A DNA stretch of 64,000 nucleotides from Pirellulales bacterium. GTDB lineage: Bacteria; Planctomycetota; Planctomycetia; Pirellulales; JAICIG01. This document shows, piece by piece, positions 1 to 64,000 of this stretch (positions are counted from its first letter, which is position 1; the number at the start of each line of letters is the position of its first letter). Below the pieces are notes generated by a model. That model was not told the origin of the DNA and made no database searches. It saw only the letters and a list, made by a program, of their open reading frames with translations. Position numbers and translations under genes: made by a program. The stretch is from the NCBI GenBank assembly GCA_035531595.1, contig DATKSN010000001.1:40533-104532 (forward strand), written 5' to 3'.

Positions 1-43
1 CGCATGCGGGTTTCACATGAAACACGGCAAGATCAGAAGGCGG

Positions 44-1345
44 CTACTCCAACGGATTGATCACCAGTCCGCTGAGGAGCTTAGGATAGAAATAGGTGCT
101 CTTGGCCGGCATCCGTTCGTGATGCTCGCTGATCGCGCGGACCTGTTCGACGGTGGCGGGCATGAGCAAGGCGGCAAGCTGGAACTCGTCGGATTCCAGC
201 CCCGCGACGACCTCCTCCACCATGTGAACATAGCGTGGTTTTGGCAAACTGGGCGCCGCCAGCAACGAATCGACGACAAGACGGTGCAGGATCGCCACGC
301 CCAAATCGCGCCAATCGGCGCTGTGCTCTGGAGCAAGCTGGGCCAACTTGGCCCGGCCGCTGGCGGTGATGCCGGCAATCACCCAGCGCCGGTCCTTCGC
401 CGTGTACAGGCCGAGCGTCGCCTGGTCGGCGGCGGTTTCGATCTCTTCCCAGACGTTGGCCGCCAGATCATTGCCTTCGCCAACCAGCCGTGTGGTACAC
501 GAATCGCCCAACCTGGCGACCAACTCGGCCGAAGTCATGGCCGGCAAACCGCGGAACAAGCGGTGAGTGGGGAGCACGAGCATGCCTTGATCACTCATTC
601 CCACGCACATCATCAGCACGAAGTGGGCCGGGTGATTGGAGTCCAGGTTCCCTTCCGCGGCCAATTGGTCGCGGTAATTGCAAGCGGTTTCGTAGCGGTG
701 GTGGCCGTCGGCGATGAAGACCGGCTTGGGGCCCACGACGCCGGCCAGCACCGTGGCCACCTGGATGTCGGTGACCGGCCAAAGGCGATGAACGACACCG
801 AGATGGTCGGTCGCCTCCAACGCCGTCTTGCCGGCGACGGCCGTTTCGAGCAGATCCTGCGCCTCCGAGCGCGGGTCGGGATATAGGCCGAAAATCTGGC
901 TCAGATTCGCCTTGCACGCCCGCGTCAGCAGCAGCCGATCCGCCTTGGGACCGGCAAGCGTCTCCTCGTGCGGATAAATCTTGCCTTCACCGAACCGCTC
1001 CAGCCGCACGCGGGCCATGAACCCGCGGCGCGTGTGCGAACCGCCGGCATATTGAAACACTTGATGGTAGACGTAGATCGCTGGATCCGGCTCGGTGAAG
1101 AGCACTCCCTCGCTGCGCCAATTCTTGAGGAACCTGGCCGCGCGGGTGTAGCGATTGTTCGAGCCGTCGTCGCCGGGCTCCTCGCGGTTGAGGATCAGTC
1201 GAATGATGTTGGCCGGGTGACGCTTGTAGAGTTGATCCTGCAGATCGGGACCGATCACGTCGTAGGGTGGAGCGATTACGTCGGAGAGCGAGCCGACGTG
1301 TCCCAGGTCGTAGCGGAGGGCGCGGAAGGGGTGGATTTCGGGCAT
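44..1345 (-). CDS. DUF1015 family protein
   Basis: 433 aa; N-terminal PFRALRY...IAPPYDVI, PHEETL and IADGHHRYETA motifs typical of DUF1015. Confidence 0.85.
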   Translation of the reverse strand: MPEIHPFRALRYDLGHVGSLSDVIAPPYDVIGPDLQDQLYKRHPANIIRLILNREEPGDDGSNNRYTRAARFLKNWRSEGVLFTEPDPAIYVYHQVFQYAGGSHTRRGFMARVRLERFGEGKIYPHEETLAGPKADRLLLTRACKANLSQIFGLYPDPRSEAQDLLETAVAGKTALEATDHLGVVHRLWPVTDIQVATVLAGVVGPKPVFIADGHHRYETACNYRDQLAAEGNLDSNHPAHFVLMMCVGMSDQGMLVLPTHRLFRGLPAMTSAELVARLGDSCTTRLVGEGNDLAANVWEEIETAADQATLGLYTAKDRRWVIAGITASGRAKLAQLAPEHSADWRDLGVAILHRLVVDSLLAAPSLPKPRYVHMVEEVVAGLESDEFQLAALLMPATVEQVRAISEHHERMPAKSTYFYPKLLSGLVINPLE

Positions 1346-1382
1346 GGGGGCAAAGGAGGCAGGAGTTGGGAGTCAGATTCAT

Positions 1383-2696
1383 CTAATACCGGTAGTGTTC
1401 AGCCTTGTAAGGCCCCTCGACCGGCACGCCAAGGTATTGCGACTGGGCGGCGGTGAGCCTGCTGAGCTTGACGCCGAGCTTCTCCAAGTGCAGCCGGGCG
1501 ACTTCCTCGTCGAGCGTCTTGGGCAATACGTGGACCCCGAGCGGAAACTTTTCCGGCTCGGTCCAGAGCGCGATCTGGGCCAGCACCTGGTTTGAAAACG
1601 AAGTCGACATCACGAACGAAGGGTGGCCCGTGGCGCAGCCCAGGTTCACCAGCCGGCCTTCCGCGAGCACGATGATCGAATGGCCGTCGGCGAACGTGTA
1701 ACGGTCGACCTGGGGCTTGATCTCCAGCTTGCGGATGTTCTTTTGCGAGTTGAGCCAGGCCATATCGATCTCGAGATCGAAGTGGCCGATGTTGCAGACG
1801 ATCGCGTCGTTGGGCATCGCCCGCATGTGCTTGCCGAGGATGATATCGCGATTGCCGGTGCCGGTGACGAAGATATTCCCCCTCGGCGCCGCCTCGTCCA
1901 TCGTCGTGACCTCGAAGCCTTCCATCGCCGCTTGCAGGGCGTTGATCGGGTCGATTTCGGTGATGATCACGCGGGCTCCGAGCGACCGCATCGAGTGGGC
2001 GCAGCCCTTGCCCACGTCTCCGTAGCCGGCGACGACCACCACCTTGCCGGCGATCATGACGTCGGTGGCCCGCTTGATGCCGTCGGCCAGCGACTCGCGG
2101 CAGCCGTAGAGGTTGTCGAACTTGCTCTTGGTCACCGAGTCGTTGACGTTGATCGCCGCGACCTTCAATTCGCCCCGTTCATGCATCTGGTAGAGGCGGT
2201 GAACGCCCGTCGTCGTCTCTTCCGAAAGGCCGCGGATGCCCGACAGAAGCTCGGGGTACTTCTGATGGACCATCGCCGTCAGGTCGCCGCCGTCGTCAAG
2301 GATCAAGTTGAGCGGCTGCCCGTCGGGAAAGAAAAGCGTCTGCTCGATGCACCAGTCGAAATCGACCGAGCTCATTCCCTTCCAGGCATAGACGGGGAAA
2401 CCAGCCTTGGCGACTGCGGCCGCGGCATGGTCCTGGGTCGAGAAAATGTTGCAACTGCTCCAGGTCACCTCGGCGCCAAGATCCTTGAGCGTCTCGATCA
2501 AAACGGCCGTCTGGATCGTCATGTGCAGACATCCGGCAATTCGGGCGCCCGCCAACGGTTTCGAGGGGCCGTATTTCCGGCGCAGGGCCATCAGGCCGGG
2601 CATTTCGTTTTCGGCCAGCATGATTTCCCGCCGCCCCCAATCGGCCAAAGAGAGATCGGCGACTTTGAAGGGGAATCTGGTTACGACCTGCAACAC
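1383..2696 (-). CDS. ahcY: Adenosylhomocysteinase (SAH hydrolase)
   Basis: [66 protein letters not shown]; GTG start with GGAG RBS. Confidence 0.97.
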
Positions 2697-2817
2697 GGAG
2701 CATCTCCATTCTGGTGGGCGTCAACGCCGACCTCGATCACAGGCCGATCCTGCGGTCAGAAGCCGCGACGCAGGGCATGATACGTTGCCGGCGGCGAGGC
2801 TGGCAAGGCCGGAAGAG

Positions 2818-3056
2818 AGGCGTTAGGCGTTGGGAAATAGGCGTTAGGCGTTAGGCGTTGGGAAAACATTACTCGTTCCCACGCTCCGCGTGGGAACGGC
2901 TCCGCAGACGGTCCGCGTCCCAGCCCAGCGGCGATTGGTCGTCGCGGGGCCGCGGAGCGGCCGAAGATGTGTTCCGGGCACACGCGCAGCGGGTCGGCGG
3001 AGCGTTGGAACAAGGTCATGCCTATCGCCTAACGCCTATCGCCTAATCCTAACGCC
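2818..3056. repeat. Heptamer (TAGGCGT-like) arrays in inverted orientation flanking a REP-3 element
   Basis: AGGCGTTAGGCGTT... at 2818-2865 and CCTATCGCCTAACGCC... at 3020-3056; palindrome GTTCCCACGCTCCGCGTGGGAAC at 2875-2897; the rest of the element matches 4383-4436 and 52789-52857. Confidence 0.8.
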
Positions 3057-3697
3057 TTCTTGGCGGCGGCGACGAAGGCCGCGACTTGAGCGTGGTCCTT
3101 ACGGCCGGGGCTCGCCTCCACGCCACTCGCCGTGTCGACGGCCGCGGGGCGTACCGCCGCGATCGCTTGGGCGACGTTGGCCGCGGCCAGCCCGCCGGCC
3201 AAGACCAGAGGCGGTGCCGCGCTGAATTGATGGTAAGCGGCGGCAACGGTCCAATCGAGTGAAAGTCCGGTGCCGCCGTAGGCGCCGACGCGGAAAGCGT
3301 CGAGCAGAACCATCGCGGGCGTGGCGTCGCGCTGGCGGCACTCGGCGAGGTAATCGGATACCGCCGGAAGCCCGCCCGCTTCTAGCCGAAAGGCGCGAAG
3401 CACCGGGATTTCACCTAGGCGCGCCAAGAATTCGGGCGGCTCATCGCCGTGAAGCTGCACCAAGTCGAGCGAAAGCCGCTCCACCGTGTGCCGCACATCG
3501 TCAGCCGTCGGGTTAACGAACACGCCCACCTTTTGAATGCCGCTGGGCAACGCCGCCGCGATTTCGGCCGCTTGGTCTCGCGACACGAAGCGAGAGCTAC
3601 CTGGGTGGAAATTCAGGCCGATCGCGTCGGCGCCCGCGTCGGCCGCGGCCAGGGCGTCGGCAAGGGTGGTCACGCCACAGATCTTGATACGGAACAT
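3029..3697 (-). CDS. trpF: Phosphoribosylanthranilate isomerase
   Basis: MFRIKICGVT, GADAIGLNF, VQLHGDE, GGTG, LAGGL, VDTASGVE; start moved to the ATG at 3697. Confidence 0.95.
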   Translation of the reverse strand: MFRIKICGVTTLADALAAADAGADAIGLNFHPGSSRFVSRDQAAEIAAALPSGIQKVGVFVNPTADDVRHTVERLSLDLVQLHGDEPPEFLARLGEIPVLRAFRLEAGGLPAVSDYLAECRQRDATPAMVLLDAFRVGAYGGTGLSLDWTVAAAYHQFSAAPPLVLAGGLAAANVAQAIAAVRPAAVDTASGVEASPGRKDHAQVAAFVAAAKKALGLGDRR

Positions 3698-3838
3698 CGT
3701 TTTCCAACTTGCGCCATTTGCGTCCATTATACCGCACGCGGCCGGGAATGACACATTCGCAAGGTCTGGACACCAACCCGCGGCGCAAGCCCACCGGTCC
3801 GCCGGGCGGCCCACGAATCGGAAGGGATCATTTTAACG

Positions 3839-3880
3839 AAAAAAGCACGCTCGTTGCGCAGCAACGAACGTGCGAAAAAA
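3839..3880 (-). terminator. Intrinsic terminator-like hairpin
   Basis: GCACG-C-TCGTTGC-GCA-GCAACGA-A-CGTGC stem between A-tracts; the 3839-3844 tract reads as a U-tract on the minus strand. Confidence 0.5.
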
Positions 3881-4382
3881 GAAAACGACAGCGAAGCGAA
3901 AAAAAACGACTTCCGAATACCCCATGACGTCTTGAGCCAGCCGCGAAAGCGGCATCCAATTGCCTCCCCACCCTGGGCCCTACCCCACGCGCTTTTGGAT
4001 CGCATTGGGAGGGGTTTCGGAGTCGTTTTTTTTCGCGCAGCGTCGAGTCGCGGCCGAAACGCGCGGCGCTCTACCCCCGCTAATATTCGCCGTACGGCGC
4101 TTCTATGCCCGAACGCTCGCGCTCGCGCTCAAGCACGGCGGCTAGTGACGAGATCGTCTTGTATCCGGTGACGGCATCCGCGCGCCCGAGCTCGTCAATC
4201 GCGCTGTCGGCCCCGAGTACCTTTACCCGACGAAAGCTTCGGCGCGAGCGGCACGCCTGCGCGATACGTGCGAAAAAGTCTTAAGGCGTCTAAGGCCGGG
4301 CAATCCGCCGAGACAGATTTCCTTGTCGGTACAGGTACGGTTTTGCCAGTTTTTTCTTGGGCAGTTTCGGCTGCGCCGAAGC

Positions 4383-4436
4383 CGCGGGGCCGCGGAGCGG
4401 CCGAAGCTGTGTTCCCACGCGGAGCGTGGGAACAAG
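4383..4436. repeat. REP-3 copy
   Basis: GGGGCCGCGGAGCGGCCGAAG...GTTCCCACGCGGAGCGTGGGAACAAG, shared with 2871-3014 and 52789-52857. Confidence 0.8.
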
Positions 4437-4484
4437 GGACAACGATCCGCTTCAAGGCCATGATGCGAAAATGGGACGGCATCT

Positions 4485-4569
4485 GTAGGGAACGCCCTCC
4501 GTGGCGTTCCGTGTCCTGCCAGACGACGTCGCACCAACTTCTCGGAACGTCACGGAGGGCGTTCCCTAC
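4485..4569. repeat. GTAG-family REP doublet (REPIN-like)
   Basis: GTAGGGAACGCCCTCCGTGGCGTTCCG plus an inverted copy; the spacer matches the reverse complement of the spacer in 25918-26004. Confidence 0.85.
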
Positions 4570-4706
4570 CGAAGCGGGCCGTTGCCCATTTTACAAGCTC
4601 CATTGTGGTTCAAGCTCGTGGCCGATCCGCGACGATGACGAGTGCGGGGTTCTTCGCACCGCCGGCGAAATCTCGCCGGCCTCCATCGCAATGCTCCGCG
4701 CCGACC

Positions 4707-5663
4707 ATGCCGGACGATGAAACCAACCCGCCACGACTCATTCGGGCGATCCGGCGCTCCCGTGTCGCACGACCGCTGGCCGCCTGCATGGCATCGGCAT
4801 TGGCGAGCGTGGCTGCGTGCTGGCTGTTGACGGCGCCCCCTCCCACGCCCTACGTGCCCAAGGCGATCGTTCGAGAAACACTTCGACCCAACCTGGAAGC
4901 CCGCGCCCGAAGCGACCTCGAAGCCACGCGATCCGCGCTGGCGGAAGCCCAGCGCAATACCGATACGGCGCGCGCGGCGCTGGAATCCTGGCTTGAAGGC
5001 CGACTGGCCGCGGAAATCGTCAACCGCGCCGATGAACGGGCCGAGCAGGATGCGGCGGCCGAAGAAGATGAAGAAGTCATTGAACCGCCGCCGGGCCAGG
5101 AACTGCGACGTGAACTTGAGGATTTACAGGCGCGCCGCGAGGCGCTGTTGCAACGCATGACGCCCGAGCACCCCGACGTGAAGGCCCTCGACCTGGAGAT
5201 CGCCGACTGCCGGCGAACATTCGACCGGCTCCTCGCATCGCCCAGCGCTCGTCTCGCCAAATCGCCGGATCGCCCGCGCCTTCCCGTGACCCGTGAGAGG
5301 TCGGTTGTCTGGGACGCCGCGGTCGACGCCCAATGGCAGTCGTTGCGCCGGGCCGCCGCGGCCGCCGCGTCGCGACATGCCGAGCTCGCCTCCGCGGAAG
5401 ACCGGGCCGTGGCAGCGTTGGCCGCGGCGCGCAAAACGGAGGTCGCCGAGATCGCGCCTGCCCCGGCCGCGGGCGCCGTTGAAGTGCGCGCCGGCTGGAA
5501 AAACCTGATCGCCGTCGTTTCGCTTGGCCTGCTGGCGGCCTTGGCCATGAGCGGAGCTTGGCCGGCGCCCGCGCCCGCGGTGGAACCCGGCGCGACGGTC
5601 GACAGCGTTGCCGACTTCGAGGCCGAGTTCGGTTTTCCGGTAGTCGGGGTGCTCTCGATTTAA
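4707..5663 (+). CDS. GumC/Wzc-like chain-length-determinant membrane protein
   Basis: Two TM segments flanking a coiled coil with the MTPEHPDVKAL motif; start moved to MPDDE. Confidence 0.55.
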   Translation: MPDDETNPPRLIRAIRRSRVARPLAACMASALASVAACWLLTAPPPTPYVPKAIVRETLRPNLEARARSDLEATRSALAEAQRNTDTARAALESWLEGRLAAEIVNRADERAEQDAAAEEDEEVIEPPPGQELRRELEDLQARREALLQRMTPEHPDVKALDLEIADCRRTFDRLLASPSARLAKSPDRPRLPVTRERSVVWDAAVDAQWQSLRRAAAAAASRHAELASAEDRAVAALAAARKTEVAEIAPAPAAGAVEVRAGWKNLIAVVSLGLLAALAMSGAWPAPAPAVEPGATVDSVADFEAEFGFPVVGVLSI

Positions 5664-5755
5664 CCTTGGAGCCTTCACCCGGTTGGAGCCGAATTATCCA
5701 AAGCACAGATCGATCGCGCCGCGAATCCAAATAGGAAAGGCAGGGAAACCGCCCG

Positions 5756-7348
5756 ATGTACGAAACGTTCTTCCAGCTTCAGCAACGACCCTTTGCCGCC
5801 GCGGCGCGGGTCGATCGTTACTTTCCGGCCACGGCGATCGAAGCGGCGCGCCAGACGCTGGCGCGCTGTATCGAGCGGGCCGAGGGCGCCGGCATGTTGG
5901 TCGGTCCGCCCGGCAGCGGTAAGACGCTCTTGTGCCTGCTCTTGGCGGAGCAATTCCGCGGCGGCTTTGAAATCGCCCTGCTATCCAACGGCCACCTCGG
6001 CACGCGCCGCGAGCTCTTGCAGGCGATTCTTTTTGAATTGGGGCTTCCTTTCCGCCGGATGGACGAGGGCGAACTTCGTCTGACCCTGGTTGACCACCTC
6101 GCCGACGACCGATCCGGCCGCAAGGGCCTGCTGTTGATCTTGGACGAGGCCCACACGTTTCCAGTGCGATTGTTGGAAGAAGTGCGGCTGATCACCAACC
6201 TGGTGCATGACGGGCAACCGCGTGTGCGGTTGATGCTGGCCGGCGCTCCGATCTTGGAGGAGCGTTTCGCCAGCCCGCGGCTGGCCGCCTTCAGCCAGCG
6301 AATCGCGTCGCGCTGTTACCTCGAATCATGGAACGCCTCGGAAACGCGGCAGTTCGTCGTCAACCAATTGGCCACGGTCGGCGGCGATGCCCAGCGCACG
6401 TTCAGCGGCGACGCGCTGGATGCCATTTTTCGCGCCACCGACGGCATCCCGCGGCTGGTCAACCAGCTTTGCGATCATGCGCTGATCCTGGCCTTCGCCG
6501 GCGGGCGCGGCCACCTGGATGCTTCCGGAATCGAAGAGGCGTGGGCCGACTTGCAGCAGCTTCCAACCCCCTGGAACGATGGTCCCTCCGCGCTTGAAGC
6601 CGCGCGGCCCGTCGCCGACGACCTGATCGAGTTCGGCGGTCTGGACGACGACGAACTGGCCGGCGGCATGAACCTCGAATCGCCCGAGGATGCTCCCCAA
6701 CGGCACGCCGTGCTGTTGCGCGAGATCGAAGATCACCTCACGTCGCTTGAGGACGATTTCGAGCCGGTGGGCACCATCGGGCTCTTGACGCCATCGCGTC
6801 CGCCTCGCCCGGCCAACCCCTTGGACGAGCGGTTCGCGGAAGAGGAGGTGCTCGTCGACCGCTATGCGTCGTTCGAAATGAGCCGGATTGGGCGGTACGG
6901 CTCGGTCGAGAGCCACGAGGGACGGGTCTTGTCGGCGCTGTTGCAGCCGCACTTGCCGCTGCCCGCGGCGCCGCGACTTTCGCTGGTCGAATCGCCCTTG
7001 GCCAACGAAGTCGAGCCGGCGGTGGGGCCATTCGCCGCTTGTTCGATCGAGGCGTGTGCCGCTCCCGCCTTGTTGGAGGTCGGATGGACCACCGCGGCCA
7101 GCCAATGGCGGCCGAACGCTGCGATGGGTGCGTTCGCGCCGGAGCTGGCGGTTGCGATCGACGCGCCGCGGCACGCTCGGCCCGACGAAACGCCGCCGGC
7201 CGGGCTCATCGAGGAGGAATTGATGATCGTCGAGGAAGATCCCCGGCCCGAGCCGCCCGCTCGCAAGTCGCGCGGGATTCCCCAGGCGCGGCGGCAGGAA
7301 TACCGGCAGTTGTTCTCGATGCTACGGAGAAGCGAAGGGCAGATGTAG
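5756..7348 (+). CDS. ExeA-like AAA ATPase with acidic low-complexity C-terminus
   Basis: MYETFFQLQQRPF, Walker A GPPGSGKT, Walker B LILDEAH, TDGIPRLVNQLCDHAL. Confidence 0.8.
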   Translation: MYETFFQLQQRPFAAAARVDRYFPATAIEAARQTLARCIERAEGAGMLVGPPGSGKTLLCLLLAEQFRGGFEIALLSNGHLGTRRELLQAILFELGLPFRRMDEGELRLTLVDHLADDRSGRKGLLLILDEAHTFPVRLLEEVRLITNLVHDGQPRVRLMLAGAPILEERFASPRLAAFSQRIASRCYLESWNASETRQFVVNQLATVGGDAQRTFSGDALDAIFRATDGIPRLVNQLCDHALILAFAGGRGHLDASGIEEAWADLQQLPTPWNDGPSALEAARPVADDLIEFGGLDDDELAGGMNLESPEDAPQRHAVLLREIEDHLTSLEDDFEPVGTIGLLTPSRPPRPANPLDERFAEEEVLVDRYASFEMSRIGRYGSVESHEGRVLSALLQPHLPLPAAPRLSLVESPLANEVEPAVGPFAACSIEACAAPALLEVGWTTAASQWRPNAAMGAFAPELAVAIDAPRHARPDETPPAGLIEEELMIVEEDPRPEPPARKSRGIPQARRQEYRQLFSMLRRSEGQM

Positions 7349-7403
7349 GGTGGGCACCGCCCACAATCGCCCCGGCGCGTTCTTAGACGGAATTACGAAA
7401 TCA

Positions 7404-7922
7404 ATGAGTCTCTTGCTCGACGCCCTGAAGCGGGTTGAGGGAAACCCATCGGGTTCCTGGCTGGCGCCGTCGTCACAGCCCGCCACCGTTCCGCCGCGCG
7501 ATTCGTCGTTTCGTCCGCTGGTCCAGATCAGGCAACTGGCCGCGAATGTGCTCGCCGCGCTACCCAACGACGGCCCTCTGCGATTGGCGTTCGTGACGCT
7601 TCCGTCGTCATGCGAATGGCCGCGGTTGCTGTCGGGGTTGGCGGCGGCGCTGCGGGAGTCCCTGGAATGCGAAGTGCTCCTGCTTAGCGACGTCGGCGAG
7701 TTTGCTTGCGAGCGGTCATGGCAAACGTGGAAGCGGCGGTATCGCTTCGTCATCGTTCCATCGGAAGGCAAGCCGGGCGAATTGGCGTTGCTCTCCGGCG
7801 CCGATGGCGTCTTCCTTGCCGTGGCCTTGGGCAAGGTCCGGCGGCGAAGTGTCAATGACTGCGTTGCCCGACTCCAGGCGTCGGGCGTGCCAATACGCGG
7901 CGGCGTCTTGATCGGGCCTTGA
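7404..7922 (+). CDS. Degenerate CpsD/CapB (BY-kinase-like) domain protein
   Basis: MSLLLDALKR start; C-terminal ADGVFLAVALGKVRRRSVNDCVARLQASGVPIRGGVL resembles the CapB C-terminus; no Walker A visible. Confidence 0.5.
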   Translation: MSLLLDALKRVEGNPSGSWLAPSSQPATVPPRDSSFRPLVQIRQLAANVLAALPNDGPLRLAFVTLPSSCEWPRLLSGLAAALRESLECEVLLLSDVGEFACERSWQTWKRRYRFVIVPSEGKPGELALLSGADGVFLAVALGKVRRRSVNDCVARLQASGVPIRGGVLIGP

Positions 7923-7966
7923 AACGCGCTGCGCGCCCGCTCGGCGAACGGGGCGTCGCGCCCTGC

Positions 7967-8650
7967 TTATTCTTGCCAACTGAAAGGCTTGACGTTTCCA
8001 CCCTGCGATTTGTTGTAATCTTGAAATTCTTCCTTGGTCAGCGGATACCACGGATCGTAGGCGTAGCGACGAAAGAAATGGGCGAGCTTTTCTCGAAAAT
8101 GTTCCGACGCAACGCGGTTCAGGCGTCCGATTCGGAGCATTTTCAACGCATCCATGTTTGTTCCTGGTATCTGGAACGCGCATTGGAAATCAACTGCCAT
8201 TCGCTCAGAGAAGCCGATACGTTCATCCGGCGGCAAATAAAACCCCTTGACGTAGTGGCTCGAATCCTGTTGTGTAATCGTCTTCACCCACTTATCTCGT
8301 TTTTCGGGCGCGTTCTTGTAAACCGACGAGAACGGCACCACTTCGCACATGCTCAAATCATCGGCCCGCGACGCATCGCAATCCTGAGAAATGACGATCC
8401 CGATGACGGGTGACACGGCAAGAACCGCCCGCATCCTCCTTTCTTCGGTCTCCTCAATACGAATGCTTTCAAAGGCGTTCTCATCACCGAGCGCCGCGTT
8501 CCAAGCAAGCTTGTAGTATTCCGGCCTTCCCGTTTCAGGATCCTGGATGAAGACCGTCATCTCGTCAAGCGAAAGATCAACACGTGGAACATTGCGAAGA
8601 ATGTCACCTTGACGGAATGGGGCGTTCGCATCGACTGTCAGGTAGATCAT
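7967..8650 (-). CDS. Hypothetical protein with QGD...SQDCD motifs (PemK/MazF-like fold suspected)
   Basis: 227 aa from the ATG at 8650, 2 nt after the upstream stop; FRQGDIL, GIVISQDCD, VDF, RLNRVASEHFREKLAHFFRR. Confidence 0.6.
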   Translation of the reverse strand: MIYLTVDANAPFRQGDILRNVPRVDLSLDEMTVFIQDPETGRPEYYKLAWNAALGDENAFESIRIEETEERRMRAVLAVSPVIGIVISQDCDASRADDLSMCEVVPFSSVYKNAPEKRDKWVKTITQQDSSHYVKGFYLPPDERIGFSERMAVDFQCAFQIPGTNMDALKMLRIGRLNRVASEHFREKLAHFFRRYAYDPWYPLTKEEFQDYNKSQGGNVKPFSWQE

Positions 8651-8652
8651 GT

Positions 8653-9030
8653 TTACGGCTCGTCCGACATGGACGCAACGAGGTCTTGCATCGCGATTTT
8701 TCGCCGATGCAAGCGCCTTTGGAGTGCATCGGCATGTACCTGGCCAACTTGGCTCCAGATTTCGGCGGCCGACAAGGGACGACCTCGGCGTTGCCGCCGA
8801 ATGGACCCGATGGAAGAAATTCCTGAAATCTGGAAGTCGCGTTTTGCATCCCTGTAGACGACGGGTGTCGTGCCTTGTCCGAAAAGAAGGAGCACCCCTC
8901 CGACGAGGCCCCACACACGGGGTATAGACGACGGAATCGGTTCATTCTCGATAGTCTGGCGGATCGGGAGTGACGAAGCCTGACCGGTGTGCTGAACCGC
9001 AATGCCATAATCGCCCGCGTTGTTAATCAT
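8653..9030 (-). CDS. Small hypothetical protein, middle gene of TIGR04255 module
   Basis: 125 aa; overlaps the upstream gene by 8 nt and abuts the downstream gene; short hydrophobic stretch VWGLVGGVLLLFG. Confidence 0.55.
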   Translation of the reverse strand: MINNAGDYGIAVQHTGQASSLPIRQTIENEPIPSSIPRVWGLVGGVLLLFGQGTTPVVYRDAKRDFQISGISSIGSIRRQRRGRPLSAAEIWSQVGQVHADALQRRLHRRKIAMQDLVASMSDEP

Positions 9031-9820
9031 GGGTTACCTCCTGCTTGAACGACTTCAAGAGTGGCCCCTGCGTCAGGTCAACAAACCAATGCTCAATGAG
9101 CAAGTGGGCGTCATTCAGCCAGCAATCAAACAGTCCCACTTTGTCCGGAACGTGGTCGGCCTTCGACTGTATCGCCATGTGCCAAACCACGGCGGGCTCG
9201 CCTTGATGAATACCGTCGGCGAAAAGGAACTGTCCCGTTCCCTTGGGCTTATTTGTCGGGAAGGTCAACGTCAAGTTGAAGCCATCGAAACCATCGGAAA
9301 CCCTCTCGCCGTCAAACGGCCGCGGCGAAATCTGGATTGTCGTATGTAGATTCGACTTCATAAATTTCAATAGATGATCCTTTTGGAATTGATATGGAAC
9401 TGCGTTAAGGTATCTCAATTCCAAGTGGACCGGCTCGAATGGCGTATCGTCGGGAAAGGCATCATTTAAGACCCCAAGTGCCTTACGGACCACCGGCAAA
9501 AAGCTGTTCCAGTCAGTGTACCCAGTCGCGTGATTGACCGTGAGAATGCCCGGTCCAAGTTGAATCACTGGCCACTTGTCAGCCGCTGGTCGAAACTGCT
9601 GGCGCACGACATACGGTGTCATCTGTGCCGGTATGTTGCTCGCAGGCAAGTTGAACTTCGCAGGGAAATCGTCCCGCAATTGGCCGTAACAGAGCCCAGG
9701 GAGCAGTTGCCAAGCCGGATCAGTTTGGTTTGGCTGAAGCTCCCAGCGAAGTTCAAAAATCGCCTCGGCAAGCGGCGGACGCGCTAGCCGCCCAAGCTTT
9801 TCGTGGATCGTCATGGCCAT
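9023..9820 (-). CDS. TIGR04255 family protein
   Basis: RPPLAEAIFELRW, VIQLGPGILTVN, YTDWNSF, LELRYLNAV, WLNDAHLLIEHWF. Confidence 0.8.
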   Translation of the reverse strand: MAMTIHEKLGRLARPPLAEAIFELRWELQPNQTDPAWQLLPGLCYGQLRDDFPAKFNLPASNIPAQMTPYVVRQQFRPAADKWPVIQLGPGILTVNHATGYTDWNSFLPVVRKALGVLNDAFPDDTPFEPVHLELRYLNAVPYQFQKDHLLKFMKSNLHTTIQISPRPFDGERVSDGFDGFNLTLTFPTNKPKGTGQFLFADGIHQGEPAVVWHMAIQSKADHVPDKVGLFDCWLNDAHLLIEHWFVDLTQGPLLKSFKQEVTHD

Positions 9821-9861
9821 ACGTTAGCCTACCATAAGTCGGTACGCTAGTGGGCACATGA

Positions 9862-9969
9862 CGTAAGGAGCGGCCGATCAATAACTTCGGCACATGAAAC
9901 GGGTCAGGCGCAGGCGGGTCATGCTAGCACTCGCGATTTGCGGAAGTTATTGATCGGCCGCTCCTAACG
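9862..9969. mobile_element. About 108-bp element bounded by inverted repeats (IS/MITE-like remnant)
   Basis: Perfect 23-bp inverted repeat AGGAGCGGCCGATCAATAACTTC (9866-9888) / GAAGTTATTGATCGGCCGCTCCT (9943-9965). Confidence 0.6.
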
Positions 9970-10123
9970 GTACAGGCTTTGCGATGGATGACAATTGATG
10001 GTTCACCGTGTAAGCCCAAATGAAATAAACAGTTGCGACAAACACCATCGTACCCCCCCAATAGTGCATAGTCGCTGCGGACGCTGAAATGCGCGACTTC
10101 AAGTAGTTGGTTCATCCAGCGGC

Positions 10124-11617
10124 CTACGATTGGCTTGGTTTTTCGTGGTTGACGGGATCCCCCCAAGCCCAATTACCCACCGCGACGACGACTCCGGCCG
10201 CGAGCACCCACAGGGCTTCGGGCGTGCCTTTGTCCAAAGCATGTCTCAAACTGGACCATTCCATCCAGCCGCAGGCCGCGCAAAACGCCAGTGGCGTGAG
10301 CGGGTAAAGCGGAACGCGGAACGGACGCGGGATATTCGGCTCGCGCCGGCGCAGCCAGATGAGCGAACTGCCGACCAGCAGCAGGAACGCCCAGAACAGG
10401 GGGAGGGCGAAGTTGACCATCTTCTCGAAGGCACCCCTGTCCAAGCCCTGCTCGAAGGCATCCGCGCCAAAACCCTGCGCCGACAGACCGAAATAGAGCA
10501 CGACCGCCAAGGTGATCGCGCCCTGCAAGGCCAGCGACCAGGCCGGCGTGCCGAGCCGCCGGCTCCAACAGCCCAGCAGGCTAAACAAGCGGTGCTCGGC
10601 GCCCATCGCGTAGTAGATCCGGCCGCCGGTGAAGATCATGCCGTTCATGGCCCCCAGCGCCGAAATCGCCACCAGCGCGCTGACCGCCTTGGCGCCCCAG
10701 GGCCAGGCCAGTTTCGTCACGTCGGCCGCGACGACCTTGGCCTGCCTTGTCCCATCGAGCCCCAGCGCGCGCAGAAAAGCGATGTTCAAAAGCAAGTAGA
10801 TCAGCGTGACGATGGCCGTGCCCAAGAGTAATGCCCGCAGGATGTTCCTTTCGGGGTCGCGGACCTCGGCGCCCACATAGGCCATGTCGTTCCAGCCGCC
10901 GTAGGCGTAAAGGATCAAGATCATCGCAAAGGCCCAATCCGCCTTGAACGGACGAGGGCCTTCCTCTTGAGTCTGTTCATCGGCGGTATTCCTCGGCGAT
11001 CCGACGGATTGGGGTTCTGGTGTGGCACTGGGTGCGCGCACGGTGGGCGCAGGGGCCACATGCGACACGCCAATGGCGACCACGATGAGCAGCCCCGCGA
11101 CCTTGGCCGCCGTCAGCACGTTTTGCGTCCACTTGCCTGTCGTCACGCCGACGATGTTGACCAGAGTCAGAACACCGACCGCGACCGCGGCGTAGAATAC
11201 CGGCGCATGCCGGCCGAGATCGACCAGTTCGCCGGCGTAATCCGCGAAAACGAAGGCCATGCCGCCAATCGAACCGGGCCGGATGACCCAGAGTTCACAC
11301 CACGCGAACAGGAACCCGACGGGGCGACCGTAAGCCCGCGTCAGGAAGGCGTAATCGCCTCCTTCCCGTGGCAGCGCGGTCGCCAACTCGGCGTAACAAA
11401 GCGAACCGACCAGAGCGAACAGCCCGCCGGCCAGCCAAACCGCCAGCAGCGCCGTGGGAGTCGGAACGCAGCCCGCGATCATGGGCGCCGTCTTATAGAT
11501 GCCTGAACCGATGATGATGCCCACGATGATCGACGTGGTGTCGAACAGCGTCAGTCGCCGTTGCGGCGAGGCGGCGTCAAGGGGAGTTGATCTGTTGGGG
11601 CTGCTGATGTTCGGCAT
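10124..11617 (-). CDS. APC family amino acid permease
   Basis: IIVGIIIGSGIY, LCYAELATALPREGGDYAFL, YAYGGWND, RPFRVPLYP; multiple TM helices. Confidence 0.9.
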   Translation of the reverse strand: MPNISSPNRSTPLDAASPQRRLTLFDTTSIIVGIIIGSGIYKTAPMIAGCVPTPTALLAVWLAGGLFALVGSLCYAELATALPREGGDYAFLTRAYGRPVGFLFAWCELWVIRPGSIGGMAFVFADYAGELVDLGRHAPVFYAAVAVGVLTLVNIVGVTTGKWTQNVLTAAKVAGLLIVVAIGVSHVAPAPTVRAPSATPEPQSVGSPRNTADEQTQEEGPRPFKADWAFAMILILYAYGGWNDMAYVGAEVRDPERNILRALLLGTAIVTLIYLLLNIAFLRALGLDGTRQAKVVAADVTKLAWPWGAKAVSALVAISALGAMNGMIFTGGRIYYAMGAEHRLFSLLGCWSRRLGTPAWSLALQGAITLAVVLYFGLSAQGFGADAFEQGLDRGAFEKMVNFALPLFWAFLLLVGSSLIWLRRREPNIPRPFRVPLYPLTPLAFCAACGWMEWSSLRHALDKGTPEALWVLAAGVVVAVGNWAWGDPVNHEKPSQS

Positions 11618-11777
11618 GGTTCACGCCCGCCTTGCGGAATTTCATATGCTCCGCGTCGGCACCATGCTTCCGCGCATCGCGGAGCACATCGCCACGAAGC
11701 ATTCCATCCACGGGGTGGCCCTTGGCGTAAAAGCCCAACCCTTCTAACTGCCTGATGTAGTTGGACTGCATGGTCAC
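11577..11777 (-). CDS. Small ORF translationally coupled to hsdR (possible gene remnant)
   Basis: ATGA overlap with the hsdR stop; 66 aa; overlaps the permease start by 41 nt; no family recognised. Confidence 0.3.
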   Translation of the reverse strand: MTMQSNYIRQLEGLGFYAKGHPVDGMLRGDVLRDARKHGADAEHMKFRKAGVNHAEHQQPQQINSP

Positions 11778-14704
11778 GCCGCGTCGCCCTCGTAGGTTGC
11801 CGCGAACACCATGTCAGCCAGCCACTTCTTGAAGGAGGGGTTGTCGCTGAACTGCTTGAACAACTCCGTCTGGTCGTTCAGCAGGTCGGTCATGACGCGG
11901 GCCAATGCCTTGTCGTGCTCGATGCGGGCGTTCTGCTTGTCGGGGTTCTTTTTCGCGTTCTGGTACGCCTTGTCGGCCGCCACCTTGGGCGGTATCTCCT
12001 CTGCGATTACCTGGCGGATCTTGTCGATGTCGTTCCATTCGATGTTACCAAACTGCTCGTTGAACGATTGCAGGATCGTGCTCAATCGGTCCAAATGCGG
12101 CTCGGGCCTTTCGCCGCCGCCGCCAAACGGCGCCGGGTCGAGCGTCGCATTCTCGTCGGGCAATGAAATCCGCATCTGGGCCTGCAGTTCGACGCGGTAG
12201 CTATCCATGTCGATCGACTCGAGGATCCCCTTGGACAGATCGTCCTCCTTCGGCGCCGGCAACTTGGGAACCAGGAACTGAAGAAACGTCGCCAGGTACT
12301 CCCAGTCGAGAAACGTGTAACGCAAGACGGCCGCCAGAAAGTTGTACGTCCGCACGAAGGTCTTGGCCTTTCCCTTGAATTGGACCTGGCCTTCCTCATC
12401 CAGATCCGCAAGGTACTTCGCCACGGCCGCGTCGAGAATCGGGTCGAGTTGGTCGCGGTCGGCGCCCGACACGAATAGCCGCGTGAGTTGCTCGGCGTCG
12501 GCCGGCGAATAGACCTGGTAGCCGTCCAGATCGGTCTTGAGCGCGTGGAGCTTGTTCGGGTCGGTCTCCTTGCTTAGGATCGTCGTCCGGTAGTATTTCG
12601 CAAACGCGCTTTGCATCGTGTCGGCGTCGTTGACGAAGTCGAGCACGAAGACGTCGTGTTTCTGCGGGTGGGCGCGGTTCAGCCGCGAGAGGGTCTGCAC
12701 GGCCTTGATGTCCGACAACACCTTGTCGACGTACATCGTGTGGAGCAAAGGTTCGTCGAAGCCGGTCTGGAACTTTTCGGCCACGATCAGGAACCGGTAG
12801 GGATCTTTGCGGAAGTTATCGGGAATCTTCGAGCTTGGGAACCCGTTCATCTTGGCCTCGTCGACGTTCTTTTCGCCGCCGAACTCGTGCTCGCCGGAAA
12901 AGGCGACGATCGCCTTGAAGGGGCTCTTGAGTTCGCGTAAGTACGCGTCGAAGGCCACCTTGTATTGCATCGCGCCGGCAATTCCGTTGGCCACGACCAT
13001 GGCGCGCGCATGGCCGCCGACCTTTCGCTTCTTAACCACCTGCTCGTGGAAATGGTCGATCATGATCTCGGCCTTTTCTCGAATCGCGTGCTCGTGCGAC
13101 TCGACGTACCGCCTGAGCTTTTTTTGGGCCTTCCGCGTGTCGAACTCCGGATCGTCCTCGATCGCCTTCACGAGACGATAGTAGCTGTCCACCGGCGTGT
13201 AGCACTTCAGGACGTCCATGATGAAGCCCTCCTGCATGGCCTGCTTCATCGTGTAGGAATGAAACGGGTCGAACGAGCCGTCGGCCCGCTTCTCGCCGAA
13301 CAATTCCAGCGTCTTGGGCTTCGGGGTCGCGGTGAAGGCGAAGTAACTCGCGTTGGGGAGCATCCTGCGCGACTCCATGATGCGGTTGATCTGGTCCTCG
13401 ATCGTTTCCTGCTCGTCTTCGCCCCCTTCGGCCAGTGCCGAGTGCATCTTGGCCGCCACTCGGCCTCCCTGGCTCGAATGGGCCTCGTCGATGATGATCG
13501 CAAACTTGCGTCCACGGTGCTCGTCGCCGATGTCGTCGAGGATGTAAGGGAACTTCTGGACCGTCGTGATGATAACCTTCTTCCCGCTCTCGATGAAGCG
13601 GCGCAGGTCGCCGGAATGATCGGCGTGGCCCACCGTGGCGCCGACCTGGGCGAATTGCTTGATCGTGTCGTGGATCTGCTTGTCGAGCACGCGCCGATCC
13701 GTGACGACGATGATCGAGTCGAATACCTCCGCGCCTTCCTTGCGCAGGCCGATGAGCTGATGGGCAAGCCAGGCGATCGAGTTCGATTTGCCGCTGCCGG
13801 GCGAGTGCTCGATGAGGTAGCGGTGTCCGGCCCCCCGGTCCCCGGCGTCGTCGAGCAGGCGCCGTACAACGTCGAGCTGGTGGTAGCGTGGAAAGATCTG
13901 CATCCGCTTTTTGCGCCCCGTCTCGTCGTCCGTCACTTCGACCACCTGGGCGTAATTCTCGACGATTTCGGTCAGGCCGCGCGGCGTCAGGATCTTCTTC
14001 CAGAGATAGTCAGTCTTGATGCCGAACGGATTGGGTGGGTTGCCCGCCCCGTCGTTCCAACCCTGGTTGAAGGGCAGGAACCACGACGCCTTGCCCTTCA
14101 ACTCGGTACACATCCGCACTTCCTGATCGTCGACCGCGAAATGCACCATGCAGCGACCAAACTGAAAGATCAGCTCGCGCGGGTCGCGGTCGCGCTTGTA
14201 TTGCTCCTCGGCGTCGGCCGCCGTCTGCTTGGTCAGGCTGTTCTTCAGTTCGAACGTGGCCACCGGCAGGCCGTTGATGAACAGGCACACATCGAGCGAA
14301 CGCTGCGTCTCGTCGCGACTGTAACGGAGCTGCCTGGTGACGGAAAAGCGGTTGGCTGCAAACGCTTCGGCCGCTTTCGAGTTGCCCGGCGATGGGGTGT
14401 TGTAGAACATCTCCAGCGAGTGCTTTTCGTGATTCAGCGGGCTGCGCAGAACGTGAATCACCCCTCTCTTCGCGATCTCGCCCTGCAGGCGAGCGAGGAA
14501 CCTGCGCCGCGTGGGACCATCGTGGTCCAGGTCGAGCGCGAGTGCCACGTCTTTCTGTGTGGCGAGCAAGAAGGCGCGGAACTGGGCGAGGTCGACGGCG
14601 TATTCGCGGTCGTAGTCGTTCGGATTGCCCGCCAGCCAGCCGCCGACGGTCATCGCCGCGACAATGATCGTTTCCAGTCCCTTTTCGCTGGTATCGGTCG
14701 TCAT
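11774..14704 (-). CDS. hsdR: Type I restriction enzyme R subunit
   Basis: MTTDTSEKGLE start; LFINGLPVATFELKN nuclease motif, HSPGSGKS, IIDEAHSSQ, FTATPK, KFQTGFDEP, QTLSRLNR. Confidence 0.95.
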   Translation of the reverse strand: MTTDTSEKGLETIIVAAMTVGGWLAGNPNDYDREYAVDLAQFRAFLLATQKDVALALDLDHDGPTRRRFLARLQGEIAKRGVIHVLRSPLNHEKHSLEMFYNTPSPGNSKAAEAFAANRFSVTRQLRYSRDETQRSLDVCLFINGLPVATFELKNSLTKQTAADAEEQYKRDRDPRELIFQFGRCMVHFAVDDQEVRMCTELKGKASWFLPFNQGWNDGAGNPPNPFGIKTDYLWKKILTPRGLTEIVENYAQVVEVTDDETGRKKRMQIFPRYHQLDVVRRLLDDAGDRGAGHRYLIEHSPGSGKSNSIAWLAHQLIGLRKEGAEVFDSIIVVTDRRVLDKQIHDTIKQFAQVGATVGHADHSGDLRRFIESGKKVIITTVQKFPYILDDIGDEHRGRKFAIIIDEAHSSQGGRVAAKMHSALAEGGEDEQETIEDQINRIMESRRMLPNASYFAFTATPKPKTLELFGEKRADGSFDPFHSYTMKQAMQEGFIMDVLKCYTPVDSYYRLVKAIEDDPEFDTRKAQKKLRRYVESHEHAIREKAEIMIDHFHEQVVKKRKVGGHARAMVVANGIAGAMQYKVAFDAYLRELKSPFKAIVAFSGEHEFGGEKNVDEAKMNGFPSSKIPDNFRKDPYRFLIVAEKFQTGFDEPLLHTMYVDKVLSDIKAVQTLSRLNRAHPQKHDVFVLDFVNDADTMQSAFAKYYRTTILSKETDPNKLHALKTDLDGYQVYSPADAEQLTRLFVSGADRDQLDPILDAAVAKYLADLDEEGQVQFKGKAKTFVRTYNFLAAVLRYTFLDWEYLATFLQFLVPKLPAPKEDDLSKGILESIDMDSYRVELQAQMRISLPDENATLDPAPFGGGGERPEPHLDRLSTILQSFNEQFGNIEWNDIDKIRQVIAEEIPPKVAADKAYQNAKKNPDKQNARIEHDKALARVMTDLLNDQTELFKQFSDNPSFKKWLADMVFAATYEGDAA

Positions 14705-14991
14705 AAGTTGTTCCCAAGCACGCGCTGGCAACGCGCGAAACTGGGCAGATGTTGCCGTAGCTCCGGCGGGCTCAACCGCGGCAGGATCTCGAACGATCTT
14801 TTCCCTTTCGCGTAACGGTTTCCGCAGCTCCGAGTGGCTTGGACCAAAGCCCCGCGGCCTCCGCAGGCCACCAATCGGGGCATCCGGCCGCTGAAACCAC
14901 AATTCTCCAACAGCCGCCGAAAGCCCTGGCGGCAGCGAGCGTGAAGCTCTTTGGAATCACCGCCCCCTTCGATGTAAATCTTCGCGCTCAC
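14701..14991 (-). pseudogene. DUF4276 family gene with apparent in-frame internal deletion
   Basis: GTG start coupled to the ATPase stop; N-terminal KIYIEGGGD...RLVACGGRG joins directly to C-terminal YAKGKRSFEIL...PSFARC; only 96 aa. Confidence 0.65.
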
Positions 14992-16157
14992 CAGCGTGTG
15001 CCTCCAATCTCGCCGCGCATCCAAAGCTGCCCCAGCCGGTATTTGGCCAGCCACTGCTGCATTTCATTGGTGGCTTCGAGTCGCTTGGCTTGGGTCTTGC
15101 CGTCGTGCTTTTCAACGACGACCACGGATTCCGGCCGATCCGTCATGGCGTCCACCAGCATGTCGGAATGCGTCGTCACGATCAACTGGGTCCGTTCGGA
15201 TGCCGCCACGAGCAAGTCGGCTATTTTGGGAAGCATGTCGGGGTGAAGTCCAAGTTCAGGCTCCTCGATACAGACGAGCGCCGGCGGGTCGGGATCGCAT
15301 AGAATCGCCAGCAGGCACAAGTACCTCAACGTGCCGTCCGACAGGCGACTGGCCGGGATGACGAAGTCGCCTTCGGTGAGGAAGACCTCGACCGTCCCTC
15401 CTTTGACCCGCACGTCGAAGTCGTCCAGCCCCTGGTACAAATCGCGCAAGTGCCCGATGATGGTGTTCTTGGCCTTGGGCACGCCGCGCAGATAATTGAG
15501 GAACAGCCCGAGGTTCGAGAAATCCTCTTCCAGCCGATCGCTCGGCAGGTCGGCCGACTGCGGGCTACGGAACACCGACGAGCGGCCGAACGACCATTCG
15601 CGATACAGCCTGATTTTGCCATACACATCGGCCAGGTGCGCGAGCTCGGGGTATTGGTCCGGTTCCTTTCGCTGCGACAGAATCGACGCGTCCGGGGCGA
15701 CGTCTTCGCGTCGTAACTGACGCCTCCCTCCGTCGCGAACCGCAAGGGCCGGCCCATCTTGCAACCGATAAAAGAAGGACGGCCCGTCATGGGCCGGATC
15801 GGGCCGGCGGTTCTCGATCACTTCGTCGACCAGTTCAAAGCGCGACGCCTTCTCGGTGAATTCGAACCTGTGCCGAATGGATTGCTGGCCTGTCGGGTAA
15901 TCAATGACGGCCTCGATCTTTGCATGACCGTTGTTCGCCCCCTTCCATATCCACTCCTTGACGCCGCCGCCGCCGGGTCCGCGGATCGGCGCCATGAGCC
16001 TGTCGGCCGTGGAACGGAGCAGACCTACCGCTTCCACCAGATTCGACTTGCCGGAGCCGTTCGGACCGATCAGCAGGTTGAGCGGCTCCAATGGCAGCGG
16101 CGGTGAGTCTGGGCCGAACGACAGCACGCCGCGCAGCGTTAGTTCGTGGATGAGCAT
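14988..16157 (-). CDS. AAA_21/ABC-type ATPase
   Basis: LIGPNGSGKSNLVEA, signature RLSDGTLRYL, Walker B CIEEPELGLHP, H-loop VTTHS. Confidence 0.9.
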   Translation of the reverse strand: MLIHELTLRGVLSFGPDSPPLPLEPLNLLIGPNGSGKSNLVEAVGLLRSTADRLMAPIRGPGGGGVKEWIWKGANNGHAKIEAVIDYPTGQQSIRHRFEFTEKASRFELVDEVIENRRPDPAHDGPSFFYRLQDGPALAVRDGGRRQLRREDVAPDASILSQRKEPDQYPELAHLADVYGKIRLYREWSFGRSSVFRSPQSADLPSDRLEEDFSNLGLFLNYLRGVPKAKNTIIGHLRDLYQGLDDFDVRVKGGTVEVFLTEGDFVIPASRLSDGTLRYLCLLAILCDPDPPALVCIEEPELGLHPDMLPKIADLLVAASERTQLIVTTHSDMLVDAMTDRPESVVVVEKHDGKTQAKRLEATNEMQQWLAKYRLGQLWMRGEIGGTRW

Positions 16158-16183
16158 GAACGAATCTCCATATAGCTGGCTGC

Positions 16184-17599
16184 TTACAAGTCGTTACTCG
16201 GCCTCGGCCAACTCCCGACCAGGCCCGAGTCATCTACGCGCACCTCGGCGTCGTCCTCCGGGTCAAAAGCCTCGACGTCGAAGGAGTCGCAACCGACTTC
16301 GGCCACGGGAGGCAACTGACTTCCGGCGGCGCGCACGTCGAGATTGCCCGTCACCACGTCCGACGAGAGCCGCGCCCGGTATTCCAGCAGCAAGCCGATC
16401 TCGCGCTCTGAGCGGCGGATTGCGTTATTCAGGCCGGCTAGTTTCAAGTCTAGGCGCGTCATGATCTGCTCTTGTTCTTGGACCGGAGGAACGGGCATCC
16501 TAATATTGTAAAAATCGTCCGTGTACAGGCGCCAGAACCCCTGAACGATACCTTTTGCTCGCTGGCGCAGCTCTACCCGACAAGCTGGAGTCCGGTAGAC
16601 AGCTTCAAAGTAATGCGGTTCCATTGCACGGGTTTGTCGAAAAACGGTGTAGTCCGGACTGACGAGTCCGCGTTGGGATGCCAACGCGAAGACGCCTAGG
16701 TGAGCCTTGAGGCGATTGAGAACCAGGTCACCCTTTTCGCAAAGCTTCGCGCCCACATAGGACTGTGAAACGAGGCGATTCTCCTCAATTGCCGACCTTG
16801 GAATGAGACCGAGCCTTTGACTCATTGAAAGGTGTGTCTCCTCGCCGGTAGCCGAGCGCTCATCGACTTCACGGAAGATGTATTTGGAGCGAAGAACCTC
16901 CCAATGCTTCGGGATCTCGCCGAGCCAGGGAATGTCGGAGGTCTTCAGAGGGACGGACGGGGCGAGCCCACGCGTAACTCCGCATTGGATGATGGCCTGC
17001 TTTTGCTCGTTAAGCAGCGCGATCAGCTTCTGCTTCGCCCGGATCGCACCGTCCATCCGGCCGTTCGCGTGGCATAAAAACCGCACTATCGCGGCTTGTT
17101 CGTCGGGTGGCGGGATGCAAATCCGCAGACTTCCGACGAATTGCCAATCTGCGCGCGGCATCTTTGCTCCAAACGTGGAACCGTTGACAACATCAATTGC
17201 AGGCTTCGATCGCAGCAGTTGTTCCAAGTAGGACTGAAGCAGTTCCGTCGAGCGGGTACGGAGGACGAAGAACTCTCCAACGCAAACTCCACGCTGTGGC
17301 AGCCGCGTCACCTTTGCAAGATAGGGACGTAATTTCCCAAACAAAACATCGCCAGGCGCGAATCGCTTCACCTGACCGGTGAAGAGCGCCCCTGCAGTAA
17401 TAGGGCGAACACGCCCCGTCCAGCTTTCAACGTGTTCCAACGCGACGTAGACGTCGCCAACCTCCGTCTCGCTGGTCTGCTCAACGACGTTCGCGACTGA
17501 GGACTTGAGCCGCCGCAGTTCCCAATGGCCTGGAACTCGCCCCAGCCACGCCTGGCCCGAGTCTTTGTTTTCCGCGTAGGGCTGAAGCGCGTCGATCAT
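16184..17599 (-). CDS. hsdS: Type I R-M specificity subunit
   Basis: Two TRDs, each followed by a conserved helix (PPPDEQAAIVRFL, PPVQEQEQI); KQKLIALLNEQKQAII; VTGNLDV. Confidence 0.93.
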   Translation of the reverse strand: MIDALQPYAENKDSGQAWLGRVPGHWELRRLKSSVANVVEQTSETEVGDVYVALEHVESWTGRVRPITAGALFTGQVKRFAPGDVLFGKLRPYLAKVTRLPQRGVCVGEFFVLRTRSTELLQSYLEQLLRSKPAIDVVNGSTFGAKMPRADWQFVGSLRICIPPPDEQAAIVRFLCHANGRMDGAIRAKQKLIALLNEQKQAIIQCGVTRGLAPSVPLKTSDIPWLGEIPKHWEVLRSKYIFREVDERSATGEETHLSMSQRLGLIPRSAIEENRLVSQSYVGAKLCEKGDLVLNRLKAHLGVFALASQRGLVSPDYTVFRQTRAMEPHYFEAVYRTPACRVELRQRAKGIVQGFWRLYTDDFYNIRMPVPPVQEQEQIMTRLDLKLAGLNNAIRRSEREIGLLLEYRARLSSDVVTGNLDVRAAGSQLPPVAEVGCDSFDVEAFDPEDDAEVRVDDSGLVGSWPRPSNDL

Positions 17600-19941
17600 G
17601 CTCGGCTTCCCCCCACTATCTCGGCAACCAGCCCCTCCGACTCCCTTTCCACCGCCAGAATGTCGGCGCGGATCTCATCCAGCGTGCGCAGCGCCTGCGG
17701 CTTGTAGAAATGGCGAGTGAAGCTGATCTCGTAGCCGATGCGGGTCTTGGTCTCGTCGAGCCAAGCGTCCGGAGCGTAGGGCAGCACTTCACGCCGGAGA
17801 TAGGCTTCGACGCCTCCCTCTTCGACAAGCGGCACCTGCTCGGTGTCGCGGATGTCGCTGTCGGGTTCGTACTCCAGTACGCATTTCTTGCCGTTGACGG
17901 TGGCTTCATAAAGTCCGTGCAGCGGGTCGGGCTGCGTCTTGCCGGGCTTATGGACTTTGGCGACGACGGGCGGGGCCGTCTCGACCCGCCAACTTACGGC
18001 CCGCAGCAGAAGCTTCGTTTCGGCGGCACTGAGCTTGTGGCCGAGCTTTTTGAGGGCCAATTCGACCGTCTCGCGGAACAGGTTGTGGTCCTCGAACAAT
18101 TCACCGCCGATTTCTTGCCGCAGGGCGTTGGCGGCGTCGACCAGGCGGCCGTCACGCTCCCAACTCTTCGCGTCGAGCAGTTTCTTCTTCCTCTTTTCCG
18201 ACAGGCGCCTCGTCGCGGGAGCAGTGTCATCGCCATCCTGCTCCTCGTCGTCCGGCTGGCCCCATTCGGCTAGAACTTTCTCCAATTCCGGTTTCACACC
18301 GGCGAAGTCGCGGTACAGCGGGTCGCCCAGCCGCTCGTAGAGTTCGGCCCGGAGGTCTTCGTCGCCTGACGCGTAGCGCAGCGACTCGATTGCCTTGAGC
18401 GCGAGTTGGCTATGCAACCGCAAGGGGTGTTCGACCGTGATCTTCCTGTAGCCGAAGGCGGCGTTAGGGAAAACCTTCGACTGCTCGGTTTCCTCGAAGG
18501 CGAGATACGTGTCGCAAATGCGCTGGATATCGTCGGCCGAGAGCTCGCAGTTTTTCTTGCCCAGGTTCTTGCGGAGCGGCTTGAACCACCCTGAAGCATC
18601 GATAAGCTGGACGTTCCCTTGGCGGTGCGCCGGTTTGCGATTGCTGAGCACCCAGATGTAGGTGGCGATCCCGGTATTGTAGAACATGTTCAACGGCAAG
18701 GCGACGATCGCCTCCAACCAGTCGTTCTCGATGATCCAGCGGCGGATGTTCGATTCGCCCTGACCGGCGTCGCCCGTGAAGAGCGACGAGCCGTTATGCA
18801 CCTCGGCAATCCGGCTCCCCAGGGCCGTTTTGTGCTTCATTTTCGAGAGCATGTTGGCCAGGAACAGCAACTGCCCGTCGCTGGATCTGGTGACCAGCGA
18901 ATACTCGGGGTCGCCGGCGTGCGGGACCACGAAACGCGGATCCTTGATCCCGTCCTTCCCGCCCAAGCGTTCGAGGTCGCTCTTCCAGCTCTTGCCGTAA
19001 GGCGGATTGGAGAGCATGAAGTCGAACTCGCGCGAGGGGAAGGCGTCGTTCGAGAGCGTGGAATGGGCCGGGCCGCCCACGATGTTGTCGGCCTCATACC
19101 CCTCGCCCTTCAAGAGCATGTCGGCCTTGCAGATAGCGTAGGTCTCGGAGTTGATGTCCTGGCCGAAAAGGTGGGTGGCCACCTGCTTGTGGTGCTCGCC
19201 CGCCAGTTGGAGCAGGGTTTCTTCGCCGACTGTCAGCATGCCGCCCGTCCCGCAGGCGCCGTCGTAAATGAGGTACGTGCCTGAGGTGATTTGCTCGGCG
19301 ATGGGGAGGAAGACGAGTTTAGCCATCAGCTTGACCGCGTCGCGGGGCGTCCAGTGCTCGCCGGCCTCCTCGTTGTTCTCTTCGTTGAAGCGGCGCACAA
19401 GCTCCTCGAAGATCGTTCCCATGGCGTGGTTGTCGAGTCCCTCGTGCCTCACCGATCCGTCGTTGTTCAAGACCGGGTTCGGGCTGAGGTTGATCCGCGG
19501 GTCGAGGAGTTTTTCGATCAGCGTTCCCAGCGCGTCGGCCTTCGACAATCGCGGGATCTGGTGGCGGAACTCGAAGCTGTTGAGGATCTCCTGCACGTTG
19601 GGCGAAAAGCCGTCGAGATAAGCTTCAAAATCGGCCTTGAGTTGCTGCTGACTGGCTCGGGCGCGCAGGTCGCGCAGCGTGAAATTCGATTTGTTGTAGA
19701 AGGCTTGTCCGGCCGCCTGGCGAAGGGCTTGCTCCTGGTTTACGATGCCGGCTTTTTCCAAGGCGGCGGCCATGTCCAGCACCGCCTGCTTGCCTCCCTC
19801 CAGCACGGCATCGAGCCGGCGCAAGACCGTCATGGGCAGGATGACGTCGCGGTACTTGCCGCGCACGTAAAGATCGCGGAGCACATCGTCGGCGATGCCC
19901 CAGATGAAGTTGGCGAGCCAACCCAGTTGCGCGTTGTCCAT
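17596..19941 (-). CDS. hsdM: Type I R-M N6-adenine methyltransferase
   Basis: FIWGIADDVLR, AGEHWTPRD, YDGACGTGGML, NPPYG, YEISFTRHFY; start moved to MDNAQ. Confidence 0.95.
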   Translation of the reverse strand: MDNAQLGWLANFIWGIADDVLRDLYVRGKYRDVILPMTVLRRLDAVLEGGKQAVLDMAAALEKAGIVNQEQALRQAAGQAFYNKSNFTLRDLRARASQQQLKADFEAYLDGFSPNVQEILNSFEFRHQIPRLSKADALGTLIEKLLDPRINLSPNPVLNNDGSVRHEGLDNHAMGTIFEELVRRFNEENNEEAGEHWTPRDAVKLMAKLVFLPIAEQITSGTYLIYDGACGTGGMLTVGEETLLQLAGEHHKQVATHLFGQDINSETYAICKADMLLKGEGYEADNIVGGPAHSTLSNDAFPSREFDFMLSNPPYGKSWKSDLERLGGKDGIKDPRFVVPHAGDPEYSLVTRSSDGQLLFLANMLSKMKHKTALGSRIAEVHNGSSLFTGDAGQGESNIRRWIIENDWLEAIVALPLNMFYNTGIATYIWVLSNRKPAHRQGNVQLIDASGWFKPLRKNLGKKNCELSADDIQRICDTYLAFEETEQSKVFPNAAFGYRKITVEHPLRLHSQLALKAIESLRYASGDEDLRAELYERLGDPLYRDFAGVKPELEKVLAEWGQPDDEEQDGDDTAPATRRLSEKRKKKLLDAKSWERDGRLVDAANALRQEIGGELFEDHNLFRETVELALKKLGHKLSAAETKLLLRAVSWRVETAPPVVAKVHKPGKTQPDPLHGLYEATVNGKKCVLEYEPDSDIRDTEQVPLVEEGGVEAYLRREVLPYAPDAWLDETKTRIGYEISFTRHFYKPQALRTLDEIRADILAVERESEGLVAEIVGGSRA

Positions 19942-20142
19942 GTTGACCAATTGCCCTTCTTGAGGGGGCCTCGCCATCCGATTGATTCGTGAAACCGCTC
20001 GCGGCCACGGCCCAGCCGCTCAACCAACCCCGCCGGCGGCTGACCAGCGGTGCTTCAAGTCTAACGGCGGTCACGACGGGTCGCAAATGTGAGTGAGCGA
20101 AATTCAGTCGGCATTGTCGGCGCCGGCAAGTCACGATGTCCG

Positions 20143-20940
20143 TCATTGGCGTCGCTCAGTGAACTGACTTTGCAGCCAGGCGATGTCGTCCGACGGTAAA
20201 GGGGGGCGCAACGGTTGCCTGTAATCGATCTCGCGCGCATAACGCGACCGTTCGTAAATGCCATCGACGAGCGGTTGCAGAGGCAGAGAAACATCGGCAT
20301 CGGGTGGGGCCAGGGGAACGGGCAGCGCCGGCAAGGGCCGGCGATGATAGGCGCGGTTGACTTTGCATTGGGGCGCGTCGCCCTTGCGGAGGACCAGCAG
20401 GTAATAGGGGCTGTCCGGCCAGGGTTGGGCCATGCCATGACGCCGGCCACCCCGAAGCAGATCGATTTCCACCAGGTTGGCATGCCCTTGCATGAAAACC
20501 GTTCGCTTTCGCTCGTACTGATACCAGCCGACCGTACCGGGTCGTTTGTTGGACGGTGATAAAACCTCGATGCTGGTCACCAGGCGGAGTTGGGGATCCA
20601 TCTCATGGATCTCCAAGAACATCTCCCGGAATTCCACCTCCACCAAGCCTTCCATGTCCAAAGCCGTCTCGTCCAGAACGGACGTTTGCCAGGTCGTTTC
20701 CTGCTGCCCGCTGGGGCTGGTCTTGATTCCCACGTCGGGCTTGAAGATTAGTTCTCCTGCACGCTCGGACCTGGGGTCCAAATAATCGATATACGATCTT
20801 TCGCCCAACCGAACGGTGTAACGAGTTGGTAACCTCTCTGATAAGTGACGTTCGATATCGCCCAGGAGCTTATTGTGGAAATCTTCCCACTTGCCCTGGC
20901 CTTCGATGAACGGGTCCATGCCTGAAAATGGAGAACGCAT
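20143..20940 (-). CDS. DUF4058 family protein
   Basis: MRSPFSGMDPFIE, IEVLSPSNK, NLVEIDLLRGG. Confidence 0.9.
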   Translation of the reverse strand: MRSPFSGMDPFIEGQGKWEDFHNKLLGDIERHLSERLPTRYTVRLGERSYIDYLDPRSERAGELIFKPDVGIKTSPSGQQETTWQTSVLDETALDMEGLVEVEFREMFLEIHEMDPQLRLVTSIEVLSPSNKRPGTVGWYQYERKRTVFMQGHANLVEIDLLRGGRRHGMAQPWPDSPYYLLVLRKGDAPQCKVNRAYHRRPLPALPVPLAPPDADVSLPLQPLVDGIYERSRYAREIDYRQPLRPPLPSDDIAWLQSQFTERRQ

Positions 20941-21438
20941 GCAAGCACCTCGAATTCCGGCCGAAGAAGAGGCCATTGTTATCCTAATCCCGCAGTCGAC
21001 GATTTGCCACCGCGAATTGCCCTGCGCGCCCTGCGTCGTGTCGATCGCGAAGGTCAAGGGCCGGCGAACAAGGAACCGACTGGGCGGGCGCGAGGCTGGG
21101 CAGCTTGCGCAAGGTCTGGCGACTTTGCCGAAAACTTGCTGGATTTGCCCTATGCCCGCCGCCAAATTGGTATACGATATAGCACTGGGCCACGCACCGC
21201 GGGGCGGCCACCGCACCCGTCCGGTCGCGTTAGCACGCTGGATGAAGGCCCCTTAAATAACGGGGGCTGCCCGGCGGAAGGGCCGGCCAAATGGCCGCGG
21301 AAAGGCCGGTCCAAGGGCTGCGGAAGGGCCGGCGGGCTCTTCCGAGCATTCCAAGTTGACATTTTACCGCTGGCGAGCGCCGCGACGATCGTATCGCGCG
21401 GCGAGCACCACGGCTCTACTGTTTTTCGAGTTACGGAC

Positions 21439-23529
21439 ATGAATTTGGCAACCCTACGCAACATGGGCATCTCGGCGCACATCGACTCGGGTAAAACCAC
21501 TCTGAGCGAGCGTATCCTGTTTTACGCCGGCCGGATTCACCGCATGCAGGAGGTGAAGGGCGAAGGGGGCGCCACCATGGACTACATGGATCTCGAGCGC
21601 GAGCGCGGAATCACGATCACCAGCGCGGCGACCACCGTCCAATGGAATGACCACCAGATCAACCTGATCGACACCCCGGGCCACGTCGATTTCACCGTCG
21701 AGGTGGAACGCAGCCTGCGCGTGCTCGACGGGGCCATCCTGGTGCTCTGCGCCGTGGGGGGGGTGCAGTCGCAGTCGATGACGGTCGACCGCCAGATGAA
21801 GCGATACCATGTTCCACGCCTGGCGTTCATCAATAAAATGGACCGCACCGGCAGTGACTACCGCCGCGTCGTCAAGCAGCTTCACGAAAAACTCGACTGC
21901 GACGCGGTGCTGATGCAGTTGCCGATCGGCAAAGACGACCAGTTCGAGGGCCTGATCGACCTGGTGTCGATGCGGGCCATCTACTTCGACGGCGCCAACG
22001 GCGAAGACGTTCGCCGCGAGGCCGTGCCCGCCGACCTGGCCGCCGCGGCCGCCGCCGAGCGCCAGCACATGCTCGAAGCCCTGGCCATGTACAGCGACCA
22101 CCTGATGGAGCTTCTGTTGGCCGAGGAACCCGTGCCCGAAGAGCTGATCCATGCCATCGTCAAGGCGGCCGTGCAGGGGCAAGGCTTGACGCCCGTGTTC
22201 ATGGGCACGGCCTACCGCAACAAGGGCGTACAGCCGCTGTTGGACGCCATCGTCCGATACTTGCCCTCGCCCTTGGACCGCGCGATCATGGCCAAAAACC
22301 ATGCCGACGCCACGCAGCAGTTCCCGCTGACGCCGGACCCCGATAAACCGTTCGTCGGCATGGCGTTCAAAATCGTCGAAGATCCCTACGGCCAGTTGAC
22401 CTTCATGCGCATCTACCAGGGGACGATCGCCAAGGGCGAAACCTATTACAACCAGCGCACCAGCCAGAAGCAGCGCTTCAGCCGGATCGTGCGGATGCAC
22501 GCCGACAAGCGCGCCGAAGTCGACAGCGCCGGCGCCGGCGACATCGTGGCCGTGATGGGCGTCGATTGCGCCAGCGGCGACACCTACGCCTCGCAGCACA
22601 AATACTGCACGTTGGAAAACATGTTCGTGCCCGAACCGGTGATCAAGATGGCCATCAGCCCGTTGGTTCGCGACGGCGCCGACCGCTTGAGCAAGGCCCT
22701 GCAGCGCTTCATGAAGGAAGACCCGACCTTCCGCGTGGCCACCGACGAGGAGACCGGCGAAATGGTGATCGCCGGCATGGGCGAACTGCACCTCGACATC
22801 TACGTCGAGCGCATCCGCCGCGAATACAAAGTCGAGGTCGAGGTCGGCGCGCCGAAGGTCAGCTACCGCGAAGCGCCGACCAAGCTGGCCGAGTACAACT
22901 TCAAGCACAAGAAGCAGACCGGCGGCTCGGGCCAGTACGCCCACATCGTCGGCAAAATGTTCCCCTTGCCCGACGATTCGGAAGAGGAGAACTTCGAATT
23001 CGAGGACGACGTCGTGGGCGGCCGCATCCCGCGCGAGTACATTCCGTCGGTCGAGAAGGGTTTCCGCGATTCGCTGGCGAAGGGTCCCCTGGCCGGCTAC
23101 CCGATCGTGGGCGTCAAGGCCATCCTGGAAGACGGCTCGTACCACGACGTCGATAGCTCCGACATGGCCTTCCAGACGTGCGCTCGCAACTGCTTCCGCG
23201 AGACGTTCCTCAAGACCAAGCCGGTCTTGCTCGAGCCGGTGATGAAGTTCGAGGTCGAGGTTCCCTCGAACTACCAAGGCTCGGTGGCGGGCGAGTTGAC
23301 CAGCCGCCGCGGGATGATCCTCGCCACGGAAATGGTCGGTTCGACGGCCACGATCGAGGCCGAGGTTCCCTTGGCCGAGACGTTCGGCTATTCGACCGAC
23401 CTGCGCAGCATGACGCAGGGGCAAGGCACGTTCACGATGGAGTTCTCCAAGTACCGCCGCGTGCCGGCGAGCATCCAGGAGGCGATCATCGCCGACAAGA
23501 AGAAGGCCGCGCTGGTCGGAGCCAAGTAA
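21439..23529 (+). CDS. fusA: Elongation factor G, stand-alone (spdEFG1/mtEFG1-like)
   Basis: RNMGISAHIDSGKTT, RGITITSAA, DTPGHVDF, NKMD, GMGELHL; VQSQSMTVDRQMKRY; no flanking rpsL/rpsG/tuf. Confidence 0.95.
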   Translation: MNLATLRNMGISAHIDSGKTTLSERILFYAGRIHRMQEVKGEGGATMDYMDLERERGITITSAATTVQWNDHQINLIDTPGHVDFTVEVERSLRVLDGAILVLCAVGGVQSQSMTVDRQMKRYHVPRLAFINKMDRTGSDYRRVVKQLHEKLDCDAVLMQLPIGKDDQFEGLIDLVSMRAIYFDGANGEDVRREAVPADLAAAAAAERQHMLEALAMYSDHLMELLLAEEPVPEELIHAIVKAAVQGQGLTPVFMGTAYRNKGVQPLLDAIVRYLPSPLDRAIMAKNHADATQQFPLTPDPDKPFVGMAFKIVEDPYGQLTFMRIYQGTIAKGETYYNQRTSQKQRFSRIVRMHADKRAEVDSAGAGDIVAVMGVDCASGDTYASQHKYCTLENMFVPEPVIKMAISPLVRDGADRLSKALQRFMKEDPTFRVATDEETGEMVIAGMGELHLDIYVERIRREYKVEVEVGAPKVSYREAPTKLAEYNFKHKKQTGGSGQYAHIVGKMFPLPDDSEEENFEFEDDVVGGRIPREYIPSVEKGFRDSLAKGPLAGYPIVGVKAILEDGSYHDVDSSDMAFQTCARNCFRETFLKTKPVLLEPVMKFEVEVPSNYQGSVAGELTSRRGMILATEMVGSTATIEAEVPLAETFGYSTDLRSMTQGQGTFTMEFSKYRRVPASIQEAIIADKKKAALVGAK

Positions 23530-23559
23530 CCATGTCTTCAGCAACCCTGAAGGAATTCA

Positions 23560-24060
23560 ATGGCGCATCCAGCCGAGCCGCGGTTCCTTCAAGCCCGAGG
23601 CGATCGTCCGTTCCCATGGCCGTGTCCAAGTTGCCGAGCGATCGAGGTGTCACCTGCGACGATTGCCCATACGGCAACGCTTTTGTACGACGGTCGGCGC
23701 GTGACCGTCGACGTGCCACGGCTGAAGGCCCTGCAATGCCGTGGCTGCGGCGAGTTGGTCTTCGATGCGGGCGTCGATGAGCAGGTTCACCTTGCCCTCC
23801 GGCAACAACTCAAGTTGCTGACGCCAGACCAAATCTGTGCCGCCGTGGCAAGCCTCGGTGCGACGGATGAAGACGTAGCGGCAGATTTAGGGGTGTCGAC
23901 GGGCACGTTCGTTCGTTGGGCCACGGGGCGGATCATTCAACCCCCGGCGGTTGACCGTTGCTTACGCGGCTATTTTGCCTCGCCTGCCACGCGCGCCGCG
24001 AGCCGCGATACGACGTTCGGCACCGTGGCCGTCGTCGACGCGTCGTCGAAAGCCGAATGA
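23560..24060 (+). CDS. MqsA/YgiT-type zinc-ribbon HTH antitoxin-like protein
   Basis: PFPWPCPSC...CRGCGE zinc ribbon, then LLTPDQI...VAADLGVSTGTFVRW HTH; AAGGA RBS. Confidence 0.75.
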   Translation: MAHPAEPRFLQARGDRPFPWPCPSCRAIEVSPATIAHTATLLYDGRRVTVDVPRLKALQCRGCGELVFDAGVDEQVHLALRQQLKLLTPDQICAAVASLGATDEDVAADLGVSTGTFVRWATGRIIQPPAVDRCLRGYFASPATRAASRDTTFGTVAVVDASSKAE

Positions 24061-24302
24061 TTTTTGGATTTCGGCCGCGGCCACGGTCAGGCCCGCGCAG
24101 AGTGCCGCCCGCCGGCCGAAATCGCGCGAGAGGTTGTGCCGCTGGGAATTTACCGTAGCGCCGGTGCCGGTGTTTCGGTGAGCACGGTTGCCCCGCGGAC
24201 TGGCGGAACGTATCGTGTGGAGTACGCTCCGTTGGCGACGTTTTCGGTTCCTCGCTCGCCGCGCGGCGAGCAACCGTACGGCGAGTATTGCGATCAAGTG
24301 CC

Positions 24303-25694
24303 ATGGTCAACACGGGAAATTTGCCGGACAACGGCGCGGGTTCGCGCCGGCCGATCGTTTCGCGCCGCCGGCGCGCTCGCGAACTCATCGAATTGTGCGC
24401 GGATACGGCGGCGTTTTGGTATCTGAGCGGTCTCATCTTCGCGTTGGGGATCTCGTTCGGCTACACGTTCCTGGCAGCGGGGGCCGACGCGCGCCCGACG
24501 CGCCGCGACGTGATCGAAGCCCTGGGCGCCTTCGACGCCGAGTGGTACTCGTCGATCGCGACGCGCGGCTACTCCTACGACGTCAATGCGCGCTCGAACG
24601 TCGCCTTTTTTCCTTTGTATCCGCTGCTGGCGCGTGCCGTCGCCGCGCTCTTGCCGATCCGAATTGAAACGGCGCTGCTGATCGTCTCCAACGCTTCATT
24701 CCTCGCGGCGCTCATGGTTCTGGCCTCGTACGCGCGCGTGAGATACCCAGCCGCGCCGGAAGACTTGGCTCACTATGTCGTGCTTGCCGTCGCCCTGTTC
24801 CCAACGGCCTGCTTCTTCCGAATGCCGTACTCCGAATCGACGTTCCTGCTGCTCTGCGTCGTGTCGCTATACGGAATTGAGCGCCGCTGGTCGATGATGG
24901 TTCTGGTGGTCGTCGTCGGTCTGGCGACGGCGGCGCGCCCCGTTGGCGTGGCGCTCTTGGCGCCGTTAGCCCTCGACATTTGGCGCCGCCAGCCGTCGTT
25001 TGGACGACGATTGTCTTCGCTGGGCGTTTGGCTGCCGCTCGCGTGCTGGGGTTTGGCCGCCTACATGGCTTACCAATACGCCGCGTTCGGCGACGCGCTC
25101 GCCTTTGCCAAGACGCAGGAGCACTGGGGCGTCCGCGCGGCGCCGGGCTTGAGCGGCCGCCTCTGGGCATGTCTGACGTTCGAACCGATGGTCGCCGTCT
25201 ATGACGCCCATTCGCCCGCGTTCTGGGCAAGACGCGACGCGCATGGCGCCTTTTGCTTCAGTTTGCATTTTGCCAACCCGCTGTTCCTGTTTGCCGCGGT
25301 CGCCCTGCTACTCGCGGGAGCGGCACCCGGCACGCGCCTCGGACGTGTCAGCCGCGAAACCTCGCCCGCCGCCGGGCACGGTGGCGGATGTGTACCCTCG
25401 GCGCATCAGCGACGCGGCCGAACCAGCGACCCGCCGATGCGGGGGCGCTGGCTCAACCGCCTTGAGGCTTCGCTGGCGGTCCTGCTTCTGCTGATTCCGT
25501 ACCTGACGCGCGGCTATGAGATGGGGATGTCGTCGATGGGGCGGTTCGCGGCGGTCGTGTTCCCGATTTACCTCGTGCTGGGGCAGTTGCTTTACCGCCT
25601 TACGCCGGGGGCCGCGGCCGCGCTCCTCGCGGCGTCGGGCTTCCTGATGGGCTGCTACTCCGCGCTGTTTGTCGCCGGACGCCCGATCTTTTAG
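24303..25694 (+). CDS. GT-C fold (PIG-V-like) membrane mannosyltransferase
   Basis: FDAEWYSSIATRGY, AFFPLYPLL, YSESTFL, ATAARPVG, SMGRF; many TM helices. Confidence 0.8.
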   Translation: MVNTGNLPDNGAGSRRPIVSRRRRARELIELCADTAAFWYLSGLIFALGISFGYTFLAAGADARPTRRDVIEALGAFDAEWYSSIATRGYSYDVNARSNVAFFPLYPLLARAVAALLPIRIETALLIVSNASFLAALMVLASYARVRYPAAPEDLAHYVVLAVALFPTACFFRMPYSESTFLLLCVVSLYGIERRWSMMVLVVVVGLATAARPVGVALLAPLALDIWRRQPSFGRRLSSLGVWLPLACWGLAAYMAYQYAAFGDALAFAKTQEHWGVRAAPGLSGRLWACLTFEPMVAVYDAHSPAFWARRDAHGAFCFSLHFANPLFLFAAVALLLAGAAPGTRLGRVSRETSPAAGHGGGCVPSAHQRRGRTSDPPMRGRWLNRLEASLAVLLLLIPYLTRGYEMGMSSMGRFAAVVFPIYLVLGQLLYRLTPGAAAALLAASGFLMGCYSALFVAGRPIF

Positions 25695-25775
25695 TCGCCC
25701 CCCGCTTGAATGCCGGCTCTTCTTCAGTTGCGTTAAATTTCAACCGCCCGCTTAATTGCCAGAATCGTCCCTTAG

Positions 25776-25907
25776 CCCGTATTATTCATGGTCCGACACC
25801 AACCCGCAGCGCAAGCAAGGCCCAGGCTTGGACTTACCTTGCTTGCGCCGCGGGTTAGTGTGACGGCAGACTCCGCGACGCGCACGGGGGACCATGAATA
25901 ATTCGGG
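25776..25907. mobile_element. MITE-A variant (A2) carrying a REP-2 doublet
   Basis: MITE-A termini, TTAG duplication on both sides, 132 bp; contains AACCCGCAGCGCAAGCAAGG (25801-25820) and an inverted copy (25837-25856). Confidence 0.8.
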
Positions 25908-25917
25908 TTAGGGTTCT

Positions 25918-26004
25918 GTAGGGAACGCCCTCCGTGGCGTTCCGTGAGAAGCTGGAGCGACGTCATCTGGCAGGACACGGAACGCCACGGAGGGCGTTCC
26001 CTAC
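25918..26004. repeat. GTAG-family REP doublet (REPIN-like)
   Basis: Near-identical reverse complement of 4485-4569. Confidence 0.85.
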
Positions 26005-26286
26005 AGATGCCGTTGCCGCGGTAATCCTGGCAATGAAGCGGGTGGTTGTTAAATTTTGGTTCGCGCGGCATTAAATGGGTATATCTGGAAAGTGCGTACT
26101 ACCATACACTTAGAGCAAACAAAATGCTACTGGCACGCGCGAATTCTCCGCGGGAGGCCCATTTTTTGTCACGCCCCGTACGTATATATAAGTAGAGGGA
26201 CATGCGAATCCCCGAATGAACCGTTAAACTTGCCGTGGCCGAAGGGTGGCCCTTCGGTTCGGTACAGACGGCGAAAGGAGCATTTC

Positions 26287-26736
26287 ATGGGCCGATCAGC
26301 CATTTGTCGTTGGTGTACCGTTGCCGCCGTTGCGGTGCCTCTCTTGGCCGGCGCGTTCGCGCTCGCCGCGCCGGTGGCCTGGCGCCCGCTTACGACGCTC
26401 GAACAATCCGTCATGCGTGGCGGCCAATGCACGGGCAACGCCAACCAAACGTGTGGTCAGAACGGGACTTGCGGAGACAGCATCTTTGTGTGCGCCACGG
26501 GACCGTGTGGCTCGCAAAACGTCGGAGGATCCTGTGGCAACCAGGTCGATGGTCACAGTCCCGACCAATGCGTCGCTTCGCAAGGAGGCGAATGCGCCAA
26601 GGGGCAACAGATTCCCTGCACGGACAACGTGGCGTGTCAATGCGGTAACATTGGCACGCTGGAAATTCCCGAATACGTATGCACCACAGGCGCCGTTACT
26701 CCCGCCTCGATCACGTATCAGTGCCTGTCGAATTAG
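26287..26736 (+). CDS. Cys-rich secreted precursor peptide 1 (signal + double-Gly leader + 13-Cys core)
   Basis: AAAGGAG RBS; 149 aa; hydrophobic N-terminus; RPLTTLEQSVMRGG-QC; 103-aa core with 13 Cys. Confidence 0.8.
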   Translation: MGRSAICRWCTVAAVAVPLLAGAFALAAPVAWRPLTTLEQSVMRGGQCTGNANQTCGQNGTCGDSIFVCATGPCGSQNVGGSCGNQVDGHSPDQCVASQGGECAKGQQIPCTDNVACQCGNIGTLEIPEYVCTTGAVTPASITYQCLSN

Positions 26737-26748
26737 GGCTCCCTCGGC

Positions 26749-27846
26749 ATGTATGCATCCCGGCTCACCGCAGTGTTCTCCGTCTGGCTGATGGCGTCAG
26801 TGGCGCCTTGCCGGCTTGGCGGCGCCGTGGATGTCGCCAGCCAAGCGCTGGTCGACGAGGTGATCGCGGGGACCGAGGCGAACCTGGCGCTGATCGAGCA
26901 CGGAACGGCCACGTACTCCGTCCGGCGTACCAATGTAGTCCCCGCCGGATTGGACGTCCCGGGGGATGTCAAAATTGCCCATGGGACGTACACCAAAGAA
27001 GGCGAGGTGCGCGTGTCCTTCGACTATCCGCGGATGCACTTCGAGTGGCGCGGCACGGGACGCGTCCCGGGCGAGGTCGCTACGGAACGGGCGATTTACG
27101 ACGGCGAATACAACATGAGGTTCCTTGTGCCCTCGGCGGGGGCAGGCACAGGCACCGTTTTCATCATGGCGGGTTCTCACTCGACTACAGGCAACTACCT
27201 CCATCCGCGGAAGCAATTCCGCGGGTTTTGGATTCGGCCACCGTCGTTCGCTGATCAGCTCCGCGGCATGGCGGCGGCCGACGCCAGCTTGACGGCCGCG
27301 CGCCAGCCGGACGGGCTTGTACGCTTTGCGAATCAGCCCACGGCAGGCAAAATCCGCGGTATCTACTGGATTTCGCCGAACGAGGGCTACAGCCTGGTTC
27401 GCGCGCAGGAGTGGCCCGTCTGGTCGCCGGTCAAGCCTCCGCAGCTTTACGAGGCCACGGCGCGCCCGGCCGGCAACGGCGCGTTTGTGCTGGCGCACCG
27501 GCTTGCGAGGTTTTATTCGCTTTCCAAATCCGGCGAGTTGGAACCGAGTCGCGAAGAAGAGTCGACCCTGCGCGAGATCGACCTGCGGGTCCGCCCCGAT
27601 CCGAAGCTGTTCACGATCGATGGCCTCGGGTTGCGGGTGGGGGCGCGCATTGATGACCAGGTGCATGGCCGACTGTACCACTACGGCATCGACGCGGGCG
27701 GCGAGAGCGGCATTCTGCTGCCGCGATCCGGCGGCCCCATGACTCTGCGATATTGGTTCATCGGATTGAACGGGCTCGCCGGTATGCTGGCGATCGGCTG
27801 GATGATTTACAGGGCGAAACGCGGCCGTCCTGGCCCCGCCATCTGA
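26749..27846 (+). CDS. Secreted, C-terminally anchored partner protein 1
   Basis: N-terminal signal; C-terminal TM WFIGLNGLAGMLAIGWMIY followed by basic residues; paralogous to 28431-29624. Confidence 0.8.
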   Translation: MYASRLTAVFSVWLMASVAPCRLGGAVDVASQALVDEVIAGTEANLALIEHGTATYSVRRTNVVPAGLDVPGDVKIAHGTYTKEGEVRVSFDYPRMHFEWRGTGRVPGEVATERAIYDGEYNMRFLVPSAGAGTGTVFIMAGSHSTTGNYLHPRKQFRGFWIRPPSFADQLRGMAAADASLTAARQPDGLVRFANQPTAGKIRGIYWISPNEGYSLVRAQEWPVWSPVKPPQLYEATARPAGNGAFVLAHRLARFYSLSKSGELEPSREEESTLREIDLRVRPDPKLFTIDGLGLRVGARIDDQVHGRLYHYGIDAGGESGILLPRSGGPMTLRYWFIGLNGLAGMLAIGWMIYRAKRGRPGPAI

Positions 27847-27899
27847 GCGCGGAACGGGCAGGATTGGTCACCACCACGACTTCAGAACTGGAGGTTACG

Positions 27900-28337
27900 A
27901 TGACGAGGAACTTGACGCGGTTTTGGGTTCCCTACGCCGCCGCTTGTGCCACCTGGGCGTTGACCGGCGCTTGGGCCGGCGTTGAGCAGTACGCGCGTCG
28001 GCCCATGTCGATGCCGGCGCAGCTAGCGCTGCGCGGCGGGCAGTGCGTGGGGGATCCTGGCAAATGCGATGCGACTAACTCGTGCGTCAGCGATGGAACG
28101 TCTAGTAGCTGCAAGGGAAATACTTGCTCCTACCCAAACACGCCCTGCAACGCGTACCAGATCAACGGCTCCAACGAGCCTGCCTGCGTCCAAAATAATA
28201 ACGCCACGACGAAATGTGTTTATTCCACCAATCAAGTGAAATGCTATGACTTTCTCGACTGTAACTGTGACATGGACTTGAACTGTGTCGGTACGACGAC
28301 GCAAGAGGACATTGGCATTTGTTTGCAGGGCACGTAG
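27900..28337 (+). CDS. Cys-rich secreted precursor peptide 2 (signal + double-Gly leader + 13-Cys core)
   Basis: GGAGG RBS; 145 aa; RPMSMPAQLALRGG-QC; 98-aa core with 13 Cys. Confidence 0.8.
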   Translation: MTRNLTRFWVPYAAACATWALTGAWAGVEQYARRPMSMPAQLALRGGQCVGDPGKCDATNSCVSDGTSSSCKGNTCSYPNTPCNAYQINGSNEPACVQNNNATTKCVYSTNQVKCYDFLDCNCDMDLNCVGTTTQEDIGICLQGT

Positions 28338-28430
28338 TCGCGCTCCGCGCGGCATTTCGGAATTACTGAAGCATCCGGCTCAACCCTTGAGACATCGCTT
28401 CAATCACTTCCAAACGCGGGTCGACGACGC

Positions 28431-29624
28431 ATGAACGCAAGCAGAATGCAACCCAGCGGGATTGGTTCGGGATGCCATCCAGCGTCGCGCCGCGTCGCCT
28501 GCCGAGCGGCGCTGTTCGCGGCCAGCGCCGTATGGGCGGCGGCCCCATGCGGAACCGCGACGACGCGATCAGCATGCCACGCGGCCGACGCGGTCAGCGA
28601 CGCGCTGCTCGACGAGGCGGCCGCGGCGGTCGACGGCAACATGGCGCTGATCGAGCGCGGCGTCGCCAAGTACCGTATCGTCACAACGGAGTTTACGCCC
28701 CCTCCCGTGTCCCCACAAAAGCCGCCCGGCGCTCCGCCCGTGAAGCCGTGGGACGGCAAGCCGCGCGGCCCTTACACCGAGGAAGTGACCATCTATTTCG
28801 ACTATCCGGAGCTGCGCTTCGATACGCGGGGCCAGCGCTGGAAAATGAGCGGCGAAGTCGGGGAGATCGACGATTCCACGATCTATGGCAAGGAATATCA
28901 CATCAACTACGGTCGCATGACCGAGGCGATGGCCGCCAGGCACCACCGCGTGCGCATCGACCCCGTCGGCGTCGGCGTGCGCGGCATGCTGCTGTTGCAT
29001 CCGCGCGAGCAGGCATGCCCGCATTGGACCCTTACCACCGAGGCGCTGGCCGAAATGCGGGGCGACGCGCGGAGAACAGTCACGGCTATGAGAGAAGCCA
29101 ATGGGTTGCTACGGGTGGCGGTCGATTGGCCGACGTTTCGATCGAGTTTTTGGCTGTCGCCGGCGCAGGGGTGCTGCGTCGTGTTGGCGAAAGCGTGGAG
29201 TTCGGGCGCGGAGGCGGACGAACCGTTTGAAGTTGATCAGGCGACGTACCGCGAGGCCGAGAACGGCGCGTTCGTGCTCGAACACCGGCTAATGCACAAG
29301 TCCAAGATGGTCGATGGAGTGCGCGAGCGGACGCGCGACGAGGAAGCGACGTTGCTGGAAGTCGACATGCGAAGCGATCTGGACCCGAACATTTTCACGT
29401 TGGATGGGCTGGGGCTGCCCGAAGGCGCGCAAATCCACGACGCCGTACGCGGCAGGAAGTACGAGTACCGCGTTCCCGCGGTGACGGAATCGGAAATCGA
29501 GCCGCCCGCGCCCGGCGGCGCGATGGCGGGCCGGCGCTGGTACACCGCCGGATATCTCGTCGTTGGACTTGCGCTGGCGGGCTTGCTCGCCTGGAAGCTC
29601 AGGCATGCCCGGCGACGACCGTAG
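28431..29624 (+). CDS. Secreted, C-terminally anchored partner protein 2
   Basis: ALLDEAAAAVDGNMALIERGVAKY and DPNIFTLDGLGLPEGAQIHD match motifs in partner 1; C-terminal TM plus basic tail. Confidence 0.8.
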   Translation: MNASRMQPSGIGSGCHPASRRVACRAALFAASAVWAAAPCGTATTRSACHAADAVSDALLDEAAAAVDGNMALIERGVAKYRIVTTEFTPPPVSPQKPPGAPPVKPWDGKPRGPYTEEVTIYFDYPELRFDTRGQRWKMSGEVGEIDDSTIYGKEYHINYGRMTEAMAARHHRVRIDPVGVGVRGMLLLHPREQACPHWTLTTEALAEMRGDARRTVTAMREANGLLRVAVDWPTFRSSFWLSPAQGCCVVLAKAWSSGAEADEPFEVDQATYREAENGAFVLEHRLMHKSKMVDGVRERTRDEEATLLEVDMRSDLDPNIFTLDGLGLPEGAQIHDAVRGRKYEYRVPAVTESEIEPPAPGGAMAGRRWYTAGYLVVGLALAGLLAWKLRHARRRP

Positions 29625-29676
29625 TCATCACGCTCCGCGTGATGGGACCGTCACACGGGGCGTGATGCCCAGCTAG

Positions 29677-29807
29677 CCCGGATTATTCATGGTCCCGTAG
29701 CTGGCTTCGCAAGAAGTCAGGCCGTGGACGCGAGTTACGCCAGAATTCTTGCGAATTCTGCTACAGCACAGTGCGCGAGTTCCTCCCCGGACCATGAATA
29801 ATACGGG
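29677..29807 (-). mobile_element. MITE-A (131 bp)
   Basis: TIR CCCGGATTATTCATGGTCC; CTAG duplicated on both sides. Confidence 0.9.
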
Positions 29808-29835
29808 CTAGTGTTTGCGAATCAGGAGGTTCGTC

Positions 29836-31020
29836 ATGCATCGGATGAAGGTGGCGGCGGCGATGGCCGTTGCGGGCGGCTTGGCGTGCCTGGGGATCGT
29901 GGCGCTGGCTGGGCGCGCCAAGTCGACGCCAAACGCCGCGACGCCCGCCGCCGCCACGAACGCCACGCCACGCGGCGAAGTGGGCGTTCGCCGCGACGCC
30001 CAGCCCGCGGCGGCAACGGACTCGGAACTGGCCTGCGCCGCGCCGCACGTCGACGTCGGCGAAACCGCCAAGCGGCGGCAAGTCCATGAATTCGAGCTCA
30101 CGAACCGCTCCGGCGAGCGGATGCGCATTACGGCCACAGAAAAGAGTTGTGGCTGCGTCAAGCGAGAATTCAGCAAGTACGAGTTGGCGGCCGGCGAGAC
30201 GACCAAGCTGACGCTCGACTTCCCGATTCGAACCGCGGAGGGGACGGTCGCCGGCTTCTTGGAGCGGCTGGAGGTGTACGTCGACGACCGCAACGAGCGG
30301 CCCGCCGCCGTCCTGTCGGTCGGCGGCACGTACGTTCCGCTCGCCTACCGCGTCGGGGACGGCATCCACATCGAGCTGCCGGCGAGCGGCGAGACGGCCT
30401 TCCAGGGCTCGATCGAGGTCCGCCTCAACACGTCGCGCGGTGTCCGCATCGTCGGCTTCAAGCCGGCCGGCATGTTGCCCCTTGAGGCGCGCGTTGTGCC
30501 TGGGGAACCGATGCCGGGCGGACAAGAACAACGATTTACGATCGAGGTGACCGGTACGCTCCCACCGGATACCGCGTTGCCGGCGACGGGCGCCGTGGTC
30601 GCGCGCCTCAACAGCGATGAGATGCCGGAATTGGCGATTCCCGTCGTGCTCTACAAGCAGCCGGGCAACGAGGTGCGGACCAGCCCGGAGCGTTTGGCCT
30701 TTGGCGTCCTGGAATCGGGCGCCAGCGCCATGCGGGCCGTCGTCATCGTATTCCCCGACGGTTCCGACTATGTGGTGGAAAGGGCCGAGCCAAGTGGAGA
30801 CGGCGTGCGGGTGCGCGTCGAGACGCGGCGCGGCGGCAAGCGCGGCGCGCTGCTTCGTTGCGAACTCGACACCAGCACACTGCGCGGCGCGCTGAAACAG
30901 GATCTTGTCATCACGATGACGTCGCCCGGCAAGCCGCGCGAGACCCGCAAAGTGCCGATGAGCGCCTATGTCAAACCGGCCGCGGCGGAGCAGGCGGCTG
31001 GAACGTCGTTGAGCGACTAA
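29836..31020 (+). CDS. DUF1573 (Ig-like) domain secreted/membrane protein
   Basis: AGGAGG RBS; N-terminal hydrophobic segment; HEFELTNRSGERMRITATEKSCGCV matches the DUF1573 pattern. Confidence 0.8.
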   Translation: MHRMKVAAAMAVAGGLACLGIVALAGRAKSTPNAATPAAATNATPRGEVGVRRDAQPAAATDSELACAAPHVDVGETAKRRQVHEFELTNRSGERMRITATEKSCGCVKREFSKYELAAGETTKLTLDFPIRTAEGTVAGFLERLEVYVDDRNERPAAVLSVGGTYVPLAYRVGDGIHIELPASGETAFQGSIEVRLNTSRGVRIVGFKPAGMLPLEARVVPGEPMPGGQEQRFTIEVTGTLPPDTALPATGAVVARLNSDEMPELAIPVVLYKQPGNEVRTSPERLAFGVLESGASAMRAVVIVFPDGSDYVVERAEPSGDGVRVRVETRRGGKRGALLRCELDTSTLRGALKQDLVITMTSPGKPRETRKVPMSAYVKPAAAEQAAGTSLSD

Positions 31021-31048
31021 CCCATCGTCGAATCAGGCGGAGAAACGT

Positions 31049-31591
31049 ATGCGAACGACTCTTGAAGCTTTGCCGGCGCGACGCGGCCGGCGCGCAAGCT
31101 GCGCGGCGGCGGCTGTGCTCGTCGCCGTCTTGCTGGCACCCGCAAACTGCGCCGATCTGAAGTTGGAGCGGTTTTACGAGCCGAACCGATGCGGGCCGAT
31201 CGCGCTGTACTGCGTTTGCAAATCGTACCAGATCGATACGACGATCGACGAACTGGCGAAGCTGGCCGGTTTCGATGGGCGCGAGACAAGCGTGGCGGGC
31301 CTCGTCGCCGCCGCCGAAAAGAAGGGGTTGAAGGCCGAAGCGCTCGAATCAAGTATGGCACACTTGACGACGTTGGGAGGGCCTGCGATCATCGACTACC
31401 CGAAAGGGCACTTTTGCGCCTTCTTCGGTTGGGATGGAACCAGCGCGATCATCCTTGATCCGCCGAAGAAAGCGGAACGGGTTGGGTTTGGGGAGTTGAG
31501 ACGCCGTTGGGGACGCCACATGATCACGTTTTCCGCGACTGACACCAAACAGCAAGAGCAGGCGTCAGCACTGCGGATCGGCCCTAAATGA
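31049..31591 (+). CDS. Stand-alone C39 family cysteine peptidase with N-terminal signal peptide
   Basis: NRCGP (C48), KGHF (H121), ILDP (D137), ETSVAGLVAAAEKKGLKA, RRW; no ABC-transporter domains. Confidence 0.85.
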   Translation: MRTTLEALPARRGRRASCAAAAVLVAVLLAPANCADLKLERFYEPNRCGPIALYCVCKSYQIDTTIDELAKLAGFDGRETSVAGLVAAAEKKGLKAEALESSMAHLTTLGGPAIIDYPKGHFCAFFGWDGTSAIILDPPKKAERVGFGELRRRWGRHMITFSATDTKQQEQASALRIGPK

Positions 31592-31662
31592 CCTTGCACG
31601 ATCCAGGCGGGCAAACGTCTGTAGGGAGCGCCCTCGGTGGCGTTCCGCATTCCCAGGATTAT

Positions 31663-31839
31663 TCAGGGTCCCTGGTTGTGCTTTCGCAAGAGCGCCGCGA
31701 AGGTTTCACCATAGCACATGATGGTCGTTGCCATTTGTGCCGGTGAAACGGCTGCGAAAATCGCGTTGACGGTTGGGCTGCCGACTTCCGCGACATAGCG
31801 TTGTGCCAGCGCGCTAGCATCCCAAAGGAGATTAACCAC
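31663..31839 (-). pseudogene. Truncated VapC/PIN toxin
   Basis: GTG-started MVNLLWDASALAQRYVAEVGSPTV...; stop codon after 58 aa lies inside a partial MITE-A terminus (31652-31672). Confidence 0.7.
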
Positions 31840-31847
31840 CGATCCGT

Positions 31848-32066
31848 CTAATCCCTTTCTTCTTGGCGCGAGCGCAGGATTTCGCTGGACAAAACACGGT
31901 CTTCCGGCCTAATCCCGCTCGCCAGGGTAACCGCCTGGGCTCGTTCCCCGGTTACGGTTGGGTCGTGGCTTAGTCCCAACCGTGTTTGGATCGCGGCCAC
32001 AGACTTTCGGAGTAGCTGTTTATCCAGTATTCTCCCCGCAAGATCGGTTGTGAGGTTCGTTTCCAT
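31848..32066 (-). CDS. Putative antitoxin partner of the truncated VapC
   Basis: 72 aa from METNL with AAGGA RBS; ends 8 nt before the VapC-like start. Confidence 0.55.
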   Translation of the reverse strand: METNLTTDLAGRILDKQLLRKSVAAIQTRLGLSHDPTVTGERAQAVTLASGIRPEDRVLSSEILRSRQEERD

Positions 32067-32119
32067 GACCGTCCATTCCTTCAACAAAGTCGCTTGAGCC
32101 CGTTCGTATCGACATCCAG

Positions 32120-32253
32120 CCCGGATAATTCATGGTCCAGGGGGAACGAGCGCAGTCTGCCAGCACACCAACCCGCAGCGCAAGCAAGGTAGTAAGTTCA
32201 ACGCTGAGCCTTGCTTGCGCTGCGGGTTAGTGTTGGACCATGAATAATCCCGG
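32120..32253. mobile_element. MITE-A variant (A2) carrying a REP-2 doublet
   Basis: MITE-A termini; 134 bp; CCAG/CTAG flanks; REP-2 at 32170-32189 and 32209-32228. Confidence 0.8.
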
Positions 32254-32428
32254 CTAGGACAACTTCATTCTAGTGTACTTGCCCTGAGAGTGCAAAGCGA
32301 GAGCCTCGCAACCGCGTAAAACCGTGGCTGTCCATTAACCCCTTGGGGAACACGTTGACACCCGCCGCCGGGGGCGTATCCTGGCGTGGGGGCGACTGGA
32401 CGAACCTCACCGGGAAAATTGCCTTCCG

Positions 32429-33706
32429 ATGCCTGCCCCATTCATTTCCTTCCTTTGCCTCGCGTTGTCGCTCATGGCCATTCAGCAATCCAACGCCGCC
32501 AGTCCGTTCCCACCCGTGGCGGAATTGCCGTCGCACCCCGAACTGCCCGACCCGCTGGTCTTGTTCCACGGAGAACCCGTGCGGACCAAGGAGCAATGGG
32601 CAAACCAGCGGCGGCCGGAACTCAAGGCGCTGTTCCAACACTACATGTACGGCTATTTGCCCGCGGCGCCCCGGCGGATCAGCGCGAACGTCGAGCGCGT
32701 CGATGCGAATTACTTCGGCGGCAAAGCGACCAAGCAGGAAGTCACCATCGCCTTCGGCCCGCCGGAGGCGCCGACCATCGAGTTGTTGCTGGTGATCCCG
32801 AACGCGCGAAAGGGACCGGCGCCGGTGTTCGTGGGGGAGAACTTCTGCGGCAACCATACGCTGGTGACCGATCCCAACGTGGCGCTGCCGAGGACCTGGA
32901 TGCCGCACCATTGCCCCGGCTGCCAGGACCATCGGGCGACCGACGCGGGACGGGGCACGCAGGTCGATGTCTGGAACCTCGAGCAGTCGATCGACCGCGG
33001 CTACGCGGTGGCCACGTTCTACTGCGGCGACGTCGATCCTGATCGGCCCGACTTCAGCGACGGCGTCCATCCGTTTTTCGCATCCGACGGCACGACCCAA
33101 CCTGGACCGCACACCTGGGGCACGATCGCCGCCTGGGCCTGGGGCATCCAGCGCGCGGTCGATTACCTCGTGACCCATCCTGACCTGGACGCGCGACGGA
33201 TCGCCGTGGTCGGCCATTCGCGGCTGGGCAAGACCGCGCTGTTGGCCGCGGCGATGGACGAGCGGATCGCGCTGGCGATTCCGCACCAGGCGGGCTGCGG
33301 CGGCACCGCCCCCAGCCGCGGAAAAACGGGCGAATCGGTCGAGCGCATCAACACCGCGTTTCCGCATTGGTTCGCCGAAGAGTTCAAACAATTCAACGAG
33401 CACGTCGACAAGCTGCCCTTCGATCAGCACTCGCTGCTGGCGCTGGTCGCCCCGCGCCCCGTGCTGTTTTCAAACGCGGTCGACGACCAGTGGGCCAATC
33501 CGGACGGCCAGTTCGAGGTGCTCAAGGCCGCCGAGGGGGTCTATCGCCTGTTGGGCGCCGACGGGCTGGCCGCCGACAAGCCGCCGGAGCCGGGACGCCT
33601 GATCGATGGCACGCTGGGTTATTACATCCGCCCCGGCAAACATTCGATGACCCAAGGCGATTGGCAAGTGTTCCTCGACTTCGCCGACAAACAGTTCGGA
33701 AAGTAG
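32429..33706 (+). CDS. CE15-like (glucuronoyl esterase family) alpha/beta hydrolase, secreted
   Basis: Signal peptide; LPDPL, AWAWGIQRAVDYL, GHSRLGKTAL, PFDQHSLLALVAPRP, RPGKH. Confidence 0.8.
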   Translation: MPAPFISFLCLALSLMAIQQSNAASPFPPVAELPSHPELPDPLVLFHGEPVRTKEQWANQRRPELKALFQHYMYGYLPAAPRRISANVERVDANYFGGKATKQEVTIAFGPPEAPTIELLLVIPNARKGPAPVFVGENFCGNHTLVTDPNVALPRTWMPHHCPGCQDHRATDAGRGTQVDVWNLEQSIDRGYAVATFYCGDVDPDRPDFSDGVHPFFASDGTTQPGPHTWGTIAAWAWGIQRAVDYLVTHPDLDARRIAVVGHSRLGKTALLAAAMDERIALAIPHQAGCGGTAPSRGKTGESVERINTAFPHWFAEEFKQFNEHVDKLPFDQHSLLALVAPRPVLFSNAVDDQWANPDGQFEVLKAAEGVYRLLGADGLAADKPPEPGRLIDGTLGYYIRPGKHSMTQGDWQVFLDFADKQFGK

Positions 33707-33742
33707 ATTGACTTCCCAACCCTATCATTCCACAATCACATC

Positions 33743-33943
33743 ATGAGCATCGAGACCATCCTCCCCACAGAACTCATCCAAGTACTCCAAGAACGGCTGA
33801 ACAAAGCCGCCAAGGGCATCCGCGATCCCGAAGCAATGGATCGTGCCTTCAAGGAGATGAACCGCATGCGCGAGGAGTTGCGGCAGCGGATCGGCACGGT
33901 CGATTTGGCGGTCGACCTCGTCCGTGACGCGCGCAATCAATGA
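33743..33943 (+). CDS. Putative antitoxin (66 aa)
   Basis: RDPEAMDRAFKEMNRMREEL...LAVDLVRDAR; ATGA overlap with a PIN-like ORF. Confidence 0.6.
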   Translation: MSIETILPTELIQVLQERLNKAAKGIRDPEAMDRAFKEMNRMREELRQRIGTVDLAVDLVRDARNQ

Positions 33944-34020
33944 AGTACATCCTCGACGCATCCCTGGCGCTCAAATGGGTTATCCCGGAAGAAGCAAGCG
34001 ACAAGGCGATTGCCTTTTCA
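33940..34020 (+). pseudogene. Truncated VapC/PIN toxin
   Basis: MKYILDASLALKWVIPEEASDKAIA is a PIN N-terminus; similarity stops at the GTAG-REP at 34021-34047. Confidence 0.7.
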
Positions 34021-34065
34021 CGGAACGCCACGGAGGGCGTTCCCTACAGAGCCCAAAGCGCGGCG

Positions 34066-37000
34066 CTATCGCAACATGCCGCCGAACTTACGCTTCCAGC
34101 GATCGAGTACGCCGGGCTTCGAGTCGTTCGGCTTCGTGTCGGCATCCCCGCCGGCAGGCCGCGCGCGGTCGCGCGGGGTCCGCGCCAGCGGGTTCGGGAC
34201 GACGGTGACATTCGACATCAAGAACCGCGGCCAGTAACCCTCAAGCTGCCGCAGGCAATCGGTGTACTGCCGATTTTCGAGCTTGCGCTCGGCGAATTCA
34301 AAGGTGTTGGCCAACGCCAGCCGCTGCTCCAGCTTGAGCCGCTCCAGTTCAAAAAGCTGGACGTCGTCGATCCAGACCTCGCCGGCGCCCGACAGGCCAA
34401 AGCGAACTCGTAACGGCGAGAGTCCCTCGGTCGGCAAATCGGGATACTCGAACAGATATTGCGACCAGTTCCCGCGGAGCATTTGCACGCCGTCGCCCGC
34501 GCCGATCGGCGCCTCGCGGACATACGGTCGATTGCCTTCCTTTCCCTCCAGCGAGAGCCGTAGCCGTGGTTGCCGCGTCGCGTCGGCCACGCGCATCCAA
34601 ACCGATACCGATAACCAACCGGTGCGCGGCGCCGCGAACGGACGGCTGGCCAACGACGCGGCCCCTGCCGAATTCGACAATTTGACCGCTCGTTTTCCCG
34701 AGTGGGGATCGGTTTCGTCGATTGCCGCGGCAGGGCTGCCCGGTCGGGCCAGAGGTGACTGGCCGCCCTTGGCCGCCGGGCTCGATTCCCAGCCGGGAAT
34801 GGCGCCGCGCTTGGCCGGCTCCTCGAAGCCCGCGTTTTCGAGCGCGTCGTAGGGGGGCGGTCTGGCAAGCACCGTCGCACGCTCGTAAAGATCGTCGATC
34901 GCCGCGCGTAAGCCAAGGGGTACATCGTCGTCGGTCGAAATCTTCGCATCGTGGAACTTCGTGCCACCCGCCGTGAAGGCCGCCGCCAACAGGTCGAACG
35001 GCTCCAAGACCAAGGTCCACGAACGTTTCAAGCCACTACCCGCCAGCGGGGGGACGGATCGCGCGGGGTTGAGGCGAAGCAGGCCACACTCGGCGGCCAG
35101 GTCGACGGACAGATCAACCGTGACTTTCCAAGGCGAATCGTTGACCAGGTAGATGTAGGTCCGGCCCGCTTTCGAGAGCGTGCGGATCGTGATCGGTTGG
35201 GTTTCGCCGGGCAAGGTCGCGAAGGCCTCGTCGGGCAGCTCACGATAGGCCGCCAGCAGTCCCCCCAACTCGCTCTCCTGCCCCAAGGGCAGCAGCCAAC
35301 CGCCGTCGAACATCGCTTGCGCGTCGAGCGTCGCCAAGGCGTGAACGAAGCGACGACGGTTGAACTGGGCCGACGGCACCGGCTGGGCCACCAACTGGGT
35401 TGGGGCCTGTTTGAAGGGGCTTTTGGCGTCGAACGATTCGAGCCTCGCTCTCTGCGGCTCGTGGAAGAACAGGCCGCCAGGGTGGGTCACGGCGGCAAAC
35501 TCGCGGTCGAGCACGCCGTCGTTGTTCCATTCGAGGTTCACGGCCTGCGCCGCCAACGAGTTCAAGGGGGCGATGCGCTGGGGGCGTAACAGCACGATGC
35601 CTTCGGCGTCGCGGTAGCGGCGGGGGTCGATGCCGGCCGAGAGCAATGCGTCTTCGTTCTTGGTCGGAGCGCTGGGTAACGTCGGCCGCAACTCGCGGGC
35701 AAACTCCGGCCGGTCGAGCAGGCCGGCGCCGGCGAGATACAACTTCAACTCCGGCCGTCCTTCGCAGATGACGGCGCGCAGCTTGCGGTGGAACTCGGCC
35801 AACGTCCGCGCGCGCCAGTCGAGCCACGCTTTTCGGCCCCGCCCTTGCAGGAATTCGACCCGCGCGCGAAATCGCTCGGCGCCGCTGGGAAGCTTCACTC
35901 GCGTCTCGCGCTCGAAACGCGCCAGGGTATCGTCGTCGTAGCCCCAGTCGGGTCCGGGGAGTTGAGCGTAGCCGTCGGCCGAGAGCTGCAAGGCCACGCC
36001 GGCCAGTGAGGGGTGCGAACGGTAACGCTCGACCAATTCGCCCACGACGGCCAGCACGGCCTCTTGGACGCGCGCGTTGAGCGGATTGTAATAGGGCGCC
36101 AGCCCGAGTCGCGGGGCGTGTCCGGCGAGCCACGTCGCTCCGTCGGCGCCCACCAACTCGAGCCCGACGCTCTCCGGGCCGCCGCGCCGGAGCAACTCTT
36201 CCAACTCGGTCAAGGGCGCCGAGAACTGCAAGGCCGGAATCAGGCGGAGGCCGTCGCGGTCGAACAGGCGGAAGATCAATTCGAGCACGTCCTTGCGCAG
36301 CGGATCTTGCCCGCCGGCGAAGAACGTGCCCGTGTCATAGCGCGGCGTCGAGTCGAGCAGCTCGCTGGGATAAATCGCGCTGCCGTCCGCCAGCACCGAG
36401 AGCATCAGTCCGTTGTAGCCGGCGTAATTGAGATACTCCACGAGCCTCGCCCCACCTTGCTGAAACGTCCGCCAATCGTCGAACGCGCGCGCGTTGCGGC
36501 TATCGAGCCCCTCGACGGCCGAAAAGTTTTCGGGAAAGAGAGGGCGGTCGTAATAGCCCGCCCAGAGCCGCCGCGGCCGAGATTCGCCCAGGGGAAAGCG
36601 CCGCGGTAGGTGGCTGCGCACCGGGTCGTCGAGCAACGTACCCATGCCGGCGATGCTCTTCACCCCCGACATCACCTTGGTTTTCGGGCCGCGGACGCGG
36701 ATCTTGCCGTAGACGGCCCGGCTGCCGGGGCGGCGGTTGGTTACGAGCAAGAGCGGGATCTTGGTTTTCGGATAGATCACCAGAGTGTGCTTAAGCAACT
36801 TGGCCGGGTCATGGGCGGCCTCGGCGGGCACGTCGATGCCGGAATCGAGTCCGATGGGGAACACCACGCCGGCCACGTTCGGCTCGACCAGGCTCAGGCC
36901 CAAGGTCTGCGGCACGTCGGACGGGTACTCGATTTCGACCAGGTGCGGTTGGCCCAGCTTCTGGATCGGCAGGGGATAGGCTTCCCAACCGATCGTCGCC

Positions 37001-38061
37001 GCCGGGCCATCACCAAGCTGGATGAAATGCATGGTGGTTTCGCCGATCGGGTGTTGCCAGGCCGAAGCGGCGCCGTTACCCAGCGGGCCCTTGTGCAGGC
37101 CGCGCAGCATCGGCACGTTGGGCAGACGCTGCCACCAGGCGGGGTTGGCCGGATCGATTTCAAGGATCACCTCGTGCGGCTGTTCCGAAGAATCGTCGGG
37201 AATCGGCGGATCGGGCGACAACACGACAAGCTGCACTTTGCGCTCGTCGATCACATGCCTCAGCGCCATCCGGTTAGGTATTCCCCAACGGCTGACTTCA
37301 AACACCAGCTCGTAAACGCCCTCGGTTTCCGGCAGAGACAGCGAGATCGGCATGGCTTCGGCCGAACCCTCTTCGTCCGCGATCCGCTCGACTTCCCCCG
37401 TCCAAAGCTCTTTCCGGCTGAACGTTTCGATCAAGCGGACGGTCATCCGGAGCTTCGAGCCGGCGGCGACGCCCAGCCGGCAGGGCCGCGCCTCCAATTC
37501 AAATCGTTCGCCGGGCGCGAAGACGAAATGGTCGCGTGCCAAGGTCAGCCGCAGCTTGTCGCCCGGCGCGCGTCGCACGGTCAACAGGGGCTGTTGGGCA
37601 TCGAGCGGACTGCTGTGCTCCTGCGCGATGAGCCTGGCGAGCGGTATTTCGAGCGGTGTTTCAGGCTCTTCGTCGCCCTCGCGCCAAAGCCGCGCGAGAA
37701 GCCTGGCTTCCAGCGGCGCGAACACGTCGATGTCCACGCCGTCGTAGGACCGGCGGCCGCGGGGGTGAATCGCCAACTGCCCTTGTTCCAGCCACATCGA
37801 GCCGGGCTCATCGGCCTCGATGCCCAGCGGACTGGGCCCGACCAAGACGCCTTCGGTCAACTCGATACGTCCTTGCCAGAGCTGGGCCGACCGGTCGCCC
37901 CATTCGATGCGCAGCCGGAACGTCGGTTCATCGCCCGTGGCGCGCGCCGCGCAAAACGCCACCACGGCCGCCAGCGTCAGGCCGACGGTCCCGCGGGCCG
38001 TGCGCCTCCAGCGGGGGCGACACGGCTTCCGCGATGCGCTCGGACCTCCTTGTCCGGTCAT
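34066..38061 (-). CDS. Large secreted protein with GHL10-like (family 10 glycosyl hydrolase-like) TIM barrel and a CBM-like domain
   Basis: YLNYAGYNGLMLSVLADGSAIYPS, LAPYYNPLNARVQ, GYDDDTLARFERE, LENAGFEE, VWIDDVQL; start moved to MTGQ. Confidence 0.55.
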   Translation of the reverse strand: MTGQGGPSASRKPCRPRWRRTARGTVGLTLAAVVAFCAARATGDEPTFRLRIEWGDRSAQLWQGRIELTEGVLVGPSPLGIEADEPGSMWLEQGQLAIHPRGRRSYDGVDIDVFAPLEARLLARLWREGDEEPETPLEIPLARLIAQEHSSPLDAQQPLLTVRRAPGDKLRLTLARDHFVFAPGERFELEARPCRLGVAAGSKLRMTVRLIETFSRKELWTGEVERIADEEGSAEAMPISLSLPETEGVYELVFEVSRWGIPNRMALRHVIDERKVQLVVLSPDPPIPDDSSEQPHEVILEIDPANPAWWQRLPNVPMLRGLHKGPLGNGAASAWQHPIGETTMHFIQLGDGPAATIGWEAYPLPIQKLGQPHLVEIEYPSDVPQTLGLSLVEPNVAGVVFPIGLDSGIDVPAEAAHDPAKLLKHTLVIYPKTKIPLLLVTNRRPGSRAVYGKIRVRGPKTKVMSGVKSIAGMGTLLDDPVRSHLPRRFPLGESRPRRLWAGYYDRPLFPENFSAVEGLDSRNARAFDDWRTFQQGGARLVEYLNYAGYNGLMLSVLADGSAIYPSELLDSTPRYDTGTFFAGGQDPLRKDVLELIFRLFDRDGLRLIPALQFSAPLTELEELLRRGGPESVGLELVGADGATWLAGHAPRLGLAPYYNPLNARVQEAVLAVVGELVERYRSHPSLAGVALQLSADGYAQLPGPDWGYDDDTLARFERETRVKLPSGAERFRARVEFLQGRGRKAWLDWRARTLAEFHRKLRAVICEGRPELKLYLAGAGLLDRPEFARELRPTLPSAPTKNEDALLSAGIDPRRYRDAEGIVLLRPQRIAPLNSLAAQAVNLEWNNDGVLDREFAAVTHPGGLFFHEPQRARLESFDAKSPFKQAPTQLVAQPVPSAQFNRRRFVHALATLDAQAMFDGGWLLPLGQESELGGLLAAYRELPDEAFATLPGETQPITIRTLSKAGRTYIYLVNDSPWKVTVDLSVDLAAECGLLRLNPARSVPPLAGSGLKRSWTLVLEPFDLLAAAFTAGGTKFHDAKISTDDDVPLGLRAAIDDLYERATVLARPPPYDALENAGFEEPAKRGAIPGWESSPAAKGGQSPLARPGSPAAAIDETDPHSGKRAVKLSNSAGAASLASRPFAAPRTGWLSVSVWMRVADATRQPRLRLSLEGKEGNRPYVREAPIGAGDGVQMLRGNWSQYLFEYPDLPTEGLSPLRVRFGLSGAGEVWIDDVQLFELERLKLEQRLALANTFEFAERKLENRQYTDCLRQLEGYWPRFLMSNVTVVPNPLARTPRDRARPAGGDADTKPNDSKPGVLDRWKRKFGGMLR

Positions 38062-38171
38062 CGACGATCCAGGTTCGAGGGTTGGTTCGAGGCGGAGAAA
38101 GCCGGCAAAAATGGGAGCGGGAGTATAGTCGCGCAACGTGCCGCGAGCTATGCCATCTTGACGAAGATTAG

Positions 38172-38302
38172 CCCGGATTATTCATGGTCCGGGGAGGAAC
38201 TCGCGCACTGTGCTGTAGCAGAATTCGCAAGAATTCTGGCGTAACTCGCGTCCACGGCCTGACTTCTTGCGAAGCCAGCTACGGGACCATGAATAATACG
38301 GG
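38172..38302 (+). mobile_element. MITE-A (131 bp)
   Basis: TIRs; TTAG duplication. Confidence 0.9.
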
Positions 38303-38353
38303 TTAGGCGTTCAGACGGACGCGTATCGAGCGAGGTTGCGGGGGATAGGGGGC

Positions 38354-38815
38354 TTACAGGAACAGCCGCACGACGGTTTCCGCCACGCAGGCCGGCTTGC
38401 TGTCGCCCTCGACTTCGAAGGTTTGCTTGCACGTCGCTTGCACGCAACCCCGGTGGTCTTTGATTTCCAAAAGCTCCGCGGTCATCCGCACGCGGGCGCC
38501 CACCCGTACTGGAGAGGGAAAACGGACCCGGTTGAGCCCGTAATTCAGGATCATCTTGACCCCCTCGATGGTGAAGATCTGTTGGATCAAGGCATTGCAC
38601 AGCGAGAGGGTCAAAAAGCCATGCGCCACCGTGGTTCCATAGGGCGAGTCACGTTTCGACCGTTCGGGGTCGCAATGGATCCATTGATAATCGCCCGTCC
38701 CCTCGGCAAATGCCTGTACCCGCTCCTGCGTGATCTCCACCCAGTCACTGGTTCCCAGCGGATGGCCGACGAGCGTCCGCAGTTCTTCCAGCCCCTTGAT
38801 CACTCGTACTGCCAT
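38354..38815 (-). CDS. MaoC family dehydratase
   Basis: SDWVEITQERVQAFAEGTGDYQWIHCDP, AHGFLTLSL, NYGLNRVRFPSPV. Confidence 0.9.
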   Translation of the reverse strand: MAVRVIKGLEELRTLVGHPLGTSDWVEITQERVQAFAEGTGDYQWIHCDPERSKRDSPYGTTVAHGFLTLSLCNALIQQIFTIEGVKMILNYGLNRVRFPSPVRVGARVRMTAELLEIKDHRGCVQATCKQTFEVEGDSKPACVAETVVRLFL

Positions 38816-38831
38816 GCCGTATCCCATTTCT

Positions 38832-38896
38832 GTAGGGAACGCCCTCCGTGGCGTTCCGCGTCCCCGTCTGTAGGGAACGCCCTCCGTGGCGTTCCG
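38832..38896 (+). repeat. Two direct copies of the GTAG-family REP (38-bp period)
   Basis: GTAGGGAACGCCCTCCGTGGCGTTCCG at 38832 and 38870. Confidence 0.85.
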
Positions 38897-38995
38897 CGTC
38901 CGTCTGTTGCCGCGGCATTCCTCACCTTGAAGCGAGTCGTTGAATTCTAGCGGCCCATCCGCAAGACTCATAGCCCTGGGCGAGCTTAGCGAGCT

Positions 38996-39287
38996 TAGAC
39001 TTCACGCGGCCGACAATGAGACATTTTGCCACGAGAAATAAGGTGGCTGGTGGCAGAGCCTAAGCGATGCCCCGGCTAGCCCGGATTATTCATGGTCCGG
39101 GGAGGAACTCTCGCACTGTGCTGTAGCAGAATTCGCAAGAATTCTGGCGTAACTCGCGTCCACGGCCTGACTTCTTGCGAAGCCAGCTACGGGACCGTGA
39201 ATAATCCCGGCTAGATAGCGACCGGGGCATCGCTTAGGCTCTGCCCCAGCCACCGTGAATGTCTCATTCCCGGCCGCGTGAAGTATA
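38996..39287 (+). mobile_element. MITE-B interrupted by MITE-A
   Basis: Matches the 156-bp element at 43418-43573 with a 135-bp insertion at its internal CTAG. Confidence 0.9.
39080..39210 (+). mobile_element. MITE-A (131 bp), nested copy
   Basis: CTAG duplication at 39076-39079 and 39211-39214. Confidence 0.9.
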
Positions 39288-39372
39288 GTCCCCCTAGTCG
39301 AGACGCCGGGCATTGGTTATTTTCTTGGCATTCAAGCGAAGACCGTCGAAAAAACATTCACGCGAGGGAATC

Positions 39373-41946
39373 ATGAAGCGATTGGGAGTCGTATCACTGG
39401 CACTCATGGCCGTAGGCATCGTCGGGGGCGCGGGTTGGCTGCAGCTCGGCGGGCATGAGGCGATCTTGGCCCTCGGCCAAACCGTGACGGAACACCACAT
39501 CACCCTGTGGGAGCCGCTCACGAGTTACAAGTACAACACGTATGAAAAAATCGCCCTGTTGGCCAACGTGGGCGTCGCCATCGCGGGCCTGCTCTACGCC
39601 TTGATGCTCGTGGGCCAGGTCAAGAAGGCCGACCAAGGGACGCCGCGGATGCGGGAGATCGCCTTGGCGATCCGCGAGGGGGCCGACGCCTACCTGTATC
39701 GCCAGTTCCGTGTCGTGGGGCTCTTGATCGCGGTGATCACGGGGCTCTTGTACTGGGCGGCCAAATCGGGCGATGCCGCCCCTGAAATCGCCATTGGCCG
39801 CGCGGTCGCCTTCCTGATCGGCTCGATCTTCTCGGCCACGGTCGGCTTCGTCGGCATGCGGCTGGCCACGATCGGCAACCTCCGCGTGGCCGCCGCCGCG
39901 CAGCACAGTTTCGGCGGCGCCTTGCAGCTTGGCTACCGCACCGGCACGGTCACCGGCATGCTCACCGACGGCCTCGGCCTGTTGGGCGGTTCGATCATCT
40001 TCCTGGCCTACGGCGAGCATGCCTACGAGGCCCTGTTGGGCTTCGGCTTCGGCGGCACGCTGCTGGCGTTGTTCATGCGCGTGGGCGGCGGCATCTATAC
40101 CAAGGCCGCCGACGTGGGGGCCGACCTGGTCGGCAAGGTCGAAGCGGGCATCCCCGAGGACGACCCTCGCAACGCCGCCACGATCGCCGACAACGTGGGC
40201 GACAACGTCGGCGACTGCGCCGGCATGGCCGCCGACATCTTTGAAAGCTACGAGGTCACGATCGTCGCCGCCATGATTCTGGGCATCGCCAGCTTCGGTC
40301 ACAAGGGGGTGATCTTCCCCTTGCTGGTCCGCTCGATCGGCGTGATCGCCAGCATCATCAGCACCGCCAGCGTGCGCGCCGGCGACAAGGGGACCGCCGG
40401 CGAGGCCATGAAGAGCGTCAATCGCGGCTTCGTGATCGGCTCGATCATCAGCGTCGTGGGCTTCGTCATCCTGGGTCTGACTTACTTGAAGTTCGACGAC
40501 ACCTACCTGACCGAATACCCCCAGGCCGCCGCCGGGTTTCCCGGCCATACGGTGGCCAACTCCACGGCCGGGCTGCCGCAATGGGTCACCTTCGGCATCA
40601 CGGATCTCGACATGCGACCGGCCTGGACCTGCCTGATCGGCATCATTCTCGCCGTCGCCCTCAACAAGTGTACCGAGTATTACACCGGCACCGAATACTC
40701 GCCCGTCAAGAGCCTGGCCAAAAGCTGCGAGACCGGCCACGCCACGAATATCATCCAGGGCCTCGCCGTGGGATACGAAAGCACCGTCGCGGCGGTGTTC
40801 ATCATCGCCGGCGCGATCCTGGCCAGCGTCTTGATCTATTCCGACACCAACGCCACCTTCGTGGCCTACGGCGTCGCCATGTGCGGCATCGGCATGCTCA
40901 CGCTCACCGGCAACACGATCTCGATGGACGTCTTCGGTCCCGTGGCCGACAACGCCAACGGCATCGGCGAAATGGGCTACGACAAGGCGGCCATGGGCGA
41001 GGCCCAGTACAAGGAATCGCGCCAGATCCTGGCAGACCTCGACGCCGTGGGCAACACCACCAAGGCCATCACCAAGGGTATCGCCATCGGCTCCGCCGTG
41101 ATCGCGGCCGTGTCGCTGTTCAACAGCTTCATCGTCACCGTCGGATCGGGCGGCAAGGGCGAGTCGGAAATCATCAGCGCCGACGTTTACACCCACGTCG
41201 CCAACCTGCTGACGGTTTCCAACCCGCACCTGTTCATCGGCATGCTGATCGGCGCCTCCGTGCCCTTCTTGTTCAGTTCGATGACGATCCGGGCGGTCGG
41301 ACGGGCCGCCTTCTTGATCGTCAAGGAGTGCCGCATTCAATTCCGCGACAAGGAAATCTGGGAAGGCACCAAGAAGCCCGACTACGGCCGCGTCGTCGAT
41401 ATCTGCACCGGCGCCGCCCAGAAGGAACTGGTCGGGCCGGCGCTGCTGGCCATCCTGTTTCCGATGCTGGTCGGTTTCGGCCTGGGGACGATCGCCTTGG
41501 CGGGCTTCCTGGCCGGGATGATCGTCTCGGGACAGTTGTTGGCCGTGTTCATGGCCAATGCCGGCGGCGCTTGGGACAACGCCAAGAAGACGGTCGAAGA
41601 CGAGCCCAAGGACATGCAAGCCAACACCGGCAAGGGGAGCGAAAAACACAAAGCCTCGATCACCGGCGACACGGTGGGCGATCCGCTGAAAGACACCGCC
41701 GGCCCGGCCATCAACCCACTGATCAAGGTGATGAACATGGTCAGCCTGTTGATTATCGGCCTCGTGCTGCCCTACGATTCGGGACTGATTGGCGAGATGC
41801 CCATCGCGTGGCAGACACTGCACTTTCCCAAGGGGGCCCAGTTGCCGGACATGCTGTACTGGGGTGCCATCGCCGTGAGCATCATCGGCCTGATTTGGGC
41901 CATCTGGCAATCGAAACGCGACACCGGCGACATCCAATCGTCCTAG
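39373..41946 (+). CDS. hppA: Membrane-bound H+-translocating pyrophosphatase (K+-independent type)
   Basis: GGGIYTKAADVGADLVGKVE, EDDPRN, DNVGDNVGD, GDTVGDPLKD; GNTTKA carries the Lys of K+-independent enzymes. Confidence 0.93.
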   Translation: MKRLGVVSLALMAVGIVGGAGWLQLGGHEAILALGQTVTEHHITLWEPLTSYKYNTYEKIALLANVGVAIAGLLYALMLVGQVKKADQGTPRMREIALAIREGADAYLYRQFRVVGLLIAVITGLLYWAAKSGDAAPEIAIGRAVAFLIGSIFSATVGFVGMRLATIGNLRVAAAAQHSFGGALQLGYRTGTVTGMLTDGLGLLGGSIIFLAYGEHAYEALLGFGFGGTLLALFMRVGGGIYTKAADVGADLVGKVEAGIPEDDPRNAATIADNVGDNVGDCAGMAADIFESYEVTIVAAMILGIASFGHKGVIFPLLVRSIGVIASIISTASVRAGDKGTAGEAMKSVNRGFVIGSIISVVGFVILGLTYLKFDDTYLTEYPQAAAGFPGHTVANSTAGLPQWVTFGITDLDMRPAWTCLIGIILAVALNKCTEYYTGTEYSPVKSLAKSCETGHATNIIQGLAVGYESTVAAVFIIAGAILASVLIYSDTNATFVAYGVAMCGIGMLTLTGNTISMDVFGPVADNANGIGEMGYDKAAMGEAQYKESRQILADLDAVGNTTKAITKGIAIGSAVIAAVSLFNSFIVTVGSGGKGESEIISADVYTHVANLLTVSNPHLFIGMLIGASVPFLFSSMTIRAVGRAAFLIVKECRIQFRDKEIWEGTKKPDYGRVVDICTGAAQKELVGPALLAILFPMLVGFGLGTIALAGFLAGMIVSGQLLAVFMANAGGAWDNAKKTVEDEPKDMQANTGKGSEKHKASITGDTVGDPLKDTAGPAINPLIKVMNMVSLLIIGLVLPYDSGLIGEMPIAWQTLHFPKGAQLPDMLYWGAIAVSIIGLIWAIWQSKRDTGDIQSS

Positions 41947-42077
41947 CCCGGATTATTCATGGTCCCGTAGCGGGCTTCGCAAGAAGTCAGGCCATGGACA
42001 CGAGTTACGCCAGAATTCTTGCGAATTCTGCCACAGCACAGTGCGCGAGTTCCTCCCCGGACCATGAATAATCCGGG
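41947..42077 (-). mobile_element. MITE-A (131 bp)
   Basis: CTAG duplication whose left copy contains the hppA TAG stop. Confidence 0.9.
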
Positions 42078-42090
42078 CTAGGAGTCTGCC

Positions 42091-43350
42091 CTAGTTGGAT
42101 CCGTCGCATTGGGTTCTGTAGGGAACGCGCCTTGCTTGCGCTGCGGGTTCGTGTCGAACGTCTTCTGGCGGGACGCGGGCAAGCTCGGCAAGCTCGTCTT
42201 GGGCCGCGGCCAGTCGCTGGAGCACGATCTCGCGGCTCGCCCCTTCGGCGAGGACGGTGGCCACGGGTTGACCAGTTCGAAATTGCGTTGCGGGCGCGGG
42301 AATGTCGGCGACCGCCGGCCATGAGCGGCCCACGTTCAGGAGCCGAAGTTTTTCGCAGAACTCCGGCGAGGCCACGCTGTCACGGCGGGCAAAGTGAATC
42401 CGCTTGCCGTACCAGCGATCGTCGGCGGGCTCCGCCGGCGCCGGTAGCTCCCCTTCGAGGCAGGCCACCATGTGCCGGCCGACGGCCGAACTTTCCGACG
42501 CCCAATCGAGGATTTCAGCCGAAGCGGGATAGCGCGGGTTGACCTCGACGGGCCAAACTCGCTCGCCGGCGACGATCGCGTCGACGCCGAACAGCCCAAT
42601 CAACCCAAATGCGCCGGCCAGGGCCTGGCCAATCTGCTCGAATGTCGCGCGAACCGGCGGCGACAGCCGCAACGGCCCGACCGAGCCGGCGTAACGAAAG
42701 CGGTTCTCCCCGGCGTCGCCGCCCGCCAGAAGCTGTTCGGTCACTCCCAATAGCCTGGCCTCTCCACGGGCCGCGACGTAGACCGCCCCGCACGACGGAC
42801 CCTCGATCCACTGTTGAAAGTAGTATCCTCGATCGCCCGGCGCTTGTGGGTCGGTTGCCCGCGGGTCGGTTGCCCGCGGGTCGGTTGCCCGCCAGACATG
42901 CACCTGGTTGCCACCGCTCGAACGTCGCCCCTTATGAAGCCAACCGTGGGATGGCCTTCCCAGGCCGTCTGGAAAAAGTTCCGGCGCCGTTACTCGGCAT
43001 TCCGGCACGTCCAAGCCCGCTCGGCGTAACGTGTCGCTGGTTTGAATCGGATCGCGTATGCGTCGCAGCACCGACGCGGGGTTTCCCAACAGCGGCCTTG
43101 TGGCTGCGATCCGCTCGACGAGCACGGGATGGTTCTCCAGGCCGCCGGTATACATCCAAACGCCCGGCGGCGCCCGCCGCGCGACGTCTTCCAGCCCTGA
43201 GGGAAAGTCCGCAACGGCGGTCACCAGGGCGCCATCGCGCAGATCAACGTCGGCGAACAGATCACCGCACACCGGCGCGAAGCCCGCGCGCCGCGCCGAT
43301 TGCGCGGCCGCTCGGGCGCTGGCGCCCAAAATCAGTAGCGTTTCTCGCAT
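42091..43350 (-). CDS. ATP-grasp domain protein (methanopterin-biosynthesis-associated type possible)
   Basis: LILGASARAAAQSARRAG...DLFADVD, GGLEN, QQWIEG, FRYAGSVGP, GLFGVD, EVNPRYPAS; internal ATDPR x3 repeat. Confidence 0.75.
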   Translation of the reverse strand: MRETLLILGASARAAAQSARRAGFAPVCGDLFADVDLRDGALVTAVADFPSGLEDVARRAPPGVWMYTGGLENHPVLVERIAATRPLLGNPASVLRRIRDPIQTSDTLRRAGLDVPECRVTAPELFPDGLGRPSHGWLHKGRRSSGGNQVHVWRATDPRATDPRATDPQAPGDRGYYFQQWIEGPSCGAVYVAARGEARLLGVTEQLLAGGDAGENRFRYAGSVGPLRLSPPVRATFEQIGQALAGAFGLIGLFGVDAIVAGERVWPVEVNPRYPASAEILDWASESSAVGRHMVACLEGELPAPAEPADDRWYGKRIHFARRDSVASPEFCEKLRLLNVGRSWPAVADIPAPATQFRTGQPVATVLAEGASREIVLQRLAAAQDELAELARVPPEDVRHEPAAQARRVPYRTQCDGSN

Positions 43351-43417
43351 CGCCGCATTCTATACCGCGAGCGGCCGCCGTCACACTAACCCGCAGCGCA
43401 AGCAGGTTGTCTGACGT

Positions 43418-43573
43418 TATACTGCACGCGGCCGAGAATGAGACATTTTGCCACGAGAAAGCGGTGGCTGGTGGCAGAGCCTAGGCGATGCCCCGGCTAG
43501 ATAGCGACCGGGGCATCGCTTAGGCTCTGCCCCAGCCACCGTGAATGTCTCATTCTCGGCCGCCTGAAGTATA
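43418..43573 (+). mobile_element. MITE-B (156 bp), intact
   Basis: TATA ends; TIR TACT(G/T)CACGCGGCCGAGAATGAGACATT; long internal hairpin. Confidence 0.85.
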
Positions 43574-43821
43574 TATCGAGTTGTCGCCTCAAGGAACCCT
43601 CGCGCACCTCGGCGCCTTCCCCGCCCGCTGGGAGCAAGGAACGTCGTTACGTCCCTTGCTTGGCAAACTGGGAAGACTTTGCCAATCGGCGAGATTTTTC
43701 GGGATCTTCCGCTCGTGACGGCCGCGCGGATTTTCTGATTCGACGGATTGTGCCGCGACGATCGGTGATAACGCCTGCACCACACAAGGGATTGGCTTCA
43801 ACTCGTTCAGGGGGACGGCCC

Positions 43822-44748
43822 ATGCGGCTCACAAAGTTTACGTTCGTGTTGCTCTGCTCGACCTTGGTTGGCACCTGCGGTCTTGCGCGGCCGAGTATCT
43901 CGCCCGCCGCCGAAAACCGTTACGCGTCGTATTATCAACCGGCCGACGAGGAATCGCCCCCGCCTGAAGACACCGGCGACGAGGCCCCCTCGGACGAGGC
44001 CCAGCCGCCTGAAGAGACCACGGACGAGGCCCCTTCCGACGAAATGCCCGCCGAGGAAGTGTCGGACGAAGAACGAACGCCGGACGAGGGGTCGACCGAC
44101 GACGAGCCGCTCGAACGCCAGCCGGCCGACGAGACGCCGGATGAACCGGCCCCGCCGACGCCGGTCATGGAGGACGATTACCCCGTCGATACGAAACCTT
44201 CGCGTCGCGAGATAACTCCGCTGCCCGATACGACGACCACTCCGAACGACGACATGGTCGCTCCAGGCCAAAGCCACGGCGCATATGGCAGCGCCAGCGA
44301 GCCCAAGGGCTGGGGATACAACGGAGGTTGTTGCGCCGGCGTTTGGGATGGGTACTGCGACGAACTCCCCGGTTGCCACCATGGCGGCCGCGGTCATGGT
44401 CGCGGCTGTGGTCATGGCCATTGCTGTGGTCACAGTCATGGCTGCGTTCATAGCCGGCTTTGGCGCCGGATGATGTGCCGCCAATCGACTCAGTTGGGCG
44501 GCCGAAACAAGTGTTGCCAGCGTCAACACGGCAGTTGCCATCGTCAATGTGGCGTTCCTTCCTGCTGCCGGGCGGCGACCAAGGTCGACGATAATGACAG
44601 CGTGGCGCCACCCGCTCCGCCCGAACCCGTGCCCTACGCCTCCGCGGCCAGGTCGAGCCGCAAAAGTTCGGCGGTCGTGCTCCAGCACTGGGACATGCCG
44701 CGGATCACGTCGCAAGGCGGCAAGACGCGGAAGCGGATCGTTGATTAA
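43822..44748 (+). CDS. Secreted low-complexity protein (acidic Pro/Glu/Asp region plus Cys/His/Gly region)
   Basis: Signal MRLTKFTFVLLCSTLVG; EAPSDE repeats; CHHGGRGHGRGCGHGHCCGHSHGC. Confidence 0.6.
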   Translation: MRLTKFTFVLLCSTLVGTCGLARPSISPAAENRYASYYQPADEESPPPEDTGDEAPSDEAQPPEETTDEAPSDEMPAEEVSDEERTPDEGSTDDEPLERQPADETPDEPAPPTPVMEDDYPVDTKPSRREITPLPDTTTTPNDDMVAPGQSHGAYGSASEPKGWGYNGGCCAGVWDGYCDELPGCHHGGRGHGRGCGHGHCCGHSHGCVHSRLWRRMMCRQSTQLGGRNKCCQRQHGSCHRQCGVPSCCRAATKVDDNDSVAPPAPPEPVPYASAARSSRKSSAVVLQHWDMPRITSQGGKTRKRIVD

Positions 44749-44797
44749 GGCCGTATTCCGCCACGGACGGCCTGGGAAGGCCATCCCACGAAGGCGC

Positions 44798-46021
44798 TCA
44801 TTCGCCGAATCCCAGCACGCGGCGGATTTCGGCCGGGCTGGTCAGCCCGGCCTCGACGGCCTGGCAAGCACGTTGCCATCGGGTGACCATGCCGGCCTCG
44901 ACGGCCAGCGATTCCAACCGCGCCGCGTCGCTCCGCGAAAGGATCGCGCGGCCCAGTTCGTTCCGCTCAGCGGTGAACATCTCGGCCAACAGCATCCGCC
45001 CCTGATAGCCGGTCCCACGGCATTCGGCGCAGCCCACCGCACGCCGTGCCTGCTTGACGCGCAAGCCAAGGAACCCGTCGCAAGCGTCGGCCGCTTGCGA
45101 GCAAGAACAGAGCTGGCGCACGAGGCGCTGCGACAAGATTGCCAGCACGCCGCTGCGCAACAGGTAGGGCGCGATCCCCATGTCCGAAAGCCGGCTGATC
45201 GCGCCGGTGGCGCTGCCTGCGTGAAACGTGCTCAGCACGAGATGGCCGGTGAGCGACGCCTGAAAGGCGACCTCGGCCGTGGCGGCGTCGCGGATCTCGC
45301 CGAGCATGATCACTTCGGGATCCTGCCGCAACAGAAATTTCAGCCCGGTCGCCAGATCGAAACCGGCCGCGAGATTGGCCTGCGACTGGGCGACGCCGGC
45401 GACGGCCACCTCGATGGGATCTTCCAACGAGGCGATGCCGCGGCCGCCGGCCGATTGGGCCACAATCTCGCGCAGGCATGCGTAAAGGGTGGTCGTCTTG
45501 CCCGCCCCGGCCGGACCGGTCACCAGGATCGCGCCCGACGTTTCGGCCAACAGGCGCCGCAGCGCGGCTTGCAACTCGGCGTCGAACCCCAGGGAATCGA
45601 GCTCGAGGAAACGGCCCTGCTCGGCGAACAGACGCACGACCGCTTTCTCGCCGTAGAGCGTCGGGAACGTGCTGACGCGCACCTCGACCTTCGGCTCGTC
45701 GCCGCGAATCCGTCCCTCCTGCGGCACGTCGTTGCGATAGGTCAACAACTCGGCAAGCACCTTGAGCCGGGCCACGACGTTCGGCGCGATGCGCGCGGGC
45801 AGCACGTCGAGCGGGTGCAGCACCCCATCGATCCGCCAGCGCACGTCGAGGCCCTGTGGTGTGGGTTGCAAGTGCAGGTCGCTGGCCCCGGCCTCGCGTC
45901 CCGCTTTAAGCAACCGCTCGACGAGTTGCGTCGCGTACCGTGGGTCGGAAGCGTCGAGCGCGGCGATCTGCCGGCGCCACGAGTCGGCCGATGGGAAGGG
46001 CATGCAAACCGGTCTCACCAC
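44798..46021 (-). CDS. GspE/PulE/PilB family secretion ATPase
   Basis: ASDLHL, VRWRIDGVL, PQEGRI, GPAGAGKTTTLY, LEDPIE, RQDPEVIMLGEIRD, TGHLVLSTFH; exact start uncertain. Confidence 0.9.
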   Translation of the reverse strand: MVRPVCMPFPSADSWRRQIAALDASDPRYATQLVERLLKAGREAGASDLHLQPTPQGLDVRWRIDGVLHPLDVLPARIAPNVVARLKVLAELLTYRNDVPQEGRIRGDEPKVEVRVSTFPTLYGEKAVVRLFAEQGRFLELDSLGFDAELQAALRRLLAETSGAILVTGPAGAGKTTTLYACLREIVAQSAGGRGIASLEDPIEVAVAGVAQSQANLAAGFDLATGLKFLLRQDPEVIMLGEIRDAATAEVAFQASLTGHLVLSTFHAGSATGAISRLSDMGIAPYLLRSGVLAILSQRLVRQLCSCSQAADACDGFLGLRVKQARRAVGCAECRGTGYQGRMLLAEMFTAERNELGRAILSRSDAARLESLAVEAGMVTRWQRACQAVEAGLTSPAEIRRVLGFGE

Positions 46022-46794
46022 AGCGTATACCCGCCATCAATAACCAGTGCCGCGCCGGTCATATAGCGAGAGGCGTCGCCGGCGAGGTACACCGCCAACG
46101 GTCCCAGGTCTTCGGGCTTTCCGAAATCGCCCTGCGGGATCAGCCCTTTGAATGTCTCGATCACCTCGGGATGTTCTTTGGCCCAACGCACGTTGGGCTC
46201 GGTCATGAACCCGCCGGGGCAGATGGCGTTGACCGTCACGCCGAACGTCGCCCAGTCGGCGGCGGTGGCGCGGGTGAACTGGATGACGGCCGCCTTCGAC
46301 GTTTCGTAACTTCGTCCGCCGATGCCCCGGTTGGCCACCATGCCCGAGATCGAGGCGATGTTGATCACGCGCCCTTGCTTCCGCTGGAGCATGGCTCCGC
46401 CGATGAGCTTCGTGCAGAGGAACGTGCTGGTCAGGTTCAAGTCGATGATTTCCTGCCAGGTTTCCAACGGCAACTCGGCGGTCGGCGTGGGGACTCGCCG
46501 GCCGCCGACGTTGTTGATCAGAATGTCGAGCGGACCGAATTCGTCGAGCGCCCGTTGGCAAGCCGCTTGGCATTCGCCGGTGCGGCCGATATCCGCTTGG
46601 ATCGTGTCGGCGCGCCGGCCAAGCTTCCGGATGTCGCCGGCGGTGCGCGCCAGGCTCGCGTCGTCGCGGCCGACGAGCACCACGTCGGCGCCGGCGTCGG
46701 CGATCGCCAGGGCCATTTCGCGCCCCAGTCCGCGCGTGCCGCCGGTGATGAACAGTCGCTTGCCATCAAGGCGAAAGCGGTCGAAAATGCTCAT
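46015..46794 (-). CDS. SDR family oxidoreductase
   Basis: ITGGTRGLG, NNVG, YETSK, VNAICPG; start moved to MSIFDRF. Confidence 0.9.
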   Translation of the reverse strand: MSIFDRFRLDGKRLFITGGTRGLGREMALAIADAGADVVLVGRDDASLARTAGDIRKLGRRADTIQADIGRTGECQAACQRALDEFGPLDILINNVGGRRVPTPTAELPLETWQEIIDLNLTSTFLCTKLIGGAMLQRKQGRVINIASISGMVANRGIGGRSYETSKAAVIQFTRATAADWATFGVTVNAICPGGFMTEPNVRWAKEHPEVIETFKGLIPQGDFGKPEDLGPLAVYLAGDASRYMTGAALVIDGGYTLW

Positions 46795-47008
46795 GTTGTC
46801 GCTCCTGGTATCATCGATTGTACGTAACGAGCCGTTTGAAGGATAGGAGCGGCGAGGGGCTCGTGTCCATGCTTTTGCGGCGTGCCGCCGAAGGCGTTCC
46901 CCCCAACTCATGGATGGCGTATAATGCATCGGTAGGACACCTGCTCGTTCCGCGACCGCGTGGGGGCGGTAAGGTGCATTGACTGGTTTGGCGTACCGCG
47001 AGGTTCCG

Positions 47009-47584
47009 ATGGCGTTTCTGTTTGAAACTGACAGAGCGATTCAAGCCGCTGCCGTCTTGCTTCGAGCCGAGCCGAGCCGGCGCATGGGAAAGTTGCGACT
47101 GTTGCAAGTCCTTTACATCGCCGATCGCGAGGTGCTGTCCGAGACCGGGCGGTCGCTGCTCGGTGGACGGGTCGTGGCGATGAGGCACGGGCCACGCCAC
47201 GCCAATGTGTACGAGCTGATTCATGGCAGCCATGCCGACGAACCGAAATGGGCGCGGCACTTCCAGCGCGTCGGCCGTATGGTCGTGTTGACCGACGATC
47301 CCGGCGTGATGAGATTGTCGAAATACGAGATCGACAAGCTCAATACCGTCTCCGACCGATTGGCGGCCACCGACGACTACGACGTGGCGGAATTGACCCA
47401 CCAGTTCGCCGAGTGGGTTAAGAACTATTCCAACGCGGCCGCCGACATTTCGCCCGCGATTCCGTTAGCCGATGTCATCGATGCGGTCGGCCGCGGCGCC
47501 GATAAATCGGCGCTGCTCCAGGACGCGAGCGACGAAGCCGCCTTCACGAAGCTTTTCGCAGAACCCGAGCACGCCGCGAGATGA
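47009..47584 (+). CDS. Panacea/SocA (DUF4065) domain antitoxin
   Basis: KLRLLQVLYIADRE...GRSLLGGRVVAMRHGP, LTHQFAEW. Confidence 0.8.
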   Translation: MAFLFETDRAIQAAAVLLRAEPSRRMGKLRLLQVLYIADREVLSETGRSLLGGRVVAMRHGPRHANVYELIHGSHADEPKWARHFQRVGRMVVLTDDPGVMRLSKYEIDKLNTVSDRLAATDDYDVAELTHQFAEWVKNYSNAAADISPAIPLADVIDAVGRGADKSALLQDASDEAAFTKLFAEPEHAAR

Positions 47585-47588
47585 CGAC

Positions 47589-47744
47589 GTGAAAGCCGCG
47601 GACTGCTTCCGCTTTCGCGGGCATGACGAACACCTCTGGATCGTCATTTCCGATCCTGACATCGACGGTGAGCGCGTGTTGATTGCGCCCAAAGGCTCGC
47701 GGGTTCAACGGCATAAGGGCAGCCGCTGGCAGTATACAATTTGA
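47589..47744 (+). pseudogene. Probable truncated toxin downstream of the Panacea antitoxin
   Basis: GTG 4 nt after the antitoxin stop; KAADCFRFRGHDEHLWIVISDP resembles PemK/MazF-like N-termini; ends at 51 aa, just before queG. Confidence 0.5.
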
Positions 47745-47748
47745 CACA

Positions 47749-48882
47749 ATGCCTACCGCTCCGCCTTCCGCCGCGCTCACCGCCGCCCTCAAAGGCGAAG
47801 CCGCGCGGCTGGGGTTCGCGCTCATCGGCGCTTGCCCGGCGGCGACGCCCACGGGCATCGACCGCTTCCTCGAATGGCTGGCCGCCGGGTATGCCGGCGA
47901 GATGAACTACCTGGCGGATCGAGCCGAAGCCTATCGTCATCCGGCCAGCGTGCTCGACGGCGCCCGGAGCCTGCTCGTTTTGGGCTTCAAGTACCGCACG
48001 GCCGAACCCCGCTCGGCCGCCGGCGGCGAGGGCCGGGTGGCGCGCTATGCGTGGGGCGCCGACTACCATGAGTTGATTCACGACCGGCTCCGGCGCCTGG
48101 CCGAGTTTCTTCGCCGGCACGTTCCCGAGGCGGTGGCGCGGGGCGTGGTCGATACGGCCCCACTCTTGGAACGTGAGTTCGCCCAAGTGGCCGGGCTGGG
48201 TTGGATCGGCAAGAACACGCTGCTGCTGAACCAGCAGTTGGGAAGCTGGTTCTTCCTGGCCGCCCTGCTGACCGACGTTGAACTCGCGTACGACGCACCG
48301 CACGCCGGCGATCATTGCGGCACCTGCCGGGCATGCCTCGACGCCTGCCCCACGCAGGCCTTCGTCGCCCCGTACGTGCTCGACGCGCGGCGCTGCGTCA
48401 GTTATCTGACGATCGAGCTCAAGGGAAGCGTGCCCGCGGAACTGCGGCCCATGGTCGGCGACTGGTTGTTCGGCTGCGATGTTTGCCAGGACGTCTGCCC
48501 TTGGAACCAGCGAGCGCCCTTGACCGACGAGCCGGCTCTGGCGCCGGCGCCGGAGATGAACCCCGTCGAGTTGGCCGGGCTATTCGCTTTGGACGAAGCG
48601 GCCTTTCGGAGCCGCTTCCGCCATACGCCGTTCTGGCGGCCCAAGCGCCGCGGCATTTTGCGCAACGCCGCGATCGTTCTGGGCAACCAGCGTCACCCCG
48701 CCGGGTTGACGGCTCTGGCGCGCGGGCTGACCGACGTTGAACCTCTGGTCCGTGCCGCTTGCGCCTGGGCCTTGGGCCAGTACGACGACCGATCCGCCGT
48801 GGCCGCTCTTCGCGGGCGATTGTCCGCGGAAACCGATCCCGAAGTCCGTGACGAATTGATGGCCGCGTTAGAGACCGCTTAG
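47749..48882 (+). CDS. queG: Epoxyqueuosine reductase
   Basis: YAWGADYH, VDTAPLLERE, GLGWIGKN, CGTCRACLDACPT, CVSYLTIE, GCDVCQDVCPWN, HEAT-like C-terminus. Confidence 0.95.
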   Translation: MPTAPPSAALTAALKGEAARLGFALIGACPAATPTGIDRFLEWLAAGYAGEMNYLADRAEAYRHPASVLDGARSLLVLGFKYRTAEPRSAAGGEGRVARYAWGADYHELIHDRLRRLAEFLRRHVPEAVARGVVDTAPLLEREFAQVAGLGWIGKNTLLLNQQLGSWFFLAALLTDVELAYDAPHAGDHCGTCRACLDACPTQAFVAPYVLDARRCVSYLTIELKGSVPAELRPMVGDWLFGCDVCQDVCPWNQRAPLTDEPALAPAPEMNPVELAGLFALDEAAFRSRFRHTPFWRPKRRGILRNAAIVLGNQRHPAGLTALARGLTDVEPLVRAACAWALGQYDDRSAVAALRGRLSAETDPEVRDELMAALETA

Positions 48883-49569
48883 CCCGGATACCTCCAACTC
48901 GCTTAAATTCCTGACCCTCCTCGTTCCTTTGAACCGATCATCGCGATCCAAGAGCACGGCCTGCCAGCCGGCGGCCAGCGCGCCATGGTAGTCGTTGGCG
49001 AGGTCGTCGCCGACCAAGAGCAACTGTTCGGGCTTGAGCCCCAGCCTCGCCTCGACGGCGCGAAAGAAGGCCGGCTTCGGCTTGCGGTGGCCAAGCCGCG
49101 ACGAGATGAACAACTGGCAGCCCGCCAAAGGCGGCAGCCCACCGCAAAGGGCTTCGAGCCGCGAGTCGAAATTCGACGCCACGCCGAGCACAAGCCGCCG
49201 CCCATCCGCCCGCCGTTGTCGGCCGAGCCGCCGCCAGGCCTCCGCGGCGCCGGCCATCAGCCGCCAATGTTTCGGCTCGGCGAAGTGTTGCCAGAGCGCC
49301 GCGAACAGGGCCTCGGGTTCGGCCACGTCGTCGAATACCTCACCGACGATCGTCCGCCAACGCGCTTGCTCGGCCGCCTCGCTGGCGCGGCCGGTGGTGT
49401 CGGCGGCGTCGATTGCTTCCCGCCGCCTGAAAGCCGCGAGAAACCGGGTTTGAATTTCGCCCTCGGCGAGCGACGACCCGAAACGTCGGCCCGCCGCAGC
49501 GTAGGCGACGGCCACACTTGGGTGCGGTTCGATCAGCGTGCCCACGGCGTCGAAGAGAACGGCGTTAAC
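48868..49569 (-). CDS. HAD-IA family hydrolase
   Basis: LFDAVGTL, VASNFD, KPKPAFF, VGDDLANDY; no canonical start codon just upstream of motif I, so the start is uncertain. Confidence 0.8.
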   Translation of the reverse strand, partial: VNAVLFDAVGTLIEPHPSVAVAYAAAGRRFGSSLAEGEIQTRFLAAFRRREAIDAADTTGRASEAAEQARWRTIVGEVFDDVAEPEALFAALWQHFAEPKHWRLMAGAAEAWRRLGRQRRADGRRLVLGVASNFDSRLEALCGGLPPLAGCQLFISSRLGHRKPKPAFFRAVEARLGLKPEQLLLVGDDLANDYHGALAAGWQAVLLDRDDRFKGTRRVRNLSELEVSGLSGL

Positions 49570-49843
49570 CTGCGTAGGCCAACGAGCCGGCGGTCGGCTG
49601 CGAGTAGGCGACGTCCACGGCGTCGACGAATTGCACCACGCCCGCCACCCGGCGACAACAGCTCTGGCAAAGCTGCTTTTCATAAAAGGTCTGCACCCTT
49701 CCGCGCAGGGTAACGATACCCGCCTCGGCGTGAACGGAAAGGTGGCGGAGGCCAGGCACATGGCGCCCTTCCAGATAGTTCACCACGCGCCGTTCCAGAT
49801 CGCGATCCTCGAATTCGCTGCGCAGGGTCGGCAAGTTTTGCAT
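49565..49843 (-). CDS. BON domain protein
   Basis: DRDLERRV...GIVTLRGRVQTFYEKQL...RRVAGVVQFVDAVDV; alternative start at 49858. Confidence 0.8.
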   Translation of the reverse strand: MQNLPTLRSEFEDRDLERRVVNYLEGRHVPGLRHLSVHAEAGIVTLRGRVQTFYEKQLCQSCCRRVAGVVQFVDAVDVAYSQPTAGSLAYAG

Positions 49844-50074
49844 GATCCATTTCTCCATGGGTCTCGATACGACCCAAACCAGTGCAACCACCGTGCCAAT
49901 CACGCGTGAGCCGCTCGGCCAGAGGGCAAGCCGCGATGTGCAACCTGCCGATGGAATTGAGTTTAGCGATGGTCCCGCAGATTTGAAAGCCCGCTTTCGC
50001 ATGCGCGCGATGCTTGCAATTCGTGCCTATTTTTTGTGCAAGGCGGACGAAGTTGCCGCGGCCATGCTAGCTAG

Positions 50075-50119
50075 CCCGTATTATTCATGGCCCGGGGAGG
50101 AACTCGCGCACTGTGCTGT
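50075..50119 (+). mobile_element. Truncated MITE-A (left end)
   Basis: CTAG-CCCGTATTATTCATGGCCCGGGGAGGAACTCGCGCACTGTGCTGT. Confidence 0.8.
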
Positions 50120-50127
50120 GGCGCTTC

Positions 50128-50556
50128 TTACCAAAGCCCGTAGCCAGTGCCCGTGACTTGGGCACTGTAGAAGGCGCCGCCGCGCGGGCCAGGCCAAAGG
50201 TAGGGATTGCCGCGATGGTTGGCACCCCAGCCCGGCGAGTAGCTGCCGTTGAATGGCGAGGCGTTCACCGTCGGGCGAGCGTTCGAAAACCCGTACCATT
50301 GCATGGCGGCGATTCGCCGCTGGCGCTGGGCGGCCTTGAACTCGGCTTTCCGCCGCACGGCCTGCTTAGGGTCGTCGTATCGGCGGCTTTCCCGCAGGTA
50401 AAACCACATTTCCGGCGTCATTTGGGCCATCGAGCTGACTTCTTCGACAGGCGGCTTTGGATCGGCCGCCCGCTTGGTGGGCCGCGGTGGCTGAGCGTGA
50501 GCGCTGGCCGCTAATAAGGCCACCACGGCTGCCAAGGAAAACACAACATTCTTCAT
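50128..50556 (-). CDS. Secreted hypothetical protein
   Basis: Signal MKNVVFSLAAVVALLAASAHA; 142 aa; TPEMWFY and WYGFSNARP segments. Confidence 0.7.
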   Translation of the reverse strand: MKNVVFSLAAVVALLAASAHAQPPRPTKRAADPKPPVEEVSSMAQMTPEMWFYLRESRRYDDPKQAVRRKAEFKAAQRQRRIAAMQWYGFSNARPTVNASPFNGSYSPGWGANHRGNPYLWPGPRGGAFYSAQVTGTGYGLW

Positions 50557-50692
50557 GGGTCGAATCTCGCAAATCGGGTTTTGCTGGAACCTTGCTTGCG
50601 CTGCGGGTTAGTGTTGGGCCGGTCGTAAGCAACGCCTGCAAAGGTTTTTCGGCATTTGACGTCCGTGGCGATAAGTACGATTTTGAGGAAAA

Positions 50693-51472
50693 TTACGCCA
50701 TACGGTCCTGCCGGCGCAGGAAACTGTGGTAATCACCCTCGTCCCCTTCCACGACCAGGACGAAAAGCAGCGTGCCGTCGGTCCAGGCGCCGGTCGTCCG
50801 CCCGAAGGTGAACCTTCCCGGAGGGGGCGACGTTGGCAGACCGGCGGCTACCATCGGCCGAGTCCACGATTTCAAATCGATGACGTAGAGCGTGGCCCGC
50901 TTGCCCCTGGCGCCGGTCAAGGCGTAGGCCAGGCCGGCACGACCTAGCAAGTGGCGCACGGGCCTCCAGCGGGTGCGCGCGTTGGTCGCCACGGCGGAGG
51001 GGCAAAGATAGCCGGTCTGTGGCGAGGCCTCGGCGAGCGACGCGCCTTCGGCCGGGGGCGGCACCTGGTCGTGAAAGTCGCGCACTTCGGCAATCAGCGT
51101 ATCATAGTCCATGGGCGGCGCCGCGGTGGACAACCAGAACCAGGCGACGCCGGCCGCCAGTGCGGCCGCTACCGAACCAGAAACCAGCCAGCGCCGCCGG
51201 CCGACGCGCCGGCGCCCCTCGGCCAACTGCATGTCGGACAGAAGGCGCTCGGCCAAGCCAACGGGAACGGGCACTTGCTCCATCGCGCGGCCGACGGCAC
51301 GGTCGACCTGCCCGACCTTGTGGCGCATCAAGCTCACCGCCGCGTCGCGCGCGAGGTCTTCGGCGAGCAGCGTCGAGTCGACCGGCCCTGGGGGAAAGGC
51401 GTCGACCCGAACCCCCAATTCCATTTGGGAAGGGTCGTCGCGGTCGCGATCATCGTCGAATTCTTCGTTCAT
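50693..51472 (-). CDS. Putative anti-sigma factor (single TM)
   Basis: Directly downstream of the ECF sigma gene; VPVPVGLAERL, RRRW + TM, C-terminal extracytoplasmic domain. Confidence 0.6.
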   Translation of the reverse strand: MNEEFDDDRDRDDPSQMELGVRVDAFPPGPVDSTLLAEDLARDAAVSLMRHKVGQVDRAVGRAMEQVPVPVGLAERLLSDMQLAEGRRRVGRRRWLVSGSVAAALAAGVAWFWLSTAAPPMDYDTLIAEVRDFHDQVPPPAEGASLAEASPQTGYLCPSAVATNARTRWRPVRHLLGRAGLAYALTGARGKRATLYVIDLKSWTRPMVAAGLPTSPPPGRFTFGRTTGAWTDGTLLFVLVVEGDEGDYHSFLRRQDRMA

Positions 51473-51541
51473 CGTATCGACCTCACCTCAACCTTGCATT
51501 ACCAGGGGGCTAACGCCCCGCGCTCGCCCCGCGTTCCCATC

Positions 51542-52102
51542 TCAACCGCGTCCCAGTTTCAAGGGTCGAACGGACGCTGGATGCGCCCGGGGAGGCGATT
51601 CGTCGGATATTTCGGGCAACAACCGGGCGCGCAAATGTCCCTTGGCACGCGACAAACGGCTCATCACCGTGCCGGCCGGCAAGGAGAGCTTCTCCGCGAT
51701 GTCGCGGTAGGAACAGCCTTCAAAGTAGAACAACATGAGCACGATTTTGAACTCGTCGGGTAATTCGTCGAGCGCCGTCTGGAGCCGTTCGGGATCAATG
51801 GCCAGTTCGTCGGGCAGATCCTCGGGAATGCTTTCAACATCCAGATCGAGGTGGGTGGCAGTGAGTGGCACGCGTTTCCGCTTGGTCTTGAGGTAACAAT
51901 TGCGCACGATGGTGAATAACCAGCCGCGGGCGTGGCGCGGGTCGCGCAACTGGCCGAGCTTCCGCTGGGCGGCGAGAAAGGCTTGCTGCGTGAGATCCTC
52001 GGCGTCGCAGACGGCGCCGGTCAGCCGGTAGGCATACCGATAGACCGCCGCGTGCTGCTCGGCGACGAGAAGTGCCATGTCCAAAACGGGTTTCTCCGCC
52101 AT
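51542..52102 (-). CDS. ECF RNA polymerase sigma factor
   Basis: VYRYAYRLTG, DAEDLTQQAFL, WLFTIVRN, YFEGCSYRDIAEKLSLPAGTVMSRLSRA. Confidence 0.93.
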   Translation of the reverse strand: MAEKPVLDMALLVAEQHAAVYRYAYRLTGAVCDAEDLTQQAFLAAQRKLGQLRDPRHARGWLFTIVRNCYLKTKRKRVPLTATHLDLDVESIPEDLPDELAIDPERLQTALDELPDEFKIVLMLFYFEGCSYRDIAEKLSLPAGTVMSRLSRAKGHLRARLLPEISDESPPRAHPASVRPLKLGRG

Positions 52103-52389
52103 GATCCGTCTACCGGTTAACGAGCCTCGAAGCGGGGGATATATTCCCCCTAATTCCCCGCCGTCTGGAAAAAAATGACAAAAACCACGGATAGTACGGA
52201 TAATTTCACCGATAGCATGTGGTTCTTACCAAGCGGCATTGTTATAGTTTACAAAATTGTAGCCGTTGGGGAATATTTTCCCAGCGGGCGGGATCATAGA
52301 GAGTACGAAGCAAGCCTTATCGACATCGCGCAGGATGGCCCTGCTCCGACGGTCAGGCGACATAACTTGAAACGAAGAAAGGTGTTACG

Positions 52390-52782
52390 ATGAAGAAGTT
52401 CGCACTGCTGAGTATGCTGTTGGGCTTGGGTCTGTTTGTCGCAGGCTGCGATGAGAAGAAGCCTAAGGTCATGCCTAAGGTCGCGCCAGCCATCCCGGCC
52501 GCCGGCGCCAACGCCAACGACAACGCCCCCGGCGGTGATGCCGCCGGCGCCCACGACGCCGCCGGCGCCCACGATTCGGCCGCCGACGCCGATAAGGACG
52601 CGGCAAACGAGCACGGAGACGCCGCGCATGAAGACGCCGCGCACGAAGACGCCGCGAAAGAGGACGCCGCGAAAGAGGACGCCGCGAAAGAGGGCGACGA
52701 ACCCAAGGCCGATGGCGACGAACCCAAGACCAATGGCGACGAACCGAAGGCCGACGAAGAAGGCGAGCCCAAGAGCGAGTAA
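52390..52782 (+). CDS. Acidic low-complexity lipoprotein
   Basis: MKKFALLSMLLGLGLFVAGC lipobox; EDAAK/H and DEPKA repeats. Confidence 0.8.
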   Translation: MKKFALLSMLLGLGLFVAGCDEKKPKVMPKVAPAIPAAGANANDNAPGGDAAGAHDAAGAHDSAADADKDAANEHGDAAHEDAAHEDAAKEDAAKEDAAKEGDEPKADGDEPKTNGDEPKADEEGEPKSE

Positions 52783-52788
52783 GCCAAC

Positions 52789-52857
52789 GGGGCCGCGGAG
52801 CGGCCGAAGATGTGTTCGGGGCACCCGCGCAGCGGGTCAGCGGAGCGTGGGAACAAG
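52789..52857. repeat. REP-3 copy
   Basis: Near-identical to the 3' part of 2871-3014. Confidence 0.8.
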
Positions 52858-53042
52858 CAATGCGCCGACGGTGGACAATCCAGGCCGGGAAAGGAACACG
52901 CAAGTTGTCCTTTCCCGGCTTTTTTCTACTCGCACCCGCGCAACGGGTCAGCGGGGTGTGGAACCAAGAGAACCGGAAAGCGGACCTTATTGCAAGATCG
53001 CGCAGGATGGACCTGCCGCCGCGATTGGGCCAAGGATCTTAA

Positions 53043-53173
53043 CCCGGATTATTCATGGTCCGGGGAGGAACTCGCGCACTGTGCTGTAGCAGAATTCGCA
53101 AGAATTCTGGCGTAACTCGTGTCCACGGCCTGACTTCTTGCGAAGCCAGCTACGGGACCATGAATAATCCGGG
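53043..53173 (+). mobile_element. MITE-A (131 bp)
   Basis: TTAA duplication; lies 26 nt upstream of the next start codon. Confidence 0.9.
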
Positions 53174-53199
53174 TTAAAACGACGAAGGGATTTTTTCCA

Positions 53200-53529
53200 A
53201 TGAAGAAACGAGCGATGTTGAGCATGTTGTTGGGGTTGGGTCTGTTCGTGGGCGGTTGTAGCCCCGAGACAACCAAGAAAGTCAAGGACGCCGAGAAGAG
53301 CGTGATGGACGACGCCAAGGTGGCGGGCGAAAAGGCCGCCGAGGAAGCCAAGCAGGCAGGCGAAAAGGCGAAGGAAGAAGCCGAGCTTGCGGGCGAGAAG
53401 GCCAAGGAGGCCGGTGAAAAGGCCGTCGAGGAAGTCAAGGAAGCCGGCGAAAAGGCCGTCGACAAGGTCAAAGGTGAGACCGAGGCGAAATCGACCAAGG
53501 GCGAGCCGGGCGAGCCTGCCCCCGAGTAA
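53200..53529 (+). CDS. Low-complexity (LEA-like) lipoprotein, paralogous signal peptide
   Basis: MKKRAMLSMLLGLGLFVGGC; AGEKAxEE repeats. Confidence 0.8.
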   Translation: MKKRAMLSMLLGLGLFVGGCSPETTKKVKDAEKSVMDDAKVAGEKAAEEAKQAGEKAKEEAELAGEKAKEAGEKAVEEVKEAGEKAVDKVKGETEAKSTKGEPGEPAPE

Positions 53530-53538
53530 GCGGGCGAT

Positions 53539-53698
53539 TATACCTCATGCGGCCGACAATGAGACATTTTGCCACGAGAAAGCGGTGGCTGGTGGCAGAG
53601 CCTAAGCGATGCCCCGGCTAGATAGATAGCGACCGGGGCATCGCTTAGGCTCTGCCCCAGCCACCGTGAATGTCTCATGCTCGACCGCGTGAAGTATA
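53539..53698 (+). mobile_element. MITE-B (160 bp)
   Basis: Matches 43418-43573 with a 4-bp duplication in the hairpin loop (CTAGATAGATAGCGA). Confidence 0.85.
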
Positions 53699-54439
53699 TC
53701 AGAACTCCAATTCCAAACCGTCGGTGGCCAGCCAGGTTCGCGGAAAAATCGCGCGGGCCACACCAAGGCCGACCGGGTCGACCTCGTTGGAGTTCGCGTT
53801 GAGGTGCGTTAGGATCAAGCGGCGGACGCCTGCGGCGCGGGCCACCTCGGCGACGAGCGTGGTGGTGCTGTGGCCCGTCAAGATCGCGTGCTCGCTGAGC
53901 GAGTCGTCGAACGTGCATTCGTGGATCAACAAGTCGACGTCGCGGATCCGCCCCACGTAATCGGCGGCCGGATCGGCCGTCGTGTCGGTAACATAGGCCA
54001 GCGAGTGACCCGGCCACTCAAGCCGGAATCCGACCGCGGCGCCCGGGTGCGTCAAGGGAAAGTGGCTCAGCCTGCCACCGCCGGGCAAGTCGACGTCGCC
54101 CGTCAACGGCCGGTACTCGCACGGGAGCTTGATTGGGAACAAAAGTTCGCTGAGCAAGTGCTCCTGGATGGCGGCGAGCTTGGCCGCTTCGCCGTACACC
54201 ACGACCCGCTTCGTGGGCCTCTGGTGAAGCACGTCGAACAGAAAGGTCAAGCCGACGACATGATCGAGGTGCGCATGCGAGAGGAAAATCAGCAACTCCT
54301 CGCTGGCCAGCCGCTGGCCCACTCGGAACATGCCCGTCCCCGCGTCGAGCACGATGCCCAACTCCGGGATCATCACGCACGCCGTGTGCCGAATCTCATT
54401 CGGGTGATAGCCCGACGAACCTAGAACGACAACTCGCAT
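53699..54439 (-). CDS. MBL-fold metallo-hydrolase (RNase Z/BN-like)
   Basis: MRVVVLGSSG, DAGTG, SHAHLDHVVG, YVTDT, LIHECTF, GHST, LILTH. Confidence 0.88.
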   Translation of the reverse strand: MRVVVLGSSGYHPNEIRHTACVMIPELGIVLDAGTGMFRVGQRLASEELLIFLSHAHLDHVVGLTFLFDVLHQRPTKRVVVYGEAAKLAAIQEHLLSELLFPIKLPCEYRPLTGDVDLPGGGRLSHFPLTHPGAAVGFRLEWPGHSLAYVTDTTADPAADYVGRIRDVDLLIHECTFDDSLSEHAILTGHSTTTLVAEVARAAGVRRLILTHLNANSNEVDPVGLGVARAIFPRTWLATDGLELEF

Positions 54440-54687
54440 TCTCAGGTGCTCCGCGTGCCCAGGCCCAGCGGACGATCGCGCCGCGGGCCAACCCCATTGT
54501 GCCATATTCGCCCCGCCAATGCGCGTCTAAATCGCTTCAAATGAACGCTTTGCGCAAGCCGCTCCGCCGCTGGGGCGGACGCCGCTGGGCTTGATCTTAA
54601 TGAAATTTCCGTATACGATCCTTTAGGTCATTGATTGGTGTGGACTTCAGCTATCCGTCCTTGGTGCCCAACAGTAAGGGAATCCCG

Positions 54688-56814
54688 ATGTTTCATTCGG
54701 TTGCCACCGCTCATCGTTTTCGCGCGCGATTTCTCCTCGGCCTGTGTTTGGCGTTGGCCTTCCGCCCGGGGCAGGTCGCGTGGGCCGAATTGGGGGTTCC
54801 GACACCCGCCGACCGCCAAGTCACCAACGCGGTGACCACGCTGTTGCGTGACGACCACCTGTTGCGGCACCCGCTCGACGACGAGATCTCGCAACGGTTG
54901 CTCAAGGGCTTCCTCCGCATGCTCGACTCGCCCAAGCTCTACTTCTACCAGAGCGACATCGACGGCTTCACGGCCAAGAAGAATGAGCTGGACGACCAAC
55001 TCAAGCGGAACGACGTGTCGTTCTCGTACACCGTGTTCCGCACGTTGCTGAAACGGTTGGACGAGCGCGTGGCCTTGGTCGACGAATTGTTGGAAATGGA
55101 GCAAGACTTCACGATCGATGAGGATCTGGTGATCGACCCCGACGAGGCCCATTACCCCAAGGACGCGGCCGAGGCCAGGGATCTGTGGCGCAAGCGGATC
55201 AAGTACGAATTGCTGGCGCTCAAGGCCGACGCCAAGACCAAGACCGAGTCGGGCAAGAATTCCGGGGCGAAGGGGGACCATCCCAAGCCCGAGTCGCCCA
55301 GCAAGCCTCCCGAAGACCCGCGGCAGCGACTGCGCCGCCGTTACCGCAGCTTCGCGAAACGCATGCACCAGACCGACCATGAAGAGTTGCTGGAAATGTA
55401 TCTGACCAGCCTGACCATGGCCTACGATCCGCACACCACCTATATGTCGCCCAGCAATTACGAGAACTTCGAGATCCAGATGCGGCTGAACCTTGAGGGA
55501 ATCGGCGCCTCGCTGCAGTTCGACGACGGCTACACGGTGGTCAAGCAAATCATCCAGGGAGGGGCCGCCGACCGTGACGGTCGGCTCAAGCCCGACGATC
55601 GAATCGTCGGCGTGGGCCAGGGCGAAACAGGCGAGATCGTCGACACGGTGGAAATGAAGCTCAACGATGTGGTGGCCATGATTCGCGGCCATCGCGGCAC
55701 GACCGTGCGCCTCGAAGTCATTCCGGCGGCGCAAACCGAACATAAGATCTACAACATCGTCCGCGACCAGATCGAGCTGACCGAGAGCGAAGCGCGCAGC
55801 GACATCATCGAAAAGGAAAAAGACGGCCGCGCGTACCGCCTCGGCGTGATCGACCTGCCGAGCTTCTACATGGACATGGACGCCGCCAAGGAAGGTCATC
55901 TCGACTTCAAGAGCACGACCCGCGACGTGGCGGCGTTGTTGGACGATTTCAGGGCCAAGGAAGTCGACGCGGTCGTGCTCGACCTGCGGCGCAACGGCGG
56001 CGGTTCGCTCATCGAGGCCATCAACCTGACCGGTCTGTTCATCGACCAGGGGCCGATCGTGCAGGTGAAGAACAAGGACGGCCGCGTGGAGCAATACAAT
56101 GATGAGCACCGAGGCACCGCTTGGGACGGGCCGCTGATCGTGTTGACGAGCAAGCTCAGCGCCAGCGCCAGCGAGATTTTCGCCGGGGCGATCCAGGATT
56201 ACGGTCGCGGGCTGATCGTGGGCGACAAGACGACTCACGGCAAGGGAACCGTGCAGAGCCTGCTCGACCTGGGCCGCCGCTTGTTTCGCCTGGGCAATGC
56301 GCCTCCCATGGGCGCCTTGAAGATCACGGTGCAACAGTTCTACCGGCCCAACGGCGACAGCACCCAGAACCGGGGTGTGCTGGCCGACGTCGAACTGCCC
56401 AGCTTCACCAACGTGCTCGAGAAGCTCGGCGAGTCCGACCTCGATTACGCCTTGAAGTTCGACCACATCGCCCCCGTCACCTACCAGAAGATGCACATGG
56501 TGGATAAGACGGTGCTGGAGCAATTGAAACAGATTTCGTCCGAACGGCGCTCGCACTCGGCCGGGTTCCAGAAACTCTTGCGCGACATTCAACGCTACCT
56601 GGAGCAGAAGGAACGCAAATCCGTTTCGCTGAACGAACGAAAATTCATGGCCGAACGCGAGGAATTGAGCGCCGAACGGGAGGAAGAAAAACAGTTCGAG
56701 GAGCTCAGCAACACCAAGCGTCCGGTGTTCGATAAGACCGACTTCTACAACCAGGAAACCTTGGCCATCGCGGTCGACTATTTGCAGTTGATCCGTCTGG
56801 CCAGGGCCAATTGA
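54688..56814 (+). CDS. prc: Carboxy-terminal processing protease (Prc/Tsp, S41)
   Basis: YDPHTTY, GIGASL, PDZ domain, DLRRNGGGSL, SASASEIFAGAIQDYGR, GKGTVQ, QFYRPNGDSTQNRGV. Confidence 0.92.
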   Translation: MFHSVATAHRFRARFLLGLCLALAFRPGQVAWAELGVPTPADRQVTNAVTTLLRDDHLLRHPLDDEISQRLLKGFLRMLDSPKLYFYQSDIDGFTAKKNELDDQLKRNDVSFSYTVFRTLLKRLDERVALVDELLEMEQDFTIDEDLVIDPDEAHYPKDAAEARDLWRKRIKYELLALKADAKTKTESGKNSGAKGDHPKPESPSKPPEDPRQRLRRRYRSFAKRMHQTDHEELLEMYLTSLTMAYDPHTTYMSPSNYENFEIQMRLNLEGIGASLQFDDGYTVVKQIIQGGAADRDGRLKPDDRIVGVGQGETGEIVDTVEMKLNDVVAMIRGHRGTTVRLEVIPAAQTEHKIYNIVRDQIELTESEARSDIIEKEKDGRAYRLGVIDLPSFYMDMDAAKEGHLDFKSTTRDVAALLDDFRAKEVDAVVLDLRRNGGGSLIEAINLTGLFIDQGPIVQVKNKDGRVEQYNDEHRGTAWDGPLIVLTSKLSASASEIFAGAIQDYGRGLIVGDKTTHGKGTVQSLLDLGRRLFRLGNAPPMGALKITVQQFYRPNGDSTQNRGVLADVELPSFTNVLEKLGESDLDYALKFDHIAPVTYQKMHMVDKTVLEQLKQISSERRSHSAGFQKLLRDIQRYLEQKERKSVSLNERKFMAEREELSAEREEEKQFEELSNTKRPVFDKTDFYNQETLAIAVDYLQLIRLARAN

Positions 56815-56817
56815 TGG

Positions 56818-57363
56818 CTAGGTCAACCGCGCCAGGGCGGCCAGCGCCTCCTTGACCTTTTCGATGCTGCCGACCTGGCCGACCAGTTTCTTGGCCGCCA
56901 CGAGGTCGTCGATGGAAATCGACACCGACGTGGCGCGGGCGGCGGAAGTGGACCTGCCTGCGGCGCCCTTGCGTCGCCGCCGCCTCATGCCCATGCCTTT
57001 GAGCACGCTGCTGATCTGTCCCGACGTGGCTTCGATCCCCTTGGCCGCCAGCGCCGCGCGAACATCCATGGGCCGTACCGGCTTCGCCATGCCCTTGGCG
57101 ATTTCACGGATGGCGTCCGCCTTGGTGCTGCCGGCGCCGTTGCTTGAAATCGCGGCCGTCGCCGTGGCTTCCTTCTTCTTCGCACGCTTCGCGGCGCGCT
57201 GCTTCCTTCCGGCGGTTTTCACTTGGTACACGAGGCCGGGCGTCACGATCACGCCCTGTTCCTTCAAACCGTCCACGACCTGTTGCGCGTCGGTGACGGA
57301 ATGTGCGCGCATGTAGTCGCGGATCGCCTGGCTTCGGCTCACGCCTTCGGTGGTTCTTGCCAT
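56818..57363 (-). CDS. Basic planctomycete-type hypothetical protein with two internal repeats
   Basis: SRSQAIRDY...VVDGLKEQGV and TKADAIREI...VRAALAAKGI; Lys/Arg-rich linkers; DDLVAAKKL C-terminus. Confidence 0.7.
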   Translation of the reverse strand: MARTTEGVSRSQAIRDYMRAHSVTDAQQVVDGLKEQGVIVTPGLVYQVKTAGRKQRAAKRAKKKEATATAAISSNGAGSTKADAIREIAKGMAKPVRPMDVRAALAAKGIEATSGQISSVLKGMGMRRRRRKGAAGRSTSAARATSVSISIDDLVAAKKLVGQVGSIEKVKEALAALARLT

Positions 57364-57559
57364 TCTTGGAGTCTCCGGTTGGGTGCCCGCTTTATGTCTA
57401 AAGTAGTGTCAGCATAGACTCACCCGTGCTGGAATGCAAACGCGATGGGCCGTTTCGCCGCCTTCCCGACGTTCCCCCCCGATGTCGCCCCGCCGCTTGA
57501 CTCCCCGCGTCAACCGGCTAGGCTCAATTCCAGGGGATCTCAATACCGAAAGCCGATCC

Positions 57560-58504
57560 ATGTCGCGACCTCGATCGTTAGGTTGGCCGATCACGCTCGG
57601 CGTGGTCTTGATCGTGCTCCTGGTCGCGCTGATGATCGGCTGGGTGGTTCTGTCGATCCAGGAGGGCACCTGGGGCCTGTTGACGGTAGGCACCATCTTC
57701 CTGGTCTTGGTGCTGGTGGGCGTGGTGCTTTACCTGACGATCGCGGTCACGCAAATCAGCCTCAACCAGCGGCAATCGAACTTCATCGACAGTGTGACGC
57801 ACGAGTTGAAAAGCCCGATCGCCTCGCTCAAACTCTATTTGCAGACGCTGAGCCGCCGCAACGTCCCCGAGGCCCAGCAGGCCGATTTCTACCGTTTCAT
57901 GCTTGCCGACCTCGACCGGCTCGACACGCTGATCAACCACATGCTCGACGCCGCCCGGCTCGACCAGATCCCGCTCGACGGCGAATTGCTCGACCTGGAG
58001 TTGGCTCCGATCCTGGAGAGCTGCGCTCTGACGGTCTGCCTGCGCTATCGCATCCCCGCCGAGACGGTGTCGCTCGACCTGGCGCCGACGGTGGTCCGCG
58101 GACGGCCGATCGACATCGAAATGGTGTTCCGCAACCTGATCGACAACGCGGTCAAGTATTCGGGAACGCAGGCCAAGATCGGCGTCGAATCGTGGGCGAA
58201 CATTCGCGGGATGGTGGTGACGCGCGTCAGCGACAACGGGCCCGGCATTCCCGCCAAGCTGCGGCGCAAGATCTTCGGCCGCTTCGTGCGGCTAGGCAAC
58301 GAGTTGGAACGCGCCCAAACCGGCACGGGCCTGGGGCTGTTCATCGTGCGCACCCTGGTCAAGCGGATGAGGGGCAAGATCACGGTGCGCGGCCGCGGCC
58401 CGCGGCCGGGAACGGTGTTCGAGGTCGAACTGCCCGGCCACGCGCTCCCAGCGAGCGACGTGTCGCGGCCGGCGGTCGTCGCCGTTGGGTTGAAACATGG
58501 CTGA
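57560..58504 (+). CDS. Sensor histidine kinase
   Basis: Two TMs; SVTHELKSP, NLIDNAVKY, DNGPGI, GTGLGLFIV. Confidence 0.93.
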   Translation: MSRPRSLGWPITLGVVLIVLLVALMIGWVVLSIQEGTWGLLTVGTIFLVLVLVGVVLYLTIAVTQISLNQRQSNFIDSVTHELKSPIASLKLYLQTLSRRNVPEAQQADFYRFMLADLDRLDTLINHMLDAARLDQIPLDGELLDLELAPILESCALTVCLRYRIPAETVSLDLAPTVVRGRPIDIEMVFRNLIDNAVKYSGTQAKIGVESWANIRGMVVTRVSDNGPGIPAKLRRKIFGRFVRLGNELERAQTGTGLGLFIVRTLVKRMRGKITVRGRGPRPGTVFEVELPGHALPASDVSRPAVVAVGLKHG

Positions 58505-59237
58505 CGATCCGAAACACATCCTGGTGGTCGAGGACGAGGGGCACCTGGCCATCGGCATCAAATACAACCTCGAAGCCGAGGGCTACCTGGCCAGTGTGGC
58601 CGGCGACGGGCCGACCGCGTTGAAGTTGCTCGAAGATTCACCCAAGCCGATCGACCTGGTGATTCTCGACCTGATGTTACCCGGCATGAGCGGCTATGCC
58701 GTCTGCAAGGCGTTGCGGCAGGCCGCGAACCAGGTGCCGGTGCTGATTCTGAGCGCCCGTACGCTTGCCGACGACCGCATTCGCGGCTACGACGTGGGGG
58801 CCGACCAATTCCTGCAAAAGCCGTTTGAGCTCGACGAACTGCTGGCGATGGTCCGCAGCTTGCTCGGCAGGCGGCTGCGCGGCGCGCCGGTGACGAGCGG
58901 CAAGCCTTTGGGCGACACGTTCGAGTTCGGCCGCGCGAAGCTCAACTTCGACACCTACGAAGTAACCGTCCATGGCCAGGAGTTGCGGCTGACCCCCATC
59001 GAGATGAATCTGGCGCGGTACTTCATCGAGAACGAGGGGCGGGTGCTCAGTCGCTCGGAACTGCTGGAGCACGTCTGGCGGCAGCCGAACATCGACACCA
59101 CGCGGACGGTCGACAACTTCGTGATGCGGCTGCGCAAGTGCTTCGAGGTCGATCCGGCGGACCCGCGGCACTTTTTGAGCGTCCGCGGCGCGGGCTACCG
59201 CTTCGTCGCGGAGGGCGACCCGCCGCCGACCGAATGA
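58497..59237 (+). CDS. OmpR/PhoB family response regulator
   Basis: ILVVEDE, ILDLMLP, GADQFLQKPF, TRTVDNFVMRLRK, SVRGAGYRF. Confidence 0.95.
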   Translation: MADDPKHILVVEDEGHLAIGIKYNLEAEGYLASVAGDGPTALKLLEDSPKPIDLVILDLMLPGMSGYAVCKALRQAANQVPVLILSARTLADDRIRGYDVGADQFLQKPFELDELLAMVRSLLGRRLRGAPVTSGKPLGDTFEFGRAKLNFDTYEVTVHGQELRLTPIEMNLARYFIENEGRVLSRSELLEHVWRQPNIDTTRTVDNFVMRLRKCFEVDPADPRHFLSVRGAGYRFVAEGDPPPTE

Positions 59238-59376
59238 TTCAACCCTCAAATGCGCGCCAAGCCGCGCGGTCTTGGCAGGCATTTTCGGATTCGCTGGCTT
59301 TTCCAGCGAGACCGGACCTTTCCGCGTTCGATGAACAAGGTGCCGCCGGTGAGTGGGAGAGACTTGCCGGTTGTTG

Positions 59377-59421
59377 AAGAAAAAGGGCCGCGGCGATTCC
59401 TTGCGGAGATCGCCGCGGCCC
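59377..59421 (-). terminator. Rho-independent terminator
   Basis: Perfect 13-bp stem GGGCCGCGGCGAT/ATCGCCGCGGCCC followed by TTTTTCTT on the minus strand. Confidence 0.75.
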
Positions 59422-59425
59422 GGTG

Positions 59426-59571
59426 GATCAAACCTTTCGCCGATTGCGACGGTGGAGTCGCTGCGAGAAGAACACGGATCGGGTTGTGCCGCGCACAGCC
59501 GTTTGATTGATCCGGGTCCACGCTCAATGGGTTTGGCACCTCCGACGGAATACGAGGCGAAAGGCTTGTTT
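59426..59571 (-). ncRNA. Candidate structured small RNA (6S-like rod)
   Basis: Closing helix AAGCCUUUCGCC/GGCGAAAGGUUU, inner stems and an apical hairpin, immediately before the terminator; lies between convergent genes. Confidence 0.3.
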
Positions 59572-59804
59572 CAAAAGTTCGAGCACACTTAGCATCGGCA
59601 AAATCAGCCCTTGGGTTCGGCGGAAAAACGGATTCAAGTACACCATGCTTTCCACCGAACCGCTCAGCCGATCCGCAACTCACCCGGTCCGCAACTCACC
59701 CGGTCCGCAACCCGATACTGGTATTCTACCCCAAGAACTCCGCCCAGGAAGCCTCGCCGCGCGAAAATTTTTTTCCAACCGTCCGTTTGAAGGCCGGTCA
59801 GGAT

Positions 59805-59881
59805 TAAGCGATGCCCCGGTCGCTATCGAGCCGGGGCATCGCTTAGGCTCTGCCCCAGCCACCGTGAATGTCACATTCTCG
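59805..59881 (+). mobile_element. Partial MITE-B with inverted loop
   Basis: TAAGCGATGCCCCGG-TCGCTATCGAG-CCGGGGCATCGCTTAGGCTCTGCCCCAGCCACCGTGAATG. Confidence 0.75.
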
Positions 59882-59882
59882 A

Positions 59883-60875
59883 TCATTTCCGCTCGACGAC
59901 CCAGATGTTCCGGAAATTCACCGGGTTGCCGTGGTTCTGCAATTGCAGGGGCCCGGTGGGGGCCTCATGGTTCCGCCCGCCCGCCGTCAAGTTGGGCAAC
60001 TCGAAATCCTGAAAGATCGCGACGCCGTTGTGCAGCAAGGTCACCCGCGCGTTGGCCGTCTTTTTTCCGGCGGCGTCGAACTTCGGGGCGGTGAAGTCGA
60101 AGTCGTAGGTCTGCCACGACAGCGGCGGAAAACACATGTTCACTCGCGGCGCCTTGATCGAGTAGATGCCGCCACACTCGTTGTTCTCGCCTTCCAGGCC
60201 GAACGAGTCGAGCACCTGGAATTCGTAGCAGTCGTGCAGGAAGACGCCGCTGTTGCCGCGGCCCTGACCGCCGGCGGTGGGCATGAACGGCGTGCGGAAT
60301 TCGAGGTGCATGTGGAAGCTACCGAACGACTGTTTGCTCTTCGTGCCGACCTGCAACAGGCCGTCGGGCGTCATTTTGCCCCCCTCGAAGGCGTCGGCGT
60401 TCTTGCCGTCGAACAGTACGACGGCCCCTTCCGGCGGCTTGGCGCCGAGCGTCGAACTCTTTCGTTCGATCTTCTTGAACTCGCCCAGCTTGTTGCCGCC
60501 TGAATCGGTAACCGTCAGCGCGCCATCCTTGATCTTGCCCAGGTGCCCGTCGTCGCCGGTGATGACCACCACGCCGTCCTTGGTCTCACCGTCGTGGGTC
60601 CGCTTTTTTTGGCCTTTCTCCCAACCGTCGCCCGGCAGTCCACCGGAGTAGACAACCGCGCGGAACTTGCCCTTGCCCAGCGCGATCACTTGCAGGCCGA
60701 ATTTCTTCGGGCCTTCGTTGGTTTTCAGTTCGCCCACGTATTCGCCCTGCGCGGCGAAATCGGGACCGGCCGCTTTGGCGTCGGTATAGGCCGGCGTGCC
60801 GTCGTCGGCCGCTTGGGCCAGTGCGGCCGAGGTCAACAGCAGCGCGGGCAAAATCAAGCTGAGGCGTCGAATCAT
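59883..60875 (-). CDS. DUF1080 (3-keto-disaccharide hydrolase-like) secreted protein
   Basis: Signal peptide; VVLFDGK, HLEFR, GNSGV, YEFQVLDS, WQTYD, LHNGV, LQNHGNPVNFRNIWV. Confidence 0.9.
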   Translation of the reverse strand: MIRRLSLILPALLLTSAALAQAADDGTPAYTDAKAAGPDFAAQGEYVGELKTNEGPKKFGLQVIALGKGKFRAVVYSGGLPGDGWEKGQKKRTHDGETKDGVVVITGDDGHLGKIKDGALTVTDSGGNKLGEFKKIERKSSTLGAKPPEGAVVLFDGKNADAFEGGKMTPDGLLQVGTKSKQSFGSFHMHLEFRTPFMPTAGGQGRGNSGVFLHDCYEFQVLDSFGLEGENNECGGIYSIKAPRVNMCFPPLSWQTYDFDFTAPKFDAAGKKTANARVTLLHNGVAIFQDFELPNLTAGGRNHEAPTGPLQLQNHGNPVNFRNIWVVERK

Positions 60876-60988
60876 GGGAAGGTCTCCATTATGCGGGGTT
60901 CGAGCGATGAAAGTGCTTTGCCAATTCGGCAGTTTCGTCATTGTGAAGCACCCCGCGGCCGGGTGCAAGCGCCCGCCGTAGGGCGGCG

Positions 60989-62026
60989 TTAATTTTTATT
61001 TTTTAGCATCGCCCGGACGACGAGGTTGGCGAACGTCTTTTGGGTTCTGTCGCTAACGAGCAAGTCCGAGAGGCTGAACGTGTAATCGAAAGGCTTGCTG
61101 TGGCTGATTCGTCTCTGCAACTCCGGCGTCAGGGCGCGAACGACGTAGACCGTCTTGACCCGAGGGTTCAGGTTCCGGTCGTTTTCGAACGACTTCATCG
61201 CGGCGCCGAGACGCTCGAGCGATCCAGCGGGGTCGGCGCCGGCTTTTACCTCGACCGAGAGTAACGGCAGACCCCTTGGATCGCGGAGCGAGACGTCGGG
61301 CTCGCTCGCGAAGCAGAGGTGATAGCCCCCTTTCAACCGCAAGATTCGAACATCCGCCACGCGGTCGATCAATTCGGTATGCATTTCGGGTGTGTAGTCG
61401 CTAGCCGTCGAATCGCGCCATGCGACCTGCTCCAGTTCCCCACGCAGGTGTTGAATCAGAATGGTGCGTATGGCTTCCTCCCCCGCGGCGCCAACGGCGT
61501 TGTTCCATGATCCTTGGATCGTCGCCCCGGCGCTGGCGAACTGGTATCCTGGCAAGTCGCGCGCGTCAATGTCCGCGGCGCCCTTCAGCATCGCCGAGAT
61601 GATGCTATTGAGGGTGATGACGATCTTCGAGATCGATTCGACGCTCAATCGCTGCGACCATCCGGCCTCGATGGCGGCCACGTTGCCGCCGACCAAAGCG
61701 CCCAAGCCCTTCTGCGAGATGAGCGCGACGGTTCGGTAGTAACGCAACAGTGCCGGCTGCTGTGAGAGGATCCTGGGGTGGCAGAACACCAGCAGAGGAT
61801 GGATTTGCTTTTCTTGCGCCCGTTCCCACGCGTGCGCCTCAATACCAAGGGATCTGGGATTCGACCAATCGAACCCGTTTTCGACGCGCACAAGTTTGGA
61901 AACTTCTTGAATCGCTTCCCAAAGGCGCAGTCCCCGAATCCGGCGAACGAAGAAGGTTGCGCGAAGGCTGTATTGCGCGAATTCATCCGACGCGAGCAGT
62001 TCATCGTGAAATTTCTTGATGTCCAT
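60989..62026 (-). CDS. Type II restriction endonuclease, XcyI-like
   Basis: LLRYYRTVALISQK, GSWNNAVG, FASEPDV...VEVKAG (PD-(D/E)xK), ERLGAAMKSF; adjacent to a methyltransferase. Confidence 0.7.
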   Translation of the reverse strand: MDIKKFHDELLASDEFAQYSLRATFFVRRIRGLRLWEAIQEVSKLVRVENGFDWSNPRSLGIEAHAWERAQEKQIHPLLVFCHPRILSQQPALLRYYRTVALISQKGLGALVGGNVAAIEAGWSQRLSVESISKIVITLNSIISAMLKGAADIDARDLPGYQFASAGATIQGSWNNAVGAAGEEAIRTILIQHLRGELEQVAWRDSTASDYTPEMHTELIDRVADVRILRLKGGYHLCFASEPDVSLRDPRGLPLLSVEVKAGADPAGSLERLGAAMKSFENDRNLNPRVKTVYVVRALTPELQRRISHSKPFDYTFSLSDLLVSDRTQKTFANLVVRAMLKNKN

Positions 62027-62044
62027 GCCGGTTTCCCGCGCGGG

Positions 62045-63472
62045 TCAATGTAATGATCGCCAAACATAGGCGCATTTTCGCAGCTCGTTGCGACCGTGCG
62101 CTCCCATTTGCTGGCTGCTGTTCCCCTTGCCGCGCCCCAACGTCCAGATATGTTCGGTCATCATTCCGGCGCGTGCCGCGAGGTCGCACAAGATCAAATC
62201 GACGGGGACCTCGTCCCCGGCATACTGGACATTGTCGTTAACCATGACGACGCGCCCCCCCGGCCGCAGAAGCCTGGCGAGTTCGAAGATGACGATGGCG
62301 GACTCCAGGAAGTAGTTGCGCACCATCCGCGGGACGTTGGTATTGTTCAACCGGCCTTCGCGGCTGTGTTCCTCGAGGCGGGCCAGGACCTCCTGCAGGG
62401 CCTCCTGCTCCTCGAACGCGACGAGCGCACGTTCAAAAAGGTCGAGGTTTCCGGTTCCAGCATGATGGGTGCGCAACTCGTCAACTTTAGCGCGGTTTTC
62501 AACGGTGCATGACAGCAGCGCCTGACGCAATTCCTTCAGCCGGCTCTGCCCAACTCCGAGGTACGCCAGCTCGAGCGCATAGGTCCGTGTGTAGTCGTAG
62601 CGATTGCAGTACGGAGGCGACGTCACGACCATGTCGAAGCTGGCCGGCTGGAATTCGGTCAGCATAGTCAAGCACGATCCTTGGTGTGTCTCGATTTGAC
62701 CGCGTTCCGCCCCGCCGGGCCTGCCGAAAAGGTCGGAGGCGTGCATGTCGGCGAGCATCGTCCGCAATTGGGCCATCACTGCCTGGCTGAAGCCTGGGAT
62801 CGGGCCCTTGTTGAACGGCTTGCCTTTCAAATCGCGCCGTGAGCGCTCATCCCAGCGCAGGTACTGGCCATCCTTTCGCGTAAAACTGACCGATTCGAGA
62901 ACGGCAAAGCACGCCGCCTCAAACAAAAGCCGAAGGTCGGGGACGTTCATCTCGTCCCGAACGTATGTCCGGTAGCTCGTGATTTCGCGCTCGGTGGCGT
63001 CGGCAAAGGCGTCCCTGGTGATCGTCAAATGGCGGAAGCCGAGTTCCGGATCACTATGGCGTTTCCAATCGCTGGCGGCAAACCGATCGACCGCCGCTCG
63101 GAACGCCTGGCGTGAAACCCGTTCAACCGCCTGACGCGCTTCGATGACGAAAATGCCCACCGGCAGCAGTTCAATTCCGGTGGCGTCCCAACCCAGGTCA
63201 CGGCTCGCGAACAACGCCGCCCCAGCACCCCCAAATGGATCGAGGAGCCGTCCCGGCTTTGGTGCGAATTCGCCCAACATGTACTCCACCAGCGCGGCCG
63301 AAAAACCCTCCTTGTACTTGAACCAACGGTAAAAGGGCCGCGCCCGGTTCGATTGGTAGCTTACAAGCTGTCGCGTCAGCGAGGGATTGACCGTAATCTT
63401 GTGGCGATACGCCTCGTGTAAAGCGAGTCTCTCGACATCAGTTGGTTGAGTGGCTGTGTTCGCGCGCCGCAT
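62045..63472 (-). CDS. N4-cytosine/N6-adenine DNA methyltransferase (motif I before motif IV)
   Basis: HRWFKY-like RWFKYKEGFS, LDPFGGAG, GIELLP, VTSPPY, LLRPGG. Confidence 0.88.
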   Translation of the reverse strand: MRRANTATQPTDVERLALHEAYRHKITVNPSLTRQLVSYQSNRARPFYRWFKYKEGFSAALVEYMLGEFAPKPGRLLDPFGGAGAALFASRDLGWDATGIELLPVGIFVIEARQAVERVSRQAFRAAVDRFAASDWKRHSDPELGFRHLTITRDAFADATEREITSYRTYVRDEMNVPDLRLLFEAACFAVLESVSFTRKDGQYLRWDERSRRDLKGKPFNKGPIPGFSQAVMAQLRTMLADMHASDLFGRPGGAERGQIETHQGSCLTMLTEFQPASFDMVVTSPPYCNRYDYTRTYALELAYLGVGQSRLKELRQALLSCTVENRAKVDELRTHHAGTGNLDLFERALVAFEEQEALQEVLARLEEHSREGRLNNTNVPRMVRNYFLESAIVIFELARLLRPGGRVVMVNDNVQYAGDEVPVDLILCDLAARAGMMTEHIWTLGRGKGNSSQQMGAHGRNELRKCAYVWRSLH

Positions 63473-63600
63473 GCGACCTCCTGCCTGGTGTTTTGTTCAG
63501 TTGCCATCATCACGTTTCCGCCAACCCTCGTCAAGCCCCCGCCAACTGGAAGTCGCAGGGCGCGGGTGGGCCTTGGCCAGCGCCGAACGCCGCTGGCCAG

Positions 63601-63731
63601 CCCGGATTATTCAGGGTCCGGGGAGGAACTCGCGCACTGTGCTGTAGCAGAATTCGCAAGAATTCTGGCGTAACTCGCGTCCACGGCCTGACTTCTTGCG
63701 AAGCCAGCTACGGGACCATGAATAATCCGGG
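63601..63731 (+). mobile_element. MITE-A (131 bp)
   Basis: CCAG duplication; followed by REP-2 at 63749-63768. Confidence 0.9.
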
Positions 63732-63772
63732 CCAGGAACGGTCACACGAACCCGCGGCGCAAGCAAGGTCAC

Positions 63773-64000
63773 TCAAGCCGCGTTGCTCGGCAGGCCGACT
63801 TCCATGCCTTCGCCGAAGTAGTACTTGCGAGCTTCGGCGTTGGCCAATACCTCTTGCGGGCTGCCGTGGCAAAGGACGCGGCCGCCCCGGATCACGTAGC
63901 TGCGATCGGTGATCTGCAGCGTTTCGCGCACCTGGTGGTCGGTGATCAGAATCGAAATACCGCTGGTACGCAGGGCGCGGATGATGTCTTGGATGCTGGC
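63773..64000 (-). CDS. lptB: LPS export ABC transporter ATPase, 3' part (runs off the window)
   Basis: GISILITDHQVRETLQITDRSYVI...GSPQEVLAN...RKYYFGE. Confidence 0.88.
   Translation of the reverse strand, partial: ASIQDIIRALRTSGISILITDHQVRETLQITDRSYVIRGGRVLCHGSPQEVLANAEARKYYFGEGMEVGLPSNAA

Follow-up and report, generated by a model that had tools for sequence, protein, structure and literature searches.

Cysteine-Rich Planctomycete Precursors with a Putative Export Signal and a Double-Glycine Leader Point to an Extracytoplasmic Maturation Route

Introduction

In textbook accounts, cleavage of a double-glycine leader takes place in the cytoplasm and goes with an ABC exporter. What would such a leader do behind a Sec-type signal? 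The question is raised by two neighboring genes of a soil planctomycete, each encoding a small, cysteine-packed protein in which a predicted export signal is followed by a double-glycine tag. The genes lie in a 64,000-nt stretch of a Pirellulales contig (DATKSN010000001.1), referred to here as the window; all coordinates refer to it, and its genes described below lie on the forward strand. The apparently exported protease of the matching family encoded beside the tagged precursors points to an extracytoplasmic maturation route that seems undescribed. Tag and protease family would then be found beyond the cytoplasmic membrane, in combination with Sec export. Our main reading, to which we assign a probability of roughly 0.6, is that the two genes encode precursors of secreted disulfide-rich proteins matured by a two-signal route, with a membrane-anchored partner acting as immunity protein or escort.

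Two Paralogous Precursors Share a Leader and a Cysteine Framework

Precursor A (P0001, 149 aa; 26287–26736) and precursor B (P0002, 145 aa; 27900–28337) share one architecture—a double-Gly leader between a signal-like helix and a 13-Cys core of 103 aa (A) or 98 aa (B)—and are paralogs by pairwise alignment (29% identity, E = 4e-8). An earlier sequence-only reading had described their leader ends and cysteine frameworks. Translating 26287–26733 and 27900–28334 reproduced the ends, …RPLTTLEQSVMRGG/QC and …RPMSMPAQLALRGG/QC, and a recount of the Cys spacings matched exactly (7-5-6-4-8-11-7-7-5-1-12-13 in A; 6-5-8-4-6-12-9-8-5-1-5-11 in B), with the motif C-x5-C-x-C found in both. A position table built from 79 family members places the leader boxes at residues 33–46 of A (26383–26424) and 34–47 of B (27999–28040), where they follow the patterns L-T-x-x-E-Q-x-x-M-R-G-G and M-S-x-x-A-Q-x-x-L-R-G-G. 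Cleavage is predicted after G46 in A (nt 26424) and after G47 in B (nt 28040).

The translation starts preferred in that reading also hold. The ATG at 26287 has AAGGAG 7–12 nt upstream, that at 27900 has GGAGG 6 nt upstream, and both starts agree with homolog N-termini, with GG at about residue 45; the longer ORFs from 26056 and 27753 are therefore over-extensions. The AF2 model of precursor A (pLDDT 81.6) contains a helix at residues 3–31, a short leader helix at 37–42, and a β-rich core. Arg is absent from the cores of the precursors, and T, S, N, and G are abundant. Two perfect contigs from a soil metatranscriptome cover 26320–26618 of precursor A (61% of its sampled words), the sole cassette gene represented in that run, which may include DNA.

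The Precursor Family Combines a Canonical Leader with Hypervariable Loops

A word-index homology search with precursor A recovered the query alone, and a full HMMER profile scan was therefore needed. A profile built from eight members, run against 1.84 billion proteins, returned 77 representative proteins of 99–192 aa, all but one of them 134–192 aa long and 24 of them at E ≤ 1e-10. The family thus comprises 77 clusters at 50% identity, unannotated; neither the precursors nor the partner proteins described below match Pfam or NCBIfam at E ≤ 1. A phylum-wide genome search with a 71-row profile found matches in at least 2 of the 401 genomes sampled; within the order, a handful of genomes carry the family. 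The phylum figure is a lower bound: The best nine candidates per genome were scored, and for that reason a copy in the window's own genome (C235) was missed. In the window's genome, a search of 85,993 six-frame ORFs for the broader pattern—a loose leader preceded by a hydrophobic segment and followed by a Cys-rich tail—found it solely beside C39 peptidase genes.

Across 79 members the box has the consensus R-x-[LM]-[ST]-x-x-E-[QL]-x-x-[LVI]-R-G-G, a canonical double-glycine leader. Position −12 is L/M in 72 members, −11 is S/T in 55, −8 is E in 52, −7 is Q/L in 51, and −4 is L/V/I in 62; G occupies −2 in 73 and −1 in 68, with S, A, T, R, or N in the remainder at −1. The proposal of a bacteriocin-type leader placed behind a signal peptide is strongly supported by these counts, which make it clearer at the level of the family. 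A hydrophobic stretch precedes the box in all but one member as scored, the exception (a copy in G179) being an artifact of a late start choice, and the mean maximal Kyte-Doolittle value of the pre-GG stretch over 15 aa is 2.25 among all full-length members. GG falls at residue 45.6 ± 6. The leader is thus not at the extreme N-terminus, unlike that of GG-leader substrates, in which a leader of ~15–30 aa has no Sec signal in front of it.

Two features common to both window copies proved narrower than the earlier reading implied. With respect to the RGG-x-C motif, homologs retain the GG box and the Cys framework, whereas R at −3 (36/79) and the Cys after GG are confined to a subfamily. The odd cysteine number holds for both window cores but not as a family trait, the counts being 12 Cys in 27 members, 13 in 17, and 14 in 24. 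The suggested free thiol is accordingly an idea that depends on a single subfamily-specific extra cysteine, C48, added to 12 conserved ones. The description of a conserved scaffold with variable loops was borne out: Cys columns average 91% pairwise identity, other core positions 13%. Leader identity is 32% and drops abruptly at GG.

The core fold, as predicted, matched no known family in the PDB: Foldseek of the precursor model gave a best E of 0.8 with TM-scores ≤0.18, and a profile search of PDB sequences returned a chance match alone (E = 0.13). Kinship to knottin, granulin, or EGF-type proteins, and to the methylamine dehydrogenase small subunit (a candidate prompted by MauE neighbors), was therefore rejected. 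A lipobox-like LVAC occurs in one homolog; it is not conserved over the family, and a lipoprotein reading of the signals was rejected on that ground.

A Stand-Alone C39 Peptidase Lies Downstream of the Precursors

The candidate maturation enzyme, P0007 (180 aa; 31049–31591), sits 2.7 kb downstream of the precursors. It matches Pfam Peptidase_C39 (PF03412) over profile positions 9–131 of 133 (64.7 bits vs. a cut-off of 22; E = 1e-17) and the ComA peptidase domain (3k8u; E = 3e-5), and it carries no ABC or TM domains. Its C48, H121, and D137 are invariant in seven apparently exported homologs from cassette loci, all with a hydrophobic N-terminus and none with an ABC domain. These residues align to ComA positions whose residue types and spacing suit a Cys-His-Asp triad and which, by their ComA residue numbers, we take to be the catalytic one. 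P0007 lacks the oxyanion Gln normally found six residues ahead of the catalytic Cys (the position is F42), and its relatives have Q at −2, −4, or −7 in place of −6. The N-terminus of P0007 reads as an Arg-rich n-region, a hydrophobic h-region, and ANC-A. From such hydrophobic N-termini and AXA-like motifs, judged by eye, we infer that precursor and peptidase are both exported.

Were the N-terminal stretch not an export signal, a conventional peptidase-containing ABC transporter with its gene at another locus could cleave the precursors and carry them out of the cytoplasm. Such transporters classically process GG leaders (PMC10233263), and some relatives have long ORFs that include a C39 domain (758 aa in G004; 651 and 1,080 aa in G179). 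Several features make this arrangement very improbable. An ABC domain occurs in no cassette examined, and the five C39 ORFs of the window's genome span 192–588 aa, at least four being stand-alone or DUF1573-fused. Cassette C39s, which at other loci measure 146–183 aa or are fused to DUF1573, have hydrophobic N-termini; the MauE-thioredoxin, GT-C, and signal-bearing partner proteins described below would all be extracytoplasmic; and a core with 12–14 Cys requires an oxidizing compartment.

Sec export could also hold without proteolysis at the box. The N-terminus would then be an ordinary Sec signal removed by signal peptidase, L-S-x-x-E-Q-x-x-V-R-G-G would remain on the mature product and serve to dock the partner or the DUF1573 protein, and the C39 peptidase would have another target. 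Cleavage at GG is a prediction from sequence, the expected oxyanion Gln is lacking in P0007, and the presumed substrates of FapD, a periplasmic C39 peptidase, have no canonical GG leaders (PMC5557850). We nonetheless consider a pure docking role quite unlikely: The box fits the GG-leader consensus at each position, down to the G-[GSA] variation that C39 enzymes accept; leader conservation ends sharply at GG; a triad-bearing C39 is present at all 10 precursor loci with sufficient flank; and a C39 gene also stands beside a second, unrelated GG-box precursor family at locus C311.

Each Precursor Is Paired with a Membrane-Anchored Partner

Directly 3′ of each precursor gene lies the gene for a dedicated partner of predicted LolA fold, anchored in the membrane at its C-terminal end. 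In partner A (P0003, 365 aa; 26749–27846), a LolA-like half-barrel stands between an N-terminal signal and a C-terminal, basic-tailed TM helix; its paralog is partner B (P0004, 397 aa; 28431–29624; 37% identity, E = 4e-46). Foldseek matched the AF2 model of partner A (pLDDT 77.3, pTM 0.70) to DUF1329 (4z48), LolA (4ki3, 6f3z), and LprG (E 1e-6 to 1e-4, probability 1.0); the five entries 4z48, 4ki3, 6f3z, 9tp6, and 3mha scored E 1e-6 to 5e-5, each with probability 1.0. The partner is thus predicted to be a half-open antiparallel β-barrel with an N-terminal helix, resembling LolA, LolB, and LprG; its sequence gave no Pfam or NCBIfam match at E ≤ 1 that would place it in one of these families.

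Between the partners and the peptidase lies a DUF1573 Ig-like protein (P0008; 29815–31020; PF07610, E = 1.9e-12, 47.5 bits vs. a cut-off of 26.1), whose true start is probably the ATG at 29836 or 29845. It carries an SCGC motif (a conserved CxC) at residues 111–114 and weakly resembles the OS_HP2 (seleno)protein family. C39 and DUF1573 act together, as indicated by their fusion in three further proteins of the window's genome, at the paralogous loci C235, C320, and C248.

Directly upstream of precursor A lies a gene for a PIG-V-like GT-C membrane glycosyltransferase (24288–25694, with an uncertain TTG start; Pfam Mannosyl_trans2, E = 5e-7, 29.8 bits vs. a cut-off of 22.4). Its ortholog occupies the identical position on Logan contig L014, and GT-C genes recur in G179, G116, L051 (assigned by sequence resemblance alone, without a Pfam match), and G052, and in L052 as a PMT_2 member. 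The cassette is bracketed by the arms of a MITE-like inverted repeat of ~105 nt (25773–25876 and 32150–32256), which pair as 25773–25837/32192–32256 and 25835–25876/32150–32191 with 88% complementarity. The only promoter-like site found in a promoter scan (25756–25785) falls within the MITE region, and a terminator scan of the cassette gave no convincing internal terminator.

The Cassette Recurs, and Partners Also Occur Alone

A non-ABC C39 gene lies within a few kilobases of the precursor in 10 of 10 loci with sufficient flank (window C1, G000 C235, G001, G179 C3, G179 C6, G116, G425, L051, L052, and the P0022 contig), two of the peptidases being DUF1573-fused. At G000 C235 the fusion has the order C39-TM-DUF1573, and GT2 and GT-C genes are present. 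A LolA-like partner is paired 1:1 with the family precursor at these loci except G179 C6, where precursor and C39 alone were located. At G000 C311, a different Cys-rich precursor (…PHAELAAIRAG/DY) lies directly upstream of a stand-alone C39 and a DUF1573 protein, with no partner seen. The cassettes of G116 and L051 include MauE-thioredoxin (CPxC) genes, and in G179 a MauE gene precedes a distinct small ORF of unassigned family; among the window ORFs examined (23.5–33.7 kb) there was no MauE gene.

Partners also occur apart from precursors. G052 carries five tandem partner paralogs with DUF1573 and GT genes and no adjacent C39, and a family precursor was not found anywhere in its genome (84% complete); the partner module is thus able to stand alone, a pattern compatible with immunity and with other roles alike. 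Partner copies without a precursor, truncated or pseudogenized, occur in L021 and G004, the latter a pseudogene. Codivergence of precursor and partner is modest in a mirror-tree comparison (r = 0.53, 10 pairs).

These neighborhoods also bear on whether the products are weapons at all. With C39 processing unchanged, they could instead be structural or surface parts of the envelope, such as disulfide-knotted, glycosylated coat or adhesion proteins that GT-C decorates and for which the partner is a dedicated escort or anchor. Retention of GT-C genes in cassettes, the GT2 and GT-C pair at C235, and Arg-free cores rich in T, S, N, and G would suit such a role, as would the LolA and LprG folds, which are those of carriers and not classical immunity folds, and the retention of partner, DUF1573, and GT together in G052 without a precursor. 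A core envelope component would not be expected to be so rare and patchy (at least 2 of 401 phylum genomes, a handful in the order), and the hypervariable loops and the orphan and decayed partner genes likewise argue against it. We judge an envelope role unlikely, if still a serious contender.

A Two-Signal Route Would Account for the Architecture

In the two-signal maturation that we favor, the N-terminal hydrophobic helix would take the precursor through Sec and then be cut by signal peptidase or kept as a membrane tether. The ~100-aa core would fold oxidatively around its 12 conserved Cys, a step in which MauE-thioredoxin would serve at related loci and the CxC-bearing DUF1573 protein may participate. 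The exported C39 (31049–31591) would recognize the short amphipathic leader helix and cut after GG; here the architecture is seen directly and the chemistry is presumptive. Cleavage would free the mature protein on the periplasmic side with no ABC exporter, and its own LolA-fold, TM-anchored partner would bind it, most likely as cognate immunity protein and otherwise as escort. More speculatively, GT-C may glycosylate the T/S/N-rich core or the partner. The model offers no outer-membrane crossing step for a ~100-aa protein.

Antagonism or recognition appears the likeliest role of the product, because hypervariable loops on a fixed Cys scaffold coincide with 1:1 partner pairing, orphan partners, and a patchy distribution; whether toxin or recognition protein, the role is deduced from these patterns. 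A bolder extension would make the cassette one case of a widespread, undescribed extracytoplasmic two-signal machine, in which Sec export is followed by C39-DUF1573, MauE-thioredoxin, and GT-C folding, decorating, and releasing hypervariable, disulfide-knotted planctomycete bacteriocins, and LolA-fold membrane proteins form a new class of cognate immunity protein. The window's genome would then hold about five modules with at least three unrelated precursor families. We offer this extension tentatively, as possible but on balance doubtful.

DUF1573 is among the commonest domains without known function in Planctomycetota, and the two-signal route gives it a concrete, if proposed, role. The periplasmic C39 class gains obvious candidate enzyme-substrate pairs, and two unannotated protein families are defined: the Cys-rich precursors and their LolA-fold partners. 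Study of the precursors could reveal the first planctomycete ribosomal antimicrobial or recognition proteins, and their compact, hypervariable 12-Cys scaffold, without a PDB relative, holds structural interest of its own.

Comparison with Known Systems

A literature search covering DUF1573 with C39, planctomycete bacteriocins, and double-glycine leaders found no description of the cassette. Its nearest likeness in leader chemistry is to the PCAT/AMS systems of class II bacteriocins and microcins (ComA, PCAT1, LahT, CvaB), with which it shares the leader consensus L(−12) S/T(−11) x x E(−8) L/Q(−7) x x I/V/L(−4) x G G, peptidase family PF03412 with its Cys-His-Asp triad, co-encoding of precursor and peptidase, and a specific partner gene per precursor, like immunity genes. 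It differs in layout. The PCAT/AMS leader is N-terminal, whereas that of the cassette stands behind a Sec-type hydrophobic segment; the PCAT peptidase forms the N-terminal part of an ABC exporter, whereas the cassette C39 is an apparently exported 180-aa stand-alone protein or DUF1573-fused; the cassette has no ABC transporter or membrane fusion protein; and its cargo is 100–115 aa with 12–14 Cys in place of a short peptide. Export in class II systems is direct, with no periplasmic intermediate (PMC10233263).

The partner shares with the LolA/LolB/LprG/DUF1329 carriers a predicted N-terminal helix and long antiparallel half-barrel (TM-score 0.5–0.62 normalized to target) and differs from them in its C-terminal TM tether and in being encoded 1:1 with a Cys-rich precursor. 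A further likeness, resting on the related loci G116, G179, and L051, is to MauE/MauD and the methylamine dehydrogenase small subunit: a MauE-type protein, fused to or beside a thioredoxin-like domain, occurs with a periplasmic protein of ~110–130 aa and at least six disulfides. Sequence and fold comparisons linked the precursor to no PDB chain, that subunit included, and no other mau genes were recognized among the cassette genes examined.

The closest parallel in peptidase arrangement is FapD, which belongs to the functional-amyloid (Fap) system of Pseudomonas and is the only periplasmic C39 peptidase studied (PMC5557850). The cassette peptidase is likewise a stand-alone C39, and its sequence suggests that it too would act in the periplasm, on Sec-exported proteins from the same operon. 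The cassette holds no fap genes, amyloid repeats, or FapF-type barrel, and its neighboring genes gave no Fap family match. The substrates set the two apart: Those presumed for FapD lack canonical GG leaders, whereas the candidate substrates here carry a textbook one.

Organization of the Cassette

Six co-oriented, closely packed genes on the plus strand of the window, from an uncultured soil planctomycete (order Pirellulales), form the cassette. Precursor A (26287-26736, 149 aa), a Cys-rich protein with a leader and core, is followed by its LolA-fold partner A (26749-27846, 365 aa), then by precursor B (27900-28337, 145 aa), partner B (28431-29624, 397 aa), a DUF1573 protein (P0008; 29815-31020, 401 aa), and a C39 peptidase (31049-31591, 180 aa). 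The precursors share 29% identity (E 4e-8) and the partners 37% (E 4e-46); both pairs are paralogous, and the precursor-plus-partner unit has therefore been duplicated in tandem. Immediately 5' of the block lies a PIG-V-like GT-C membrane glycosyltransferase gene (24288-25694), and just 5' of that a 166-aa HTH_31/MqsA-antitoxin-like protein (23560-24060) with no obvious toxin partner.

An element of ~105 nt in inverted copies (25773-25876 and 32150-32256, 88% complementary) flanks the cassette from precursor to C39. A related segment lies in the gap separating partner B from the DUF1573 gene, forming the inverted pair 25863-25915/29763-29815. Right after the right-hand repeat, a secreted glucuronyl-esterase-like enzyme (32429-33706; GCE_fung, E 7e-40) marks the cassette boundary. 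A soil metatranscriptome yielded perfect contigs for precursor A—the sole cassette gene represented—suggesting that it is transcribed. Peaks of depth in this dataset (25.7-26.3 and 29.7-29.96 kb) probably reflect multi-copy repeats, since they coincide with the inverted repeats and carry chimeric joints.

A Double-Glycine Leader and a Fixed Cys Scaffold

Neither precursors nor partners matched Pfam or NCBIfam. We built a seed profile from eight precursors gathered from gene neighborhoods of related genomes and metagenome contigs; a scan of 1.84 billion representative proteins returned 77 matches at E ≤ 1e-3 (24 at E ≤ 1e-10), all but one of 134-192 aa. We aligned 79 members by GG position. Position -14 is R in 40/79, -12 is L or M in 72/79, -11 is S or T in 55/79, -8 is E in 52/79, -7 is Q or L in 51/79, -4 is L, V, or I in 62/79, and -3 is R in 36/79; -2 is G in 73/79 and -1 is G in 68/79, with S, A, T, R, or N in the remainder. 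This box is the classical double-glycine leader consensus known from microcins and class II bacteriocins, and a hydrophobic stretch precedes it in every full-length member. The GG falls near residue 45, and mean core length is 114 aa.

These results bear out a sequence-only reading that had placed a double-glycine leader behind a signal peptide. Its observations are confirmed: in both precursors the N-terminal part closes with RGG, and QC comes next; each core (103 and 98 aa) contains 13 Cys, whose spacings are precisely those quoted (7-5-6-4-8-11-7-7-5-1-12-13 and 6-5-8-4-6-12-9-8-5-1-5-11); and the starts at 26287 and 27900 are ATGs preceded by strong Shine-Dalgarno sequences. Its interpretation is likewise supported, including the proposal of a conserved scaffold with variable loops. 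Averaged over pairs, members are 15% identical in the N-terminal segment and 32% in the leader; in the core, identity is 91% at Cys columns vs. 13% at other positions, a fixed scaffold carrying hypervariable loops. The exception is the odd Cys count, which had been taken as a feature leaving one thiol free. Twelve Cys columns are kept in at least 90% of members, and cores hold 12 (27 members), 13 (17), or 14 Cys (24); the extra Cys that brings the window copies to 13, C48 just past the GG, is confined to their subfamily.

An AF2 model built from 71 sequences (pLDDT 81.6) shows a long N-terminal helix (3-31), a short leader helix (37-42), and a core rich in β-hairpins. The model had no PDB match by fold (best E 0.8), nor did the precursor profile match PDB.

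A Recurrent C39-DUF1573 Module

The window C39 scores 64.7 bits on Peptidase_C39 (cut-off 22) and, when aligned to the ComA peptidase domain, keeps Cys, His, and Asp in register; no oxyanion Gln occupies the standard position. Seven such proteins encoded at precursor loci all retain peptidase residues C48, H121, and D137. The N-terminus is Arg-rich, then hydrophobic, suggesting export, and ABC and TM domains are absent. At all 10 loci with sufficient flank, a C39 without an ABC domain is encoded no more than a few kb from the precursor: the window, contig C235 of the same genome, related genomes G001, G179 (two loci), G116, and G425, and further contigs L051, L052, and that of P0022.

The window's own genome carries five C39 genes. 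On C235, C39 and DUF1573 form a single polypeptide linked by two TM helices. Contig C311 (5526-7851) has a stand-alone C39, ending in a TM helix, between a DUF1573 protein and a different Cys-rich precursor, whose leader ends PHAELAAIRAG before DY (VPHAELAAIRAG, then DYVEC); no LolA-like partner was seen there. Contig C320 (16142-18346) pairs a signal-bearing Cys-rich ORF with a downstream C39-TM-DUF1573 fusion, and C248 (196-1959) holds a C39-DUF1573 fusion at the contig end. This repeated adjacency or fusion, window included, marks the C39-DUF1573 pair as a recurrent module serving several precursor families. DUF1573 has a conserved CxC motif; around its SCGC motif, P0008 has a weak, sub-threshold likeness to the OS_HP2 (seleno)protein family (25.9 bits vs. 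a cut-off of 100), hinting that the CxC may be redox-active. Whole genomes G001, G425, and G179 each hold 6-11 Peptidase_C39 matches, most of them in 150-560-aa ORFs rather than in ones of ABC-transporter size; exported C39 modules appear expanded in some planctomycetes.

Partners, Neighbors, and Purpose of the Product

In the AF2 model of the partner (pLDDT 77, pTM 0.70), a helix at the N-terminus precedes a long antiparallel half-barrel, and a C-terminal TM helix carries a basic tail; Foldseek retrieved DUF1329, LolA, and LprG (E 1e-6 to 1e-4, probability 1.0). Every family precursor has a partner after it, the distant one on C235 included (hhalign E 3.5e-5). That second, more divergent cassette (25826-34400, minus strand) encodes, in order, a precursor (...ADGASIRGG/ANC, 14 Cys), a 384-aa LolA-like partner, the C39-TM-DUF1573 fusion, an LRR-like protein, a GT2 (Dpm1-like), and an ArnT/PMT-like GT-C. 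GT-C enzymes (PIG-V-like or PMT_2) accompany the cassette in the window, L014, G179, G116, L051, L052, and G052, that of L051 being assigned by sequence resemblance without a Pfam hit. The cassettes of G116 and L051 include MauE-thioredoxin fusions with CPxC, and in G179 a MauE gene precedes a separate small ORF without Pfam match.

Partners also occur alone. Genome G052 (L011, contig C71, 5599-14484) encodes, in order, two DUF1573-like proteins, five tandem partner paralogues, and a PIG-V-like GT-C, with no adjacent C39 on the contig and no family precursor found in the genome (84% complete). G004 retains a partner pseudogene, and one metagenome contig a truncated solo copy.

We propose that Sec would export the precursor via its N-terminal helix; that the 12-Cys scaffold would fold oxidatively outside the cytoplasm, as its Cys content and the MauE/thioredoxin neighbors suggest; that exported C39, probably together with DUF1573, would recognize the leader helix and cut after GG; and that the membrane-tethered cognate partner may capture the product. 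The partnership behind the cleavage step is shown by co-location at all ten loci and by gene fusion. We put this processing route at roughly 60%.

Purpose is less certain. Several features favor antagonism or recognition by the product, with the partner as putative immunity protein: hypervariable loops, one-to-one cognate partners with orphan and decayed ones elsewhere, MITE-like inverted repeats flanking the cassette, and a patchy distribution (at least 2 of 401 genomes sampled within the phylum). A serious rival is a structural or surface protein escorted by the partner, for which the carrier fold, the accompanying glycosyltransferases, and the precursor-less G052 locus all speak.

Comparison with Known Systems

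We found no paper describing this cassette. A double-glycine leader system has been described (PMC10233263), and the proposed window system resembles PCAT exporters in that a C39 would handle such a leader. It differs in two defining features: in PCAT systems the leader is N-terminal and the peptidase is part of the ABC exporter, neither of which holds here. Among exported C39 peptidases, the closest precedent comes from the Pseudomonas amyloid system: FapD, whose authors considered its target unclear and the periplasmic C39 class uncharacterized (PMC5557850); that system has fap genes, which the window cassette lacks. Judged from sequence, the cassette appears to represent a form of double-glycine maturation that is coupled to Sec and takes place outside the cytoplasm, together with two new protein families.
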